This document shows positions 1 through 64,000 of a stretch of DNA of 64,000 nt, in pieces. A program made the translations under genes and the position numbers. The DNA is from a virus: positions 37,684-101,683 of the IMG/VR virus record IMGVR_UViG_3300020573_000227. The stretch is one strand, 5' to 3'. The notes beneath the pieces were generated by a model, which was not told the DNA's origin, searched no databases, and saw nothing but the letters and a program-made list of their open reading frames with translations. Numbering within the stretch: the first letter of the stretch is position 1; every line of letters begins with the position of its first letter.

Positions 1-7939: not shown

Positions 7940-9377
7940 ATAGTATCATTCTTGAACCGATTAGGAAGTTACTTAACCACGGTGTTCCCGAAGCGGTGTT
8001 CCCACTCAATTTGTAGTTAAAACTAAACCCAAATCTTTTACTCAACTTGTAATCAAACGAACTACCCAATAAAAATCCCATATGTCGATTAACGGTGGAT
8101 GTTCCCGCAACAGTGTTCCAAGATAATGGTGCAAACATTGTAAATAGTTGTGGGGACACCGTTAACTTTTTACTATATTGATATGGTTTAGTCCAAAAAG
8201 CAACAACCGATGATGACATGTTATAATCATAGTTATCTTTTTCATTTTTAAGAAATAGATTTATCAATCCCAAATTATATCCAAATACACCATATTTTGG
8301 TGTTGGTTTAATCCACGTGTAACCCAACAAATTCATGTAATTTCCATTCAAATACGCAAATGCTGTTGAATATGAATGTATAGCCTTTAATTTACCTTCT
8401 GAAAAATCCATTTTAGTGTATCCACCACTGACAATAAATGTTTTTAAGTCACTCATAATAACTGTATTTGCGGAATAACTTTCATCTCCCATCAATGACG
8501 ATTTAGACACCCCAATAGTGGCCGATTGTAACCATCGACCATCTGGAGATTCAATTGTGGATAAATCGGATGACAATAACATTGGGTTAGAAACTACAGC
8601 CTTTTCTTTTTTCTTCTCTTCTTTCTTTTCCTCTTTTTTCTCTTCTTTTTTCTCTTCCGATTTAGAATCCTCTTTCTTTTCTTCTTTAGATTCTGATTTA
8701 GCCTCTTCTTTCTTTTCCTCACTCTTACTTTCAGATTTAGATTCGGATTTAGATTCAGATTTAGATTCTGTTTTAGCTTCGGTCTTTGTTTCTGTTTTTG
8801 TTTCAGAAGATGAAGATGATCCACTACTTGATGACGAACCACTTGATGAAGATGATGAACTTCCACTACTTGCTGGCGGAGGTGTCGATGAACTACTACT
8901 TGTTGGTGGTGGAGTAGTGGGTGGTGGAGTTGATGCCGCTGAACTCGCGGCGGCGGAACTTGCACTTGAACTAGCAGCAGAACTTGCCGATGATGATGCC
9001 GCACTACTTGCCGCACCACTGGCAGCAGAACTAGCGGCAGCAGAAGCGGCCGATGCCGCCGCATTACTTGCGGTTTGTGCCGCCGCGTTTGCTACCGTTT
9101 GTTGAACAATTGGATTATTAATTACAGGACAAGTCAATGCCTCATATGTTGCTTTAGTTGTAAATAACCAAGTCTGAACAATTCCCGTTTGTACTTCCAT
9201 AGGGGTAAATGTTCTTACTTGATTGTAAAAAGACACGGTAGCATTACCATTTATAATGGTTGTTGTTGCTATCTTTTTTTCACCACTACATTTATCAATA
9301 AATGTTTGTGTGTATGTTTGTCCAAAAGATTTACCACAAAAAAACAATATTAGGAGAGAGATAATATATTTTTTCAT
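7938..9377 (-). CDS. Exported protein with Ala/Ser/Pro and Lys/Glu low-complexity linker and probable C-terminal beta-barrel
   Basis: Signal peptide; amphipathic beta-strand pattern in the last ~210 aa. Confidence 0.65.
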   Translation of the reverse strand: MKKYIISLLILFFCGKSFGQTYTQTFIDKCSGEKKIATTTIINGNATVSFYNQVRTFTPMEVQTGIVQTWLFTTKATYEALTCPVINNPIVQQTVANAAAQTASNAAASAASAAASSAASGAASSAASSSASSAASSSASSAAASSAASTPPPTTPPPTSSSSSTPPPASSGSSSSSSSGSSSSSGSSSSSETKTETKTEAKTESKSESKSESKSESKSEEKKEEAKSESKEEKKEDSKSEEKKEEKKEEKKEEKKKEKAVVSNPMLLSSDLSTIESPDGRWLQSATIGVSKSSLMGDESYSANTVIMSDLKTFIVSGGYTKMDFSEGKLKAIHSYSTAFAYLNGNYMNLLGYTWIKPTPKYGVFGYNLGLINLFLKNEKDNYDYNMSSSVVAFWTKPYQYSKKLTVSPQLFTMFAPLSWNTVAGTSTVNRHMGFLLGSSFDYKLSKRFGFSFNYKLSGNTASGTPWLSNFLIGSRMIL

Positions 9378-9378
9378 T

Positions 9379-10212
9379 TTAAAAATTGATACCTAAACCA
9401 AAGGTACCGTTACGAATTACCGGGTCATAGTCATACTTTATTGTTATATTTTTGAAATCGTGTAATATTCCAACTTTAACAGTTGCGAATCTATCTTTAT
9501 ATTTTGGGAAAGTAATATATCCAATATCATCTTTACCTCTCCACTTCACATCTTCCGTCACACTACCAATCATAAGGTGAATACCCGTTCTTTTAATCCT
9601 CTTACCAACACCAACATAGAAATTTCTTTGTTCTATCAAATCACTTACCATTGGAAAATCGACTTGTGTTATATTACCATAAGGAAAGAATGTTGAATTA
9701 TCTCTTTCAAATGTTGAGTTATACTCAGCAATAAAATATGCTTTAGTCCCTATTGTAAAAAATCCACCAATCTGATTACCACCTGTTTTCTGAATACCAA
9801 AGCTGACGATTGGTCTCTTACCTTTAATGGTGTCCAATTTTCCATTATCATAAACATACACTCTTGCAGGTTGTCTATAACCCCAATCGTTTAAGTAAAA
9901 GCCTGGGTTCCAAAAGTTCCAACCAAATGCAGGTGCCCCCCACATATCCCATCTATTCCATCCCCATCCAAAATTATTCATTAACCATGGGTCTCTAACA
10001 ATTATATTTGAACCCGGTCTTGTTCTTATAGGTCTATCATACCCTCTTGATGGTGGTTGACTCCTCCAATTACTAACATCGTTTCTTTGTGGGGTTGATG
10101 GTTGTATTGATGGTGTGGACCTTTGAGGTGTTGGAGGGTTATTTCTCCATGATGACACTTGTCCTAACACAATAGTTGGGGTGAGTAATAATAATATTAA
10201 TAACGTTTTCAT
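9379..10212 (-). CDS. Probable outer-membrane beta-barrel protein with Pro/Arg/Trp-rich N-terminus
   Basis: Signal peptide; ends GTFGLGINF (BAM-type terminal Phe). Confidence 0.65.
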   Translation of the reverse strand: MKTLLILLLLTPTIVLGQVSSWRNNPPTPQRSTPSIQPSTPQRNDVSNWRSQPPSRGYDRPIRTRPGSNIIVRDPWLMNNFGWGWNRWDMWGAPAFGWNFWNPGFYLNDWGYRQPARVYVYDNGKLDTIKGKRPIVSFGIQKTGGNQIGGFFTIGTKAYFIAEYNSTFERDNSTFFPYGNITQVDFPMVSDLIEQRNFYVGVGKRIKRTGIHLMIGSVTEDVKWRGKDDIGYITFPKYKDRFATVKVGILHDFKNITIKYDYDPVIRNGTFGLGINF

Positions 10213-10237
10213 ATGATTATTCTTTTATTATAAATAT

Positions 10238-10266
10238 AAAAAAAGGAGGTTATTACACCTCCTTTT
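10238..10266 (-). terminator. Intrinsic terminator
   Basis: AAAAGGAGGT/ACCTCCTTTT hairpin with T-run. Confidence 0.65.
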
Positions 10267-10289
10267 AAATAATTCTTAATGTAATTAAA

Positions 10290-11009
10290 CTATTTTGTGA
10301 ATATTCCTTTTTTAATCATTCTATCAAGGATGTTAGCACATGCAATATCTAAAGCCTTTTTAGTTGCTATGGAAATTGTTGATTGATTAAATTTTATTGG
10401 GTCTACAGTTGCATCAGATAAAAGGGTTAACTCTCTTTTTGTGGTTGCCTCACCTAAACCCGATCCTCCAAATACAACACCCGTTTCAGCATCTGTAAAT
10501 CTAACCTGAAGACCTATACGAGTCACCATATTGTCTTGTATACCGTTTTTAAGGTTGATGGTTTCATCTTCCGATACTGAGTAGTCATAACACTCAATCG
10601 TAACAAAATACTTCGCCAAATTGATTTTACCGCGACCGTCTAATTTATTCTCGGAAATACCGGCTTGTGATGCTTGGAATTGTTTTACCATACGATTCTT
10701 AATTTCCGTCTTATCTTCGGTAAATTTGAATCTGTTTAAGTTTTCAAGGTATTCCATTGAAATGTTAGCAACACCAAGTCCCACGCGTTTTTCTTTTAAC
10801 TCAGGATACATTTCATACATCTCGTCAGAAATTCCTGCCTTTAGTATTTGAATTGGGATTTGCGGGCCGTCGTAATCCATGTAGTCACTTATATCTCTTT
10901 TCTTCTCAAAGTCGGCCTTATAGTCTTCCGTTTTAGTTTTACCTATTGTTTGTGCAAATGAGGTTATACTCATGAGTATAATACCTAAAAGTAAAATTAT
11001 TTTTTTCAT
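10290..11009 (-). CDS. CsgG/HfaB-like exported protein
   Basis: Signal peptide; L..LNRFKFTE, AKYFV....YD, IGLQVRFTDAETGVV..GSG.G pattern typical of the CsgG fold. Confidence 0.7.
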   Translation of the reverse strand: MKKIILLLGIILMSITSFAQTIGKTKTEDYKADFEKKRDISDYMDYDGPQIPIQILKAGISDEMYEMYPELKEKRVGLGVANISMEYLENLNRFKFTEDKTEIKNRMVKQFQASQAGISENKLDGRGKINLAKYFVTIECYDYSVSEDETINLKNGIQDNMVTRIGLQVRFTDAETGVVFGGSGLGEATTKRELTLLSDATVDPIKFNQSTISIATKKALDIACANILDRMIKKGIFTK

Positions 11010-11058
11010 ATTTTTTTATTATAAATATTAAAAAGGGGAGTTAAAAACTCCCCTTATA

Positions 11059-11310
11059 TTAACCTTCTAATACTTCCTCTTTCTTTTTGTGAGAGAATTT
11101 ATCCAAAGTGTCAGCACCCATTCCAATTCCCGTGATTAACATAACCGCATTCACCAATTCAGGTGATGGGGCAAAATCCGCGTGAGAGAATGAATTTAAA
11201 ATCATAGTTATACATAGGAATAAAGCTCCTATCATAGCTATTACTGGTTTTACTGATATTGACCCTCTTTCATCTTTGAAAAGTTCAATAACCCATTGTT
11301 TAAAGTTCAT
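11059..11310 (-). CDS. Small two-TM membrane protein (holin-like)
   Basis: ELFKDERGSISVK followed by two hydrophobic helices and a charged tail. Confidence 0.55.
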   Translation of the reverse strand: MNFKQWVIELFKDERGSISVKPVIAMIGALFLCITMILNSFSHADFAPSPELVNAVMLITGIGMGADTLDKFSHKKKEEVLEG

Positions 11311-11339
11311 AGTTTTTTGTTTTTTGTCTTTTGTTTATT

Positions 11340-11969
11340 TTATCCTTCCGAATGCATTTCTGCGTTTTCATCTTTTATTTTACCACATTTTAAGCATTCT
11401 TCAGTTCCGTCTCCGTCTAGGTCACCCCAAACGTGTTCACATTGTCTATGTGCGAAATACATGTCAATTTTACCGTCGCCGTCAAAATCTATACCGTCCA
11501 TTGTACCATCACCATCTTCATCAACTTCAACACCAGTTCTTGGTTGAACGGTTGGTACTTGTTCGAACGTATCGTTTACCTTTTCTATTTTTGAATTTTC
11601 AATAGCGGTTTGAAATGACTCAGGTATAATTGGTGTGTTATTAGGTGGGGTATCTGGTAAATCGGAGGTATTTGACAACGATGTACCATCTTCCTCATCC
11701 ATTTTTTGAACTAACATCTTATCCTTATCCGTATCACTAAACCAATAGTCAATTATTTTACCATAAGAACCGATGAAAGCTCCTAACAATAATAGAAGAA
11801 GTTCTTTCCACTCTCCTTCTATCGCTGATTTATTTAATATAGCGAAGAACATTCCTCCTATAATAAACATAAATCCACCCAATACTAATGCGGTGATGTA
11901 CCATCTTCTGGCCATCATATTACTTAATAAATCTTTAAAACCACTTGGGGGTTGTTTGTTTTCTTCCAT
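11340..11969 (-). CDS. Membrane protein with DxDGDG Ca-binding-like repeats
   Basis: Two TMs, IIDYWF motif, DEDGDG/DFDGDG/DLDGDG, C-terminal CxxC. Confidence 0.6.
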   Translation of the reverse strand: MEENKQPPSGFKDLLSNMMARRWYITALVLGGFMFIIGGMFFAILNKSAIEGEWKELLLLLLGAFIGSYGKIIDYWFSDTDKDKMLVQKMDEEDGTSLSNTSDLPDTPPNNTPIIPESFQTAIENSKIEKVNDTFEQVPTVQPRTGVEVDEDGDGTMDGIDFDGDGKIDMYFAHRQCEHVWGDLDGDGTEECLKCGKIKDENAEMHSEG

Positions 11970-11987
11970 CTTTTTCTTTTTTTTAAT

Positions 11988-12146
11988 TTATGGTCTATTC
12001 CAAGACCATCCCTTTTTTCTACCTCTTATTATTAAATAACTACAACCTCCAATAAAAAATGTTAAAAACATCAATGGAGAATTAAATACAAACATAGCTA
12101 TCATACATAATACGATTACGGCTATAAAACTTAATCCCTGTTCCAT
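11988..12146 (-). CDS. Small membrane protein, 52 aa (not in ORF track)
   Basis: MEQGLSFIAVIVLCMIAMFVF...GWSWNRP* fills the operon gap. Confidence 0.6.
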   Translation of the reverse strand: MEQGLSFIAVIVLCMIAMFVFNSPLMFLTFFIGGCSYLIIRGRKKGWSWNRP

Positions 12147-12152
12147 TTTAAA

Positions 12153-12464
12153 TTACCACTTAGGTGCCTCTTCCTTAAACTCGTCACCTTCTTTCTTTTT
12201 TACAGGAGCTGGTTTTTCTTTAACTGTTTCTTTTTCTTTAATAATTACAGTCTTACCACCACCCGCCGATTGTTGTTGAGTTTGTGAATTTGTAATGTTA
12301 ATTACTGGTGCCGCTTGTACTGGTGCCGGTTCTGCCTTATCACCACCACCTAAAAGTGTTGATAACCATACTCCCGCCGCGGTCACTAATGTTCCTGCAA
12401 CCCCAATTATTGTCTTTTTTAAACCCGACCAAGTTCCTTCTGATTGTTCTACTTCTTCTGACAT
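12153..12464 (-). CDS. Single-TM hypothetical protein
   Basis: One TM then Gln/Pro/Lys-rich tail. Confidence 0.65.
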   Translation of the reverse strand: MSEEVEQSEGTWSGLKKTIIGVAGTLVTAAGVWLSTLLGGGDKAEPAPVQAAPVINITNSQTQQQSAGGGKTVIIKEKETVKEKPAPVKKKEGDEFKEEAPKW

Positions 12465-12502
12465 TGTATTTGTTTTTAGTTTTTTAGTTTATTTTATTAA
12501 TA

Positions 12503-13222
12503 TTACGCACCCAATGCTTTACTGAATCCATTAGGACAAGTTCTAGTACATATCAAATCTGCTATAATAGGTGCTACTGCAGTTCCGATTGCAATACCAA
12601 CTCCAGCAGGGGTAGCCCATAATGCCGCCGAATCTAAACTATGATAGATACAATTTGAACATACGTTTCTTAATAATTCTGAATCAATATTTTCACCAAC
12701 ACCAGGTATTGATAAAAATCCATCTGCCACTATTACACCCATTGCCGTTGATACCGCCATTTTAGCTGCCGTATCTGCAATGTAAAGAACAGGCGTAGCC
12801 ATCAACGATAATGTAGTTGAAGTTGCCGCTCCAGCAGGTTGTGCTGGTGTAAATGCCGCAACAACACCGGCAGAGATTAGTGCGGTTATTGCTATATTAC
12901 AAGCGTTTTCGTCCGCCCAGTTATATGCCATCACAGCACCATCTTTTACCACTTCATATCCCTCTTTAACACCAGATTCTATTTGATTTCCAACATTAAT
13001 AAGTACCGGCATAACTTCTTCTTCCCATTCTCTACCTACCACATCTTCAACTCTATGATTTATTTCAGGATGGTCGTGAATGTATCTTATTGCTTTATTG
13101 GTTAATCCCCACGTATCACACGCCGAACAAGGTCCATCTCCTCCGAATCCATACCATCTTACATAGTTATCACCACAATCCGAGCGATGATAAACAACTC
13201 CGTCTCCGTTTCTGTCTGCCAT
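12503..13222 (-). CDS. Hypothetical Cys-containing protein with Ala/Gly-rich hydrophobic helices
   Basis: ORF in operon; no signal peptide. Confidence 0.6.
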   Translation of the reverse strand: MADRNGDGVVYHRSDCGDNYVRWYGFGGDGPCSACDTWGLTNKAIRYIHDHPEINHRVEDVVGREWEEEVMPVLINVGNQIESGVKEGYEVVKDGAVMAYNWADENACNIAITALISAGVVAAFTPAQPAGAATSTTLSLMATPVLYIADTAAKMAVSTAMGVIVADGFLSIPGVGENIDSELLRNVCSNCIYHSLDSAALWATPAGVGIAIGTAVAPIIADLICTRTCPNGFSKALGA

Positions 13223-13242
13223 AATTTTTATTTTTTAATTTT

Positions 13243-13614
13243 TTAGTTTATTTTATTGAAATCTGTTATTCCTAATTGTTTATTGTTAGAATCGAATAAC
13301 CCTATTCTATATGCTGATGATGGTAACGCGTTAGTGTATACCTTTAAAAGATTATCACCCGCAACTACATTCATCGTTTCTTTAGATACTACTCTGTTTG
13401 AAATGTCGAATATTTTAACCGTCACTGAACCCGCAGTTTCGGTTTTAACATTCATTGCCACCTCAGAGGTTACAAAAACAGTTTGTAATTTAATACCGAC
13501 TGAATTTGTCATTTTAAGATCTTCCGATATCGATTGAGGGGCGGGTAAAATATCGTCCTTATAACATCCTGTTAAAATTGTGGATACCAATACTAATAAG
13601 AGAATCTTTTTCAT
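13243..13614 (-). CDS. Lipoprotein with T9SS-CTD/FlgD-like Ig domain
   Basis: LTGC lipobox; VKIFDISNRVV...GDN....TNALPSSAY. Confidence 0.6.
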   Translation of the reverse strand: MKKILLLVLVSTILTGCYKDDILPAPQSISEDLKMTNSVGIKLQTVFVTSEVAMNVKTETAGSVTVKIFDISNRVVSKETMNVVAGDNLLKVYTNALPSSAYRIGLFDSNNKQLGITDFNKIN

Positions 13615-13626
13615 TTTTGTCATTTT

Positions 13627-13968
13627 TTAATTTACTATTATTGTTGTCTTTTTTAATTCTTTTTTATTCACATCCTCAAGTACTAAATATAAATATCCCT
13701 TGGGTAGTGAATTGGTATAAATCTTTTTTTCATTTTCACCTATTTGACCAATAAACTTTTCTCGACTTATTACTTGTCCACTATTTTTATCGATTAAAAT
13801 TAAATAATGTACAGTATTAGAGGTTAAATCAAAAAAAATTGATTGACCATTTGTTACACTACTTTCACCCACATTGAATATTTTTTCAACAGGAGGAGTT
13901 GGAGTTGGGATATCCATCTTAGTACAACCCCATAGTAAAATCACAAATATGAATAGTATTTTTTTCAT
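13627..13968 (-). CDS. Lipoprotein with T9SS-CTD-like Ig domain (paralog of previous)
   Basis: LWGC lipobox; IDKNSGQVI...GEN...YTNSLPKGY...KKTTIIVN. Confidence 0.6.
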   Translation of the reverse strand: MKKILFIFVILLWGCTKMDIPTPTPPVEKIFNVGESSVTNGQSIFFDLTSNTVHYLILIDKNSGQVISREKFIGQIGENEKKIYTNSLPKGYLYLVLEDVNKKELKKTTIIVN

Positions 13969-13971
13969 ATG

Positions 13972-14865
13972 TTAAAATTGAAAGTTTGTTCCTATCATAA
14001 ACATTATTGGATTACTCTTTTTATACCCAACCGATTCACTCAATTTGTCAAAAGTTGTGTTATATCTAATATTAGTATTCAAAATGAACCTTTTAGTTAT
14101 TTTCCAATCAATAGATGTTCCATAATATAAGTCCAAATTGAAATCGTCTATATATGCTAAATCCGATTCAGTACCATCTTTAAATACTTTATATACATCA
14201 CTCATTGCAAATATTTGTGGTGATATGTTTACTCTTTTTGTTTTAAATGTATATGTGTACATCACCATACCTCTATAACTTATTTCACTTGATGCTGGTA
14301 TCATTGGGTATATTAAATCTTTAAAATCACCATTTTCATCTACCGTATATTTTCCTTCCCACTCACCCTGATAAGTCCCCCAAAATGATTTTGACGCAAT
14401 TACACTATAACCAAATGTTCCCCATTTTTTAGTTCTGAATACATCAATGAATGATAGGGTAATATCTTTTTGAAAATCAAAATCGGTTGAGTAAAATGAT
14501 TGTAATGTTGTTGTTCTCTTTTCGGTATTTTTACTAAGTCCATAACCCACACCATAGTAGTTCCATATAGGATTTATTGATGCTGCGAATGTATGTCCCC
14601 ATTGGCCATTCATAGATGATTTATTATAACCCAAATTGAGAGTAGTAGATACTTGCTTTCCAATTATACCCACTGAAAGGTTTGACGATGATAGAACATC
14701 TTTTGAAAAATTAACATAGGATTGTAATATACCCACATCGTTCCAATCATCACTTTCCCCAAATAATTCTTTTGGTGATAGTTGTAATGTATCGGGTTTT
14801 TGTATTTGTGCGTTTGTAACAAATGTTGTCGAAATTAGTGACAGAATTATTATTAGTTTTTTCAT
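13972..14865 (-). CDS. Probable outer-membrane beta-barrel protein
   Basis: Signal peptide; alternating beta-strand pattern; ends IGTNFQF. Confidence 0.7.
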   Translation of the reverse strand: MKKLIIILSLISTTFVTNAQIQKPDTLQLSPKELFGESDDWNDVGILQSYVNFSKDVLSSSNLSVGIIGKQVSTTLNLGYNKSSMNGQWGHTFAASINPIWNYYGVGYGLSKNTEKRTTTLQSFYSTDFDFQKDITLSFIDVFRTKKWGTFGYSVIASKSFWGTYQGEWEGKYTVDENGDFKDLIYPMIPASSEISYRGMVMYTYTFKTKRVNISPQIFAMSDVYKVFKDGTESDLAYIDDFNLDLYYGTSIDWKITKRFILNTNIRYNTTFDKLSESVGYKKSNPIMFMIGTNFQF

Positions 14866-17150
14866 TAGTTCATTTTTACTTTTAATTGTGTTCCATTCTT
14901 ATTGACGGCATCAGTTGTTGATATTGAAGTTAAACCCAAAGTACCACTCAATCCTATTAATGGTAAAAATGTTATTTTATATTCTGTTGTTTTATCCAAT
15001 GATGTTGAACCATCAGTAATCAATGAACCTAATGTTATTGATGAACCTCTATTAGTTCCAAAATTGGTAGGAGTTCCCTTTGTGGTGAATTCTACCTTTT
15101 CAAACTTTAATGCTGTGTTATCATAGTTTAAGTTAAATTGAGTACCAACTACCTCTTGTTGTAAAGGGTCTACCGAAATCGTTACTACTAATTTACCTTC
15201 AACATTTTCACCTATTAGGTACGCATTGATTTGATTAGGGATTGAATTGGTACTCAAACTCATAGTTCTAATAGAATTACCAGCAACGCCGGTCGCACTT
15301 TGTTGTGCGGAATGAGATAGGTTTACATCACCCAACCACGTTACACTTATATTGTATGTGTTATTTAAACTACCTAATGTAAATGGAATTAAGTTACGAG
15401 TTGAATTGAATTTAGTTGCCCAATTTGATGTTGTTACCCCATCATAATCTGATTTGTTATACAACTTCATTAAATAAGTTAATGCGGTAGATTGTGAAAG
15501 TGATTGAACACCTGTAAGATGTTGTAATAGTCTGTAGGTATCTGCTTCATTGAATATACCATTACCATCCACATCTGCATTTAAATACTGAATACCATTT
15601 GTAAATTCTAATCCACTTTGGTTTCCAAATAATCCACCATTTGATAATTCTTTAAATGCAATGAATACATCCGATACAGTTACAATACTATTATATAAAC
15701 TATTTAACTCCGTTTGATTTGAATGTGTCAATTCCATTCCATGTGGTTTGTATGATAATACCGGTGAGAAACTAAATTCAGCTCTCGTTCCATACCAGCC
15801 ATCTTGTAATCTTAATTGAGCTTGAAATGTAGATGAAGTTATTTTGGTTGTCAAATTACCAGGCATTATATAGGTTTTCCAAAAACCACTTACACTATGA
15901 ACACTAACTGGTCCATCGTATATATCAAATAATTTAATTGATGTTACATTGTTTGGGGATACTCCTGTTCCATCAAATTCTCTTTCATCTATTAATAATT
16001 GATGTCCACCTAAATTGGCATCATATGGATTTATTATTGCCCATTCAACTTGTCCGGCAGATGTTGTTGCTCTAATCCCACCACCTGAAACCTTTGCAGT
16101 ATCCAACAAACTTGTCAAATCAACTTTACCTAAACCACTTAATTGTCTAGCAGTTCCGTTTACTATATTCCAATTGTTATTTGTATATGTGTACCCTTTT
16201 GCTGTGAATTTAGTTTCATCCACATTAGTTCCGAAATCAACATTAAATGAAGCTCTCAATACTTCTCCGTTTGAGTGAGTCACACTGTTAGTATAAAATT
16301 CAGTAAAGGTTGCATCATCGGGGTTAGTCCACGTTCCAAATTCAACTACATAAGCACAACTAAAATGATTAGGTAAATCGTTCCATTGAGAACCTCCTCC
16401 CCATTTAGTTACCGCATAATCTTCGTTACCACTATTGTTTGGTTCTCCCGGTGCCCAGTTATTATATTGACCAGGAATGTTTCCGTTTAGTTGTCCGTTA
16501 TTTATTTTAATTAAAGTTCCCTTTTCAGGTCCGGCATCTATTGTCCATCTAGCTTCCTCTACTTCATCCGTCAATGCAAACCAAATACTAGATTGTGGAA
16601 CATTAGCAAATATAAAAGCATCCTCCGAAGCGGATGTTATTGTTACTAAATATCCTTGCTGGCCTTTGAATGTTTGTTGAGATGATAATGTTCTTGCGTT
16701 CGTATAGGTTGCTCCCGTTGCTATTGGTCTATAAAAGTGTCCATTGACACCATTGTAAAAATAACCAACAGGGTTTACAGTTGCGGCTACCGATAATTGA
16801 ACATTACCAATTACCGAACCCGTATTTATTTTTAGGGATGCTAATGCAGTATTAATATCTGCCATCGTTCCATTTACCACCAAACGAGTTTTATTACCTG
16901 TTAAAGTAAATCCACTTGCGGCGGTTAAACCTGTTGTTGTGGTTAGATAAAATGTGGTATTTGTCGATGGATTTATTAAACTGATTGATGCTAACAAAGT
17001 CGATGTTGTACTAAATCCACTTAATTGGAATCCACTTCCATCTTGTGCAGTTGTGGACGGTATAAACGATTTAGAGTCCGGAGCAGATACACTCTGTCCG
17101 AACCCTAAAAATGAAATTAGTAAAAAACATATTACTAATAGTTTCTTCAT
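14865..17150 (-). CDS. Exported adhesin-like protein: C-type lectin + dockerin-like + C-terminal cohesin-like domain
   Basis: NGHFY..YLVTITSASE..YNNWAPGEPNN..WNDL..YVVEF (CTL); ADVDGNGIFNEADTYRLLQHLTG (dockerin); VVGTQFNLNYDNTALKF (cohesin). Confidence 0.75.
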   Translation of the reverse strand: MKKLLVICFLLISFLGFGQSVSAPDSKSFIPSTTAQDGSGFQLSGFSTTSTLLASISLINPSTNTTFYLTTTTGLTAASGFTLTGNKTRLVVNGTMADINTALASLKINTGSVIGNVQLSVAATVNPVGYFYNGVNGHFYRPIATGATYTNARTLSSQQTFKGQQGYLVTITSASEDAFIFANVPQSSIWFALTDEVEEARWTIDAGPEKGTLIKINNGQLNGNIPGQYNNWAPGEPNNSGNEDYAVTKWGGGSQWNDLPNHFSCAYVVEFGTWTNPDDATFTEFYTNSVTHSNGEVLRASFNVDFGTNVDETKFTAKGYTYTNNNWNIVNGTARQLSGLGKVDLTSLLDTAKVSGGGIRATTSAGQVEWAIINPYDANLGGHQLLIDEREFDGTGVSPNNVTSIKLFDIYDGPVSVHSVSGFWKTYIMPGNLTTKITSSTFQAQLRLQDGWYGTRAEFSFSPVLSYKPHGMELTHSNQTELNSLYNSIVTVSDVFIAFKELSNGGLFGNQSGLEFTNGIQYLNADVDGNGIFNEADTYRLLQHLTGVQSLSQSTALTYLMKLYNKSDYDGVTTSNWATKFNSTRNLIPFTLGSLNNTYNISVTWLGDVNLSHSAQQSATGVAGNSIRTMSLSTNSIPNQINAYLIGENVEGKLVVTISVDPLQQEVVGTQFNLNYDNTALKFEKVEFTTKGTPTNFGTNRGSSITLGSLITDGSTSLDKTTEYKITFLPLIGLSGTLGLTSISTTDAVNKNGTQLKVKMN

Positions 17151-17151
17151 A

Positions 17152-18804
17152 TTACTCAATGGTTAAATCAACTTTATTTCCTTTCGCGTCAACAGCATCC
17201 GATAAAACAAAGTAGAATAAACCCGCGGTATTTGTTAAAGTTGTCTTTGGTGTAAAAATTAATTTATACGGTGTACCAACTTTAATTCTTGCAGTTTTAG
17301 TTTGATCAATAGAACCAAACGTTAATCTGCTACCTTCATGTGTTGTGAAGTTAGTGATTGTAGAACCAGCATCAAATATTACATTATCCAAACTTAATTT
17401 TGAATCATCATAATTCATGATAACTTGTAACCCCGCCAATTCTGCTCTTGTTAAAGTGGTTGTTAATACAACCTTACCATTTTCTAACGTTGATGACACA
17501 CCAAGTTTAGCGATTTCTACAGCTTCTGTTTTATATGCCATAGATGTTGACATACTCATAGTTTTTAATGTGTTAACTTCGCCATTTACTGAATTAGTAT
17601 ATAAACCAGAACTTATTCTGCTAGCAATTACTGCTGGATCAGATGAATGTGACCAGTTTAGATCACCACCCCATGCAAATACTGCATGTACTTCTTTTAT
17701 TGGTGTGTCAATTAAAACTCTATTCTTAACCACACCGTCTAACCAACTTTGATTTAATAAACCACTGTACCATCTTACTGATGTTGAAGTTGACGTTGGT
17801 ATCATTGCTGTTGTTGACATATTTTGACCCATTACGTGCGCAAATAATGCGTATGAATCTGCTTCTCCAAATGGATTGTTACCTAAACTAACTTTACCAA
17901 CTTTCTTTTCTAATGCTGGTAATGTAAAGAAGTTAGCGGTTCCACCAATATCTGTTTGTGAATGACCTAAAAACGCTTTATAAGCATCTGATACAGTTAT
18001 AATATTGTTCATCCATGTTTTAGTCATTGAAGGCGCAACAAATAGACCAACCGAATCACCTACTTTAACCTGTGTTGTAAAAAGAACTTCACCACTAGCA
18101 TCTAATGGTAATTGTGCAATAGGTTGTTGTGACCAATCAATATCACCACTACCATCTGATTTCAATTTCATTAATTGAACATTATGATCTGTGATTGCAT
18201 ATCCCTGTGGAAATAATACTTTAACTTTAAATTGTGATGTGTTACCAACAACACCTGTTAAAGATGACCAACCAGCACCATTTATGGTTCCAACATTCGT
18301 ACCAGTTGTATCAGTACCTGTTGCTAAATCCAATCTGAAAATATTGTTATAAGTATTTTGATCTTTTAAGATATACTTTTGTGTTGCGATTAATCCATTA
18401 ATAGATTGATCTGCTCTTTGAACAGTCAATTGACCAACATTCCAATCAGCATTTACAGCATAATTCCATGGTGTTAAACCATATTGAACATTTAAATCAT
18501 TATCACTTGCACCACTGTTTGGTGTGAATTTATAGTTATTCCAACCAGTGTAGAAAGTTTGTGCAGATGTTCCTTGGTTAAAAGCTGTTGAAACATATGT
18601 TAACGCTTTATTATTAAACTGATATCTAAACCAAATATAACGTGGGTTCTTTATTACAGTACCTTTTGTTAAATTATATCTAACAGTAATAGTATCACCA
18701 ACCTTTAATCCACTTGCTGGTGTTAAAGATTGACTTATTGTTAGTTGAGCAAACGATGTAAAAGCAATCAATAAAAAGAATCCAAGAGAGAGTAGTTTTT
18801 TCAT
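17152..18804 (-). CDS. Exported protein with N- and C-terminal cohesin-like domains and a degenerate dockerin
   Basis: KVGDTITV..FRYQFNNKALTYVS; ITVSDAYKAF; GDLNWSHS; LAGLQVIMNYDDSKL; C-terminal half paralogous to 14865. Confidence 0.65.
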   Translation of the reverse strand: MKKLLSLGFFLLIAFTSFAQLTISQSLTPASGLKVGDTITVRYNLTKGTVIKNPRYIWFRYQFNNKALTYVSTAFNQGTSAQTFYTGWNNYKFTPNSGASDNDLNVQYGLTPWNYAVNADWNVGQLTVQRADQSINGLIATQKYILKDQNTYNNIFRLDLATGTDTTGTNVGTINGAGWSSLTGVVGNTSQFKVKVLFPQGYAITDHNVQLMKLKSDGSGDIDWSQQPIAQLPLDASGEVLFTTQVKVGDSVGLFVAPSMTKTWMNNIITVSDAYKAFLGHSQTDIGGTANFFTLPALEKKVGKVSLGNNPFGEADSYALFAHVMGQNMSTTAMIPTSTSTSVRWYSGLLNQSWLDGVVKNRVLIDTPIKEVHAVFAWGGDLNWSHSSDPAVIASRISSGLYTNSVNGEVNTLKTMSMSTSMAYKTEAVEIAKLGVSSTLENGKVVLTTTLTRAELAGLQVIMNYDDSKLSLDNVIFDAGSTITNFTTHEGSRLTFGSIDQTKTARIKVGTPYKLIFTPKTTLTNTAGLFYFVLSDAVDAKGNKVDLTIE

Positions 18805-18808
18805 TTTT

Positions 18809-19459
18809 TTATTTTTTATCCATTAATTTATTTATTAATTTTTCACTAGCCTTTTTGAGGGCATTACTCAAAGATGTTTGATTAAATGACCCTCCTTCGT
18901 CAACAATAAGAGTTGACATAGAAACTTCAGATGATGATTCTTCAACAACAAATTCCTTTTCTTTTTTACCGTCTTTTGTTAATGTCCCCTTCAATCTAAT
19001 AACCACTTCTTCCTGATTAGAATGGAAAACAGATATGTTCTTCTTTGTTGTAAGAACATCTAAATAAACAATTTGTACTTTTAATTTGTAAGGAGATGAT
19101 TCGGATAAGTCGTAACCCTTTTCTTGTAAAAACTCCTCTAAGATGTTTTTAACTCCGAATGCTAAATTTCTATTACCTGCCAATTTACCAATCTTAACTT
19201 CATTTGTCACACTTTCAACCCAAATGTGGTCTTCAGCATTATACCAAATATTTTCGGGAGAGTTTTTGAATGTACCATCGATTCGCCATTCAATCCAATT
19301 TACAATGTTTCTTTGTAATTCATGTTTACCAGAAAGTTCTAAATAAACGAAGAATAATTGAAAACAAAGGGCGAACGCAATCCAAAACCCGACTAATGAT
19401 AAAAATACCATAGCAAGTTTGTCGCCGATGTTAATTGTAAGTGATTTGATTTTTTCCAT
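18809..19459 (-). CDS. Membrane-anchored protein with CsgG/TolB-N-like alpha/beta domain; first gene of the surface operon
   Basis: N-terminal TM; GVKNILEEFLQEKGY...SNALKKASEKLI. Confidence 0.5.
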   Translation of the reverse strand: MEKIKSLTINIGDKLAMVFLSLVGFWIAFALCFQLFFVYLELSGKHELQRNIVNWIEWRIDGTFKNSPENIWYNAEDHIWVESVTNEVKIGKLAGNRNLAFGVKNILEEFLQEKGYDLSESSPYKLKVQIVYLDVLTTKKNISVFHSNQEEVVIRLKGTLTKDGKKEKEFVVEESSSEVSMSTLIVDEGGSFNQTSLSNALKKASEKLINKLMDKK

Positions 19460-19556
19460 AAAGTTCTAAGTTTTTTGTTACTCACTCAGAACCACATATG
19501 AATATGATATGTAATGTATGAGAGAGATACATTTATTTTTTGTCTGTTTATAAATA
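19460..19556 (-). promoter_or_regulatory. TATTTATA promoter and structured 5' leader of the surface-protein operon
   Basis: Box 19549-19556; hairpin AATGTAT-CTCTCTC-ATACATT; stem GGTTCTGAGT/ACTTAGAACT next to the ATG. Confidence 0.6.
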
Positions 19557-19657
19557 CTATTGATTTGAACTACCGATGAAAGTCCCACATTATTTTTTTA
19601 AAAAATATTTTGTTTTATCTAAAAATGATGTTATATTAGACATATAATTATAAAAAT

Positions 19658-20437
19658 ATGAGTAATTTTAAACATCTTACAGATTTAGAAATCCAACAAA
19701 TGACATTTGATTGGAGATACCGTGGATTTACAACACTTGAACTTTTAACCGAAGAAGAATGTGATGAAATCAACGAGGAACTTGAACGTTTACGTCAAGA
19801 AAGAAAAGGTACAACCACACAAGACGGTAAAGAGTGGGGTGAATGGGATCCATTTGCTTATCCTCATAAATTATCAGATAAATTGGAAAAATTATTTGCT
19901 CACCCTAAGTTAATCGAGGCTTGTGAGTTTTTAATGGAAGGTGAACTTGTTGGTATGCAAAGTTGGGCATATTTTAAACCACCAGGACAATTGGGTCGTG
20001 ACCAACACCAAAATGCGTTCTATACAGGTTGTAAACATAATGAAATCATCAACACCGCACTTGCGTTAGATAACCATGATTCTGGTAATGGTTCCGTGTG
20101 GAACTATGAAGGTTCACATAGATTACAAACTCTACCAATTGAGATTGATGAGGAAAGAGCTAAAACAAACCCATCTTTTTGGAGAAATGAAAGAGGTAAA
20201 CCATGTATTATGCCTGAAGGACATGACTTCCGTAAAGTTGAGGGTATCTTGAAAAAGGGTCAGGTTGTGTTATTACACTCACACTGTGTACACGGGTCGG
20301 AAGCTAACACTTCGAATAGAATGAGAAGAAACTTCTTGGGTGGATTCTTAAAGAAAGGAGCATATTACAATCAAGGAAGTCATATGAAACGTGAACCTAT
20401 TGATATGTACGAATTGAGAGATAAACACTGGAAATAA
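19658..20437 (+). CDS. Phytanoyl-CoA dioxygenase (PhyH)-family Fe(II)/2OG oxygenase
   Basis: YFKPPG...HQN, ALALD....NG....GSH, KKGQVVLLH...VHGS..N.S...RR. Confidence 0.85.
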   Translation: MSNFKHLTDLEIQQMTFDWRYRGFTTLELLTEEECDEINEELERLRQERKGTTTQDGKEWGEWDPFAYPHKLSDKLEKLFAHPKLIEACEFLMEGELVGMQSWAYFKPPGQLGRDQHQNAFYTGCKHNEIINTALALDNHDSGNGSVWNYEGSHRLQTLPIEIDEERAKTNPSFWRNERGKPCIMPEGHDFRKVEGILKKGQVVLLHSHCVHGSEANTSNRMRRNFLGGFLKKGAYYNQGSHMKREPIDMYELRDKHWK

Positions 20438-20491
20438 TTTCGAATATTCGTATTTATTTCTTACCTTTGTTTAAACAATAAGGATATTAAA

Positions 20492-20620
20492 ATGGCGAAA
20501 GCACCGAGAACATCTAAAAGGGTTGGTAAAGTGGCGAGTAAAGCATTAAGAAGTAAAAAAACCAGTAAGACGACGAAAACACTTGCGGGAAGTTCTTTAA
20601 GACAACGGAGAAGAAAATAA
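20492..20620 (+). CDS. Very basic 42-aa protein (not in ORF track)
   Basis: MAKAPRTSKRVGKVASKALRSKKTSKTTKTLAGSSLRQRRRK*; TACCTTTG promoter box upstream. Confidence 0.7.
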   Translation: MAKAPRTSKRVGKVASKALRSKKTSKTTKTLAGSSLRQRRRK

Positions 20621-20717
20621 AATATTGGTTGATTGGGATTTAACGGGGCTAGCAATAGCGAGAAACGCCAATCATAAAAACAGATGTCCACACCCCCATC
20701 TTCTGTTTTCCATAGTA

Positions 20718-20789
20718 GCCTCTTAAGCATTGCAGGCGATGCGCATGACTTGTAATCATGATAACTCGGTTCGATTCCGGGCGGAGGCT
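20718..20789 (+). tRNA. tRNA-Thr(TGT)
   Basis: Cloverleaf; CATGA-CTTGTAA-TCATG; TTCGATT T-loop. Confidence 0.85.
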
Positions 20790-20791
20790 CA

Positions 20792-20974
20792 ACAGGTGAC
20801 GACGGTGGTGGAACCCCACTGTCTATAAATCTCAACACCCGCCTTGATTCGCGGTATTATAGCGGTGAGAGTAGAGTTACTACAAGTCGGGAGTAATTAA
20901 CCCAATGACGAAAGTGTAACCACAGATATAGAGATATATTTGTTATGATGTACGAAAGGGTACGAAAAACCTGT
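20792..20974 (+). ncRNA. Unknown structured RNA (~183 nt) between tRNAs
   Basis: Closing stem ACAGGT/ACCTGT plus 5-6 internal hairpins. Confidence 0.55.
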
Positions 20975-20979
20975 AATTT

Positions 20980-21053
20980 GGATTGTTGGTGAAGTTGGTT
21001 ATCATGCCACCCTGTCACGGTGGAGTTCACGGGTTCGAGTCCCGTACAGTCCG
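20980..21053 (+). tRNA. tRNA-Asp(GTC)
   Basis: Cloverleaf; CCACC-CTGTCAC-GGTGG. Confidence 0.92.
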
Positions 21054-21062
21054 CAAAATATT

Positions 21063-21148
21063 GGAAGGATGGCAGAGTTGGTCTATCGCGTCGGTCTTGA
21101 AAACCGAAGTACTGAAAGGTACCGTGGGTTCGAATCCTACTCCTTCCG
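21063..21148 (+). tRNA. tRNA-Ser(TGA)
   Basis: Cloverleaf with long variable arm; TCGGT-CTTGAAA-ACCGA. Confidence 0.92.
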
Positions 21149-21150
21149 CA

Positions 21151-21240
21151 AAGAATTAACTAAGATACCGTAAAATCGGTAGGTGGTGATTCCAGATTTA
21201 TCTGTGAACCATTTAAACCCTGAAAGCAATGTTAGTTCTT
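21151..21240 (+). ncRNA. Unknown structured RNA (~90 nt)
   Basis: Closing stem AAGAATTAAC/GTTAGTTCTT; internal TACCG/CGGTA and CAGA/TCTG hairpins. Confidence 0.45.
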
Positions 21241-21247
21241 TTTTTTT

Positions 21248-21319
21248 GCTCGGTTCGACTAGTGGTTAGGTCACCACCCTTTCACGGTGGTTGCACGGGT
21301 TCGAATCCCGTACCGAGTA
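21248..21319 (+). tRNA. tRNA-Glu(TTC)
   Basis: Cloverleaf; CCACC-CTTTCAC-GGTGG. Confidence 0.92.
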
Positions 21320-21398
21320 CAATATTTTTTTTATATCAAGATATTGATTTACAATATTTTATTCTGTATATTTATCATATTATTAATATTTATAATAT

Positions 21399-21701
21399 AT
21401 GATAGATAAAATCACATTATCGTTAATGTTATTTTTTAACACATTAACATCATCTATCGACCCAAGTCTTTCCGATGAAAGAAAGTCAGTCAATCAAATA
21501 AAAAAAGAGATTAAGTCTCTTGAAAGAAAGATTGAATGGGTTGAAGTAACAGATGAGAATTACGCTAGCAGGGCCGTCAAAACCAAAGAAATCACGGACG
21601 AGATTACCAAATTGAATGGTAAAATTGTAAAGATTGAGAAGGTAGCAATTTTAAAAGAGAAATGGGCTAAGGAAGATTCCTTAACCAAATCGAAAAAATG
21701 A
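21399..21701 (+). CDS. Hypothetical coiled-coil protein, probably exported
   Basis: Hydrophobic N-terminus; TATTTATA box upstream. Confidence 0.6.
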   Translation: MIDKITLSLMLFFNTLTSSIDPSLSDERKSVNQIKKEIKSLERKIEWVEVTDENYASRAVKTKEITDEITKLNGKIVKIEKVAILKEKWAKEDSLTKSKK

Positions 21702-22147
21702 AAAAAATTTTTTTAGTGCTGACGTTACTTTTGGGAGTGGAAGTCGTGGCAAATGGACAAGAGTGGTTTATAACCGCCACTCGAAAAGGCGGTCCATCAG
21801 ATGGTTATATAACAGGTGGTTTTATGAAAAAAGGTTGGGGGTTCTATGCTGGTCTTCCTTATGGTGAAATAGGTGGTACTAATGGTGGAATTTCAATTCC
21901 TCCTGGCGTCAACACTAAAACAGGAAATGTGTCTGATAACATGAAGTTTGGTGTTCTTAGACAAGTAAAAGAGGACAAGGCGATTGTTGGATTTGGATTA
22001 CAACCAACGATTGATGGTAACAAACCAAATTTTCTTATAATGTACAATCCACTTAGACCAAGTAGTGTTTTAAATCTATGGACAATTGGTAATATGGTTG
22101 GTGATGATTTTACATTAGGACTTGGATTATCGTATAAAGTCAAATAA
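21698..22147 (+). CDS. Small probable outer-membrane beta-barrel protein
   Basis: Signal peptide; ends FTLGLGLSYKVK. Confidence 0.6.
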   Translation: MKKIFLVLTLLLGVEVVANGQEWFITATRKGGPSDGYITGGFMKKGWGFYAGLPYGEIGGTNGGISIPPGVNTKTGNVSDNMKFGVLRQVKEDKAIVGFGLQPTIDGNKPNFLIMYNPLRPSSVLNLWTIGNMVGDDFTLGLGLSYKVK

Positions 22148-22262
22148 AAATTTTAGTTAATTTAATTCCCCGAACAAACTAAAAAATGTTCGGGGTTTTT
22201 TTATACCATATTTTTTTGTTATATTTAAATTATAGTTCTTTGATGTATTGGAAAAACAAAAT

Positions 22263-22347
22263 GCCTGGGTGATGAAATGGTATACATGACAGACTTAAAA
22301 TCTGTTGAGCAGAAACGCTCGTGCGGGTTCAAGTCCCGCCCCAGGTA
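22263..22347 (+). tRNA. tRNA-Leu(TAA)
   Basis: Cloverleaf with long variable arm; ACAGA-CTTAAAA-TCTGT. Confidence 0.92.
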
Positions 22348-22348
22348 C

Positions 22349-22460
22349 AAATGTAATGACTCAGAAATGAGTGACGGAACGGACGCTATGTATGAAATGG
22401 AAACTTTTGAATCACGTACAAAGGTGATAATTAGACACAAACCGTACAGACATTACATTT
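22349..22460 (+). ncRNA. Unknown structured RNA (~112 nt)
   Basis: 10-bp closing stem AAATGTAATG/CATTACATTT; ACTCA-GAAA-TGAGT; ATCAC/GTGAT. Confidence 0.5.
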
Positions 22461-22499
22461 AAACACTATCGTTCTTTGAAAATAAAGGAGAAAATTAAT

Positions 22500-22748
22500 A
22501 TGGACATATTATCATTTATTTTAGGAATGTCAATAGTTGTGGTTATCGCAGTTGCGGTAGTTGCGGTTATTGCCTTTGTTAAGGTTAATAAAACTAACAA
22601 AGAAATTGAAACGATTCATACCATTATGGGCAATGAATCTGAAAGGTCGCATAGAGAGCGTGAAGAAGCAATTCAAAATGTTTATAGAACATTAGATTCA
22701 CGACTTGATAAACTTGAGAGTAAAATAACAACAAGCCGTAAGGCATAA
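22500..22748 (+). CDS. Single-TM coiled-coil protein inside the tRNA array
   Basis: N-terminal TM; AAAGGAG SD; flanked by a 19-bp inverted repeat. Confidence 0.7.
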   Translation: MDILSFILGMSIVVVIAVAVVAVIAFVKVNKTNKEIETIHTIMGNESERSHREREEAIQNVYRTLDSRLDKLESKITTSRKA

Positions 22749-22788
22749 CGATTAAATAAAAACTTTCAAAGACGATAGTGTTATTTTT

Positions 22789-22862
22789 GGTTCCGTAGCT
22801 CAGTTGGATAGAGCAACATCCTTCTAAGATGTGGGTCTTTGGTTCGAATCCAAACGGGATCA
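22789..22862 (+). tRNA. tRNA-Arg(TCT)
   Basis: Cloverleaf; ACATC-CTTCTAA-GATGT. Confidence 0.92.
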
Positions 22863-22872
22863 CGTAAATTTT

Positions 22873-22946
22873 GGACTTGTAGCTCACTCGGTTAGAGCGG
22901 CACACTCATAATGTGAAGGTAATAGGTTCGATTCCTATCTGGTCCA
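22873..22946 (+). tRNA. tRNA with CAT anticodon (probably Ile2, possibly elongator Met)
   Basis: Cloverleaf; CTCATAA loop; paired G1-C72, so not an initiator. Confidence 0.8.
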
Positions 22947-22950
22947 CAAA

Positions 22951-23140
22951 CAATTAACTCATGGGTCTCCGATGGAAGTCCGCAAGAAAAATAGATGTTT
23001 TTCATCCATCAAAAAATTACCATAGAGACCGCTAAATCGAGTTAGTGAAAATCTACATTCTCATTGGTAATCATTCATGACACCTACCGGTGGTTCCACA
23101 CTAAGGTTATGTGAGGCTTCGGCTGATAAAAGGGTGTTAT
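22951..23140 (+). ncRNA. Unknown structured RNA(s), probably pseudoknotted
   Basis: Nested stems ATTAACTC/GAGTTAGT, GGTCTC/GAGACC, GATGGA/TCCATC; loop-to-3' pairings; ATGACACC/GGTGTTAT. Confidence 0.55.
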
Positions 23141-23142
23141 AT

Positions 23143-23293
23143 TGTAGTGTGACGAAATTGGCAAACGTGCCCTCCTGTCTCGGGGGTGTGGACAAAGAAA
23201 TAGATTGATAATATTAGGGGGTAGACCACCAGCTTGCAAGCGTCATGTTATCAGTTGAATCTCCACTTGGTGGTTCGAACCCATCCACTACAG
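23143..23293 (+). tRNA. tRNA-like RNA (GTC anticodon) with ~80-nt structured variable arm
   Basis: Acceptor TGTAGTG/CACTACA, D arm ACG/CGT, anticodon arm CCCTC-CTGTCTC-GGGGG, T arm GGTGG-TTCGAAC-CCATC. Confidence 0.75.
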
Positions 23294-23310
23294 CATTAAA
23301 TTTTTAAAAT

Positions 23311-23664
23311 ATGATAAAAGAACAAATTATAAACCTCATCTATTCTCTAATCTTATTTTTATTAGGATCGGTAGGACATTGGTACATTATGTATTGGCAG
23401 TTTAAATTACCTAATTGGATTAAAACCCCATGGCCATATATGATTTCTATTGTATGTACGTTCTTATGGATTTTGGCGTCACATTATGGTGTAAAGGCAT
23501 TCAATGGTGAAATGTGGAGTAACCGATTTTTATTCTTTGTAACCGGTATCGTCATTGCAGCAATGTTATATCCATATCATTTTGGTCAACCGTTTACCGT
23601 TAAAACTATGGTACAATTAATATTGGCGTTTACAATAATTTTAATTTCACTTTTTTGGAAATAA
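23311..23664 (+). CDS. Four-TM small membrane protein (DMT/SMR-like), paralog of 60455
   Basis: NGEMWSNRF..F..GI, PFTVKT. Confidence 0.65.
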   Translation: MIKEQIINLIYSLILFLLGSVGHWYIMYWQFKLPNWIKTPWPYMISIVCTFLWILASHYGVKAFNGEMWSNRFLFFVTGIVIAAMLYPYHFGQPFTVKTMVQLILAFTIILISLFWK

Positions 23665-23714
23665 ATTTTTTTATTTGATTTTTATTTCTTATATTTTATT
23701 ATAACCTATTAACT

Positions 23715-23936
23715 ATGAAATGTATTAAAGCAATTAAAGAAACCAAATCCTACAAATTAGGAGAAATTCGTAGAACTGATGATATTGATGCCAACCAAAA
23801 AGTGGTAAGTGGTGTTTGGAAGTTTATTCCAAAATCAGAATGGAAGGGTGAAAAGAAAACAAAAGTCATTGAGGTTCAACACGATATGGGTGGTTCTTAT
23901 GAAGTTAAGAACGAAAAGAAAAAAAATAAAAAATAA
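23715..23936 (+). CDS. Small basic hypothetical protein
   Basis: MKCIK..GEIRR..D..A...V..G.WKFIPKSEWK. Confidence 0.7.
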   Translation: MKCIKAIKETKSYKLGEIRRTDDIDANQKVVSGVWKFIPKSEWKGEKKTKVIEVQHDMGGSYEVKNEKKKNKK

Positions 23937-24018
23937 TTTAATTATTATTTTGTTTTTACAAAAACTCTTCGTATATTTGTAAAACAATAAGAGAAAAAGT
24001 TCTTTGAATTAAAAATAT

Positions 24019-24820
24019 TGGCCGCCTATGGTCGATTAAAATAAACCATGAAAGTGGGATAAAGTGACGAACCTTTGGTTGAGGTAAGTTGCGGTTTCAG
24101 AAATGGAACTCGAGTAGGCAAGTGGAGTATCGTTGAACCTTAAGTACTGAGGGTAACACTTTAGGGAAAGTGGTTTGACGACCAAGCAATCCGAGTTGTT
24201 TGGTTGAGGTGGGAACACCAATAAGAATAATCCATAGAGTTATTACAAGAAGTAGGACCTCCAATCTTACAATTGTGTGATTCAATATGATGGGAATCTT
24301 AAAACCGAAAGGTATGGTGAAGTACGAGTGGTGTCGTTATCATCCTTTATTAGACTCTACCAAGGGTTTAGTACTGAAGGGGTCCAAAAATATGGTGGCA
24401 GGGATGTTACAGAGAGTAGTTTAGTATCGAGTCGTTCAAAAGATGGCTTGGCTGGTCGACGAACCGCTACTTTCCAAATTCGGAAACTAAATTTTGTTAA
24501 TTCAGGTTTAACAACTTAAACATAACAAGAAAAAGTGTTCGTCAGTCGTTGTAGACAGGTGGCTACATAGTCGTGAGGGGTTCACGGCCACAAAGGGTCT
24601 CAAGCCCGATGTGATTTTTAAAAAAGTTCTCTAGACCCGCAAGGTTGAATCAGGGAGGCATCTTTGATGAGTAATGAGTATTAAAAGAGTATATAACGAC
24701 TCAAGGATTGGTTAATCTAATTGACCGCCGCTGATTGGTACTACTCAAAAGGTAGTGGAAAGGGGAAGAATCAAATAATGTCCCTAAGTCAATTATTAAG
24801 ACATGTATTCTCAGTGTTTT
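24019..24820 (+). ncRNA. Large (~800 nt) structured ncRNA, GOLLD-like
   Basis: No credible ORF, GC above background, many hairpins and GNRA loops, own TATATTTG promoter and boxA-like site, next to a phage tRNA array; family inferred from size and context. Confidence 0.6.
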
Positions 24821-24889
24821 ATTTTCTTTGTTTAATAAAACAAAGTGGTGGAATCGAAACGAATTAAAACCGTTTGGCCCAAAGAAATT

Positions 24890-24915
24890 AGTCATAAGAA
24901 ATTATGACTTTTTTT
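24890..24915 (+). terminator. Intrinsic terminator after the large ncRNA
   Basis: AGTCATAA-GAAA-TTATGACT + T-run. Confidence 0.65.
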
Positions 24916-24932
24916 ATGCCCTATTTATTACT

Positions 24933-25559
24933 ATGGAAGAAATGAGAAAAATAATGGATATTGAACACGAAAGTTTAGATTATATATCTAATTTTTTTAA
25001 TAATTTTGATTATAATAATCCAAATTTAGATATTTGTAAAATTGGTGAAATTAGGAACGATTTAATTTATTATAATGAAAATGTGTCCTTAAGAACGTAT
25101 TACCACTTCCCAATTGACAAATCTATAATTGTTCATTTTAAGGATAAAAAATTAACCGAGGAATTAACAAAATTTGTTGATTATTTAAAAACAATTTATA
25201 ACATAAAATACCTATGGTTAATGATATATTCACCAACATCTTTTTTAAACTTTCATTGGGACCATGGTAAAAATAGACATATAATTTCGTTGAATCGTAA
25301 TGAAAGATTTTTTAATTATGAAAATAATAATCTAATTAGAAATAATGGACAAACTAAATGTAATTTATACAATGAAAAATTGTTAGAACAAAAAGATAAT
25401 ATCGATTCTTTTAATGAATTTTTTACTAATGATTCCGAACTTTCTAATATTCATGTTTTAGACACTAAATCTGTTTATGTGTTTGGCAATTCATTACATA
25501 CGTTTGTAAATGCGTCTGATAAGTTAAGATCTGCCTTGGTATTTGAAATTATCGAATAA
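24933..25559 (+). CDS. Hypothetical protein, possible 2OG-Fe(II)/cupin fold
   Basis: FHWD (HxD)...HTFVN...R..LVF; start moved to ATG 24933. Confidence 0.55.
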   Translation: MEEMRKIMDIEHESLDYISNFFNNFDYNNPNLDICKIGEIRNDLIYYNENVSLRTYYHFPIDKSIIVHFKDKKLTEELTKFVDYLKTIYNIKYLWLMIYSPTSFLNFHWDHGKNRHIISLNRNERFFNYENNNLIRNNGQTKCNLYNEKLLEQKDNIDSFNEFFTNDSELSNIHVLDTKSVYVFGNSLHTFVNASDKLRSALVFEIIE

Positions 25560-25577
25560 TTTATTTACATTTGTTAT

Positions 25578-26336
25578 ATGAAAATAGTTTGTATATCTGA
25601 TACCCATAGTTTACATAGAATTATGGATGACATTAATCCATTACCGGAAGGTGATATATTAATTCATGCTGGTGATTGTACAAACGTGGGTAAACCTCAT
25701 GAGGTAAAAGAATTTGTTGAGTGGTTTATGAACATTGAAGGTTTTGACAGTAAGATATTCATTGCGGGTAATCATGATTGGGCATTTGAAAATCATAGAT
25801 ACCCACATCACAAAGGTGACTACGATTGGTATTATAATTTAATGAATGAAGAGAACCTTTCACAATCAAATGTAACTTATTTGGAAGATACAAACTTCAC
25901 AATTGAATCTCCCGAATTTTCGAGACCCATTAAAATACACGGTAGTCCGTGGCAACCCAATTTTTATGATTGGGCATTTAATTTACCAAGAATGGGTGAT
26001 GAAATTAAAGGTAAATGGGACATGATACCAGACGATACTGATATTTTAATTACACACGGACCACCACAAGAAATTAGGGATTTTGTGAGTAATTGGAGAC
26101 AAGGTGATATGAATGTTGGGTGTGAATTATTAAGGTATGAATTGGATAATAGACTCAAACCAATATTACACGTATTTGGACATATTCATGGGGCATATGG
26201 TGGAGCACACATCAAAGATACCCTTTATGTTAATGCTTCAACGTGTAATGATAGGTACGTACCTTCAAATAAACCAATCGTGGTGGAATTAAACGAATAT
26301 GACGGTCAGATAATAGCAACCTATTTAAACGAATAG
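25578..26336 (+). CDS. Calcineurin-like metallophosphoesterase
   Basis: SDTH, HAGD, AGNHD, ITHGPP, FGHIH. Confidence 0.92.
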   Translation: MKIVCISDTHSLHRIMDDINPLPEGDILIHAGDCTNVGKPHEVKEFVEWFMNIEGFDSKIFIAGNHDWAFENHRYPHHKGDYDWYYNLMNEENLSQSNVTYLEDTNFTIESPEFSRPIKIHGSPWQPNFYDWAFNLPRMGDEIKGKWDMIPDDTDILITHGPPQEIRDFVSNWRQGDMNVGCELLRYELDNRLKPILHVFGHIHGAYGGAHIKDTLYVNASTCNDRYVPSNKPIVVELNEYDGQIIATYLNE

Positions 26337-26390
26337 ACTTGACGATTTAACGATTTTTGTATATATTTATTATTAATAAACTTTTATATC

Positions 26391-26603
26391 ATGAAAAAAA
26401 TATTTGAATTAATTAAAAAATTATTGGGTGGTGGTTCTATTGCTGAAAAAACTGTACAGTTAAATCAACTTGAGGTTGAGGTTAAGAAGGAAGTTGAGGA
26501 AGTAAAAGAAGAAATTGCTGAAGTTGTTAAAGTAGTAAAAGAAAAGGTTAAAAAAACACCTAAGACTCAAGCTACAAAGGCACCGGTAAAGAAAAAGAAG
26601 TAA
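26391..26603 (+). CDS. Small Lys/Glu-rich protein with histone-like tail
   Basis: VKKTPKTQATKAPVKKKK. Confidence 0.65.
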   Translation: MKKIFELIKKLLGGGSIAEKTVQLNQLEVEVKKEVEEVKEEIAEVVKVVKEKVKKTPKTQATKAPVKKKK

Positions 26604-26688
26604 TTCATACTACATAAAGAATGTTTTAGGGTTAAAATTAGTTTTTTAACCCTTTTTCATCTACATTTGTAAAAGTTCTTTAAAATAT

Positions 26689-27084
26689 GGGGATGTTTGG
26701 TATTGATTTCAGGTATCAGGGATAAATGGCACGTAGTCAGAATTCATCTATGACTTAAATCCACGGTGAAGCAATTTAAGCGGCAACGTTTATAACAACA
26801 TGGAAGTAGCAGGTATTCTTGCAACTTCTAACGTAGCAGTAGCCTAAGGCGAAACTACAATCGGGTCGATGTACATATAACCTGGGAACAGAAGTACTTA
26901 AGGTGGAACACTACCCAAAAGTGTTGGAGCAAATTTGGTGGCTCTTGAAAATCCAGTCAGAAACGGTATTGTAGGTTTCCCGTAATTAACTTACTATTTG
27001 TCAATTGAGAACCGATTGAATAAACGTGTAGTCATTTATTGTTGAACAGGAAAGACACGGGTTCGACTCCCGTCATCTCCACCA
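26689..27084 (+). ncRNA. ssrA: tmRNA
   Basis: GGGGATG...CATCTCCACCA with G3-U70, T arm ACGGG-TTCGACT-CCCGT; tag ORF 26782-26847 GNVYNNMEVAGILATSNVAVA*. Confidence 0.92.
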
Positions 27085-27085
27085 T

Positions 27086-27110
27086 AAACCCATCTTCGGA
27101 TGGGTTTTTT
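27086..27110 (+). terminator. tmRNA terminator
   Basis: AAACCCATC-TTCG-GATGGGTTT + T-run. Confidence 0.8.
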
Positions 27111-27122
27111 GTTTGGGACTTC

Positions 27123-27225
27123 TATAAACGAACAAAAGGTCCGAAGACCCTTTGTCGAGATTTAGAACACCTCCTTTTCGTTTTATAAGTTTTATCGTTT
27201 AATGGCGACCAAACCAATTAAACTC
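27123..27225 (-). ncRNA. Candidate small RNA B with extended SD (complement of 16S 3' end), no ORF
   Basis: TATTTATA box 27229-27236; 5' hairpin; AAAGGAGGTGTTC; C-UUCG-G hairpin whose G-U pair forms only on the - strand. Confidence 0.65.
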
Positions 27226-27239
27226 TCTTATAAATATCT

Positions 27240-28286
27240 TTATAATAGAGAATGTAAGTTTTTTAGTACAATATTTTTAATAATATTTTCTTGTAGTTTT
27301 TTTGTTCCGTCGGCGTTGTACGATTGTAAAAATTCACTTTGGGGTACCCAAGTTCCTCCATTCTTATATCCGTCAAAAACAAATGGATTACCACCATCAT
27401 CTATTTCTATTTTACCATGATTTACAGGTAATTGACTTTTTTGTGCGTCTAACTGAGCTTGTAGAAATTCGGGACTATCGTCACCCATTCCCGTGTATTC
27501 AGATTTTTTTGTTGTTAACGAAGGATCAGATAACTTGGCCCAAGTAAGAGGTCCCACCACACCATCATCTTTTAAACCATTTGCTGATTGAAAATCTTTG
27601 ACCATTTTTTTAGTTCTTCCACCAAAAATCTTATCTACCTTACCATCTTTACTAATTTCTTTATGTCCATTACTGATAAGTAATTCTTGAATTTTACCAA
27701 CGATATCACCTTTCATTCCTAACTTAACAATTCCACCATTTTTTAAATCTTCTGGTGTTAATGTTGTCGAAACTAATTTTGATTCATCTTTTTTAGGTGT
27801 TTGATTTTTTAATGTCGCATTTTTTACCGAATCTAATTCCAAAAACAGTCTATTATTTTGAAGACATTTGTAGTTACCCTTTTCTCCTTTATGTTTTCCC
27901 CCTAAAACCATAAAACGAGTGGACTTGGCAAAAAGTTGAACAAGTGGCGTATCCCAAACAGTTGTTTTATAAACAATAACGTCTATACCTTTTGGTGTTT
28001 TTACGACTTTACCCTTTTTTGATGCACATGGTGGAAAATCATTATTTGTTGGTTGATTTGGGTTAGGTGTTGGATTTAGTACTGGATTTGATACTGGATT
28101 TGGTTTAGAATTGGGTAAATTAAAATCTACTAAGTTCTCATATTCCGGAAACTTCTTCAAAAATTTTATTGTTAAATCTATATCAGATAAATCATCATAA
28201 GAACTTGGATATTTTTTTCTAACCCTTGATGCAAATTCCGATACTGATATTTTTGTGGAATTTTGTTCCTCTAAAAATTTTTCCAT
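27240..28286 (-). CDS. Peptidoglycan-binding domain protein (possible virion protein)
   Basis: VKLGMKGDIVGKIQELL...DKIFGGRTKKMVKDFQSANGLKDDGVVGPLTW. Confidence 0.75.
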   Translation of the reverse strand: MEKFLEEQNSTKISVSEFASRVRKKYPSSYDDLSDIDLTIKFLKKFPEYENLVDFNLPNSKPNPVSNPVLNPTPNPNQPTNNDFPPCASKKGKVVKTPKGIDVIVYKTTVWDTPLVQLFAKSTRFMVLGGKHKGEKGNYKCLQNNRLFLELDSVKNATLKNQTPKKDESKLVSTTLTPEDLKNGGIVKLGMKGDIVGKIQELLISNGHKEISKDGKVDKIFGGRTKKMVKDFQSANGLKDDGVVGPLTWAKLSDPSLTTKKSEYTGMGDDSPEFLQAQLDAQKSQLPVNHGKIEIDDGGNPFVFDGYKNGGTWVPQSEFLQSYNADGTKKLQENIIKNIVLKNLHSLL

Positions 28287-28292
28287 AAATTC

Positions 28293-29252
28293 TTAATTAT
28301 TTCTAATTCCCAAAGGATCGTTATTGTTAGTATTTTGTTGTGTTCCACCACTCATTCCAAATAATTTCATAATTTTATCTCTAAACGTAAAAACTAAAGT
28401 TGCCGCAGAAATTGCTAGTGAAATTAACGTGTAATACAATATACTCGATAATCCTGTTTTACCCACAACATTTACTGTTTTATTTGGATTTTCGGCTATT
28501 TTATCTCCTATATTTATAAGCCAACCAAATCTCTTACGATCTAGTTGCTTAGATAATGTTCTAGCTTCTTTAATTAATTCCGATGCTGGCATGTTACCAA
28601 TTTTACTATATTGATATTTCATTGCCCTCTCAACAGCATCGGAGAAACCAAATGTTTCAATTTGTGCATAATATGCCAAAGCTTTCATATCATTTTTTGC
28701 TGTTTGAGCAATTGATGCGTCCATCATTTTCCGTATACTATCATCAGGGTTTAAAATTAAATTATTAGATGGTGTGTACGGTGGTGGTGCTGGTTGTGTA
28801 CCCGGTTGAGTACTTCCCGCACCTGTTCCGGCGCCACTTGATGTTCTACCTGCTTTATATGCTTTATTAATATCTTTAAGAATGGCTCTATTATACCCTT
28901 GTGCAGATAATTCAGTATATGCCGCTGCGGCATCACCTGGTATTGTCATATTGTATTTGGATAATATAGAATCAATAATATTTTTATCTGCAATATAAAT
29001 GGCTTCGGCAATTTCTTTTCTAATTGCAGCCATTTCAACACTCTTTAACGCTGTTGTTATTTCAGTGTCAGAGGCATTTGCAAGTGATTTACCCATTTTT
29101 GCTTCGATACCGGTAATAAATCTTGATTCAATAGCTGAACCTAATCTTCTTACAATACCTAAAATAGGGTTTGCTTCTAAAATAATGTTACTTTCTTTTA
29201 TATTAAGTAACATCTTAATTCTATTTATTTCTTCGTTTAAAGTTTGTTTCAT
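28293..29252 (-). CDS. Hypothetical protein with LNEE-type leader and C-terminal TM
   Basis: MKQTLNEEINRIKMLL..ILEA. Confidence 0.7.
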   Translation of the reverse strand: MKQTLNEEINRIKMLLNIKESNIILEANPILGIVRRLGSAIESRFITGIEAKMGKSLANASDTEITTALKSVEMAAIRKEIAEAIYIADKNIIDSILSKYNMTIPGDAAAAYTELSAQGYNRAILKDINKAYKAGRTSSGAGTGAGSTQPGTQPAPPPYTPSNNLILNPDDSIRKMMDASIAQTAKNDMKALAYYAQIETFGFSDAVERAMKYQYSKIGNMPASELIKEARTLSKQLDRKRFGWLINIGDKIAENPNKTVNVVGKTGLSSILYYTLISLAISAATLVFTFRDKIMKLFGMSGGTQQNTNNNDPLGIRNN

Positions 29253-29286
29253 TGTTTTTGATTATATTTTTATAAATATCTATTAT

Positions 29287-30264
29287 TTAATCTTTAAATT
29301 CCCACTCCCCATTTACTAAAACCATTTCTTTGCTATTAAAAACTTCAGGTTTCGATTGTTTAAATGTATTAATATCTTGTTTAGGTTTTCCCGTAAGTTT
29401 ATCGTATCCCATACTATACGCAACACCAAGACCTCCATATCCCACAATACCTGCTCCGGTACCCAACGCCTTATTTACCACGTTTTTTCTAACAATATTT
29501 TTTTGTACCCCCTTTCTGGCAGCAGCAATGGTGGCGTCTTTACCAATTTTTTCCATTTCAGCCTTAATCAAATCTTTATATTTTGCCATTTTTGATACCA
29601 CTTCAATTTCTGTTGGATTTGTAATTTTAGTCCCCAAGGTTAATTTTTTTGCTAATTCACTCATACCTTTGGCTCCCAACGTTTTAACTCCCGGAATTTT
29701 GGATGCAATAGATCCGACACCCGGTAGTAAAGCAAACATTCCAACCATACCCGCCATTTTTGTATCACCTTCGTTATAATATTGTGCTGCATCCATTAAA
29801 CCAATACCACTTGATAATACCGGACCAACAAACGGGATAAAAATTGCCCCTATTGCTAAAACGGTATTAACTTCATGATTATATTTTTTGTAAAAATCAA
29901 CAACTCCCTGTACCAGTTCTCTATTTTCTTTGTTAGATTTCTCCGCAGCCGCCGCCGTACCATATCTTCTATTAAAATTGATGTCCAAACTACCTTGTTC
30001 CTTCAATTGGTTGGCCTTACCTCTTTTTAGACTGGCACCGACCACATCAGACCATTTGGTAATACCAACTTGATTTGCGGGTCCTCTCGTTACTCCACTC
30101 TCCCATTTCCCCACAGCAGGATAACCCTTACCACCCGATTGTTGAGCACTTGTACCCGCCTCAGGTTCTGGATTCACAGGTTCCCCCTGTTCTTCAATTT
30201 CTTGACTCTTAACCACTTCCGAAATGACTAACTTATATTGTCTTTCTGTTAACCCTAATTTCAT
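29287..30264 (-). CDS. Hypothetical protein with LTE-type leader and hydrophobic Gly-rich helices
   Basis: MKLGLTERQYK; IPFVG...D...Y..EGD...AG.....LLPGVG. Confidence 0.7.
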   Translation of the reverse strand: MKLGLTERQYKLVISEVVKSQEIEEQGEPVNPEPEAGTSAQQSGGKGYPAVGKWESGVTRGPANQVGITKWSDVVGASLKRGKANQLKEQGSLDINFNRRYGTAAAAEKSNKENRELVQGVVDFYKKYNHEVNTVLAIGAIFIPFVGPVLSSGIGLMDAAQYYNEGDTKMAGMVGMFALLPGVGSIASKIPGVKTLGAKGMSELAKKLTLGTKITNPTEIEVVSKMAKYKDLIKAEMEKIGKDATIAAARKGVQKNIVRKNVVNKALGTGAGIVGYGGLGVAYSMGYDKLTGKPKQDINTFKQSKPEVFNSKEMVLVNGEWEFKD

Positions 30265-30345
30265 AACTTATAAATATCTAAAAAAAACTTTGAAATTGAT
30301 TGTGATATACTAAAAAATACCTATTTTTGTCAAAAATATAAAGAC

Positions 30346-30909
30346 ATGAAGAAATTAATATTGATTTTAATCATTTTTACCCTATTTGGGTGTGAGAAAT
30401 ATGAACTACAATCCCCACCTAAACTAACGGGAGGTAAATGGATTTTAACCGATTATGATATTACAGTAACGAGTTCAATTAGTCCCGTTAAGGTCATTAA
30501 AACCGATACCGTATGTATTACGTCATTTAATTTACAACAATTTACCGATAGTAATGTAATAATGAAACAGGACTATTCAAAAACGGCGGTAGATAGACGT
30601 TTTATAAGGGGTAAAACCACATGGGAATTTGATAGTAATAATAGACAACTCTATTGTGATTATACACAAATGCCGGGTATTATTAAGCCCGAACCATTTT
30701 GGGTAAATCTTTCATTATATGATAATAATTTGGAGGTAATGAATACCACTAACGGTGCGGTGACAAATTATACCTATAGAGCCAATGATGTGGGATACCC
30801 AAGAACAATGACACTACTCAGTCCTCCAATTGTTACAGATTTATACATGTCTAACGGTACGAGAGACAAAGCAGCAACTGTAAGGGTTACGTTGTATTTT
30901 ATGAGGTAA
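30346..30909 (+). CDS. Lipoprotein, lipocalin-like
   Basis: LFGC lipobox; LTGGKWILT. Confidence 0.65.
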   Translation: MKKLILILIIFTLFGCEKYELQSPPKLTGGKWILTDYDITVTSSISPVKVIKTDTVCITSFNLQQFTDSNVIMKQDYSKTAVDRRFIRGKTTWEFDSNNRQLYCDYTQMPGIIKPEPFWVNLSLYDNNLEVMNTTNGAVTNYTYRANDVGYPRTMTLLSPPIVTDLYMSNGTRDKAATVRVTLYFMR

Positions 30910-30910
30910 T

Positions 30911-31279
30911 TTACTCGTCGTAAATTGTTTGGTCTTCTTTGGCGAACATTTTAATGTACTGTCCGGCCTTTGCGTTTGCCTCATCCTCAATTTCACCCCC
31001 GATGTCCGGTGGTTGAACCTTCAAACGACCTTGTTCGAATTGTTTGTGGTGAACCATTTCATGTGCAATACTTCTCATAACATCAACTAAAGCTCGTCCT
31101 TTAGAACAAACCTTAATGATTTTTTCATCCTTGGTATAATCGTAATTTGCGGTAGTTTTAAGATTCTTTCTGTGATTCTGAATAGAAATAACAGGAACTG
31201 TGTCCAATTCTAATTGGTCCTTAACAAATTTAACAAATCTGTTTAACTTATCTTTTTTATCGTCGTTTAAGAAACTCAT
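30911..31279 (-). CDS. Small zincin-like HExxH protein
   Basis: RSIAHEMVHHKQ...EDEANA. Confidence 0.7.
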   Translation of the reverse strand: MSFLNDDKKDKLNRFVKFVKDQLELDTVPVISIQNHRKNLKTTANYDYTKDEKIIKVCSKGRALVDVMRSIAHEMVHHKQFEQGRLKVQPPDIGGEIEDEANAKAGQYIKMFAKEDQTIYDE

Positions 31280-31290
31280 AACTATAAATA

Positions 31291-31530
31291 TTACAAAGTT
31301 TTTTCTTCTGGTAGGTCATTGTCCAAAAGATATTGATTTAACATCTCAACGATGAATTCTTCATCAATGTAATCCATATCCTCTTCAATTAAAATAGACG
31401 GCGAATAGTATTCAATGTCTTCGAAACCGAGTTCTAAAACACGGTAAAAACTGTCTCCATCGTCATTTGTCGAAAACTCGACGTATAACCTCCTGTTATC
31501 GTCGTTGTAGTAGAATTCAATTATTTTCAT
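31291..31530 (-). CDS. Small acidic hypothetical protein
   Basis: ORF; very D/E-rich. Confidence 0.65.
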   Translation of the reverse strand: MKIIEFYYNDDNRRLYVEFSTNDDGDSFYRVLELGFEDIEYYSPSILIEEDMDYIDEEFIVEMLNQYLLDNDLPEEKTL

Positions 31531-31613
31531 TATGAATAATGATAAGTATTATCATTATTTCTAAAATACATTTTTTTATATACAAAATAGTTTATTATTG
31601 ATATAATTAAAGT

Positions 31614-31940
31614 ATGGATTGGTATACTATTGAATATTTGTACCCAAATGCCTTGTCTAAATTTAAAGAAAGGATGTTCCCTAATGTTGGGGTATTGAGT
31701 CTATCTACGTTGGTGTACTATGATAATAAGAAACTATACCAATTTTTTGATAAGGAGGGAGTTTACCTATCTATTGAGATGTACAACCCCCACCAATGGG
31801 TATTTTCCATATCATTACATAATGGTATTGTATTTGGCCCAACTCAAGAATCAAAAAAAACAAGAGAGGAGGCGGAGGAGGATGGGTTCTTTGAATGTTT
31901 TAGAGTATTGGACATGATAATTATAGGTAAAGTATCTTGA
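31614..31940 (+). CDS. Hypothetical protein
   Basis: LYQFFDKEGV...TREEAE..GF..CF. Confidence 0.7.
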   Translation: MDWYTIEYLYPNALSKFKERMFPNVGVLSLSTLVYYDNKKLYQFFDKEGVYLSIEMYNPHQWVFSISLHNGIVFGPTQESKKTREEAEEDGFFECFRVLDMIIIGKVS

Positions 31941-31951
31941 ATTTTTATATT

Positions 31952-32248
31952 ATGAACATGTCATTAAATTTTTTATTACAAGCAACTAGAGTTCTTCATG
32001 TGGGTAACTATGATGAGGATGAATTAGAAATGATTTATAATTTTTTTATTTCTGTTGACAATGAGATATTAAATGATTATTATAATAGGTGTACGATATT
32101 ATCATATAACAATGATTTAGAATTGTATGTTGAAATAACCGATTCCCTTATTGAAATTTTTGAGGAGATTGAGGAATACGAAAAATGTATCTTACTCAAA
32201 TATCAAAAAGAGGAATCTTTAAAAATAATGAATAAAATAAAAAATTAA
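31952..32248 (+). CDS. Hypothetical protein with C-terminal UVR-like motif
   Basis: FEEIEEYEKCILLK. Confidence 0.6.
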   Translation: MNMSLNFLLQATRVLHVGNYDEDELEMIYNFFISVDNEILNDYYNRCTILSYNNDLELYVEITDSLIEIFEEIEEYEKCILLKYQKEESLKIMNKIKN

Positions 32249-32250
32249 TT

Positions 32251-32397
32251 ATGGCAGTATTTGGAATGTCTGAAGAAGAGAAAAAAAGAATCTCTGATCA
32301 ACATAAAGAACTCGAAAAGAAAAATCGAGAGAAAAAAGAAGAATTAAGAATGGGTTTGAAAAAACCAGAAAAGAAAGAAGAAAAGAAAACCTCCTAA
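32251..32397 (+). CDS. Small charged protein, 48 aa (not in ORF track)
   Basis: MAVFGMSEEEKKRISDQHKELE...KTS*. Confidence 0.6.
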   Translation: MAVFGMSEEEKKRISDQHKELEKKNREKKEELRMGLKKPEKKEEKKTS

Positions 32398-33506
32398 TCG
32401 GAGGTTTTTTCAATTTTAATTGTGTCTAATTTTTCCCAATTCGTTTTATTATACCAATCATATGTGTGATACATATCGAAATCATCATCAGTTAAATTGA
32501 TGATGAAAAATCCATTTTTGTTAGATTGAAACTTATATTCACTTTCTTTTCCTGCAATAACAATTTTAAAAATATGATCTAAAAATCTATGATCTGTTTT
32601 TTCCAACCCCCAATAAAACTCAACATTTAAAAATCCTTCATATCTAAACATTTTTAAATCCAACGGTATTTTATGGTTTTCAAATTCAATAATAAAATTA
32701 TTATCATAAACTAAATCTCCATTTGAGATATCCAAATAGTCAATATATGTTTTATATAGTTCTCTAACCGGTGGATAACTTACAAAGTGTAAACATTCTA
32801 TTTTTTTAATATCTACCGATTGAAAATATGGTATTCGATATTCGTCAAGTCCTAATGAAACGTAACGACCGTCTTTATAGAACATATGAGCAAATGCCGA
32901 TTGTTCAATCCATGACGGGAAATAATTTACACCCTTACCAACCAAGTTCCCCAACGCAAACTCTAAAGAATTGATATTATAATATTCGGGAGATGGGATG
33001 TATATTAAACCTGTATTGACATTTTTAAAAACCGGCACCTCGTCTTTTGGTTCGTTAAAACAATACGAACTTTGTACATCAGGAAAATAAAATGGAGTAT
33101 TTGAATTTATTAAATCAATTACATTTTTAGGTTTTTGCATGAAAAGAAGGTCACTATCTAACCCAAGTACTTTTTTTGTTTTTGAAAAATAATAATAATC
33201 AAATGTTTTAATTTTATGCCATAAATTAATCGGGTTTTTACCTAATCGATAACTATAACAATTCGGATAGTCCTTTATGTGTTCCTCAATATCAAAATCC
33301 GCATCACTTCTTTTTATTAAAACGACGTTTTTTATATTATTCAATAAGATTATGTCGGATTCCGTTAATGACCCATCGTCATGTAAAAAAACCGGCACAT
33401 CTTTGAATTCCTCAAATTTTTGTAGTGATTTGAAATTATTAATTGCCAATAACACATCTCTATTACAAATCAGAGTGTGTATTTCTAAATCTTTGAAATT
33501 ATTCAT
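32394..33506 (-). CDS. GT-A glycosyltransferase-like protein
   Basis: HDDGSL, LDSDLLF (DxD), NTGL, EQ; C-terminal domain shared with 34287. Confidence 0.7.
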   Translation of the reverse strand: MNNFKDLEIHTLICNRDVLLAINNFKSLQKFEEFKDVPVFLHDDGSLTESDIILLNNIKNVVLIKRSDADFDIEEHIKDYPNCYSYRLGKNPINLWHKIKTFDYYYFSKTKKVLGLDSDLLFMQKPKNVIDLINSNTPFYFPDVQSSYCFNEPKDEVPVFKNVNTGLIYIPSPEYYNINSLEFALGNLVGKGVNYFPSWIEQSAFAHMFYKDGRYVSLGLDEYRIPYFQSVDIKKIECLHFVSYPPVRELYKTYIDYLDISNGDLVYDNNFIIEFENHKIPLDLKMFRYEGFLNVEFYWGLEKTDHRFLDHIFKIVIAGKESEYKFQSNKNGFFIINLTDDDFDMYHTYDWYNKTNWEKLDTIKIEKTSD

Positions 33507-33516
33507 CGTATTTTTT

Positions 33517-34290
33517 TTAACCGGCGATATTCCATGGTTTTACGCCATCAACCTTTTCTTTATAATTTGAAATAAAGAATTTATTTATTAAAGTAACCAA
33601 CGGACTTACTCCGTTAAAAGTTAATCCACTATTATAACATGCAATAGACATGGTACCACCTTCCCCCGCACCTGTATTTTTATAATACTTATGTCTAATG
33701 TCAAATTCATTACAAAATTCCGCCAATTTATCCCATATGTCAAAAAAGACATCTTCCTTACCCTCCTCTTTTGTTATTGCCCACCTACCCTCTAAATAAT
33801 GTTCCAAATAATCGTAATCCTTACCTTTATGATATTGTTTTTTATATTTTAAATTCAAATCATTTAATAATTTTATACCTTCTTTACCATATTTTGTATT
33901 TCTTCTATCTTGATTTTCACACGGAGTAATATCCTCAGAACAAAACGTAAGTCCAATATTACCAAACATCGCAAAAATGTGTAAACCAGAAGGTAAATTA
34001 TTTAAAAAACTTAAATTATCGGTATTTTGAATATGTACATCGGCATCTAAAAAAAATGCGGTCCTGTATTTTTTTAAACATTCCCTCATTACTATTCTCT
34101 TATCATGAAATGAAAAATATTCTTTATCGTGTTTAATTACCGTTATATCTTTATTATCAATATAATGATTTTCTTCGTTTGTTAAAACATAAACGTGATA
34201 ACCCATCTGATTTAATTGACTAATTAGAGAGTCACCAAATTTCAAATATTTTTTTCCATATGTTATTGTACAGAATGCAAAATCGTTCAT
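33517..34290 (-). CDS. Glycosyltransferase-like protein
   Basis: FSFHDKR, FLDAD; paralogous to the middle domain of 34287. Confidence 0.6.
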   Translation of the reverse strand: MNDFAFCTITYGKKYLKFGDSLISQLNQMGYHVYVLTNEENHYIDNKDITVIKHDKEYFSFHDKRIVMRECLKKYRTAFFLDADVHIQNTDNLSFLNNLPSGLHIFAMFGNIGLTFCSEDITPCENQDRRNTKYGKEGIKLLNDLNLKYKKQYHKGKDYDYLEHYLEGRWAITKEEGKEDVFFDIWDKLAEFCNEFDIRHKYYKNTGAGEGGTMSIACYNSGLTFNGVSPLVTLINKFFISNYKEKVDGVKPWNIAG

Positions 34291-36017
34291 AAAGTTTCAA
34301 TTAATTTCCAATTTTTTTCACCATACCAATCATATGTATGTAAAATTTCAATTTTTTCTATTTTTTCAAAATGTATTTCATTTGATTTTTCACTATTGAA
34401 GTGGTAAATGTTTCCGTTTATTTTAAACTCATGATCTAAAAATTCAACACTATTGTTTTCATTCCATTTAAAGGTCAGTACCATTAGATTTTCTGATATG
34501 TAAAATATTGAGTACGATAAATCCACAATTTTATCCTTAAATGGTATGTTCACTTTTTTAGAACTTATTAAAGTTCCATCCCCAAATTTTACCGTTTTTC
34601 TATCAGGATAATTTTTAACATAATTACCTATATGGTAACCGTAAAAATTATATTTTAAATCCCTACCAAATATATTGGCCACGGTTTCATCATTCACTGT
34701 CATCTCACTTTTTGATAATGCCAACCCAACAATATTACCTTCCCCAAGTCCTATTTTTTTTGACCCGTTAATAATTTCAAATTCATCTAATTTACTTGCC
34801 AAGTATTTCCATGTTTCTAAAAAAACATTCTCTTTTCCCGACTCTTTACATAAAATTAAAATACCTTCTTGGTAATGAAATGAATTGCTTAAATTAATAT
34901 TTAATTCGTTTGACAATTTAAGTGCTAATTCTCCGTAACCTGAAGCTCTACTCTTTATATCTGTACTTGTAAAAAAACCACTTTCTTCTCTTGTTAAACA
35001 TCCCCAATTCCACGACTTATGAAAACCAGGAGTAATAATTCTTAAAAAATTAGTGTAACAGTTTTTATAATTTTTATAGAAAACTCTACTATCTGAATCA
35101 ATATACACAACAGCGTCCTCCAATTTAAACCCCTCCTCAAAACACAGGTACTTATCGTTATATGAAAATGGTTTGTTTGGGTACTCAACTACGATAACAT
35201 TCTCAACATCTTCGAACAATTCTTTATTATTTGTAACAATTAATAATTTTTGTTTAAAATAATTTAAATCGTAGGCCAATTTTAACGCATTTTTATTAGA
35301 ATTTTCACCGTAAGCAATTGTTGTTATAATATAATTTTGTTTTCTATAATCTTTTTTACAACTAAAATTACCTTGTATGTCCGTAACAAAATTATTTTTT
35401 ATTTCCACAATTTTATTTTTAACTGCGTAGGACCTCAAATTTTTTAATTTAAAATATATCGAAGTGTCAATTTGATTGTCAATTTCTTTTAGTAGAGATA
35501 AAAGTTTTTTTGCACCTTTTGGTGATATAATTAAGGACGGCAGACATGTAATCATACCTATCGGTATAACTAAGTTTTCAGAAAATTCTTTAGAGTCTAT
35601 TTTTTTATCACCATAACCTAAATAACACATGTCGAAATCTGTTGGTAATTCTCTTAATATTTTTTCTAATTCCTCGTCAAAATTGTCTTTAATTGTTATA
35701 TCATCTTCAAAAGTTATAACGGGACTATCTAACTCACTGATTTTTTCAAATAGTTTTAAATAAGATAACAAAACACCTAAACCACCTTGTGTTAAAGACA
35801 ACCCCCAAGCTGTCACAGTGTCCATTAGAACGTCTTCAATAGCATTTTCCGTTAATAGTCCATCAGGTAAAAATCTTGGATTTTCCTTATACCCATCGAC
35901 CGCGGGAAATCGTTCAAAAATATTTTTTAATATATAACTTTTATTTAGTTCGGATTCGATAAATTTTCTTCTATCTTCCTTTCTATCTAAATTAATATAA
36001 AAACAATGTTTAATCAT
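34287..36017 (-). CDS. Multidomain glycosyltransferase (GT25 + second GT-A + C-terminal domain)
   Basis: YINLDRKEDRR, RFPAVDG, FEDD, YLG (GT25); FSYNDK, YIDSD. Confidence 0.8.
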   Translation of the reverse strand: MIKHCFYINLDRKEDRRKFIESELNKSYILKNIFERFPAVDGYKENPRFLPDGLLTENAIEDVLMDTVTAWGLSLTQGGLGVLLSYLKLFEKISELDSPVITFEDDITIKDNFDEELEKILRELPTDFDMCYLGYGDKKIDSKEFSENLVIPIGMITCLPSLIISPKGAKKLLSLLKEIDNQIDTSIYFKLKNLRSYAVKNKIVEIKNNFVTDIQGNFSCKKDYRKQNYIITTIAYGENSNKNALKLAYDLNYFKQKLLIVTNNKELFEDVENVIVVEYPNKPFSYNDKYLCFEEGFKLEDAVVYIDSDSRVFYKNYKNCYTNFLRIITPGFHKSWNWGCLTREESGFFTSTDIKSRASGYGELALKLSNELNINLSNSFHYQEGILILCKESGKENVFLETWKYLASKLDEFEIINGSKKIGLGEGNIVGLALSKSEMTVNDETVANIFGRDLKYNFYGYHIGNYVKNYPDRKTVKFGDGTLISSKKVNIPFKDKIVDLSYSIFYISENLMVLTFKWNENNSVEFLDHEFKINGNIYHFNSEKSNEIHFEKIEKIEILHTYDWYGEKNWKLIETL

Positions 36018-36018
36018 A

Positions 36019-37269
36019 TTATAAATTTCCCGTTATTCTTTCCATCCAACCCTTAGAAACCGTGTACGGCCAAACAATCCACGTCTTGGGTTTTTTTTCA
36101 ACCTCAAACGTTCTCCAAATTTTTATGAAATCATCTGGTGTTGATATCAATGGATTAAATTCATTAGGTAAGAAGTCTTTTCTATTAACCAATTGTCCGT
36201 CCTCATCTTCAAATATTACCGCAATAAATTGATAATCCGGTTCAGAAAGTTGTGTTTTATGTATGTCAATACAATGTTTAAATACCTTTAAAAACGAGTT
36301 ATCGAAATCTTTATCATATAATGGTGGGTTGGGTGCTAAATTATTATCTAAAGTAAATTTTTGAACTGCTCTTCTTTTAAAGGAAATACCGGCATATCTT
36401 TCATAATCCCCTAATGTTCTAACTTTACCAAAATCATAAATTCCAAAGTCAATATCTTTCACCTCACCGTCCATCTCAAATAACTTTCTATTACGTTTGT
36501 GTGAGTTTGCGTTTTTACCTCCCCACGACTTATCGTCGTCCCATTGTTTAGTTCTACCCTTTCTTGTGTACTCGTGCCAAATAACAGTTTTATGTGGGTG
36601 AAATAAATCATAACCCCAAGTATATGCTCTTACACCAATTGAGATTTCTTCTCCATGAAAATAATATTCGGGGTCGTGAGGAACTTCTTTAACGAAATCA
36701 CCGGTTGTAAACGCGAAATGTGCGGAATAGAATCTTGCCGGTATCGGTTCTGTTAATTGTTTATAATTATCGATGCTTGCTGGTAAAAAGAAAACCGCAC
36801 CCTCGGGTATAAACCTATCAAAATTCATTTTCCAAGGTGTTTGTATTCTTCCTGCGGGATCATTTTCAGGATCAAAAGAAGAAACATAACCAGTAAGTAA
36901 TGGTTTTTCATGACCTTTCTCTTTTAACTGATTGTACATCCCAATTAACTCCAAATCCCAATCTTGAACAAATCTATGATGTGAATCTATTTGTAATGTA
37001 TATTGTTCCCCGTCATAGTTTTGTTGTAACTGATTTCTAGCCCAACAAGCACCTTTAGAATCTTTATAATTGATATCAACAACTTTAAATCTTGGGTCGT
37101 CTTTAAATTCGTGTAATTGGTCCCACTCATCGTCTTTTGAATGTTGCCAAGCAATCGAATAAACAAGTTTAGAAGGGTCACTTGCCTTCATATCACAATC
37201 TCTAATTGTGTGAATTAATTGAGGGTCTCTATAAGAGGCGATTTGAATAAAAATTTTTCTATTTTCCAT
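36019..37269 (-). CDS. GT60-like GlcNAc transferase
   Basis: IFIQIASYRDP, SKGACWAR, LQIDSHHRF..DWD, FHGEE...R.YTWGYD. Confidence 0.8.
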   Translation of the reverse strand: MENRKIFIQIASYRDPQLIHTIRDCDMKASDPSKLVYSIAWQHSKDDEWDQLHEFKDDPRFKVVDINYKDSKGACWARNQLQQNYDGEQYTLQIDSHHRFVQDWDLELIGMYNQLKEKGHEKPLLTGYVSSFDPENDPAGRIQTPWKMNFDRFIPEGAVFFLPASIDNYKQLTEPIPARFYSAHFAFTTGDFVKEVPHDPEYYFHGEEISIGVRAYTWGYDLFHPHKTVIWHEYTRKGRTKQWDDDKSWGGKNANSHKRNRKLFEMDGEVKDIDFGIYDFGKVRTLGDYERYAGISFKRRAVQKFTLDNNLAPNPPLYDKDFDNSFLKVFKHCIDIHKTQLSEPDYQFIAVIFEDEDGQLVNRKDFLPNEFNPLISTPDDFIKIWRTFEVEKKPKTWIVWPYTVSKGWMERITGNL

Positions 37270-37376
37270 TATTATATTTTATATGGTAATATAAACAAAA
37301 AAACTATGTTTTAAAACCCTAAAGATTTTTTTTTAACACATTTTTATTGTATATTTTATTATAAATAACTAAAATA

Positions 37377-37724
37377 ATGTCTAAAATATACCAACCAATT
37401 ATAATTGAAAGAGTAGATGAAATGATTGAGATTTTGACTGAAACAAATTTCTTCTCAGACTATGATTTAGAGAGTACCGATTTTGCTAAAACTTATTTAT
37501 TGGATAAATTAACCGAAAAATTCATATCGGGTGAATATGACATGGAAGAAGATGAATTTTTTGATGAGGAAGAGTTTGAAACGGTTCTTAGAGAAATTGT
37601 TGCCGGTTCTATTCTTTATGACTTAAAGAAAAAGGGATTTGTTGAGTCGTATGATGATGAAATTACTGAAGAATTGTTTTTTTTAACTGAAAAGGGAAAA
37701 AAGTTATTAAAAAAGGATAAATAA
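37377..37724 (+). CDS. Acidic hypothetical protein (possible winged-helix tail)
   Basis: LYDLKKKGFVE...FFLTEKGK. Confidence 0.65.
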   Translation: MSKIYQPIIIERVDEMIEILTETNFFSDYDLESTDFAKTYLLDKLTEKFISGEYDMEEDEFFDEEEFETVLREIVAGSILYDLKKKGFVESYDDEITEELFFLTEKGKKLLKKDK

Positions 37725-38141
37725 TTACTTATTTTTAATAATTAATTCACCTAAAACTTCTAAACGACCAACCTCTCTTTGAAAATCATTTTGTTTCATA
37801 TTAAATGAAATACTTTTTAATGTTTTTGTAAATTCCTTCTTTGCTTCATTCATATCAAACTTACCTTCAGACACTTCTTTGTAATATGGTAATTTAACCG
37901 CAAAGTGATGGTAAGTTAACATCGATGGACCACCCTTTTTCTTCGCATCATCGGAAATTTTGGTGGCACCCTTTAAACGAGTTTGAGCAAAGGTGTCCAA
38001 TGAGTTAGGACTTGAGTCGTGACCACATTTATTACAAACATTTGGGGTTTTACCACCTTCAGATTTCTTCCAACTCCACCCACAATGATTACATTTGATT
38101 TTTTCGGGAGATTCTAATAATATGTCACTAAATTTTATCAT
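37725..38141 (-). CDS. Hypothetical protein with LLE leader and CxxC zinc finger
   Basis: MIKFSDILLES; CNHC...CNKC. Confidence 0.7.
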   Translation of the reverse strand: MIKFSDILLESPEKIKCNHCGWSWKKSEGGKTPNVCNKCGHDSSPNSLDTFAQTRLKGATKISDDAKKKGGPSMLTYHHFAVKLPYYKEVSEGKFDMNEAKKEFTKTLKSISFNMKQNDFQREVGRLEVLGELIIKNK

Positions 38142-38467
38142 TTTTTCTTCTCCTCTAACGGTTGGGAATAGTTTTGTTTCTTTATTTGGTAAATTTTAGA
38201 TTTTAATGAAGTAATTAAAGTTTTAACGTTTGATAAGTTTGAGGTTATCTCATCAATTTTCTTATTTGTGATGTTTTTTAACCCATTTGGGACCGAATCC
38301 TCTAATTTCCTCAATTCCTTTTGAGCATCTTGTATCGATCCGTTTAAATCATCCAATTTAAACTGCACTTTTGAAAAATCATGTCTCGAAACCTTATTAT
38401 TAGCCTCATTTAAGACATTACTAACAACTTTCTTTATTTGACTTTCTGTTAAAATTACGTTTCTCAT
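38138..38467 (-). CDS. Coiled-coil protein with ILTESQ leader
   Basis: MRNVILTESQIKKVVSNVLNEA; start moved to 38467. Confidence 0.7.
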   Translation of the reverse strand: MRNVILTESQIKKVVSNVLNEANNKVSRHDFSKVQFKLDDLNGSIQDAQKELRKLEDSVPNGLKNITNKKIDEITSNLSNVKTLITSLKSKIYQIKKQNYSQPLEEKKK

Positions 38468-38471
38468 GTGT

Positions 38472-38720
38472 TTAATCAACTCTGAAGTCTTTATCTTCTT
38501 GATTTGTAAGTTCATTATCTCTTTTCATACCCTCTTTAATATAACTTCTAATTAATTTGGATACTGTTACTTTTTTATGGTTGGCAACCTTTTCAATTTC
38601 CTTGTAATATGCTGGAACCACTCTAAATGATAACATTTGAGCCAATTGTTTATGTTTTGGCATGTCAGATTTAGGTTTATCACCCGAATCTTTCATTTCT
38701 TTATATGCGTCTGAAGCCAT
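38472..38720 (-). CDS. Ribbon-helix-helix DNA-binding protein
   Basis: LSFRV.....KEIEKVA....VTVSKLIRSYI. Confidence 0.65.
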   Translation of the reverse strand: MASDAYKEMKDSGDKPKSDMPKHKQLAQMLSFRVVPAYYKEIEKVANHKKVTVSKLIRSYIKEGMKRDNELTNQEDKDFRVD

Positions 38721-38793
38721 GTCTTGATATATTTTTATATAAATATTTGGAATTAGTGTTTATTTTGGTTATATTATTAAAAATAGATAAATT

Positions 38794-39153
38794 ATGTCAG
38801 AAGATAAAGAACTACCAATCGACCCAATTAAATTTTGTGAGGAAAAGTACCCTGAAACCACAAGAGAATTTAAAAAAATCCTAAAAGAACAATATGAGGT
38901 GTTCTGTAGAAAACAAATGAATTACGGACCAGATAATATATCCGTAGGTACTCGTTTAGAGACCCCTGAAGAGGTTAAATTATCACAAACAGGACTTTGG
39001 TTCAGAATGAACGATAAGATTCAGAGATTGAAGCAATTAGTCTTATTAGGTAAACCCGATACGGTTGGTGAAGCAGTAGAAGATACATATCAAGATTTAT
39101 CTGTATATAACATTATTGCTCAAATCGTTATTAGAGGTAAGTGGGCAAAATAA
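38794..39153 (+). CDS. DUF1599/nucleotide-modification-associated domain protein
   Basis: KQMNYG..NI, R.NDKIQRL, EAVEDT..DL..Y. Confidence 0.8.
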   Translation: MSEDKELPIDPIKFCEEKYPETTREFKKILKEQYEVFCRKQMNYGPDNISVGTRLETPEEVKLSQTGLWFRMNDKIQRLKQLVLLGKPDTVGEAVEDTYQDLSVYNIIAQIVIRGKWAK

Positions 39154-39246
39154 ACAGCCATATTTTTTAGAATAAGGGGGATTTTATTATCCCCTTTTCC
39201 ATTTTAGAATGGATTAGGAAGTATTTATTTTAAACGAAAAGAGACA

Positions 39247-39606
39247 ATGAACGTAAATGTAAACCATCCATCATTTATCCAATTTTTGGATAATGTAACC
39301 GCAAATATTTTATCAAATATTACGGTTGACAATTATTTTTCTTTATCCCAAGATAAGAAATTAGGGGCTCAATACATGGTTTTAAAGTTAATGAAAAATT
39401 CCGTTAAAGTTAGAGCCAAATTAACCGATAATGAACTAAGAAGTTTTGTCTCTGTTTTATGGAAGAAAAATGAGGAGGCTGAGAATTATGAATTTGCGGC
39501 AATTTTAAACGATATTGCTCAAAACTTCGACGCCATTAACGAGGTGGCAAAACCAACTAAAAGGGTTGCTAGAACAATCAAAACAGATAAAACAACGAAT
39601 GGCTAG
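39247..39606 (+). CDS. Hypothetical protein with UVR-like motif
   Basis: NEEAENYEFAAILND. Confidence 0.65.
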   Translation: MNVNVNHPSFIQFLDNVTANILSNITVDNYFSLSQDKKLGAQYMVLKLMKNSVKVRAKLTDNELRSFVSVLWKKNEEAENYEFAAILNDIAQNFDAINEVAKPTKRVARTIKTDKTTNG

Positions 39607-39991
39607 AACTATCAATATCGAATCAAAAAAACGTTATGCCACATTAGCAATAAGGTGGTGTGAGAGTTATTTTGGTCTATGTGATAGGAAAAAACGCAGG
39701 TTGATTTTTAGATTCAGTGAAAGGAAACGCAAAATGGATAATTTTGAAATTTTCGGTAACTACTGTTTTTATAGAAATGAAATAATCATTTATTTACCTA
39801 ATAACAATACAATTTATGATATTGTTGCAACTGTAATTCACGAATATACCCATTATTTACAAGTTCGTAGAAAATATAGGGAATATGAACTATCAAGATA
39901 TTATTCTCAAAACCCAATGGAGAGACAAGCAAAAAGAAATGAAGACAAGTATACTAAAATATGTTTAAAAGAAATTAGGAAACAATTTTAG
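39599..39991 (+). CDS. HExxH zincin-like protein
   Basis: TVIHEYTHYLQ...NPMERQA; start moved to 39599. Confidence 0.7.
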   Translation: MARTINIESKKRYATLAIRWCESYFGLCDRKKRRLIFRFSERKRKMDNFEIFGNYCFYRNEIIIYLPNNNTIYDIVATVIHEYTHYLQVRRKYREYELSRYYSQNPMERQAKRNEDKYTKICLKEIRKQF

Positions 39992-40175
39992 CCTCTTCAA
40001 TTTCTCTCAAAAATAACATCAAATCGTCATTCTGATTTTTGTTTCTAACTGCCACATCACACCTCCAAAATTCTTTTAAATCGGTAACACTCCCCTCTTT
40101 AACTTGGGAACTTTTTACTTTTCGATAAACCCAATAAAGTTTATTTTGGTAATTTACTAATTCTTTATTTAACAT
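39975..40175 (-). CDS. Small hypothetical protein
   Basis: ORF in minus-strand operon. Confidence 0.6.
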   Translation of the reverse strand: MLNKELVNYQNKLYWVYRKVKSSQVKEGSVTDLKEFWRCDVAVRNKNQNDDLMLFLREIEEAKIVS

Positions 40176-40178
40176 AAT

Positions 40179-40781
40179 TTACTTGTGGTCACTTGATGGA
40201 CAAATCATTTCCAACTCACTCCATTTAAATTTCGGTTTTTCATTTAGTAACACAAAACATTTCCACTTTTTTGATTTTTCAAAATAAATGTGTTTTTGCA
40301 TATATGAAGGGATTGCAGCATTGGTCGGAACTCTTTTAGGTACCTTATCGAAAAATACCTTAATGATAACTGTTAACGGTTCTAAATCGTCCCATTTTCT
40401 CTCCTGCTCCTCCAACAATCTCCATTCTCCCCTATTTTGATATTGGTCCTGCATCATACAATTCAAATATGAAAATGTTTGCTTTAGATTTTCCATATTA
40501 TCGGAAAAAGAGGCGGCAGGTGCTAAATGTCCTTTATCATATATGTTTGCTTTATAATCTTCACCATCAGAAGTTTTAATGTTCTTTTCAGTGTAGAAAT
40601 CCATAGTACCCCTATTAACGTTTGTTGGTCTATTAGTTGATCTATATTTCAACCAAAGGGGTTGCTCTAATTTTTGTGAATATAGAACTTCAAATACCTG
40701 ATTTTTAACTCTAATAGTATCTTGTGAAAATGAGGTAAAACTTACTAGGAATATACCAACGAATAATAGAACTTTTTTCAT
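40179..40781 (-). CDS. Exported DNA/RNA non-specific endonuclease
   Basis: Signal peptide; YDKGHLAPAA, TFSYLN, NRGEW..LE. Confidence 0.88.
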   Translation of the reverse strand: MKKVLLFVGIFLVSFTSFSQDTIRVKNQVFEVLYSQKLEQPLWLKYRSTNRPTNVNRGTMDFYTEKNIKTSDGEDYKANIYDKGHLAPAASFSDNMENLKQTFSYLNCMMQDQYQNRGEWRLLEEQERKWDDLEPLTVIIKVFFDKVPKRVPTNAAIPSYMQKHIYFEKSKKWKCFVLLNEKPKFKWSELEMICPSSDHK

Positions 40782-41335
40782 GTGTTATTTACTGTTATAT
40801 AGTTAAATATCTCCAAAGGAGTATTGTTATCAACAGAAAATTCAACAAAAGGTAAGTTATTAGATAATAATTTTTCTTTAATATCGTTATCAATGTCTTT
40901 AGACTCTTGTAAATTTTGAAATCTACCATTCTCATCGTATGTCTCATCGTTTCTGGTTAACAGTATGTTCAAACTGTTGTACTTTTTAAATAAATTTATA
41001 ACGAAATTATCAAACGATTCGTCATAGAACATTGCCGGATATTCAGGTTCCTTACTGTATCTGTCCTTATAAACCATCCCTAAAATGATTGGTGAGTCGA
41101 CAATGATGTACTTCACCTTACCATATAATCTACTAATATTTCTATGTTGGTTAGCGGTAATGTAAAACTGATCCTTTACTGCCGAATAGTTTTCTTCCCA
41201 CGCCACAATCTTAGGAAATTCGTAAGTTAATTCAACATCCATGTGATGTTTCTTCATTTCGGTAAATAAACCAGCCGATTGTGTGGACTTACCAATACCA
41301 GGGCCACCAAAGAAATTTATAATTAAACTATCCAT
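40778..41335 (-). CDS. P-loop NTPase (NadR/AAA_28-like nucleotide kinase)
   Basis: INFFGGPGIGKST, IVDSP, GRFQ. Confidence 0.8.
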   Translation of the reverse strand: MDSLIINFFGGPGIGKSTQSAGLFTEMKKHHMDVELTYEFPKIVAWEENYSAVKDQFYITANQHRNISRLYGKVKYIIVDSPIILGMVYKDRYSKEPEYPAMFYDESFDNFVINLFKKYNSLNILLTRNDETYDENGRFQNLQESKDIDNDIKEKLLSNNLPFVEFSVDNNTPLEIFNYITVNNT

Positions 41336-41396
41336 ATTAACTAATATACAAAAAAAATGGGAGCTTGTAAAATCTCCCGTATAATAGTTTTAAAAT

Positions 41397-41474
41397 TTAT
41401 TTTGTCCCCCGACAACAAAAATAAATAAAGTATAATATCAAAAAACACCATAAAATAGAATGACTATTTGTCAT
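41397..41474 (-). CDS. Possible 25-aa hydrophobic peptide
   Basis: MTNSHSILWCFLILYFIYFCCRGTK*; TATTTATT box upstream, terminator 41351-41378. Confidence 0.35.
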   Translation of the reverse strand: MTNSHSILWCFLILYFIYFCCRGTK

Positions 41475-41561
41475 TAAATAAATAATTTTGGATATTAAAC
41501 ACACAATCCTAATAAAATTCAATTTTTTATTTTGTATTACAATATTTATAGAATTATTACT

Positions 41562-42188
41562 ATGGAACAACACACAATAGAATTGATTGGTATGGTCTTA
41601 GTGGCCGTTATTACAGCATTAGTTGGTCCAGCGGGACTTGAATATGTAAAAGCTAAACTATCTAAACCAGTATCGAAAGACATCGTTAAAGATGACATTG
41701 AAAGAAATTTGGTTATTTTTGACGAAATATCTGAAATTAGAGATATGTTAGATGCGGATAGAATTTGGATAAGTCAATTTCACAATGGTGGTCATTTTCT
41801 TCACACTAACAAATCAATTCAAAAGTTTTCAATAACATATGAGGACGTTAAACCGGGAATTGGTAGTATTATTCATTTATTCACTGACATTCCACTATCT
41901 TTATATTCAAGATCAATGAATTACATTATGGAAAATAAACATTTGTGGATTTCCGATTTTAAAGATGAAACTATTGGAACTTATGGATTAAAGTCGGCAG
42001 CGGAAGCAACAGGGACCAATGCGTCATATGTAATAGGGTTGTTTGATATTGTTACAGATAAATGTATTGGAACTATGGGAGTTGATTATAGAGATAAAAA
42101 GAAATTAACACAAACACAAAAAGATTTTTTAATTGAGAGAGGTAGTCGTTTGGCTGGATATTTATCAATATACCTTAAATCAAAGTAA
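41562..42188 (+). CDS. N-terminal TM + GAF-like domain protein (possible T4 gpT-like holin)
   Basis: TM; ADRIWISQFHNGG..KFSITYE; IGTMGVDY. Confidence 0.55.
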   Translation: MEQHTIELIGMVLVAVITALVGPAGLEYVKAKLSKPVSKDIVKDDIERNLVIFDEISEIRDMLDADRIWISQFHNGGHFLHTNKSIQKFSITYEDVKPGIGSIIHLFTDIPLSLYSRSMNYIMENKHLWISDFKDETIGTYGLKSAAEATGTNASYVIGLFDIVTDKCIGTMGVDYRDKKKLTQTQKDFLIERGSRLAGYLSIYLKSK

Positions 42189-42194
42189 CACATT

Positions 42195-42641
42195 ATGAAA
42201 AAATATATATTCACAGAAAGTCAAATCAAGAAAATCATCGATAACCAACTTAATGAAGAAATGTCACCTTCTAAAGTTTCATCGGTATCGGGCACAATTA
42301 GAAAGGCATCATCAGTTCAAGATGACGTTGACACTATTATAAAATTAAGAAAACAAAAAGTAAAATTAGTTATTTTAGGATTTCGTTCGAGTGTAAGTAA
42401 TTCCGATCTTTATAATAAAAATTATAAGAGACCAACAACAGTCGGTTCAATTGCCGGTATCCCAATAGACAATAATTCAAAAGGTAAGTATTTTGATAAT
42501 GACACCCTAATTACATTAAATGCTGGAGGAACTTTAGTTTTTGGTATTGCGGGGGTGGAAAAAAGATATGCGGAAGCAAATGGTGGGTTAACTATAACAA
42601 ATGAAGGTGGTAAATTAAAATTAGATTTTGCTTGGAATTAA
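42195..42641 (+). CDS. Hypothetical protein with FTESQ leader
   Basis: MKKYIFTESQIKKIIDNQLNEE. Confidence 0.7.
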   Translation: MKKYIFTESQIKKIIDNQLNEEMSPSKVSSVSGTIRKASSVQDDVDTIIKLRKQKVKLVILGFRSSVSNSDLYNKNYKRPTTVGSIAGIPIDNNSKGKYFDNDTLITLNAGGTLVFGIAGVEKRYAEANGGLTITNEGGKLKLDFAWN

Positions 42642-42757
42642 GACCATAAAGTAATTAATATAATACAATTTTCATTATATAATTCCAAATATTTTTAATA
42701 ATATTTGGAATTTTCTTTTTATATACATACCTTTGTCCCATATCAAATAAAATAGTC

Positions 42758-43111
42758 ATGTCAAAAGAGAAAAATGAAAAGAAGTGTTCAGGGTGTAAAT
42801 CATCAAAATCACTTGACCAATTTTATAAAAATAGGTTGGTTTTGGACGGTCACAGTAATTACTGTATTGAATGTACGAGAGAAAACTCTAAAAAATATTT
42901 TCAAAGAAAGAAGGAAAGGGTTGCAAAATCTTTCGACGACAATTTAATGAGAAAGGTTCTTTTATCTAATTTCTCAAATGAGTTGGACAGTGGAAACGCA
43001 GATAATTTGATGAAAATCCTAATGATTGAGAAAATGGTTAAATCTACTTTGGACGAAATTGAAGGTCTCAAAAGAACTTATATAAAATCTGATAATTTGA
43101 TTCCCCAATAA
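42758..43111 (+). CDS. Zinc-finger protein (HNH-associated-type CxxC..CxxC, no nuclease domain)
   Basis: KKCSGCKSSKSLDQFYKN....G..NYCIEC. Confidence 0.7.
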   Translation: MSKEKNEKKCSGCKSSKSLDQFYKNRLVLDGHSNYCIECTRENSKKYFQRKKERVAKSFDDNLMRKVLLSNFSNELDSGNADNLMKILMIEKMVKSTLDEIEGLKRTYIKSDNLIPQ

Positions 43112-43162
43112 AATTGAGTTTTTAGAGGTTCAAAAAGGTATTTATTGTATATTTATTGTATT

Positions 43163-44737
43163 ATGAAAATACGTGATTTAGTATACGATTTGGTTATTGA
43201 AGCCGAAATGTCCCAAAAAAGAAGAGAGGCGATTCAAAAGGATTTGAACTTTTTAAGAGAAAAGTGGGGTGATAGATTTAGTCCTCAGGAAATTGAAAAA
43301 TATTACGAATGGTTTGAAAAAACCAAAAACAACTTCGATATAGAGTTACCACAATGGAGGTCCTTCCTTTATCGTTTTGATGGTGAACACGGTTATTCTA
43401 AATTTGATGTTGCCAATATAAAAGAAATTACAAGATACACCTCTCAACAGATTAAGAGTATATACGATGAATACAATCGATTGATTGATGGTGAAGAAAA
43501 TAATGTTGCGGTATTTTCATCAAAAGACAGAAAACCAACAACAGAAAAAATAGAGGCGTCGAAAGAATTATGGTATGGTAATAAATACCTAATCTATGAA
43601 AATGATGGATTTAGAGTTTATGATATTAGTAACCAACAAATATCAATTAATTTCGGATATTATTTAAAAACATTACACGAACCACCTTACAATTTTAGTG
43701 GAGGACCATGGTGTACAACTTGGTGGGATGATAATAACTATTACCCTTCAAAAAGACCAAATAGATCTTTTTATTTTGTAATTGACGAATCTAAACATCC
43801 TGATAATGTTAGTAATAAAGATGTGAGTAAATATTATTTAGGGGCACTACAAGCAATGAAAGGTGGTACTTTTGCATTAACCGACATTACAAATCCTGGT
43901 GAACCTTCTTTTACTGAGGAAAGATTATTACAAATCTACCCAAAATTGAGTGGAGTTTTGGACAAAATAGTTTTCCAACCATATGATGAGAACACAGAAC
44001 TAATTATTAAAAATACTATCAGTAGAATAAACGAAATTCCTGGAAATAGATACGAATATAGAAGACAAGAAGCAAGTGATAGATTACAATATATTGCTCA
44101 GAACGGTACACTTCAAACTGCGGAATCATGGAGGGCAAGTGACAAACAAATGAGGAATATGTATATAATGAGTAGTAATAGAAATAATATTTACGATAAA
44201 TTCAGTACATATGAATTATTTTTAGCATTGTCAGAATCTGATAAAAATACATTATCAAGAAGAATTAGTCAAGAATTACCCGGTCAATCGCTATCAAACG
44301 TTCTTCAAAATGCGATGAAAAATGAATTTGTAGTTGGTAATGTTAGTATAGACAATTCTGATATTTTATTGTACAAAAGTACAAAAACAAATAAATTTGG
44401 TTTGTTTCATTCAAAACATGTTGATTGGTTGACATTCAACGGTGTAAAATATGATGCTCTCTATAATAAAATAGATGAAACCGTTTATGTTGATGATGAG
44501 GGGAATATGTACGTTGTTGAAACATACTCGAAAAGTGGTCAACCTGATGAATCGTCATTTTATTGTGTACAACCATCGGATATGGAAAATGAAAATGTTC
44601 CGGCTCACTTTATAAGTCCAATAGCGTTTGAAAAATTAAAAGAAAAAATACATCTTAGTAGTGAAGATTTTTCACAAATAACTGACATTTCTCCTGAAGA
44701 TGATGTTGATATAAAAGAAATTAAAAAGGGACTATAA
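43163..44737 (+). CDS. Large hypothetical protein (WCT-motif family)
   Basis: IYENDGFRVY...PWCTTW....Y.....RSFYFVID; VIEA leader. Confidence 0.7.
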   Translation: MKIRDLVYDLVIEAEMSQKRREAIQKDLNFLREKWGDRFSPQEIEKYYEWFEKTKNNFDIELPQWRSFLYRFDGEHGYSKFDVANIKEITRYTSQQIKSIYDEYNRLIDGEENNVAVFSSKDRKPTTEKIEASKELWYGNKYLIYENDGFRVYDISNQQISINFGYYLKTLHEPPYNFSGGPWCTTWWDDNNYYPSKRPNRSFYFVIDESKHPDNVSNKDVSKYYLGALQAMKGGTFALTDITNPGEPSFTEERLLQIYPKLSGVLDKIVFQPYDENTELIIKNTISRINEIPGNRYEYRRQEASDRLQYIAQNGTLQTAESWRASDKQMRNMYIMSSNRNNIYDKFSTYELFLALSESDKNTLSRRISQELPGQSLSNVLQNAMKNEFVVGNVSIDNSDILLYKSTKTNKFGLFHSKHVDWLTFNGVKYDALYNKIDETVYVDDEGNMYVVETYSKSGQPDESSFYCVQPSDMENENVPAHFISPIAFEKLKEKIHLSSEDFSQITDISPEDDVDIKEIKKGL

Positions 44738-44749
44738 AGTCCCTTTTTT

Positions 44750-45592
44750 TTATGATAATAAAGAATAATATTCTTTAAAGTGTTTAATTCTATCGGCTAA
44801 TCCGATTGTTCCACCATTTACTCTTTTTGTAATTTTGGTCACAACCGTATCACTTGAACCTTCGTCGGCTATTTTATGTAAACCATTCTTACTAAAGAAC
44901 CACGCCGCTGATAACAAAGCATAATCTGAAGCCACCTTGTCAGGATTTGATAAAATATCCTCGTTAATTGATTTACCAAATGCCGTGTAATTTTCTTTTC
45001 CGGTTAATTGGATATAACCTCTTCCGCAGAATTTCGCACCTTCACCTGATGATTCTGGACCATTACCCATTCTGTTTCCATAAACTTTATTAGCAATTTT
45101 AACGGGTTGTCTTTCATAAGGTTTTGCGGCCGCCTCTGTTGGGAAATATTTCTTAAATGTTCCTACCAATCCCTTTGCTGAATAATTTAAATTTTCTTTT
45201 GTTGCTCTGAAACCTCCCGATTCGTGACCACATTGTGCCAAGAAGTGAGCTAATCTTAATGGTGTGTTAATTTGAAATTTAGCTGCCGTGTCAGGTATCA
45301 TTTTAATAACTGAATCGGGTATGTGTCCCTTTAATCTCTCTAACTTTAAACCACCAACACTTGCAACAGGTGCGGGTTCCGTTATTACGGTAGGTTGGGT
45401 TTTTGTTCCTTCGGTAAATAATTTACCCCATGTTCCATCACCCACAATACCGTCCGCCGTTAAACCATTAGACGATTGCCACGCCTTTACTGCGGCTTCG
45501 GTTTTTGGTCCAAATTTACCTATTGGGTCAACTCCCAATTTAACCTGAAGTTTTTTTACATCTTCACCTTCTGATCCTAATTTTAATAACAT
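44750..45592 (-). CDS. Endolysin: PG-binding domain + GH19
   Basis: LKLGSEGEDVKKLQ..DGIVG; AHFLAQCGHESGGF..ENLNYS, GRGYIQLTG, INGG-like VNGGTIG. Confidence 0.92.
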   Translation of the reverse strand: MLLKLGSEGEDVKKLQVKLGVDPIGKFGPKTEAAVKAWQSSNGLTADGIVGDGTWGKLFTEGTKTQPTVITEPAPVASVGGLKLERLKGHIPDSVIKMIPDTAAKFQINTPLRLAHFLAQCGHESGGFRATKENLNYSAKGLVGTFKKYFPTEAAAKPYERQPVKIANKVYGNRMGNGPESSGEGAKFCGRGYIQLTGKENYTAFGKSINEDILSNPDKVASDYALLSAAWFFSKNGLHKIADEGSSDTVVTKITKRVNGGTIGLADRIKHFKEYYSLLS

Positions 45593-45675
45593 AATTCTTC
45601 CTTTGTTTTAAGTCTTTATTTAATAATAAATACCAGTTATCCTTTATAAAGTATTTATATAAAAGATAAATTTTA

Positions 45676-46989
45676 ATGAAGAGGATTGTATTATCGGAAC
45701 AACAGTTAAAGAATGTTATAGATAAAATATTATCTGAACAAACAATTGTAAGAAACGAGACTAGAAAACCAGCTAGTCTACCTCCAATTAATATACCTTA
45801 TAAGTTCCCCGCAGGTTATTGGATGCCAACACAACAATTGGTTTCACAGGTAACAAATGCATTAACACCCGTTATCGAATTCATAAAAAAACATCAATCA
45901 CAAAAAATTGAGGTTTCGATACAAGCGGGAGAGTCTAAAGTTACAAATGCCGATAATGAGCCAACAAGTAAAAATAAAGGTAATAAGGTTCCACAAAAAT
46001 ATTTAGCGAACGGAAGAGCTAATTCCGTTAAGTCCATTATCAATAACTTTTTTGATAACTTAATTAAAACAAACGTTATTTCAGTAAAACCTACTTTTGG
46101 TGAAAATCAAATAGTAATAGGTAGTACACCATATGTTTCAGGTAAAAATAGTCCGAACGATCCAAAATATGCAGAAGAACAATTCATCAACGTTATTGTT
46201 AATGCGACGGGTGAATCTGTAACGGTTAATGAAACTTGTTTAGTTGGACTTAGATTAATGATTGATTATAATGAAAATTGGTGTACAGAAACCGACAAGA
46301 GTAGATGTCATCAATGTAATGAAGCCGTTTTTTCAATTTACGCGAATGGTATCCCAATTAAAAATGATAAAGGGTCAAATTATGCCAATTTAAATAATGG
46401 AAATGATGGAAAATCAAGACAATGGATAGGTAGATTTAGTGAGGAAGATTCAAAAGCCATCCTCCAAGGTGGTAAAAAAGAAATAATAGTAACCTATCAA
46501 TGTGAATCCGATAATGGTAGTGGTTGTCACTCGGATGCTATGCATGTTACAATATTCGACAACACAAATAAACAAATTTTTAATGACTTTGTATCTGGAG
46601 GATATAGAATAAGAAAATCTGACGGTCAAAGATTATTATTAAAAACTGATGAATGTGGTAAAGTTATTGAAGTGGCCCCAAGAGTAGGAACCACTCCGGC
46701 ACCAAAAAGGACTGTAAAAAAATGGACTTTTGATACGAATAACATTACTAATAGTCTTGCAAAAGTTTTAAGTTATGCAGATGATAGTGGTAAAATAGAT
46801 TGGACTAAATTAATGGACTCAAATCTTGATACTCAGTCAATACAAAATTACACAAAAAAAGGTGGGACCGTGGACCAATTTTTAAAACCGTATTTAGAAG
46901 CTGGATGGATTAAAAATAAGGATATCGAAAACCTAAAATCGACAGCGAAACAATTAAGACAACAGTCACAACAACAACCCGTTAAATAA
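45676..46989 (+). CDS. Hypothetical protein with LSEQ leader and OmpA-C-like segment
   Basis: MKRIVLSEQQL; I.AGES...LANGRANSVK. Confidence 0.6.
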   Translation: MKRIVLSEQQLKNVIDKILSEQTIVRNETRKPASLPPINIPYKFPAGYWMPTQQLVSQVTNALTPVIEFIKKHQSQKIEVSIQAGESKVTNADNEPTSKNKGNKVPQKYLANGRANSVKSIINNFFDNLIKTNVISVKPTFGENQIVIGSTPYVSGKNSPNDPKYAEEQFINVIVNATGESVTVNETCLVGLRLMIDYNENWCTETDKSRCHQCNEAVFSIYANGIPIKNDKGSNYANLNNGNDGKSRQWIGRFSEEDSKAILQGGKKEIIVTYQCESDNGSGCHSDAMHVTIFDNTNKQIFNDFVSGGYRIRKSDGQRLLLKTDECGKVIEVAPRVGTTPAPKRTVKKWTFDTNNITNSLAKVLSYADDSGKIDWTKLMDSNLDTQSIQNYTKKGGTVDQFLKPYLEAGWIKNKDIENLKSTAKQLRQQSQQQPVK

Positions 46990-47145
46990 TTAAGGAGTTA
47001 AAGACGGATATTCAACAACTATTTTACCCCTTTTAAAATCTTCCATTGTCATTCTTTTGGCTTTCTGAATGGACTTGTTTAACTTGTATTGTGTTGAGCA
47101 TGAACCCATAAAAACAACAAATAACAGTAATAATACTTTTTTCAT
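46990..47145 (-). CDS. Small lipoprotein, 51 aa (not in ORF track)
   Basis: MKKVLLLLFVVFMGSC lipobox. Confidence 0.6.
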   Translation of the reverse strand: MKKVLLLLFVVFMGSCSTQYKLNKSIQKAKRMTMEDFKRGKIVVEYPSLTP

Positions 47146-47228
47146 TCTTTAAGATTTAAAGAACAAAAATAGTATATTTTTTGAAATATCCAAAATTTGT
47201 TTATACTTTTGTTGAATATTTATTAGAT

Positions 47229-47696
47229 ATGAAAAAGTTAATACTCACTGAAAATCAAGTAAAAACGATAACAAATACGTTAATTAAAGAATCCGTTGAC
47301 GATACTCGTTATAGAAGAGAAGTAAAAGTTTCTGTTGGTGTAAATCACGAACAGAAGTATAAAGGTGGGGAAATTAATGACATAACCCCATATTCCCCAA
47401 CAATGGAACTTTCATTTGATATTGACCAAGAACATAGAAGTTGGGGTATAAAAGGAATTAGTTTAAACTCAATCAAAGGACCTGATTCAATAGAAATCGA
47501 AATAGAATATTATCCTGAAGGTTCTGACGATTATTTAACCGATGAAATAACCATTCCTCTTAATTGGGATAATGTGTCAATTGATAAAGTCTCTAATGGT
47601 CTCATTACTGTCGGTGATGAAGTGGACATAACACTATACATTTCCGAAACGGGAGAATATTCTACCGAGATTTCTATGGATATTTACACATTATAA
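47229..47696 (+). CDS. Hypothetical protein with ILTENQ leader
   Basis: MKKLILTENQVKTITNTLIKES. Confidence 0.7.
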   Translation: MKKLILTENQVKTITNTLIKESVDDTRYRREVKVSVGVNHEQKYKGGEINDITPYSPTMELSFDIDQEHRSWGIKGISLNSIKGPDSIEIEIEYYPEGSDDYLTDEITIPLNWDNVSIDKVSNGLITVGDEVDITLYISETGEYSTEISMDIYTL

Positions 47697-47740
47697 GGTT
47701 TTTACTTTACACTTTATAAATTTTCATTATACTTATAATA

Positions 47741-47832
47741 GACCTTGTGGTTGAAGTCGAAGTGTCCTTGAGGCATTTGAGTTGGAATTGATACCAACGA
47801 ATTCGGGTTCAAATACAAAAAAATATAAGGAA
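47741..47832 (+). promoter_or_regulatory. Structured 5' leader pairing with the 3' UTR
   Basis: GACCTTGTGGTTG (47741) complementary to TAATCACAAGGTC (48608); two internal hairpins. Confidence 0.55.
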
Positions 47833-48600
47833 ATGAACAGAAGAATTTCAATCAACACGATTGGTCTTGCCGTACCACAATCTTTTATTACCAAGAGTAA
47901 ACAAAGATTAAAACAGCAAATTGATACCGTTTATCTTAATAACGGTGATGAGTTCGAAATCGAACTTTTTAATCCCACACAAAATAAAGTTTTAGCAAAA
48001 ATAGAGATGAATGGTAATTCCATTGGTAATGGTATCATACTTCGTCCTGGTGAACGCATCTTCCTCGAAAGGTATCTTGATGAGGCAAAGAAGTTTTTGT
48101 TCGAAACATACGTTGTAAATGGGAATAATAAAGAAGTACAAGATGCTATTGAGAACAATGGTGACGTCGTTGTTAAATTTTATGACGAGGTGAGAATGTC
48201 AACATATAATGTTAATAGTGGTACTGTAACAATTAATAATCCAAATTTTGGTCGGGGGTCCACGACAACTGGTAGTCCTTATTATGGTAACGCAACATTT
48301 ACAACATCAGGAACAAATTTGTTTTATAATGCGTCGTTGACAAGTGGTACTATTAGTACGAATTCATCAAGAAGTCTTGAGACAGGTAGGGTAGAGAAAG
48401 GTTCAGAATCGAATCAATCTTTCACATATGATAGTTCATCGTTTAATAGTTACCCATCCACAACAAATTGGTGGAAAATTAAACCTAAATCAACTCAAGT
48501 TATTACTAAGGAAGATTTGGTTACTTACTGTACTGAGTGTGGTAGTAAGAGAAAAAAAGACACACATAAGTTCTGTCCACAATGCGGAACTAAATTCTAA
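47833..48600 (+). CDS. Hypothetical protein with C-terminal double zinc ribbon
   Basis: YLNNGDEFEIELFNPT..GIILRPGERIFLER; CTECG...FCPQCG. Confidence 0.75.
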   Translation: MNRRISINTIGLAVPQSFITKSKQRLKQQIDTVYLNNGDEFEIELFNPTQNKVLAKIEMNGNSIGNGIILRPGERIFLERYLDEAKKFLFETYVVNGNNKEVQDAIENNGDVVVKFYDEVRMSTYNVNSGTVTINNPNFGRGSTTTGSPYYGNATFTTSGTNLFYNASLTSGTISTNSSRSLETGRVEKGSESNQSFTYDSSSFNSYPSTTNWWKIKPKSTQVITKEDLVTYCTECGSKRKKDTHKFCPQCGTKF

Positions 48601-48689
48601 ATAAACATAATCACAAGGTCATAGAAGGGGAACAATTTGTTTCCCTTTTTTTATTGTCTTTAATCAATATTTTATTTATATTTAAAAAT

Positions 48690-50498
48690 ATGAAATGGAA
48701 AAATTTTGATACGGTGTACGCCAACGGATCCTCATTGACCGCAGGTGGTGGTATTAACGATAAGGATAATAAAAAAGAATATAAACGACTACACGGGATT
48801 GATATTGACAATGAAAAGGATGTCACATACCCAAAATACATTGCAGATTATTTTGGTTGTAATTTAGTTCATGAGGCATTATCGGGAGGTGGACCATCTA
48901 GATTAGTTAGAATGGTATATGAATACACAAAAAAAGTGGGTATGGTATCCTCAAACAGAACATTGTTTATTTTGGAAATTCCAGAACCAATTCACAGAAT
49001 TGATATGTATTTTGAAAAAATAGAGTCTTATGTTATTGTTAATGTTAGGTACGATAGTAATAATTCAGAAATTACATCTATTCAAATTCAAGAAACAACC
49101 ACACCCGATGGTAAGTTCTACGATTCTGAATTTTTACATAATGAATTTAAAGATGAGGTTTTAAATTACTTACAAAAGTATCATAATCCTATTGTTTATA
49201 CCGAAAAGGTAGTTGGTGAAGTTACGGGATTATTTTCTTTTTTAGAAAAAAATAAATTTGAATATTATTATACTTTTGAAAATGATACATATCGAAATAT
49301 ATTCCCAACTTTTTATAAAAGTATATCGGATAGGGAATTGAGAGTTGCGGGATTTTCGTCTATACATAGATTTTGTGGTGTAAAAAATCTAACGATAAAA
49401 GATGAGTTAAACGGTTTTACTGAGGATACTCATCCAGGTTATTTTGGTAATAAACTATATGCCGAAACCACAATACCAGTGTTGGTCGAAAAACTCAAGC
49501 CAGTTTTATTTATGTTTGGTGATTCCCACACTCAAACATTTAAATCTCATTATGAATGTGGTCAAAGTTGGTCGGTAGAGTATGTAAAACATTTAGGGTT
49601 CGTTCCTGAACATTACGCAGAATTAATTCCAAAATATTTTGATATCGATGTGGTTAATCGTGGTATGGGAGGAGCATCTAACTACACAATATTTGATAGT
49701 TTTTTAAAAACGATGAGTCAAATTAAACCAAAAGATATTTTAATATTTAATTGGACCTCGGAAGGTAGGTTTAGAATTGCTGACGATGTAAATCAATTTG
49801 TTGATATTATCCCTTTCAATCCACATCCTAAACAAAATGAAAATGTTAAAAAATCAACAACAGAAGAAATTGCGTTGAATCGAGTGACTTATAGTATTTG
49901 GTATAAAGAAATAAGTAATTTTATAGAAATAATAAAAAATCTATTTCCAAATAATCAAATTTATCATTGGAGCTGGGTTTCTCCTGAATGTGATTATCCA
50001 GAAAATCTTTGGTCAACTGAAATGATAGAAGATAAACAACTATGTATTTATGTTGAGGGTTACCACTATATGGAAGAAAAATTAAAATCCATTGTTGATA
50101 AAAATGCGGATGTTTTATATGATATAGAAAAGAATATTGATTTAGAAAAAATCTTATCCGAAATAAATGAAGGTAAAAAAATTATAATTCATGGTATGTT
50201 TCATAGTAAACCAGAAGTTTTAAAGTTTTTTAAAGACAATAACATTAGGATGAAATTTTTTGACACCACTAATCATAAAAAAGAGTGTTATAAATTAATG
50301 ATTCCATTTAGAAAATATTCAAGCATTGAGGATGAGACAAAGGGTGCTGTTAAAGATTTACATATTGGTGAGGAAGGACATAGGGAATTAACTAAAACAT
50401 TTATCTCTTTAATTGAACAATCGATTAAGAAACCATCCCCAAGAAAAATAATGAACGTCCCAAATAATTACCCTAAAGAAAGACAAAGATTTATATGA
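48690..50498 (+). CDS. Tandem SGNH/GDSL-like domain protein
   Basis: ANGSSLTAG...DTHPG; FGDSHT..NRGMGGASN...DLH. Confidence 0.65.
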   Translation: MKWKNFDTVYANGSSLTAGGGINDKDNKKEYKRLHGIDIDNEKDVTYPKYIADYFGCNLVHEALSGGGPSRLVRMVYEYTKKVGMVSSNRTLFILEIPEPIHRIDMYFEKIESYVIVNVRYDSNNSEITSIQIQETTTPDGKFYDSEFLHNEFKDEVLNYLQKYHNPIVYTEKVVGEVTGLFSFLEKNKFEYYYTFENDTYRNIFPTFYKSISDRELRVAGFSSIHRFCGVKNLTIKDELNGFTEDTHPGYFGNKLYAETTIPVLVEKLKPVLFMFGDSHTQTFKSHYECGQSWSVEYVKHLGFVPEHYAELIPKYFDIDVVNRGMGGASNYTIFDSFLKTMSQIKPKDILIFNWTSEGRFRIADDVNQFVDIIPFNPHPKQNENVKKSTTEEIALNRVTYSIWYKEISNFIEIIKNLFPNNQIYHWSWVSPECDYPENLWSTEMIEDKQLCIYVEGYHYMEEKLKSIVDKNADVLYDIEKNIDLEKILSEINEGKKIIIHGMFHSKPEVLKFFKDNNIRMKFFDTTNHKKECYKLMIPFRKYSSIEDETKGAVKDLHIGEEGHRELTKTFISLIEQSIKKPSPRKIMNVPNNYPKERQRFI

Positions 50499-51310
50499 GA
50501 ATACCTAACATAGACGCAATTTATTCTAATGGATCGTCTCTTACCGCTGGCGGTGGATTATATCATACAAACATTAAAAATGAATATAAAAAACTATACA
50601 ATGTTTATTGGGAGGACGAAAAAAAAGTAACATATCCTCAATATGTTGCTGATTATTTTGAATGTGAATTAACTCACGATGGACAATCTGGATCAGGAGC
50701 GCCAAGACTTATTCGTAGAACATATGAACACATTCAAAAAATTGGAATTGATAAAGCTCGTAAAACATTATTTTTATTTGAGATTACAGACCCAATTCAT
50801 AGAATAGATTTTTATTCAAATAAAATTGATGACCATATGGTCGTTAATATTAGATATGATAATGATGGTGAAATGAATATTGTTTCTGCACATCACACCA
50901 TATCACCAACAGATAGCAAATATCCTGATTCGTTTTTTAAGGGAGAGATTGAACAAGATTTGTGGAATTATTTTGAAAAATACCACAATCCAATTGTTTA
51001 TACAAATAAGTTTAAGGGTGAGTTAGTTGGGTTGTTTACTTTTTTAGAATTTAACAATATTCCATATTATTATATGTTTGAGAATGATACTCTTAAATCA
51101 TCACACAAATATGTTTATGATATATTGGATAAAAAAAGAAAAGTGATTTTAGAAGATGAGGGTTGCCATTCGTCAAGTCATTTTTGTAATAGACACAAAT
51201 TGACAATAAAAGATGAGCTAAACGGTTTTACTGAGGATGAACATCCGGGTTATTTTGGTTACAAAAAATTTGGTGAGACTTTAATCAAATTTATTGGGGC
51301 TAGATTATAA
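50495..51310 (+). CDS. SGNH-like protein, paralog of the N-half of 48690
   Basis: SNGSSLTAGGG...TIKDELNGFTEDEHPGYFG. Confidence 0.65.
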   Translation: MRIPNIDAIYSNGSSLTAGGGLYHTNIKNEYKKLYNVYWEDEKKVTYPQYVADYFECELTHDGQSGSGAPRLIRRTYEHIQKIGIDKARKTLFLFEITDPIHRIDFYSNKIDDHMVVNIRYDNDGEMNIVSAHHTISPTDSKYPDSFFKGEIEQDLWNYFEKYHNPIVYTNKFKGELVGLFTFLEFNNIPYYYMFENDTLKSSHKYVYDILDKKRKVILEDEGCHSSSHFCNRHKLTIKDELNGFTEDEHPGYFGYKKFGETLIKFIGARL

Positions 51311-52669
51311 TTTATTTAAGAAATTATATTTTTCTTTTGTTGATTCGGTAATTTTTTTTCTTGATTCCTCACCTATCGATAAAAATAATTTTTGATTATG
51401 AATACAAATATCTTTAACGTTATTTAAAAATTCTATCTTTTCAGATTTTGTTTTATTACTGAATTTTTCTATTTCATTTTCAATTAAACCAATTCTTCTC
51501 ATGTCGTTACATTCATTATCGTATGATTCGTCGATATATGGATGAAAAGTTTTAAACCCAAATTTTGTTCTAATATATTTCAATGACTTTGCTGGTCCCA
51601 CCAAAATAAATGGTTGACAGTGACCAATAGGTTTCCAAATTTTTTCAGATATAAATCCAGTTGGGAAGGTAGAGTACTCGTTAACTTTCCAATCTGATTG
51701 AAAGAAAATAGTTTCGGTTACTAAACTAATATATGTGTTTAAATAAAGATTTTTATCCTCAAAACCATATCCCCATACATTTACAATGTCATCAACATCT
51801 AAATTTTTTGAGGTGGTTTTTAATAAGTCCGCAAATTCAATATTATTATCTCTTTTTAACATCTCCTCTACCATTCCACCATTATAGTATGATTTTTCCC
51901 ACGAAACTAAATTATTATCCAAACCCATTCTATGTAGTTTATTCAATAACATTATTCTGTGCATTTTAAAATGTCTCGATAATAATAAAAAATCTTTTTT
52001 ATCGTTCTCTATGTTTTTAATAAAATCATCTTCAGTAACAACGGTTGAATTTGTTTTATCTTCCCCATTTAAAATTGATTGAAATTCTCTTGCCTTGAAT
52101 GGTAAATAAAAATTGGAGTCCAATACGTTATAGTTAACTCCCATCCTTTCAAAGTTTTCTTTTAACTTAAAATCAGAAAAAATAAAAAATACTTTTTCAT
52201 CAGGTATATTGTTTTTTCTGGTGAAATCAACAATAAGGGAAAAATTTTCAATGTTTACACCAAGTCCACCATCTACAGTATAATTAATCAATAAATTACC
52301 TTCACCATTTCTTATTTCATTTAGTGCAGATTCTGATATTAATGTTAATGCGAATTTATCGTGTACCCTATGTAAACCAAAAAATAAGTCTAATCCAGAG
52401 TGTGGTTCAACAATATAAAACCATTTGTATGTGTTACCCTTTTTACGGTCTTTAATAATATTGTATACGGATTTAACAGTACTAATATTATCTAAATCGT
52501 TACTGTTGAATAAACAATAATCACAACCCCATTTTTGATTAAAATATTTAAAGCATTTGTTATAATCAAAATTAGAACCTTCTTTAATCGTAGGTATAAA
52601 TTTAGGATCTAAACAATTTGGTAATGGTCCGTTATGTGTTATGATGTCATAACCTAATATAATTTCCAT
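51305..52669 (-). CDS. Glycosyltransferase-like phage protein (GT10-like C-terminus)
   Basis: SLVTET, FISEKIWKPI..QPFI..G, GFKTF..YIDESYD. Confidence 0.6.
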   Translation of the reverse strand: MEIILGYDIITHNGPLPNCLDPKFIPTIKEGSNFDYNKCFKYFNQKWGCDYCLFNSNDLDNISTVKSVYNIIKDRKKGNTYKWFYIVEPHSGLDLFFGLHRVHDKFALTLISESALNEIRNGEGNLLINYTVDGGLGVNIENFSLIVDFTRKNNIPDEKVFFIFSDFKLKENFERMGVNYNVLDSNFYLPFKAREFQSILNGEDKTNSTVVTEDDFIKNIENDKKDFLLLSRHFKMHRIMLLNKLHRMGLDNNLVSWEKSYYNGGMVEEMLKRDNNIEFADLLKTTSKNLDVDDIVNVWGYGFEDKNLYLNTYISLVTETIFFQSDWKVNEYSTFPTGFISEKIWKPIGHCQPFILVGPAKSLKYIRTKFGFKTFHPYIDESYDNECNDMRRIGLIENEIEKFSNKTKSEKIEFLNNVKDICIHNQKLFLSIGEESRKKITESTKEKYNFLNKL

Positions 52670-52802
52670 AACGTAATATAAGAAAAATTTATTACTTAAT
52701 CAATTTTCTAAATTTAGAATATGATTCAAATAATTTATAGTTAGTTAAAAGTGAAACCAAGTTATCAACCTTAACACCATCCTTAGGGTCCCTCCAACCA
52801 CC

Positions 52803-54539
52803 TTAGGTCTCACCTGTATCTTTATTAGTATACTCAATTTTTACCATACCGGTCGAACAATCAATTTGATTATTTTTTAACCTTACCTTAATATGGTCAT
52901 TTTCGAATGTTGTTGAATTTTTAAAATATTGTTTAAGTATATCATTCAATTTAGTTCTAAGAGAAAAACATTCTTTGTTTTGTTCAACATCATTTAACAT
53001 ATCTTCAAAATACTTATTCGTTTCTTTTGTTAAATCTCCATCATCACCATATTTTGGAAATTGTAAATCAAAATCATATATCCTTTCCCACTCACCACCA
53101 TGTCCTAAATAATCAATAAATTCATCCATCACATTCTCTAAAGAATTTTTTGTTTCGTCGTCTATTTTGGTAATGTCTTTTTTTATTAAGAATTGAACGA
53201 ATTTTACAACTCCTATTTCATATCGATATCCTCGATTATTATCATCAATATAAATGTCGGATTTTATTGCGTCCGCTGCGGCTTGATTTTCGTTTTCATA
53301 ACTTTGGTGAGAGAGATCTGCGGTGTTAGACCAATAAGCTTCTTGGATATCTGAATTTTCCACATAATTATCTATAAAAGTTTCTACGAAATTCTCCTTA
53401 TTTTTTATACCAAAACTACTTGAAAATTCGCTCGGATTTTCCTCGTAATATTTTTCAATAAAGGAGACTAGATTTTCTCTTTCGTACTCATCAATACCTC
53501 TATCTCTCATATCCTCATAAACAAAATTCCATCCTTCATTGGTTTCGTATTCATGATATCTAATGTTGTCATATACCTGTTGTGAGTTAGAATCGATTGT
53601 GTTAACGTCAAATGTCAATTTTCCCTCGTATACCTCAAATCCTCCATTAATATTGTCACTAATAATAAGTTCACTTAATTTTTCATCATCTTGATTTAGT
53701 AAAGCATTAACTAAGTCGTTATTAACCTGTCCGATTGCCTTTTGAATTAACCCCATCCCAACCTCATCGGGTAATATATCAATTCTTTTTAGTTCTAATT
53801 TTAATTGTTCGTCAGAAACTTTTCTTGTTAACGATGGAAAGTAGTAATTTATTAATTCATTTTTTCCGTTAAAAAATTCTTTAATATTAATTCTATGGTC
53901 ATCCTTATCCATGAATTGTTTAGATTCGAAATGAAATTGGTATTTTTCAGAAGGATTATTTTTTCTAATCATTATGTACAGAGGACCATTTTTAGAATAT
54001 TGTTGATACATGTTTGTTCTGTCCTTGTGTTTCTTATTCAAAGTATACGGACCCCAAGTTGTACACCATTCTGTATTGACGCCCAAATAACAGGATGCCT
54101 TTTCGGTTAATGGTTGAAATATGTACCACTCCTCTCCGTTATGTAAAACCTTATATTCGTCTTTTGAAAGTACTTTTAATACGTCATCTAAACTTTGACT
54201 ATCTTTAGCAATGTAATCTTTAACCAAATTGTATAAGTCCCCCAATTCTTTTATTTTACCTAAATCAATAGCAATACGATGTTGGTACACATAACCCAAA
54301 TATTCTGACGCTTTATCTAAGTCCTCAATTTGTAAACCTCCTTTTTGGTAAAGGGAAATTAATAGTTTTACATACTTTCCTAATGTGGTTGGATTACCTT
54401 GTTCATCGATAACCGATTTGGGGTCTGATTTAACAATGTTCAGAAAAATATCATATGGTATTTTATTATAATACTTTTGATAAATTTCCGCTCCCGATAA
54501 CTCGTTAAGTAATTCTTCTATTAATATTTCAAAATTCAT
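52803..54539 (-). CDS. Large hypothetical protein (WCT-motif family); frame continues 36 codons past TAA to 52692
   Basis: ASCYLG.NTEWCT, GPLYI, KYQFHFESKQFMD; LNE leader. Confidence 0.75.
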   Translation of the reverse strand: MNFEILIEELLNELSGAEIYQKYYNKIPYDIFLNIVKSDPKSVIDEQGNPTTLGKYVKLLISLYQKGGLQIEDLDKASEYLGYVYQHRIAIDLGKIKELGDLYNLVKDYIAKDSQSLDDVLKVLSKDEYKVLHNGEEWYIFQPLTEKASCYLGVNTEWCTTWGPYTLNKKHKDRTNMYQQYSKNGPLYIMIRKNNPSEKYQFHFESKQFMDKDDHRINIKEFFNGKNELINYYFPSLTRKVSDEQLKLELKRIDILPDEVGMGLIQKAIGQVNNDLVNALLNQDDEKLSELIISDNINGGFEVYEGKLTFDVNTIDSNSQQVYDNIRYHEYETNEGWNFVYEDMRDRGIDEYERENLVSFIEKYYEENPSEFSSSFGIKNKENFVETFIDNYVENSDIQEAYWSNTADLSHQSYENENQAAADAIKSDIYIDDNNRGYRYEIGVVKFVQFLIKKDITKIDDETKNSLENVMDEFIDYLGHGGEWERIYDFDLQFPKYGDDGDLTKETNKYFEDMLNDVEQNKECFSLRTKLNDILKQYFKNSTTFENDHIKVRLKNNQIDCSTGMVKIEYTNKDTGET

Positions 54540-54592
54540 GTTAATATAAATACTCGCTTGTTTTATTGCTTTATTTTTCTTATATTTTTTTT

Positions 54593-54979
54593 ATGGAAAA
54601 ACCAATTGTACATAATATAACGGAATGTTCTGAATGTAAAGTCCCTAAGGGTTGGGGGGAAGAAATTATCATAACGAACAATGAACTTTACTGCGGTAAA
54701 TTAATGAGATTTAAGGAAGGTGCTAAGTTCTCTATGCACTATCACATGATTAAAGATGAGACTTGGTACGTTAATAAAGGATTGTTTATCTATAGATGGA
54801 TAGATACTGAAACGGCGGAAATAATTGAACATAAATTAATTCCAGGTGATGTTGTTAGACAAAGACCCGGACAACCACATCAATTAGAGGCATTAATCGA
54901 TGGTGAGGTTTTTGAAGTGTCTACACAACATTTTGATTCTGATTCATATAGGGTTTGGAAGGGAGATTCACAAAAATGA
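54593..54979 (+). CDS. Cupin sugar isomerase-like protein
   Basis: VPKGWGEE, FSMHYH..KDETWY, HQL, EVST..FDSDSYR. Confidence 0.8.
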   Translation: MEKPIVHNITECSECKVPKGWGEEIIITNNELYCGKLMRFKEGAKFSMHYHMIKDETWYVNKGLFIYRWIDTETAEIIEHKLIPGDVVRQRPGQPHQLEALIDGEVFEVSTQHFDSDSYRVWKGDSQK

Positions 54980-55377
54980 AAAAGATTTGGGTAAATGGGA
55001 CGTTTGATGTTCTTCATATAGGTCACATAAAATTATTAGAATACGCATCAACATTAGGGTCCGTAAGGGTGGGTATTGACTCAGATAATAGAGTACGTGA
55101 AAAAAAAGGAGAACGTAGACCATATAATGGAATTGAAGATCGAATGGAATTTATTCGCAGTATTAAATTTGTCAACAGTGTAGTCTCTTTTGATTCGGAC
55201 GACACACTCGTCGATAGAATAAAAGAATGGGAACCCGACATATTAGTTATTGGGGATGATTACAAATATGATAAAATTATCGGTGTTGAACATGTTCCAA
55301 AAGTAATGTTTTTTGAAAAAATAAAAGATAAGTCCTCAACTAATATATTAAATTATGAAAATAACAGTAATAGGTGA
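54976..55377 (+). CDS. Cytidylyl/adenylyltransferase (HldE/RfaE domain II-like)
   Basis: NGTFDVLHIGH, KG..RP.N, G.DY, SST. Confidence 0.85.
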   Translation: MKKIWVNGTFDVLHIGHIKLLEYASTLGSVRVGIDSDNRVREKKGERRPYNGIEDRMEFIRSIKFVNSVVSFDSDDTLVDRIKEWEPDILVIGDDYKYDKIIGVEHVPKVMFFEKIKDKSSTNILNYENNSNR

Positions 55378-56101
55378 ATTGTGTACAGACATATTCGTGT
55401 ACGGTGAAACAAAAAGATTAAGTCCTGAAGCACCTGTACCCGTTTTTAATCCATTATACGTGGAGAAAAATATGGGGATGGGAGGTAATGTAATTGAAAA
55501 TTTAAAATCCTTATATCATTCTGTTAGGATTAAAATAAAACACATACACCAACTCCAACCAATTAAAAAAACAAGATACGTAGACGATAAGTCTAATCAC
55601 ATGTTCATTAGAATTGATGAGGGGGAAGAGTCGATAACACCTTTAGAATTAAACGATGAAATTATTAACGAAATAAAAGAATCTGACGCAATAATTGTTA
55701 GTGATTATAATAAAGGATTTTTAAATGAAAAACTATTATTAGAAATCGCTCAACACTCTCGTTTTATTGTAATGGATACTAAGAAAAAAATAACCGATAG
55801 TTTATTATCTAATTTTGATTTTGTTAAATTAAACGAATCGGAATTTAATAAACATAGTTTTCATAAAAATTTATTAAATAGAGTAATTGTAACTTTGGGT
55901 TCGAATGGTGCTAAGTATATTGACCGAGTTTATCCTTCACCAGACCCTAGAGAAACTATCGACGTTAGTGGTGCTGGTGATACATTTACAGCATCATTTA
56001 CCTTAAAATATTTGGAAACAAAAGACATAAGCCAATCTATAATTTATGCCAATGAAATGGCGTCAATTGTGGTATCAAAAAGAGGAGTAACAACACCATG
56101 A
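55355..56101 (+). CDS. PfkB-family heptose-7-phosphate kinase (HldE/RfaE domain I-like)
   Basis: RLSPEAPVPV, SDYNKG, DVSGAGDTF. Confidence 0.85.
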   Translation: MKITVIGELCTDIFVYGETKRLSPEAPVPVFNPLYVEKNMGMGGNVIENLKSLYHSVRIKIKHIHQLQPIKKTRYVDDKSNHMFIRIDEGEESITPLELNDEIINEIKESDAIIVSDYNKGFLNEKLLLEIAQHSRFIVMDTKKKITDSLLSNFDFVKLNESEFNKHSFHKNLLNRVIVTLGSNGAKYIDRVYPSPDPRETIDVSGAGDTFTASFTLKYLETKDISQSIIYANEMASIVVSKRGVTTP

Positions 56102-56898
56102 AAAGAGCAATAGTAACAGGTTCGAAAGGTTTTATAGGTAAAAATTTAATTCAAGAAATCAAAGATGATTTTGAAATTTTAGAAATTAATGAAGACATTT
56201 TTCTTAATGAAGATTGGACAAATGTTTTGTTAAATAAAATAAACAAATTTTCACCTGATGTTATTTTTCATATCGGAGCATGTTCGGACACTTTAGAACA
56301 AGATGTGAATTACATGATGACCAGAAATTATGAATCAACAAAGATAATGTCAGATTATTGTTATGTCTATAATTGTAAAATGATATATTCTTCTTCAGCC
56401 GCAAATTACGGTACCAATAATTTATATCCATCAAATCTTTATGGGTGGAGTAAATACGTTGCCGAAAAATACGTAATTCAAAATGGTGGAGTTGCTTTGA
56501 GATATTTTAACGTTTATGGACCATACGAAGACCATAAAGGGAAGATGTCGTCGGTTGCGTATCAAATGGTCACTAAGCAAAAAGAAGGTCAGGAAATCAA
56601 ACTATTCCCCCTAAAACCGACGAGAGATTTTGTGTACGTGAAAGACGTTATTAGTGCTAACCTTCACGCACTTAAAAATTATACAGAATGCTCATCTAAT
56701 TATTATGAAGTTGGCAGTGGTGAATCAAGACCATTTGAAGATGTTCTTGAGATTTTGAATATCGGTTTTACGTATCACAAAGAAACTGACATTCCTAAAG
56801 GGTATCAATTCTTTACTAAAAGTGATAAACAAAAATGGATGAAGGGGTGGGAACCTAAATATAATTTAGAAATGGGGTTAAGGGATTATCTACTTTAA
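56098..56898 (+). CDS. hldD: ADP-L-glycero-D-manno-heptose 6-epimerase
   Basis: TGSKGFIG, GACSDT, YSSSAA.YG, YGWSK, LRYFNVYGP.E.HKGKMSS, RDFVYV. Confidence 0.85.
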   Translation: MKRAIVTGSKGFIGKNLIQEIKDDFEILEINEDIFLNEDWTNVLLNKINKFSPDVIFHIGACSDTLEQDVNYMMTRNYESTKIMSDYCYVYNCKMIYSSSAANYGTNNLYPSNLYGWSKYVAEKYVIQNGGVALRYFNVYGPYEDHKGKMSSVAYQMVTKQKEGQEIKLFPLKPTRDFVYVKDVISANLHALKNYTECSSNYYEVGSGESRPFEDVLEILNIGFTYHKETDIPKGYQFFTKSDKQKWMKGWEPKYNLEMGLRDYLL

Positions 56899-57132
56899 GA
56901 ATCGTCCCTTAACGTCCACGTATTTTTCCATAATGAAACCGTCCTGATTATCGTGTTTCATTTTTAACATTAGATTACCCTCAAAATCTTTGAACATACC
57001 GATATAACCGGTTCCTTCACAAGATACGTTATTTGAATCTCCCGGTAACATACCCGCAGACACCTCCTTAACTTCAAATACATACTCTAAATCAGAATTG
57101 GTCCACTCAATAAATTCTTTTGAGTATCCCAT
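56890..57132 (-). CDS. Small hypothetical protein
   Basis: Start moved to ATG 57132, directly after the upstream stop. Confidence 0.55.
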   Translation of the reverse strand: MGYSKEFIEWTNSDLEYVFEVKEVSAGMLPGDSNNVSCEGTGYIGMFKDFEGNLMLKMKHDNQDGFIMEKYVDVKGRFLK

Positions 57133-57133
57133 A

Positions 57134-57319
57134 TTAGACCTCCTCGGTATATAAAATAAATTTACTTCCGTCTGGATGAGGTCTTTCGGGATCTTCTTCG
57201 TCGTAAAAAACTTGGTTTTCTGCCAACCAATCCTCGCACTCATCTAATGTTGTGAAATGTTCTGTTCCTAATACAGGTACATCTTTACCCGCCTCGAAAA
57301 TTTTGTAAGTCATTGCCAT
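57134..57319 (-). CDS. Small acidic protein (paralog of 57425)
   Basis: PVLGTEHFTTLDECEDWLAENQ. Confidence 0.7.
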   Translation of the reverse strand: MAMTYKIFEAGKDVPVLGTEHFTTLDECEDWLAENQVFYDEEDPERPHPDGSKFILYTEEV

Positions 57320-57424
57320 AGTATTGTTTTTTATTTTAAATATAATAAATACAAAATTAAAAATGTATAGTTTTGAAAATAAAAAACCCCAATAAATGGG
57401 GTCTTATTAATAAAATTAATTTAA

Positions 57425-57616
57425 TTACTCCTCAACAGGAGCAGGTATCATTACATATTTACCTGAATATTCTAATTCAGCACCTTCTTCGTTTGCTGTA
57501 AATTCTTGGTTTTCTAACAACCAAGCTTCACATTGTTCTTTTGTTGTTAATTCTTCCGTTCCTTCTACCGGTACGATACTTGAACCTGATAGTGTAATTA
57601 AGTATTTTTCTTCCAT
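57425..57616 (-). CDS. Small acidic protein (paralog of 57134)
   Basis: PVEGTEELTTKEQCEAWLLENQ. Confidence 0.7.
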   Translation of the reverse strand: MEEKYLITLSGSSIVPVEGTEELTTKEQCEAWLLENQEFTANEEGAELEYSGKYVMIPAPVEE

Positions 57617-57663
57617 GGTTTTTGTGTTTATATATAAATATCTTGATTTATTAAAAAAATCAT

Positions 57664-59205
57664 TTACATCCTAACGTCACCCAAATAATCGTTTAAAATT
57701 TCGTTAAAGTATCTCTCATCAACATCAGGTGTCCATCTATCGTCTATTCTAAAATCGGGTTTTTCATAGTAATCACCCATTAGTTCATCAAACACACACT
57801 CATAACTATCGTCACATCTTTCGAAATAATCATCTAAATCATCCTCATTTACTCCATGATTATCAATAACGGTTTTTAAATTAATTTCAATCGTTGCTCC
57901 CTCATCATTTAATTTTGTTACCGTACCATATTCTTCTAATGCGTTTTGAAGTGTTCTTTTGTAGTAAACATAATATGAATCACTTTCCGCGGACGATATC
58001 GCATTACCCAATGCGTTTCTTATTTCATAATTGTGATCAAACTCCTTAATAAGTTCATTTAATGATTTACCTTCAATTTCGTCCTCGTTTGTAAATCCTT
58101 TAATTAAATCCCAAATAATACCAGTGTTTTCTTCATCTGCGTAGTATTCCAACGCAGTTTCCCATTCACCACCACCATTGTCAAATAAATCCCAATAGTC
58201 ACCACTTAATAAAGTTTCGAACATACCGGTTTCTCTTTGTCTACCCTGTGCGTCTTTGTATTTTCTTACTGTCCAATCACCATCCACATAACGTGAAATA
58301 TATGCGGGGTCAATTTGTAACTCAAACATCATATCTTCCGTTGACCTATCGGAAAGTAAACCAATTTTTCGTAATGCCTTCTTACCCTTTCTATTGTCAA
58401 ATAAATCGGGTTTTTGATCATATATTTCTTTTATTTTATCTTCAGGTAAATCTACTAAACTAAAATCTTGACTTGATTCATATTCAGACCCGAACTCACC
58501 GACAATGTCATTTAATATAAATGGAACGATGTATGGATGTAATTCTTCTGATGGTTTCTTGTTATGCGGACCTTTCATTTGTAAAAGAACACCACTATCG
58601 TTAACAGATGCGGTTACAAAACTTCTATTTTTAGTGAACTTAGTATTTTCAATAGGTGAAGTGAATCTTAAAGAATAAAGGTTACCGGCACTTCTACCGC
58701 AATGACCCATTCTCTTTGATTCTTCATCACAATCTTTTGTTTCTAAATCAACCCAATAATATCCATTACCCTTTTCATTTCTAAAGTCAACCACCACAGG
58801 ATGTTCTTCTTTATAGTCAATAGTTGAATCTCCAACCTCTAACTCATCGTGCCATTTTTTGGATTGTTCATGTAATTCTTTATAGTTTAAATTTTGATAT
58901 GGTCTAACATTACCATTTAACCCAACTCGAATCCAATCCATAATTGACGTAATAGTTTGTCTTGATGTTTGTAACGTATAATCTGAATTCACCTCATCGA
59001 TAACCTCTTCTCTACTCAATTTTTTAACTCCCGGTGTAACGGTCATCATGTTATCAATTATTTTATTTGCCATGAACACAGACAATGGACCACATAAGTT
59101 AGATAGGAATTCGGCATTTCTCTCGTTCAATCCAATTTTTTGAATTAAGATATCCTTCTTACTGGCCTCAACTATTAAATCGTATAATAAATTATTAAAC
59201 TTCAT
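57664..59205 (-). CDS. Large protein with PcfJ-like domain
   Basis: S..WH, EESKRMGHCG, LYSLR, Q.KG..N.KP; IVEA leader. Confidence 0.7.
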   Translation of the reverse strand: MKFNNLLYDLIVEASKKDILIQKIGLNERNAEFLSNLCGPLSVFMANKIIDNMMTVTPGVKKLSREEVIDEVNSDYTLQTSRQTITSIMDWIRVGLNGNVRPYQNLNYKELHEQSKKWHDELEVGDSTIDYKEEHPVVVDFRNEKGNGYYWVDLETKDCDEESKRMGHCGRSAGNLYSLRFTSPIENTKFTKNRSFVTASVNDSGVLLQMKGPHNKKPSEELHPYIVPFILNDIVGEFGSEYESSQDFSLVDLPEDKIKEIYDQKPDLFDNRKGKKALRKIGLLSDRSTEDMMFELQIDPAYISRYVDGDWTVRKYKDAQGRQRETGMFETLLSGDYWDLFDNGGGEWETALEYYADEENTGIIWDLIKGFTNEDEIEGKSLNELIKEFDHNYEIRNALGNAISSAESDSYYVYYKRTLQNALEEYGTVTKLNDEGATIEINLKTVIDNHGVNEDDLDDYFERCDDSYECVFDELMGDYYEKPDFRIDDRWTPDVDERYFNEILNDYLGDVRM

Positions 59206-59220
59206 CGTAAATAAATACTT

Positions 59221-59308
59221 AAAAAAAGGGATATGAGTAGCGAATTCATATCCCAACGGGATTAGTAACTAGTCCCGGCCCTAAGTCCGGTCTTCAAACC
59301 GGAGGTAT
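59221..59308 (-). other. Three-hairpin 3' UTR element ending in a terminator
   Basis: TCCGGT/ACCGGA, CGGGA/TCCCG, GGGATATGA/TCATATCCC + T7. Confidence 0.5.
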
Positions 59309-59309
59309 C

Positions 59310-59501
59310 TTATAAAAATCTCTTAAATGTAGATTTTATTTTTTGAACTGACTCGTTGATTTCATATTCAGTATCCACATCTACATCTCTTTTTGATGGT
59401 TCATGGGTTGCCATTTGTGGTTCATCATTCTCTTGTATTTGATTTTTTAATACTACCAAACGTTTTAGTTGTTCTTCGGTGATTTTAATTTTCTTTGACA
59501 T
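59310..59501 (-). CDS. Small protein made mostly of ITEEQ/INES motifs
   Basis: MSKKIKITEEQLKRL...INESVQKIKSTFKRFL. Confidence 0.7.
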   Translation of the reverse strand: MSKKIKITEEQLKRLVVLKNQIQENDEPQMATHEPSKRDVDVDTEYEINESVQKIKSTFKRFL

Positions 59502-59531
59502 CGTGTGTTTGTTTGTATATAAATATAGATT

Positions 59532-59918
59532 TTAATGTAAATTCTTTAAAAGTCTTAATTGACTTTCGGTAATCATTATTTTTATTCTTTTTTCGACAGA
59601 TTCGTTAATACTTGTGTGAGCATATTTTTCATATTTTTCACGAGGAAGAACCATCTGTAATTTGATTACCTTTTCTTTTGGATTTTCTGGGTCGTCAACC
59701 AATTCAAAACGAATTCGATATTCTGGATTACCACTATAACGAATTCTATAACCCCCAAGACCTGGATCGTATTTCTTAATGTCAATTATCTTGTGTAACT
59801 CAACAAAATTAGGTGACATATTGATTAACCTTTCAATTTTTTCTGTGTCTTTTTTTGCTCTTTTTTCACGTATTGCCGATAAATCTTTTAAATAACGTGG
59901 AGTATATTCTATTTTCAT
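59532..59918 (-). CDS. RelE/ParE-superfamily toxin-like protein with C-terminal ITESQ motif
   Basis: MKIEYTPRYLKDL...IKK...GYRIR....YRIRF...V.PR...Y. Confidence 0.65.
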   Translation of the reverse strand: MKIEYTPRYLKDLSAIREKRAKKDTEKIERLINMSPNFVELHKIIDIKKYDPGLGGYRIRYSGNPEYRIRFELVDDPENPKEKVIKLQMVLPREKYEKYAHTSINESVEKRIKIMITESQLRLLKNLH

Positions 59919-59941
59919 ATTTTATATAGAGTTTTAATATT

Positions 59942-60442
59942 TTACCATCTTAAAAGTCCAAATAGACGTGATTTTTTTCCGTCGCACCAATAGGTTTCTG
60001 TTTTTGTAAATTTGAAGAATCTACTTAAAATTGTTAATAACATGATAAAAATAATACCTCCAATTACCATGGCAAAGGCGGGTGGCATACTAACACCCAA
60101 TAAAGTAATAACTGCAGGACCGGCAACCTGTTCATTTTGTTGTTGTCTTTTTAATTCCTTTAATTGTCTCTTGGCTTGAATCAATTCAGCAAATGATGCT
60201 GTCTTCATTTTTTGTTTTAATTGGTCAACAGTTTGTTTCTGTTCACCAGTTATGTCTTGTGGTAATTCAAGATCATCAGGATTTGAACACATAACTTCCT
60301 TAAATTCTTCTGGTGTTAAATCTTCATCGACTTTTTCGTTAAATTCCTGAGTGTACTGAATTAACATAGCTTGTGAATCATCTTCTTTTAGATTCATCAT
60401 AAACTTAATTCTAGTAATTTGTTCGTTTAATGTATGTTTCAT
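59942..60442 (-). CDS. Hypothetical protein with LNEQ leader and C-terminal TM
   Basis: MKHTLNEQITRIKFMM. Confidence 0.7.
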   Translation of the reverse strand: MKHTLNEQITRIKFMMNLKEDDSQAMLIQYTQEFNEKVDEDLTPEEFKEVMCSNPDDLELPQDITGEQKQTVDQLKQKMKTASFAELIQAKRQLKELKRQQQNEQVAGPAVITLLGVSMPPAFAMVIGGIIFIMLLTILSRFFKFTKTETYWCDGKKSRLFGLLRW

Positions 60443-60454
60443 AGTATATAAATA

Positions 60455-60793
60455 CTACTTCCAAAGGATTTGTATTGCAAGAATTGTCATACCCAATAAA
60501 AGACATATTACAGTCTTTAAGGTTATGGGTTCTTTGAATATGATGTAACTCATCAACGCAAACACAATAATACCAATAGAGAACCCAATAAGACGACTGG
60601 GCCATATTTCACCATTAGATGATTTGACAATATGTTCCACAGATTTAAGGAACAAATAACTGAGGGGAACTGCGGATAACAATGTTAGTATGGGATATTT
60701 TTCTAATAGTCCCCATTTAATGTTTCCTTGTAGTTGTAAGAATGTTAATATCTGTGCCAATATTCCATATAAAATACCAATAAATAAATCCAT
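60455..60793 (-). CDS. Four-TM small membrane protein, paralog of 23311
   Basis: NGEIWPSRLIGFSIGI, EPITLKT. Confidence 0.7.
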   Translation of the reverse strand: MDLFIGILYGILAQILTFLQLQGNIKWGLLEKYPILTLLSAVPLSYLFLKSVEHIVKSSNGEIWPSRLIGFSIGIIVFALMSYIIFKEPITLKTVICLLLGMTILAIQILWK

Positions 60794-60874
60794 ATGGTAT
60801 TAATATACACTTAAAAATAACGAATTAAAAGAGTTAATTAGGATTATAGACATTATATTGTCTACTCGTTCTCA

Positions 60875-61237
60875 CTAAAACTGTGAATTATATGTGATTT
60901 TTGTAATCGTTCCACCATCATTAAAGAACTCATATCTTTGTTCCTTCGTAATGGATTTATCCATGGACATAAACAGGGAATTAAATGTTTTGTCGTCGTA
61001 GGTCTTTTTTCCGGTATTTTTCTTCTCGATTAACTTTTGTGCCATAGGGTATATGGTCTTAGTGTTAAATAACATGGTCTTTTTAAGTTGTTCAATGGGT
61101 GTGTTCTCAAACTCCCCATCTTCACCTCTTAGGAACCGATTTAAGAACCCTAATAAGGTTTGCTCAGGAACAGTAAGGTTCGAGGTTTGTTGTTCTATAA
61201 TTGTCTTTAATTGTGATTCTGTTACAATGATTTTCAT
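60875..61237 (-). CDS. Hypothetical protein with VTESQ leader
   Basis: MKIIVTESQLKTIIEQQ. Confidence 0.7.
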   Translation of the reverse strand: MKIIVTESQLKTIIEQQTSNLTVPEQTLLGFLNRFLRGEDGEFENTPIEQLKKTMLFNTKTIYPMAQKLIEKKNTGKKTYDDKTFNSLFMSMDKSITKEQRYEFFNDGGTITKITYNSQF

Positions 61238-61250
61238 AAACATAAATAGA

Positions 61251-61736
61251 TTAAAACATACTTCCCACAGAACTTATGGAACAATAATGGCAAGATGCTC
61301 TACTATCTGACGCTCCACGAACTATTCCCATACCTCTACCTGAACTAGGTCCAACAAATACATTTGATGCAGGTACACCGTCACTAACCGCCTTTCTCAC
61401 ACTTGTGGTTGTTTCTCCACCACTAAACGTGGGTTCAATAATATAAAATCTATTTTTATTAACGTATGGTAATCCGGATAGTTGTCCCGATATACGACAT
61501 CCTGCACTGAACAAGAATAATGGGATGTTTCTATTTTGCTGAAGAAACTCTTTTATCAAATCGACTGGTGAAGAATGAGAAAATCCTTTAACGGTAACCC
61601 CCATAGATGATGATAATCTGGATATTTGTTCATCAAGAGACTCACCGTGTGTTAGACCACCTATTAAAACTGCACCGTATCTTATATTCGATGACTCTTC
61701 CGTTAAAATGTCCTGTATGATATCAATTAGTTTCAT
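61251..61736 (-). CDS. Alpha/beta-hydrolase-like protein with LTEE leader
   Basis: LFLFSAGC nucleophile-elbow-like motif; C-terminal His. Confidence 0.5.
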   Translation of the reverse strand: MKLIDIIQDILTEESSNIRYGAVLIGGLTHGESLDEQISRLSSSMGVTVKGFSHSSPVDLIKEFLQQNRNIPLFLFSAGCRISGQLSGLPYVNKNRFYIIEPTFSGGETTTSVRKAVSDGVPASNVFVGPSSGRGMGIVRGASDSRASCHYCSISSVGSMF

Positions 61737-61851
61737 ATACACATATAAATATCCCATAAATATTAAGGGACACAAAAAAATAAAGAGTTATAAACCGCGA
61801 ACGGGGGTACCGGCGTCCGAAAGTTGTGAACGGGGTTATCGGAGATTAAAA

Positions 61852-62583
61852 TTATGGTTGTTTATCATACCACTTCTTCAACGAACTGATATAACTGGCG
61901 GTCATGTGATCCTTAATTGTCTTTCCCGCGAATACAGATTTAATATAATTCCAAGCACGTTCCCAATCAATCATGTATTTCTTAATATTACCGTCGTAGT
62001 CGATTCGTAACATGTAGTTAACGTGATAGTACCCAATGTTCGGAGAACGTGTCACCAGGTCGTTATTATGGACGATTCTGAGGGTTTTAATCTTACGATT
62101 ATCGTAGTTATTCTTAAAGGTCTTATTACCGACTCTCGGACTTCCTATGGTACAACATTCAATGGTTGTATCCTCAAATACGTGGGAAAGGTTATAAGCA
62201 CATAGAGTAGCAACCGCAGCACCTAAACTATGACCACACACAACAATCTTATTATACCCACTCATCTTGGTAATATCTTTAAGGATAACGTTCTTAACTG
62301 CGTCCCAAGAAGACTTAAATCCGATATGTACCTTATCACCCTCATTGATGAATGGTACCTTATCGATGGACACATCGTTCTGAGCATCCTTCTTAGATGA
62401 CGTTCCTCTGAAGACCACATAGAGTGACTTCCCTTTCATGGCAACAAATCCTTGTGTATCTGATTTCTTATCGTCAACCCATTTAACGGATGTTAGTCCG
62501 AGACCGTTGAAGTCAATGTCTTTTTGGTCTTTATATACAACGTCACATAATTGTACGTTATAGAGTACTTCGTCTTTATTCAT
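61852..62583 (-). CDS. Lipase class 3 family protein
   Basis: VVFRGT, VHIGF, CGHSLGAAVA, GSPRVGN, DLVT..P, DH. Confidence 0.9.
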   Translation of the reverse strand: MNKDEVLYNVQLCDVVYKDQKDIDFNGLGLTSVKWVDDKKSDTQGFVAMKGKSLYVVFRGTSSKKDAQNDVSIDKVPFINEGDKVHIGFKSSWDAVKNVILKDITKMSGYNKIVVCGHSLGAAVATLCAYNLSHVFEDTTIECCTIGSPRVGNKTFKNNYDNRKIKTLRIVHNNDLVTRSPNIGYYHVNYMLRIDYDGNIKKYMIDWERAWNYIKSVFAGKTIKDHMTASYISSLKKWYDKQP

Positions 62584-62595
62584 AGTTTATAAATA

Positions 62596-63096
62596 TTATA
62601 CCTTCACTAAGTTAATCTCAACGCCGCTACCCACTTTAATTTCGGCACTTGATCCCTTATTATTGTGTAATTGGACTAAGGCGGCATTTAGTTTATCCAC
62701 AGGTACTCTTATTTTTAACCACCCGTCATGTGACAAAGAATTACTCGGTATTAACTTTTTCATTATTCCTGCCACGGTACCATTCTTTGGCATTACTTCA
62801 CCTGATAATACACCACTTCCCCTATTTCTACTAACATTTCTAAGTGTGATGTCGAAATTAATAAACCCATATGAACCTGATAGTTTATAGGAGAATTTTG
62901 AATTGGGGATTATACTCCCATCCTCACCTCTTCTTGTTAAGTAAATGATGTTTGTATTGTTGGTCCCACCGATTGGGTTATACCCCATATTTGTTTTTTT
63001 TGTTAATGTATCAGTCGTGGGAAACATGGATATAAATCCGAATTTTGATTGTTGTTCTGATAGTATGGTTTCCTTTATTACAGATAATAGTTTCAT
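62596..63096 (-). CDS. Hypothetical protein with LSEQ leader
   Basis: MKLLSVIKETILSEQQ. Confidence 0.7.
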   Translation of the reverse strand: MKLLSVIKETILSEQQSKFGFISMFPTTDTLTKKTNMGYNPIGGTNNTNIIYLTRRGEDGSIIPNSKFSYKLSGSYGFINFDITLRNVSRNRGSGVLSGEVMPKNGTVAGIMKKLIPSNSLSHDGWLKIRVPVDKLNAALVQLHNNKGSSAEIKVGSGVEINLVKV

Positions 63097-63099
63097 AGT

Positions 63100-63774
63100 T
63101 TATAAATTGATATTAATTGGATAACCATTATATCCATTCACCTCGCGCATATTGGATATTTCCCTAATAAATGTATATAATTCGGTTGGATTTTTTATAA
63201 ATTCTTTAAAATACCACAAGAATCTCTTAGATGTTATAAATTCGTACTTATTATCTCTTTTAACGTTGAAATCATAGTTATCAATAACTGTTACCTTATT
63301 TTTATCAGGTGAAATTCTTATATTTGGTAATCTGACTTGACCCAAAAAATTACTAAATTGGTCAACCATGGGCATATTAAAAAGTCCAACTGTACTCATG
63401 TGGGAAATTGCCCCTGATGGATCCTCAGGGTTTCTATAACCACTCCAAAATTGATAATCAAAACCTCTCTCACCCACACTTAAAGCTGCTTTTTTTAAAA
63501 ACTCCCTTTCTTCGGTTGTCATATCCTTTTCTGTAAACGGTGCGGTTCTTCCAAGTAAATGGTACATATATGCTCTTACATGTATTGGTAACTCAAACTT
63601 GTGTGATGATATGATTTTATTAAGCGCTGTTATGAATAAGTTTTCTTCGTCCTTACTAACATAGTCACTTGAATGTTTCGCCGAAATACCGGGCGCTATT
63701 GTTTTACCTTTTAAATTGAGCGATTGTTGCTCAACTAAACTCATATATTGACTCTCAGTTATAATAATCTTCAT
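63100..63774 (-). CDS. Hypothetical protein with ITESQ leader
   Basis: MKIIITESQYMSLVEQQ; D.YDFN. Confidence 0.7.
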   Translation of the reverse strand: MKIIITESQYMSLVEQQSLNLKGKTIAPGISAKHSSDYVSKDEENLFITALNKIISSHKFELPIHVRAYMYHLLGRTAPFTEKDMTTEEREFLKKAALSVGERGFDYQFWSGYRNPEDPSGAISHMSTVGLFNMPMVDQFSNFLGQVRLPNIRISPDKNKVTVIDNYDFNVKRDNKYEFITSKRFLWYFKEFIKNPTELYTFIREISNMREVNGYNGYPININL

Positions 63775-63852
63775 AGTATATAAATAGATATTAAGCATAA
63801 AAAACCCCAGACTCCTTTAGGTGACCGGGGTTTTTTCTAAATAGTTTAAATA

Positions 63853-64000
63853 TTATTGAGTTGGTTGTTTGAAATATTTTTTGTAAGCCATTACAGCATG
63901 TGTTTTATCACCAAAAATACCATCATCTTTTAATTGTATACCTTCTGAATCTTTGTTTGCTCTTTGGAATTCAATCACCTTAGCTTTTGTCACATTACCA
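63853..64000 (-). CDS. Partial CDS (C-terminus) with peptidoglycan-binding domain
   Basis: G..TKAKVIEFQRAN....LKDDGIFGDKT. Confidence 0.7.
   Translation of the reverse strand, partial: GNVTKAKVIEFQRANKDSEGIQLKDDGIFGDKTHAVMAYKKYFKQPTQ

Follow-up and report, generated by a model that had tools for sequence, protein, structure and literature searches.

The tRNA island of a lake phage contains a locus that reads like a tRNA with the aspartate anticodon GTC and has some 80 nucleotides inserted between the anticodon and T arms. What kind of RNA does such a locus encode, and what could be its use in a phage that already carries a normal tRNA-Asp? The locus lies in a stretch of 64,000 nucleotides (positions 37,684 to 101,683 of the IMG/VR record IMGVR_UViG_3300020573_000227), which is referred to here as the window. 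An earlier note, made from the sequence alone, described a tRNA-like RNA with a multi-helix variable arm and suggested that a tRNA scaffold displays an RNA domain, or that the RNA is a decoy for anticodon nucleases or synthetases. The computational analysis presented here partly supports that reading, in which the family of relatives, the frozen anticodon arm, the aspartate identity set, and the systematic self-complementarity of the tip were absent. The element is a genuine RNA gene of 151 bases under strong conservation, and its shape is that of an aspartate tRNA that has a folded arm of about 80 bases.

Structure of the element

The element forms a full tRNA cloverleaf with an arm of 79–82 nt in the variable region (Table 1). 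The canonical features of a tRNA are present, including a 7-bp acceptor stem, a D arm with G18 and G19, a 5-bp anticodon stem with a 7-nt loop, a 5-bp T stem, and a UUCRANY T loop. The exception is position 37, where the expected purine is replaced by a U that is invariant across the members of the family. The spacing from the anticodon arm to the T arm is 82 nt, whereas 4–5 nt are usual. The ARAGORN calls in the window, seven ordinary tRNAs and one tmRNA, do not include the element, and Rfam returned no match to it even at E-values up to 10, RF00005 included. When positions 23188–23265 (give or take 2 nt) were removed in silico, ARAGORN called a tRNA-Asp(GTC). The details listed in the earlier note, namely the four intact tRNA arms, the class-II-like D arm, the GTGGA...TCCAC pairing that encloses a 12-bp stem and a palindrome (23188–23266), the non-purine U37, the U-A base pair 1, and the normal tRNA-Asp(GTC) at 20980, were all found to be correct.

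The fold is supported by an alignment (A1) of 53 phage members, in which 37 base pairs were scored. The share of paired cells is 94.5%, versus 41–54% when the 3′ partners are slid. Twenty-three of the 37 pairs change on both sides, and none of 500 shuffles equalled the observed score. The folding z-score of the single sequence is −0.86 and is unremarkable alone. Covariation is present in the acceptor, D, T, outer arm, and long arm helices, with the anticodon stem as the exception. In the acceptor stem, five of the seven pairs covary, and U1-A72 and G2-C71 are present in 53/53 aligned members. Two of the three D-stem pairs covary (A-U to U-A, and C-G to U-A) next to an invariant GG in the loop, and four of the five T-stem pairs change on both sides below an invariant GUUCGA loop. 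Both-sided changes were also found in three of five pairs of the outer arm stem (helix 4) and in nine of twelve pairs of the long arm stem (helix 5), in which the U-G and A-U pairs at the top are invariant. Three pairs of the anticodon stem never vary, the remaining two vary on one side in a single sequence, and the sequence of the anticodon arm is invariant in phage and bacterial copies. The comparison of homologs, which the earlier note had proposed as a check, thus finds the insert conserved and covarying. To describe the RNA as a scaffold on which a tRNA displays an RNA domain is fair, since nothing is missing from the tRNA body and the insert, rather than being an intron or junk, folds into a domain that is conserved and covaries.

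The arm is modelled as a three-way junction of the long stem, a conserved small hairpin, and the phage palindrome. The long stem contains G-U pairs, one of them invariant, which are compatible only with an RNA transcribed from the plus strand. In the asymmetric internal loop between the outer and long stems, A58 is invariant and U59 and A60 are at least 90% conserved; on the 3′ side, A116 and A117 are invariant. A by-eye comparison of this loop with the K-turn, loop E, and UAA/GAN motifs gave no convincing fit. The core of the arm contains the invariant residues G77, G78, U80, G82, A83, C84, C85, A86, and C87. It was modelled as a short hairpin that has a UNGA loop and one bulged A, because the flanking pair, which closes the core, covaries (G-C in 90, U-A in 26, and A-U in 6 of 157 sequences). 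A pairing between the ACCACC part of the core and the T stem was discarded, since the T stem varies whereas the core is fixed. In a subset of loci (L001, L027, L028, L040, L054, L058, L060, and L095), the T stem has a 6-nt 5′ strand, GAGUGG or AAGUGG, which pairs only with one bulged U; the bulge seems real because the pairs flanking it covary (G-C, G-U, and A-U).

Table 1. Features of the element and of its surroundings in the window.
Feature	Position	Strand	Description
Ordinary tRNA genes	20718–22947	+	seven genes
Canonical tRNA-Asp(GUC)	20980–21054	+	one of the seven
Spacer	22948–23142	+	195 nt, from tRNA-Met to the element
Whole element	23143–23293	+	151 nt
Acceptor stem, 5′ strand	23143–23149	+	UGUAGUG; 7 bp with 23286–23292
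D arm	23152–23168	+	3-bp stem ACG/CGU, 11-nt loop with G18 G19
Anticodon arm	23170–23186	+	CCCUC-CUGUCUC-GGGGG; GUC 23177–23179, U37 23180, C38 23181
Outer arm stem, 5′ strand	23188–23192	+	GUGGA; pairs with 23262–23266
Internal loop, 5′ side	23193–23202	+	CAAAGAAAUA; asymmetric, conserved
Long arm stem, 5′ strand	23203–23214	+	12 bp
Conserved core	23218–23230	+	GGGG-UWGA-CC-A-CC (here loop UAGA); modelled as small hairpin with bulged A
Palindrome	23232–23241	+	GCUUGCAAGC (GCTTGCAAGC); perfect, 10 nt; proposed homodimerisation site
Long arm stem, 3′ strand	23245–23256	+	
Internal loop, 3′ side	23257–23261	+	GAAUC
Outer arm stem, 3′ strand	23262–23266	+	UCCAC
T arm	23269–23285	+	GGUGG-UUCGAAC-CCAUC
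Acceptor stem, 3′ strand, and 3′ end	23286–23294	+	CACUACA 23286–23292, discriminator G73 23293, encoded C74 23294
GOLLD RNA	24412–24817	+	RF02032, 302 bits
tmRNA	26689–27084	+	ARAGORN tag GNVYNNMEVAGILATSNVAVA; Rfam 82.8 bits

A family shared by Bacteroidota and their phages

The element belongs, as a phage-borne member, to an uncatalogued family of RNAs that are shaped like tRNA-Asp and occur in Bacteroidota (Cytophagales and Chitinophagales) and their large phages. The nearest relative is on a 316-kb virus contig, the copy of which is 94% identical. Viral contigs were scanned with three exact patterns, one from the 3′ end of the RNA, one from the conserved core of the giant arm, and one from the anticodon arm. 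The anticodon-arm pattern alone identified at least 119 loci on viral contigs, and at least 87 distinct phage sequences with lengths of 117–172 nt were extracted. Among the tRNA-like matches listed, the distance from the anticodon stem to the T loop was 52–106 nt, and none had a normal variable loop. The same 16-mer, run over one genome per prokaryotic species, gave at least 120 loci, nearly all of them from Bacteroidota among the matches listed. At least 132 distinct chromosomal copies were obtained from Cytophagales and Chitinophagales. The cultured carriers belong to Dyadobacter, Spirosoma, Cyclobacterium, Algoriphagus, Belliella, Echinicola, Arcicella, Flectobacillus, and Persicobacter, and copies are also present in metagenome-assembled genomes of Saprospiraceae. 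All tRNA-like bacterial matches listed have giant arms (43–127 nt), and tandem arrays of two to five copies are frequent. The chromosome of Persicobacter diffluens (L186, genome G003) has five tandem giant-armed copies with a spacing of 172 nt and, elsewhere, eight tandem ordinary tRNA-Asp genes. An insert-free copy of the same tRNA body was not found among more than 200 members.

A covariance model (R1) built from A1 separates the family from ordinary tRNAs, as true members, 109–212 nt long, score above 87 bits, and ordinary class II tRNAs at most 61 bits. The model found a single copy in the window, with 159 bits; in an even sample of 151 Bacteroidota genomes, it found true members in 13 (about 9%). 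A blastn search of 50,697 isolated phage genomes identified no homolog, only chance matches to the T arm or to coding sequences. Rfam searches at permissive thresholds with the phage copy and a Dyadobacter copy gave no family, ribozyme, or intron match, and a full-text search of the literature found no description of a giant-armed tRNA-Asp-like family.

Probable processing and charging

The element follows the tRNA-Arg and tRNA-Met genes of the window on the same strand, and in two related loci (L017 and L019), it is positioned 5–9 nt from the flanking tRNAs, within tight arrays. All seven ordinary tRNA genes of the window encode the discriminator and a single C, none the full CCA, and they have in common with the element a 3′ trailer in which the C is followed by an A-rich sequence. 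G73 and the C are encoded in 87/87 phage and 131/132 cellular members, and the full CCA only in 8 phage and 23 cellular ones. The trailer and the G73-C pattern point to processing by RNase P and at the 3′ end, with the CCA completed by host enzymes. The nearest phage record does not encode a class IIb synthetase, AsnB, or a CCA-adding enzyme. Judging from these signals, the RNA is very probably processed as a tRNA.

The strong determinants of aspartate identity are G73, G34, U35, C36, and C38, and G2-C71 is a minor one (PMC9976931). All of them are invariant in the alignment. We infer charging by aspartyl-tRNA synthetase (AspRS) because the five strong determinants and G2-C71 are invariant, and the RNA is likely to be aspartylated. 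Identity elements are necessary but not sufficient for charging, and the giant arm could hinder AspRS. The first base pair does not follow the aspartate pattern. In bacterial tRNA-Asp, G1-C72 is a strictly conserved pair, which helps to position the acceptor end in E. coli AspRS (PMC9976931), whereas 87/87 phage and 130/132 cellular members of the family have U1-A72.

Ordinary tRNA-Asp genes with the anticodon loop CUGUCAC are present alongside the giant-armed RNA in 5/5 host genomes checked. U1-A72, U37, an anticodon stem frozen in sequence, and a normal tRNA-Asp that is always present speak for a specialised role of the RNA. It is probably not a routine decoder, as far as can be judged from these sequence features.

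The self-complementary tip of the phage copies

A perfect palindrome of at least 10 nt is present in the arms of 56 of the 87 phage members (64%), compared with 6% of shuffled arms. It is always located immediately 3′ of the core and has about 20 different sequences, which include GCCGGCCGGC, GCUUGCAAGC, UCCGGCCGGA, GCAUGCAUGC, UUGUGCACAA, GCGCGC, UGCAUGCA, and GCUAGC. A shorter phage type has a 6-nt palindrome between A residues (AAGCGCGCAA). Self-complementarity at the tip of the helix is kept while the sequence changes. The centre of the palindrome, which cannot pair within one molecule, is also self-complementary, whereas a hairpin would need only the complementarity of its stem. The palindrome of the window could form a weak 3-bp hairpin of its own, with a predicted energy of −1.5 kcal/mol, versus −16.3 kcal/mol for the intermolecular duplex, and the homodimer is predicted to be 16 kcal/mol better than two monomers. 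An additional hairpin in the D loop, sometimes palindromic, is present in 22 phage members, the copy from the window not among them.

Palindromes of at least 8 nt were found in 23% of the cellular members and 24% of their shuffled counterparts, which is no overall enrichment; the exception is CGAGCUCG in Cyclobacteriaceae. The cellular members often have a tetraloop-capped hairpin on the opposite side of the core. Dimerisation is not the core function of the family because the cellular members are mostly without palindromes. The self-complementary tip is, in our model, an addition of the phage lineage that should make the RNA dimerise. Alternatively, the palindromes could have a role at the level of DNA, or they could be ordinary hairpins with loops that are self-complementary by chance.

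The arm changes faster than the tRNA body. The element differs from that of locus L011 at 2 of 72 positions in the body and 21 of 79 in the arm, and from that of L001 at 3 of 73 and 14 of 79 positions, respectively. Near relatives diverge by 18–27% in the arm and 0–4% in the body. Almost all arm differences between close relatives are compensatory, the palindrome is switched to GCCGGCCGGC, and the flanks are mosaic. By this sequence comparison, the arm evolves as alleles, and different phages have different palindromes that would be mutually incompatible.

Genomic neighbourhood

A GOLLD RNA is located 1.1 kb downstream of the element, on the strand of the tRNA island. The match is full-length over the conserved 3′ half of GOLLD, and the variable 5′ half would be located upstream of 24412. 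The elements of all 12 related loci inspected are in tRNA islands; a GOLLD RNA is encoded within a few kilobases on the same strand in five of them and is missing from the fetched flanks of the other seven. The window also encodes a phage tmRNA, as do loci L009, L025, L034, and L047. The spacer in front of the element has no significant fold (z-score of the minimum free energy −0.88) and no Rfam match, and it is near-identical in close relatives only. The protein-coding neighbours in the window, a metallophosphatase, a PhyH-type dioxygenase, a peptidoglycan-binding protein, and several open reading frames without a Pfam match, are uninformative.

No conserved protein partner was found across the phage and bacterial neighbourhoods. 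The neighbour in Spirosomataceae is a divergent Lrp/AsnC-type regulator. In Cyclobacteriaceae, a RluD-like pseudouridine synthase is encoded upstream, and a 1,437-residue open reading frame without a Pfam match downstream. These lineage-specific neighbours look like local synteny and not like a functional link. In seven Cyclobacteriaceae loci (L152, L156, L162, L173, L182, L194, and L196), the RNA is followed by a conserved stretch of about 40 nt (AGGUUAUUUUGGGUUUAUUGUUAAUUGACUAAAGC) that leads into the open reading frame of about 1,440 residues and may be a shared promoter or leader. Locus L017 contains two further tRNA-scaffold RNAs on the minus strand (6262–6143 and 6033–5956), which have a common acceptor stem (AGUCAGG) and T arm and differ in their middles; they are 120 and 78 nt long, score 37 and 32 bits with the Rfam tRNA model, and are not called by ARAGORN. 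The two appear to represent another family of tRNA mimics with inserts.

Relationship to known RNAs

Class II tRNAs (Leu, Ser, and Tyr) and allo-tRNAs (RF00005; Mukai et al., PMC5389517) likewise combine a cloverleaf and a 3-bp D stem with a helical arm in the variable region, and R1 cross-matches tRNA-Leu and tRNA-Ser at 45–61 bits. However, class II variable loops are described as at least 10 nt long (PMC7609411), whereas the arm of the element has 79–82 nt (43–127 nt in the family) and is branched. The element also has the identity of Asp and not of Leu, Ser, or Tyr (or Sec), together with U37 and an invariant anticodon arm, and it does not belong to class II. The canonical tRNA-Asp(GUC) of the window has in common with the element GUC, C38, G73, G2-C71, the 7-nt anticodon loop, and the canonical T loop. 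It differs in having G1-C72 instead of U1-A72, A37 instead of U37, another anticodon stem, and a 5-nt variable loop in place of the 80-nt arm.

The species 1 and 2 RNAs of phage T4 (rnaC and rnaD) are likewise stable-RNA genes, located last in a cluster of phage tRNAs, and the T arm of rnaC is tRNA-like. They contain neither the GUC anticodon arm nor a comparable arm. Kinship was rejected, as rnaC scores 15 bits with R1 and rnaD has no match, compared with more than 87 bits for members. The tip resembles the dimerisation initiation site (DIS) of HIV-1 in being a short GC-rich palindrome at the end of a helix, flanked by purines, and some phage members have AAGCGCGCAA or GUGCAC, the latter being the HIV-1 DIS hexamer (PMC7357161). 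The RNAs and their biology are unrelated, the palindrome of the window has 10 nt and may form the weak hairpin, and the dimer is a prediction here. GOLLD is, like the element, a structured phage RNA of tRNA islands, and it self-assembles (10.1101/2024.12.08.627333). It is a separate gene, with open reading frames in between, and has no similarity to the element in sequence or structure.

Proposed function and alternative explanations

Based on the conservation and the predicted interactions, we consider it reasonably probable that the locus encodes an uncatalogued RNA that is processed as a tRNA, aspartylated, and not used in routine decoding, and that its phage form homodimerises through the tip. 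The RNA would be transcribed together with the neighbouring tRNAs, excised by RNase P and 3′ trimming, and completed with CCA by the host enzyme. Host AspRS would then charge it. U37, the frozen anticodon stem, U1-A72, the 80-nt arm, and the coexisting normal tRNA-Asp would set it apart from a routine decoder, and the frozen anticodon arm and the core hairpin would be the most likely contact sites of a dedicated partner. Two molecules of the phage copies would pair tip to tip, by a kissing interaction or as an extended duplex, into a two-bodied tRNA mimic. We speculate further, as an unlikely possibility, that aspartylatable bodies (two, or many in members with a palindromic D-loop hairpin) are joined by allele-specific tips into a self-assembling mimic that engages dimeric AspRS or the transamidosome, or becomes the cargo of a GOLLD cage.

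The complete cloverleaf, the 7-nt anticodon loop with GUC, the canonical elbow nucleotides, the full aspartate identity set, and the position in tRNA islands would also suit a working elongator isoacceptor that reads GAC and GAU, to which the arm was added for stability, regulation, or a modification enzyme. We regard such an elongator as unlikely. The invariant U37 contrasts with A37 in the ordinary tRNA-Asp of the window and of the hosts, the anticodon stem is frozen while the other stems drift, U1-A72 replaces the bacterial G1-C72 (PMC9976931), and the RNA is always redundant with a normal tRNA-Asp. A review of non-canonical tRNAs, in which a length of at least 10 nt is given for class II variable loops, contains nothing near 80 nt (PMC7609411). 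A spliced tRNA is highly improbable. The insert would be an intron or a small mobile element, removed to leave a tRNA of ordinary size, in agreement with the acceptance by ARAGORN of the sequence without 23188–23265. However, the tRNA body is without an insert-free copy among the members, the insert contains the most conserved motif of the family after the anticodon arm, and the spliced product would retain U37 and U1-A72. The earlier note had already argued that the insert lacks the length of a group I intron and is not at an intron position. Group I introns of bacterial tRNAs have a group I core and interrupt the anticodon loop, whereas the insert has 79 nt between the anticodon and T arms and no ribozyme or intron match in Rfam. 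We know of no bacterial introns at this position of a tRNA.

The two remaining alternatives give the RNA a use outside of decoding. It could be an amidation platform away from the ribosome, on which AspRS loads aspartate and GatCAB, selecting U1-A72 and rejecting G1-C72, makes asparagine. U1-A72 permits the amidotransferase to act on Asp-tRNA-Asn, whereas on tRNA-Asp its action is blocked by G1-C72 and U20a (PMC9976931). The aspartate identity set together with U1-A72 corresponds to this published rule for amidation substrates (PMC9976931). The extra D-loop base of the family is mostly A or G and rarely U, versus the antideterminant U20a, and GatB is encoded in 5/5 host genomes. We nevertheless find the platform rather improbable, since GatB is common anyway (12/14 control genomes), AsnRS is present in 5/5 hosts, no fate is known for asparagine on a non-decoding RNA, and there is no obvious benefit to the phage. 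Known GatCAB substrates carry Asn or Gln anticodons, and the element carries GUC. Replacement of asparagine synthetase was rejected, as the survey of GatB, AsnRS, AsnA, and AsnB in five hosts, and of AsnB and AsnA in 12 carriers and 12 non-carriers, showed no anticorrelation. Strong AsnB-type synthetases are present in 10/12 carriers and 9/12 non-carriers, and none of the 24 genomes has AsnA. As AsnB is no rarer in carriers than in non-carriers, the RNA is not a stand-in for asparagine synthesis. The decoy of the earlier note, a sponge that soaks up an anticodon nuclease directed at tRNA-Asp or ties up dimeric AspRS, appears doubtful. The tRNA-like shape and the tRNA-Asp anticodon are those of a decoy, the predicted two-bodied phage dimer could span a dimeric enzyme, and the divergence of the arm between close phages is allele-like. 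However, the RNA is not a phage invention, as the family is chromosomal and ancient in hosts that keep a normal tRNA-Asp. Its anticodon arm is no copy of that of the host tRNA-Asp, from which it differs in U37 and the stem, and no defence or toxin genes are adjacent.

Significance

RNAs that are shaped like tRNAs and do not decode, such as tmRNA, the Y-RNA-like YrlA, and the species 1 RNA of T4, are rare, and each has opened new biology. The giant-armed RNA is abundant, with members in about 9% of the evenly drawn Bacteroidota genomes and on more than 100 contigs of large phages, and it is invisible to tRNA finders and Rfam. It combines a full synthetase identity set with features that argue against routine decoding. 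The cultured hosts Dyadobacter, Spirosoma, Cyclobacterium, and Algoriphagus make the RNA directly testable. The tips of the phage copies are predicted to be a natural, allele-variable module for RNA dimerisation, which is timely as the GOLLD and ROOL assemblies from phage tRNA islands are being solved. If the self-assembling mimic is real, it would represent a new class of multimeric RNA with which phages take over translation, and the host RNA on which it is built would likewise have a new function.

Follow-up and report, generated by a model that had tools for sequence, protein, structure and literature searches.

A conserved, structured, noncoding RNA with an invariant Shine-Dalgarno tract in the RNA island of freshwater jumbo phages

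Results

Genetic context of the RNA B locus

The window analyzed here, meaning the whole 64,000-nucleotide stretch of viral DNA (positions 37,684 to 101,683 of IMG/VR record IMGVR_UViG_3300020573_000227), is part of a jumbo phage genome whose closest IMG/VR relative, the 316-kb G001, is 95% identical. The window encodes seven tRNAs, a GOLLD RNA, and a tmRNA. The locus that we call RNA B (27122-27228, - strand) sits between the 3' end of the tmRNA and the stop codon of the convergent gene 27240-28286 (- strand), the product of which has a peptidoglycan-binding domain. From the letters of the DNA, a late RNA without an open reading frame (ORF) had been predicted here, binding 30S subunits through the anti-Shine-Dalgarno (anti-SD) sequence. 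The features of the locus and its RNA neighbors are as follows.

24412-24817, + strand: GOLLD RNA (Rfam)
26689-27084, + strand: phage tmRNA gene, convergent neighbor of RNA B (ARAGORN; Rfam RF00023 at 82.8 bits)
27086-27107, no strand assigned: hairpin common to the RNA B region and the convergent tmRNA gene; strong as a + strand terminator but weak as a - strand one, with the terminator scan calling the + strand only
27122-27132, - strand: 3' strand of P2 (27131-27127) and 3' tail; P2 is kept in all sequences
27133-27154, - strand: P3 hairpin, with a 9-bp stem, UUCG loop, and U-rich 3' side; 6 of 9 pairs changed on both sides
27157-27161, - strand: AUCUC, invariant in 73 sequences; its AUC lies 6-9 nt after GGAGG, at the place of a start codon
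27165-27182, - strand: 5' strand of P2 (27182-27178), continued by the SD tract (27177-27165); GGAGGU invariant in 73 of 73 sequences
27183-27196, - strand: A/U-rich linker whose sequence and length differ among the 75 distinct sequences
27197-27223, - strand: P1, the 5' hairpin, with a 10-bp stem, one bulge, and a conserved loop; 4 of 10 pairs changed on both sides, 99.9% of cells paired
27229-27238, - strand: promoter-like box GATATTTATA, preceding the first helix by 5-7 nt; invariant in 11 relatives of one alignment

The layout described in the original prediction was borne out. ORF 27240-28286 ends at 27240 and the TATTTATA box (27236-27229) follows directly; the 5' hairpin is present at 27223-27197, the helix formed by 27182-27178 with 27131-27127 closes the 3' domain, and the C-UUCG-G hairpin lies at 27154-27133, where its G-U pair would be A-C on the + strand.

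Several observations bear on the identity of the phage. The nearest cultured relatives of the neighboring phosphoesterase are from Flavobacterium phages, and the phosphoesterase is all that the cultured Flavobacterium phage immuto has in common with the window. A search with the protein flanking RNA B found nothing beyond the close relative G001. Since G001 has a bS21 homologue, the window phage fits the bS21-encoding freshwater Bacteroidetes phages, of sizes up to 331 kb, described in PMC9723584, a report with no mention of RNA B or of tmRNA. The phage that carries RNA B is best explained as a member of a bS21-encoding jumbo-phage lineage of Flavobacterium-like Bacteroidota. A phage bS21 gene was found in four of five viral records with RNA B, the fifth being a fragment that is about 12% complete; as this co-occurrence falls within one lineage, it counts as a single evolutionary observation. 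The bS21 gene is located elsewhere than RNA B, and the initiation regions of the lineage's phage bS21 genes have no SD.

RNA B is a structured RNA family

When viral contigs were scanned for the 13-nt complement of the 16S tail together with the hairpin loop, 36 loci were obtained, and the clustering of their match lengths at 36-37 nt indicated that these loci represent families and not chance matches. The SD was left out of the pattern in two further searches, namely, a second viral-contig scan anchored on the P1 loop and a metagenome scan using the P1 loop and the 5' strand of P2; the latter yielded at least 118 stretches, mostly from lake metagenomes. A covariance model, R1, built from 11 members, matched 91 sites, of which 75 were distinct. 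Members of the family thus came from at least 118 metagenome contigs plus about 20 viral ones, with 75 distinct sequences. RNA B was single copy in three near-complete phage genomes of 234-336 kb; no copy was found among GenBank phage records, and it was not found in 151 sampled Flavobacteriales genomes. In an Rfam 15 scan of the window at the gathering score, only the tRNAs, tmRNA, and GOLLD were recovered, and RNA B matched no family. A permissive Rfam scan of 27080-27260 gave matches far below threshold, mostly over the tmRNA terminator hairpin outside RNA B. Our literature searches likewise found no description of it. Judged by these sequence comparisons, RNA B is a previously undescribed structured RNA family.

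The structure is supported by covariation. In the alignment of 75 sequences, 10 of the 29 pairs had changed on both sides, a count reached by none of 500 shuffles; the alignment was fitted to the model and such counts are biased accordingly, but the compensatory swaps are still obvious in the raw rows. These pairs were located in P1 (four) and P3 (six). Paired cells made up 99.6% of the alignment, compared with 33-56% when the 3' partners were slid. One P2 pair is G-C in 51 sequences and G-U in 20. The loop of P3 varies within the family (UUCG, CUAAA, UCUAAAG, or GUAA), and this hairpin is probably RNA B's own terminator. AUCUC can pair with GAGGU (27173-27169) in a weak 5-bp hairpin, P2a, both sides of which are invariant in 73 sequences, so that covariation is not informative there.

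The strand could also be assigned. The - strand folded better than shuffled sequences (z = -4.2), with z = -3.0 for the + strand. G-U pairs are frequent, in P1 as elsewhere, and would be A-C mismatches if read on the + strand, indicating that the RNA is the SD-bearing, - strand of the window. G001 is identical to the window across 27123-27313 and, having no differences there, is uninformative on conservation; in the family, conservation of RNA B is far above that of the flanking coding DNA. RNA-level covariation, the G-U pairs, and the distribution of indels together ruled out RNA B as a chance, coding, CreT-like, or attachment-site feature.

RNA B has no open reading frame and follows a candidate promoter

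The original prediction held that no ATG follows the SD, and this was true of the window and of 73 relatives. More generally, no ATG, GTG, or TTG begins 4-13 nt after GGAGG in the window RNA or in any of the 73 variants. The GTG-TTC-TAA said to overlap the SD is present in the window but is not conserved. Among relatives, 1- to 2-nt indels are found in the linker, 3' of the SD, within P3, and beyond it; these break a 31-amino-acid frame starting at TTG and any frame from the invariant AUC, and no open frame is conserved. The frame-breaking indels and the lack of a start codon indicate that RNA B contains no ORF.

The core box, TATTTATA, has 26 copies in the window, and at about 19 of these the ATG of an ORF follows 3-18 nt later. 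Examples are at 30276, 29278, 63786, and 62595 (- strand) and at 45652 and 48673 (+ strand); this spacing implies that a phage-specific promoter is in use and that the mRNAs have little or no leader. Upstream of RNA B, a decamer with TATTTATA as its 3' end precedes P1 by 5-7 nt and does not vary, and genes inserted downstream of RNA B in relatives each have their own copy just before the ATG. The position of the box before many ATGs, including those of inserted genes, therefore suggests that it acts as a promoter of the phage, giving transcripts whose leaders are very short. The genes of the window that carry the box have no assignable function, and the late timing originally proposed for the RNA was not supported. 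With a promoter-like box, a 5' hairpin, an invariant tract, and a terminator-like 3' hairpin, the predicted organization of RNA B is that of trans-acting small RNAs (sRNAs). The family, its structure, and its indels agree in supporting an ORF-less RNA gene on the - strand with a promoter-like box, as had been predicted.

RNA B is linked to a convergent tmRNA gene

Context was assessed at the 70 family loci with at least 550 nt of flank. A convergent tmRNA gene lay downstream of RNA B in 50 of the 70 by ARAGORN, usually 30-90 nt away, and the Rfam tmRNA model added 10 loci, all convergent, raising the count to at least 60 of 70. The conserved downstream module consists of the tmRNA, a small membrane protein, the phosphoesterase, and GOLLD, and the upstream gene varies among relatives. 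In L158, L180, and L176, an SmpB-like ORF lies between RNA B and the tmRNA gene. This ORF is directly 3' of the phage tmRNA, giving these phages a complete trans-translation pair. In L017, the ORF inserted between the two RNA genes looks, from its translation, like a GIY-YIG homing endonuclease.

GOLLD RNA (Rfam, 282-327 bits) was observed in the same RNA island as tmRNA and RNA B across relatives, including L071, L229, L176, and L205. The tmRNA gene of the window encodes its 3' CCA (27082-27084), which is absent from the 95%-identical L001 through a substitution and an extra base.

An origin of RNA B by capture of a host ssrA-rpsU fragment was considered and rejected: ssrA does lie beside rpsU in two Flavobacteriales genomes, but the genes are divergent and an alternative SD is present. 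In these genomes (L426 and L432), ssrA is about 250-280 nt from the divergently transcribed rpsU, the leader of which carries an alternative SD matching an alternative anti-SD.

Conservation in RNA B is strongest in the SD tract

The 13-nt complement of the 16S tail claimed in the original prediction is exact at 27177-27165 (- strand) and unique in the window, where about 0.001 matches would be expected from composition. With two mismatches allowed, there were 5 matches, compared with 1.7 expected. The assumed 3' end of Bacteroidota 16S rRNA was verified in three Flavobacteriales genomes (L402, L407, and L408), all of which have GGAAC before ACCUCCUUUCU, immediately behind the conserved 3' portion of the 16S gene.

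Across the family, the tract reads AAAGGAGGU plus a tenth base that is either G (39 variants) or A (34 variants), followed by UU and by a final C or U. Only 21 of the 73 variants have the complete 13-mer, so the claim held for the window but not for the family, in which the conserved uninterrupted complement is 9-10 nt. In the 34 variants with A, an A-C mismatch breaks the 16S helix after 9 bp, which counts against a decoy function. The UU opposite the AA that is specific to Bacteroidota 16S tails is retained, and the base before it is not. Retention of the motif in relatives, which had been proposed as a test, was clear: GGAGGU is present in all 73 variants although the anchors used in the searches did not include it. 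Of all parts of RNA B, the SD tract shows the strongest conservation.

The predicted duplex between the window RNA and the verified 16S tail has an energy of -23.2 kcal/mol. For the 73 variants of the family, values range from -14.1 to -23.2 kcal/mol, with a median of -20.5 kcal/mol. Among the Flavobacteriales rpsU regions sampled, 33 of 54 have an extended SD, and these gave -17.6 to -22.1 kcal/mol. By its predicted pairing, RNA B is comparable to rpsU-type regions, for which at least 9 consecutive bp with the 16S tail at about -14 to -21 kcal/mol served as the yardstick. A scan of genome contigs for the 13-mer followed by ATG returned chance matches and not rpsU.

The stems of RNA B vary by compensation, whereas GGAGGU and AUCUC never vary. 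This points to a trans-acting partner of invariant sequence, for which the 16S tail is the obvious candidate. Two observations fit this less well. In the single-sequence fold, the probability that GAGGU is unpaired is about 0.01, so that P2a may occlude the tract, which again counts against a decoy; and the invariant AUCUCG and P1 loop are not accounted for by 16S pairing.

RNA B resembles the host rpsU initiation region and differs from other known systems

Ribosomes of Bacteroidia hold the anti-SD in a pocket formed by bS21, bS18, and bS6 and ignore SDs (PMC7797042, PMC9976891, PMC13000453). The single Flavobacteriales gene with a 9- to 13-bp SD is rpsU, and ribosomes free of bS21 start on it faster, resulting in autoregulation (PMC9976891, PMC13000453). 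The authors of this work ask whether bS21 phages encode factors aiding bS21 exchange (PMC9976891, PMC13000453) and speculate that the host rpsU loop is a counterdefense (PMC7797042, PMC9976891, PMC13000453).

RNA B shares with the host rpsU region an extended SD of 9-13 bp with 16S nucleotides 1532-1544, of similar energy (PMC9976891), and in four host regions (L434, L470, L465, and L454) the bases just 5' of the SD are the same. Because the 16S complement forces most of the common bases, homology between RNA B and the host rpsU leader cannot be demonstrated. The rpsU region has a start codon about 9-10 nt beyond its SD core, followed by the bS21 ORF; RNA B has neither, is phage encoded and set in a three-helix fold, and was not found in the 151 sampled genomes of the host order. 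The link to bS21-deficient ribosomes made in the original prediction receives indirect support from the pairing energy in the rpsU range, the SD-less bS21 of the lineage, and the published finding that, in Flavobacterium, such SDs are used by bS21-free ribosomes only (PMC9976891).

The nearest analogues of RNA B, being small and having an unusually long SD, are rreB and rreR of Alphaproteobacteria. These are small mRNAs with a 16- to 17-nt SD that cosediment with 30S subunits and are poorly translated; they have a GTG start and a conserved ORF of 14-18 amino acids and are cellular genes in SD-using hosts (PMC5711450). The complement in RNA B is 9-10 nt, 13 at most, and not 16 or more; it has neither start nor ORF, and it would act in a host whose ribosomes normally ignore SDs. 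6S RNA, which targets RNA polymerase, and CsrB/RsmZ, which target CsrA, are stable noncoding RNAs that titrate a machine by ligand mimicry. The decoy concept is similar, without any sequence or structural relation, but RNA B has a single site and its putative target is the ribosomal anti-SD tail. CreT requires a start codon and a mini-ORF of rare codons, and STAB-SD elements are located in the 5' untranslated region (UTR) of a long mRNA, which they stabilize. Like RNA B, both put a strong SD to a use that is not ordinary protein synthesis; RNA B, however, has no start or mini-ORF and is not in the 5' UTR of a long mRNA. The CreT-like toxin entertained in the original prediction is not supported, as RNA B has no start codon and no mini-ORF.

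Other SD-like sites were observed. A group of unrelated phages of about 32.5 kb (L012, L018, L019, L029, L555, and about 25 other viral contigs) carries a 15-nt complement of the Bacteroidota 16S tail that begins inside the TAG stop of a gene whose product has an SSB-like end. The complement is followed by a small self-hairpin and a terminator, and no ORF follows. No bS21 was found to be encoded by this group, and no cultured relative was found. An ORF-less 15-nt SD in phages without bS21 implies that an SD decoy need not be tied to phage bS21. Within the window, a terminator hairpin between two - strand genes (10242-10265) has an SD-like 9- to 11-mer and its anti-SD-like complement as arms and reads similarly on both strands. 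The second strongest gene-proximal match in the window is a 10-nt SD at 57060-57069 (- strand). An in-frame ATG 8 nt further on would yield a 53-amino-acid product inside ORF 56890-57243; this may be a phage gene read by ribosomes with an exposed tail.

Discussion

The observation behind the original prediction, an ORF-less RNA presenting an SD, has been confirmed, and its interpretation is partly supported. We tentatively favor the reading that RNA B, itself without an ORF, mimics the rpsU initiation region and captures ribosomes with a free anti-SD. A more specific proposal, on which we place somewhat less weight, is that by mimicking the rpsU region RNA B seizes the anti-SD of bS21-free ribosomes, disables the SD feedback loop, and so aids takeover by phage bS21. 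Transcription, ribosome binding, and a physiological effect of RNA B are what we infer from the comparisons above. According to this proposal, an RNA of about 100 nt would start just after the phage box, with P1 followed by an A-rich linker and then by a 3' domain that P2 closes. This domain would show an SD of rpsU grade in front of the stable, terminator-like P3, with no start codon and no ORF. RNA B could then pair with a 16S tail that is outside the bS21/bS18/bS6 pocket, as in bS21-free or assembling 30S subunits or 70S ribosomes, and with no start codon and a hairpin just 3' of the SD, the resulting complex would be a dead end. It would compete with rpsU mRNA, the only host message with such an SD, blunting the autoregulatory rebound of host bS21 and holding the tail out of the pocket. 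Either effect would favor loading of the SD-less phage bS21 or, more generally, divert the pool of bS21-free ribosomes. In an alternative form of the proposal, the RNA would keep the tail out of the pocket while phage bS21 loads.

The tight linkage to tmRNA and SmpB is not accounted for by a decoy, and this keeps alive a different explanation, namely, that RNA B is a protein-binding or scaffold RNA of a phage trans-translation module, for example, one modulating rescue, whose SD tract is read by a protein and not by rRNA. The convergent tmRNA at most loci, the SmpB-like ORF between both genes in L158, L180, and L176, and the conserved downstream module beside variable upstream genes would all fit. 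However, we saw no complementarity to tmRNA in the window sequence and identified no candidate binding protein, and the linkage may merely reflect clustering of stable RNAs (tRNAs, GOLLD, and tmRNA) with a common terminator; we consider such a role unlikely. Slightly more plausible, but still improbable in our judgment, is a conventional base-pairing sRNA whose purine-rich seed targets an RNA other than 16S, such as RNA A or a CCU-rich phage or host mRNA, the SD likeness being incidental. The architecture is typical of trans-acting sRNAs, and a possible partner is present in the window. RNA A (4096-4212, + strand), which is encoded downstream of a Clp-ATPase-like gene (2049-4067), is ORF-less and has the same kind of promoter box; it contains two anti-SD-like pyrimidine tracts and has two hairpins on its 3' side as well as a strong terminator. 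It is itself conserved (76 viral contigs, 47 distinct sequences), and two blocks of about 11 bp are complementary between RNA A and RNA B in all nine genomes holding both; such pairing would explain the invariant bases just 5' of the SD. Yet the match scores 46.5 against best scores of 38.5-47 for shuffled queries and is not above chance. Both sides are invariant and do not covary in the nine genome pairs, a third block is lost, and the invariant AGGU part is left unpaired by RNA A. No other complementary target was found in the window except the self-paired terminator at 10242-10265. Five fragment contigs with a variant RNA A had no RNA B. Pairing between the two RNAs is no more than possible.

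RNA B might also act only in cis, as the 3' UTR or terminator of the upstream operon or as an insulator, with an SD tract that stabilizes the mRNA or stalls or recycles ribosomes. It does directly follow the stop of 27240-28286, a gene without a box of its own, and the unrelated 32.5-kb phages have their 15-nt SD and terminator in the equivalent place after the SSB-like gene. What makes this doubtful is that the upstream gene changes among relatives while the RNA is kept together with its own box, that the box matches those before about 19 genes, and that conservation far exceeds that of the flanking coding DNA; we regard a purely cis-acting element as quite unlikely. Least probable by far is a cryptic tiny gene or CreT-like toxin translated from a noncanonical start such as the invariant AUC. 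The AUC is suitably placed after GGAGG in every member, but a canonical start is absent from all 73 variants, 1- to 2-nt indels within and after P3 shift the frame between relatives, no stop or peptide is conserved, and neither rare-codon repeats nor a CRISPR or antitoxin partner is present.

If the proposed capture of the anti-SD is correct, RNA B would be the first RNA that targets the ribosomal anti-SD as a decoy or exchange factor and the first known viral use of the otherwise "blind" anti-SD of Bacteroidia. It is a widespread and strongly conserved candidate for the factor that gets phage bS21 into host ribosomes. Whatever its mechanism, RNA B is a new structured family in the RNA island of tRNAs, GOLLD, and tmRNA of freshwater jumbo phages, where it marks the phage tmRNA locus.
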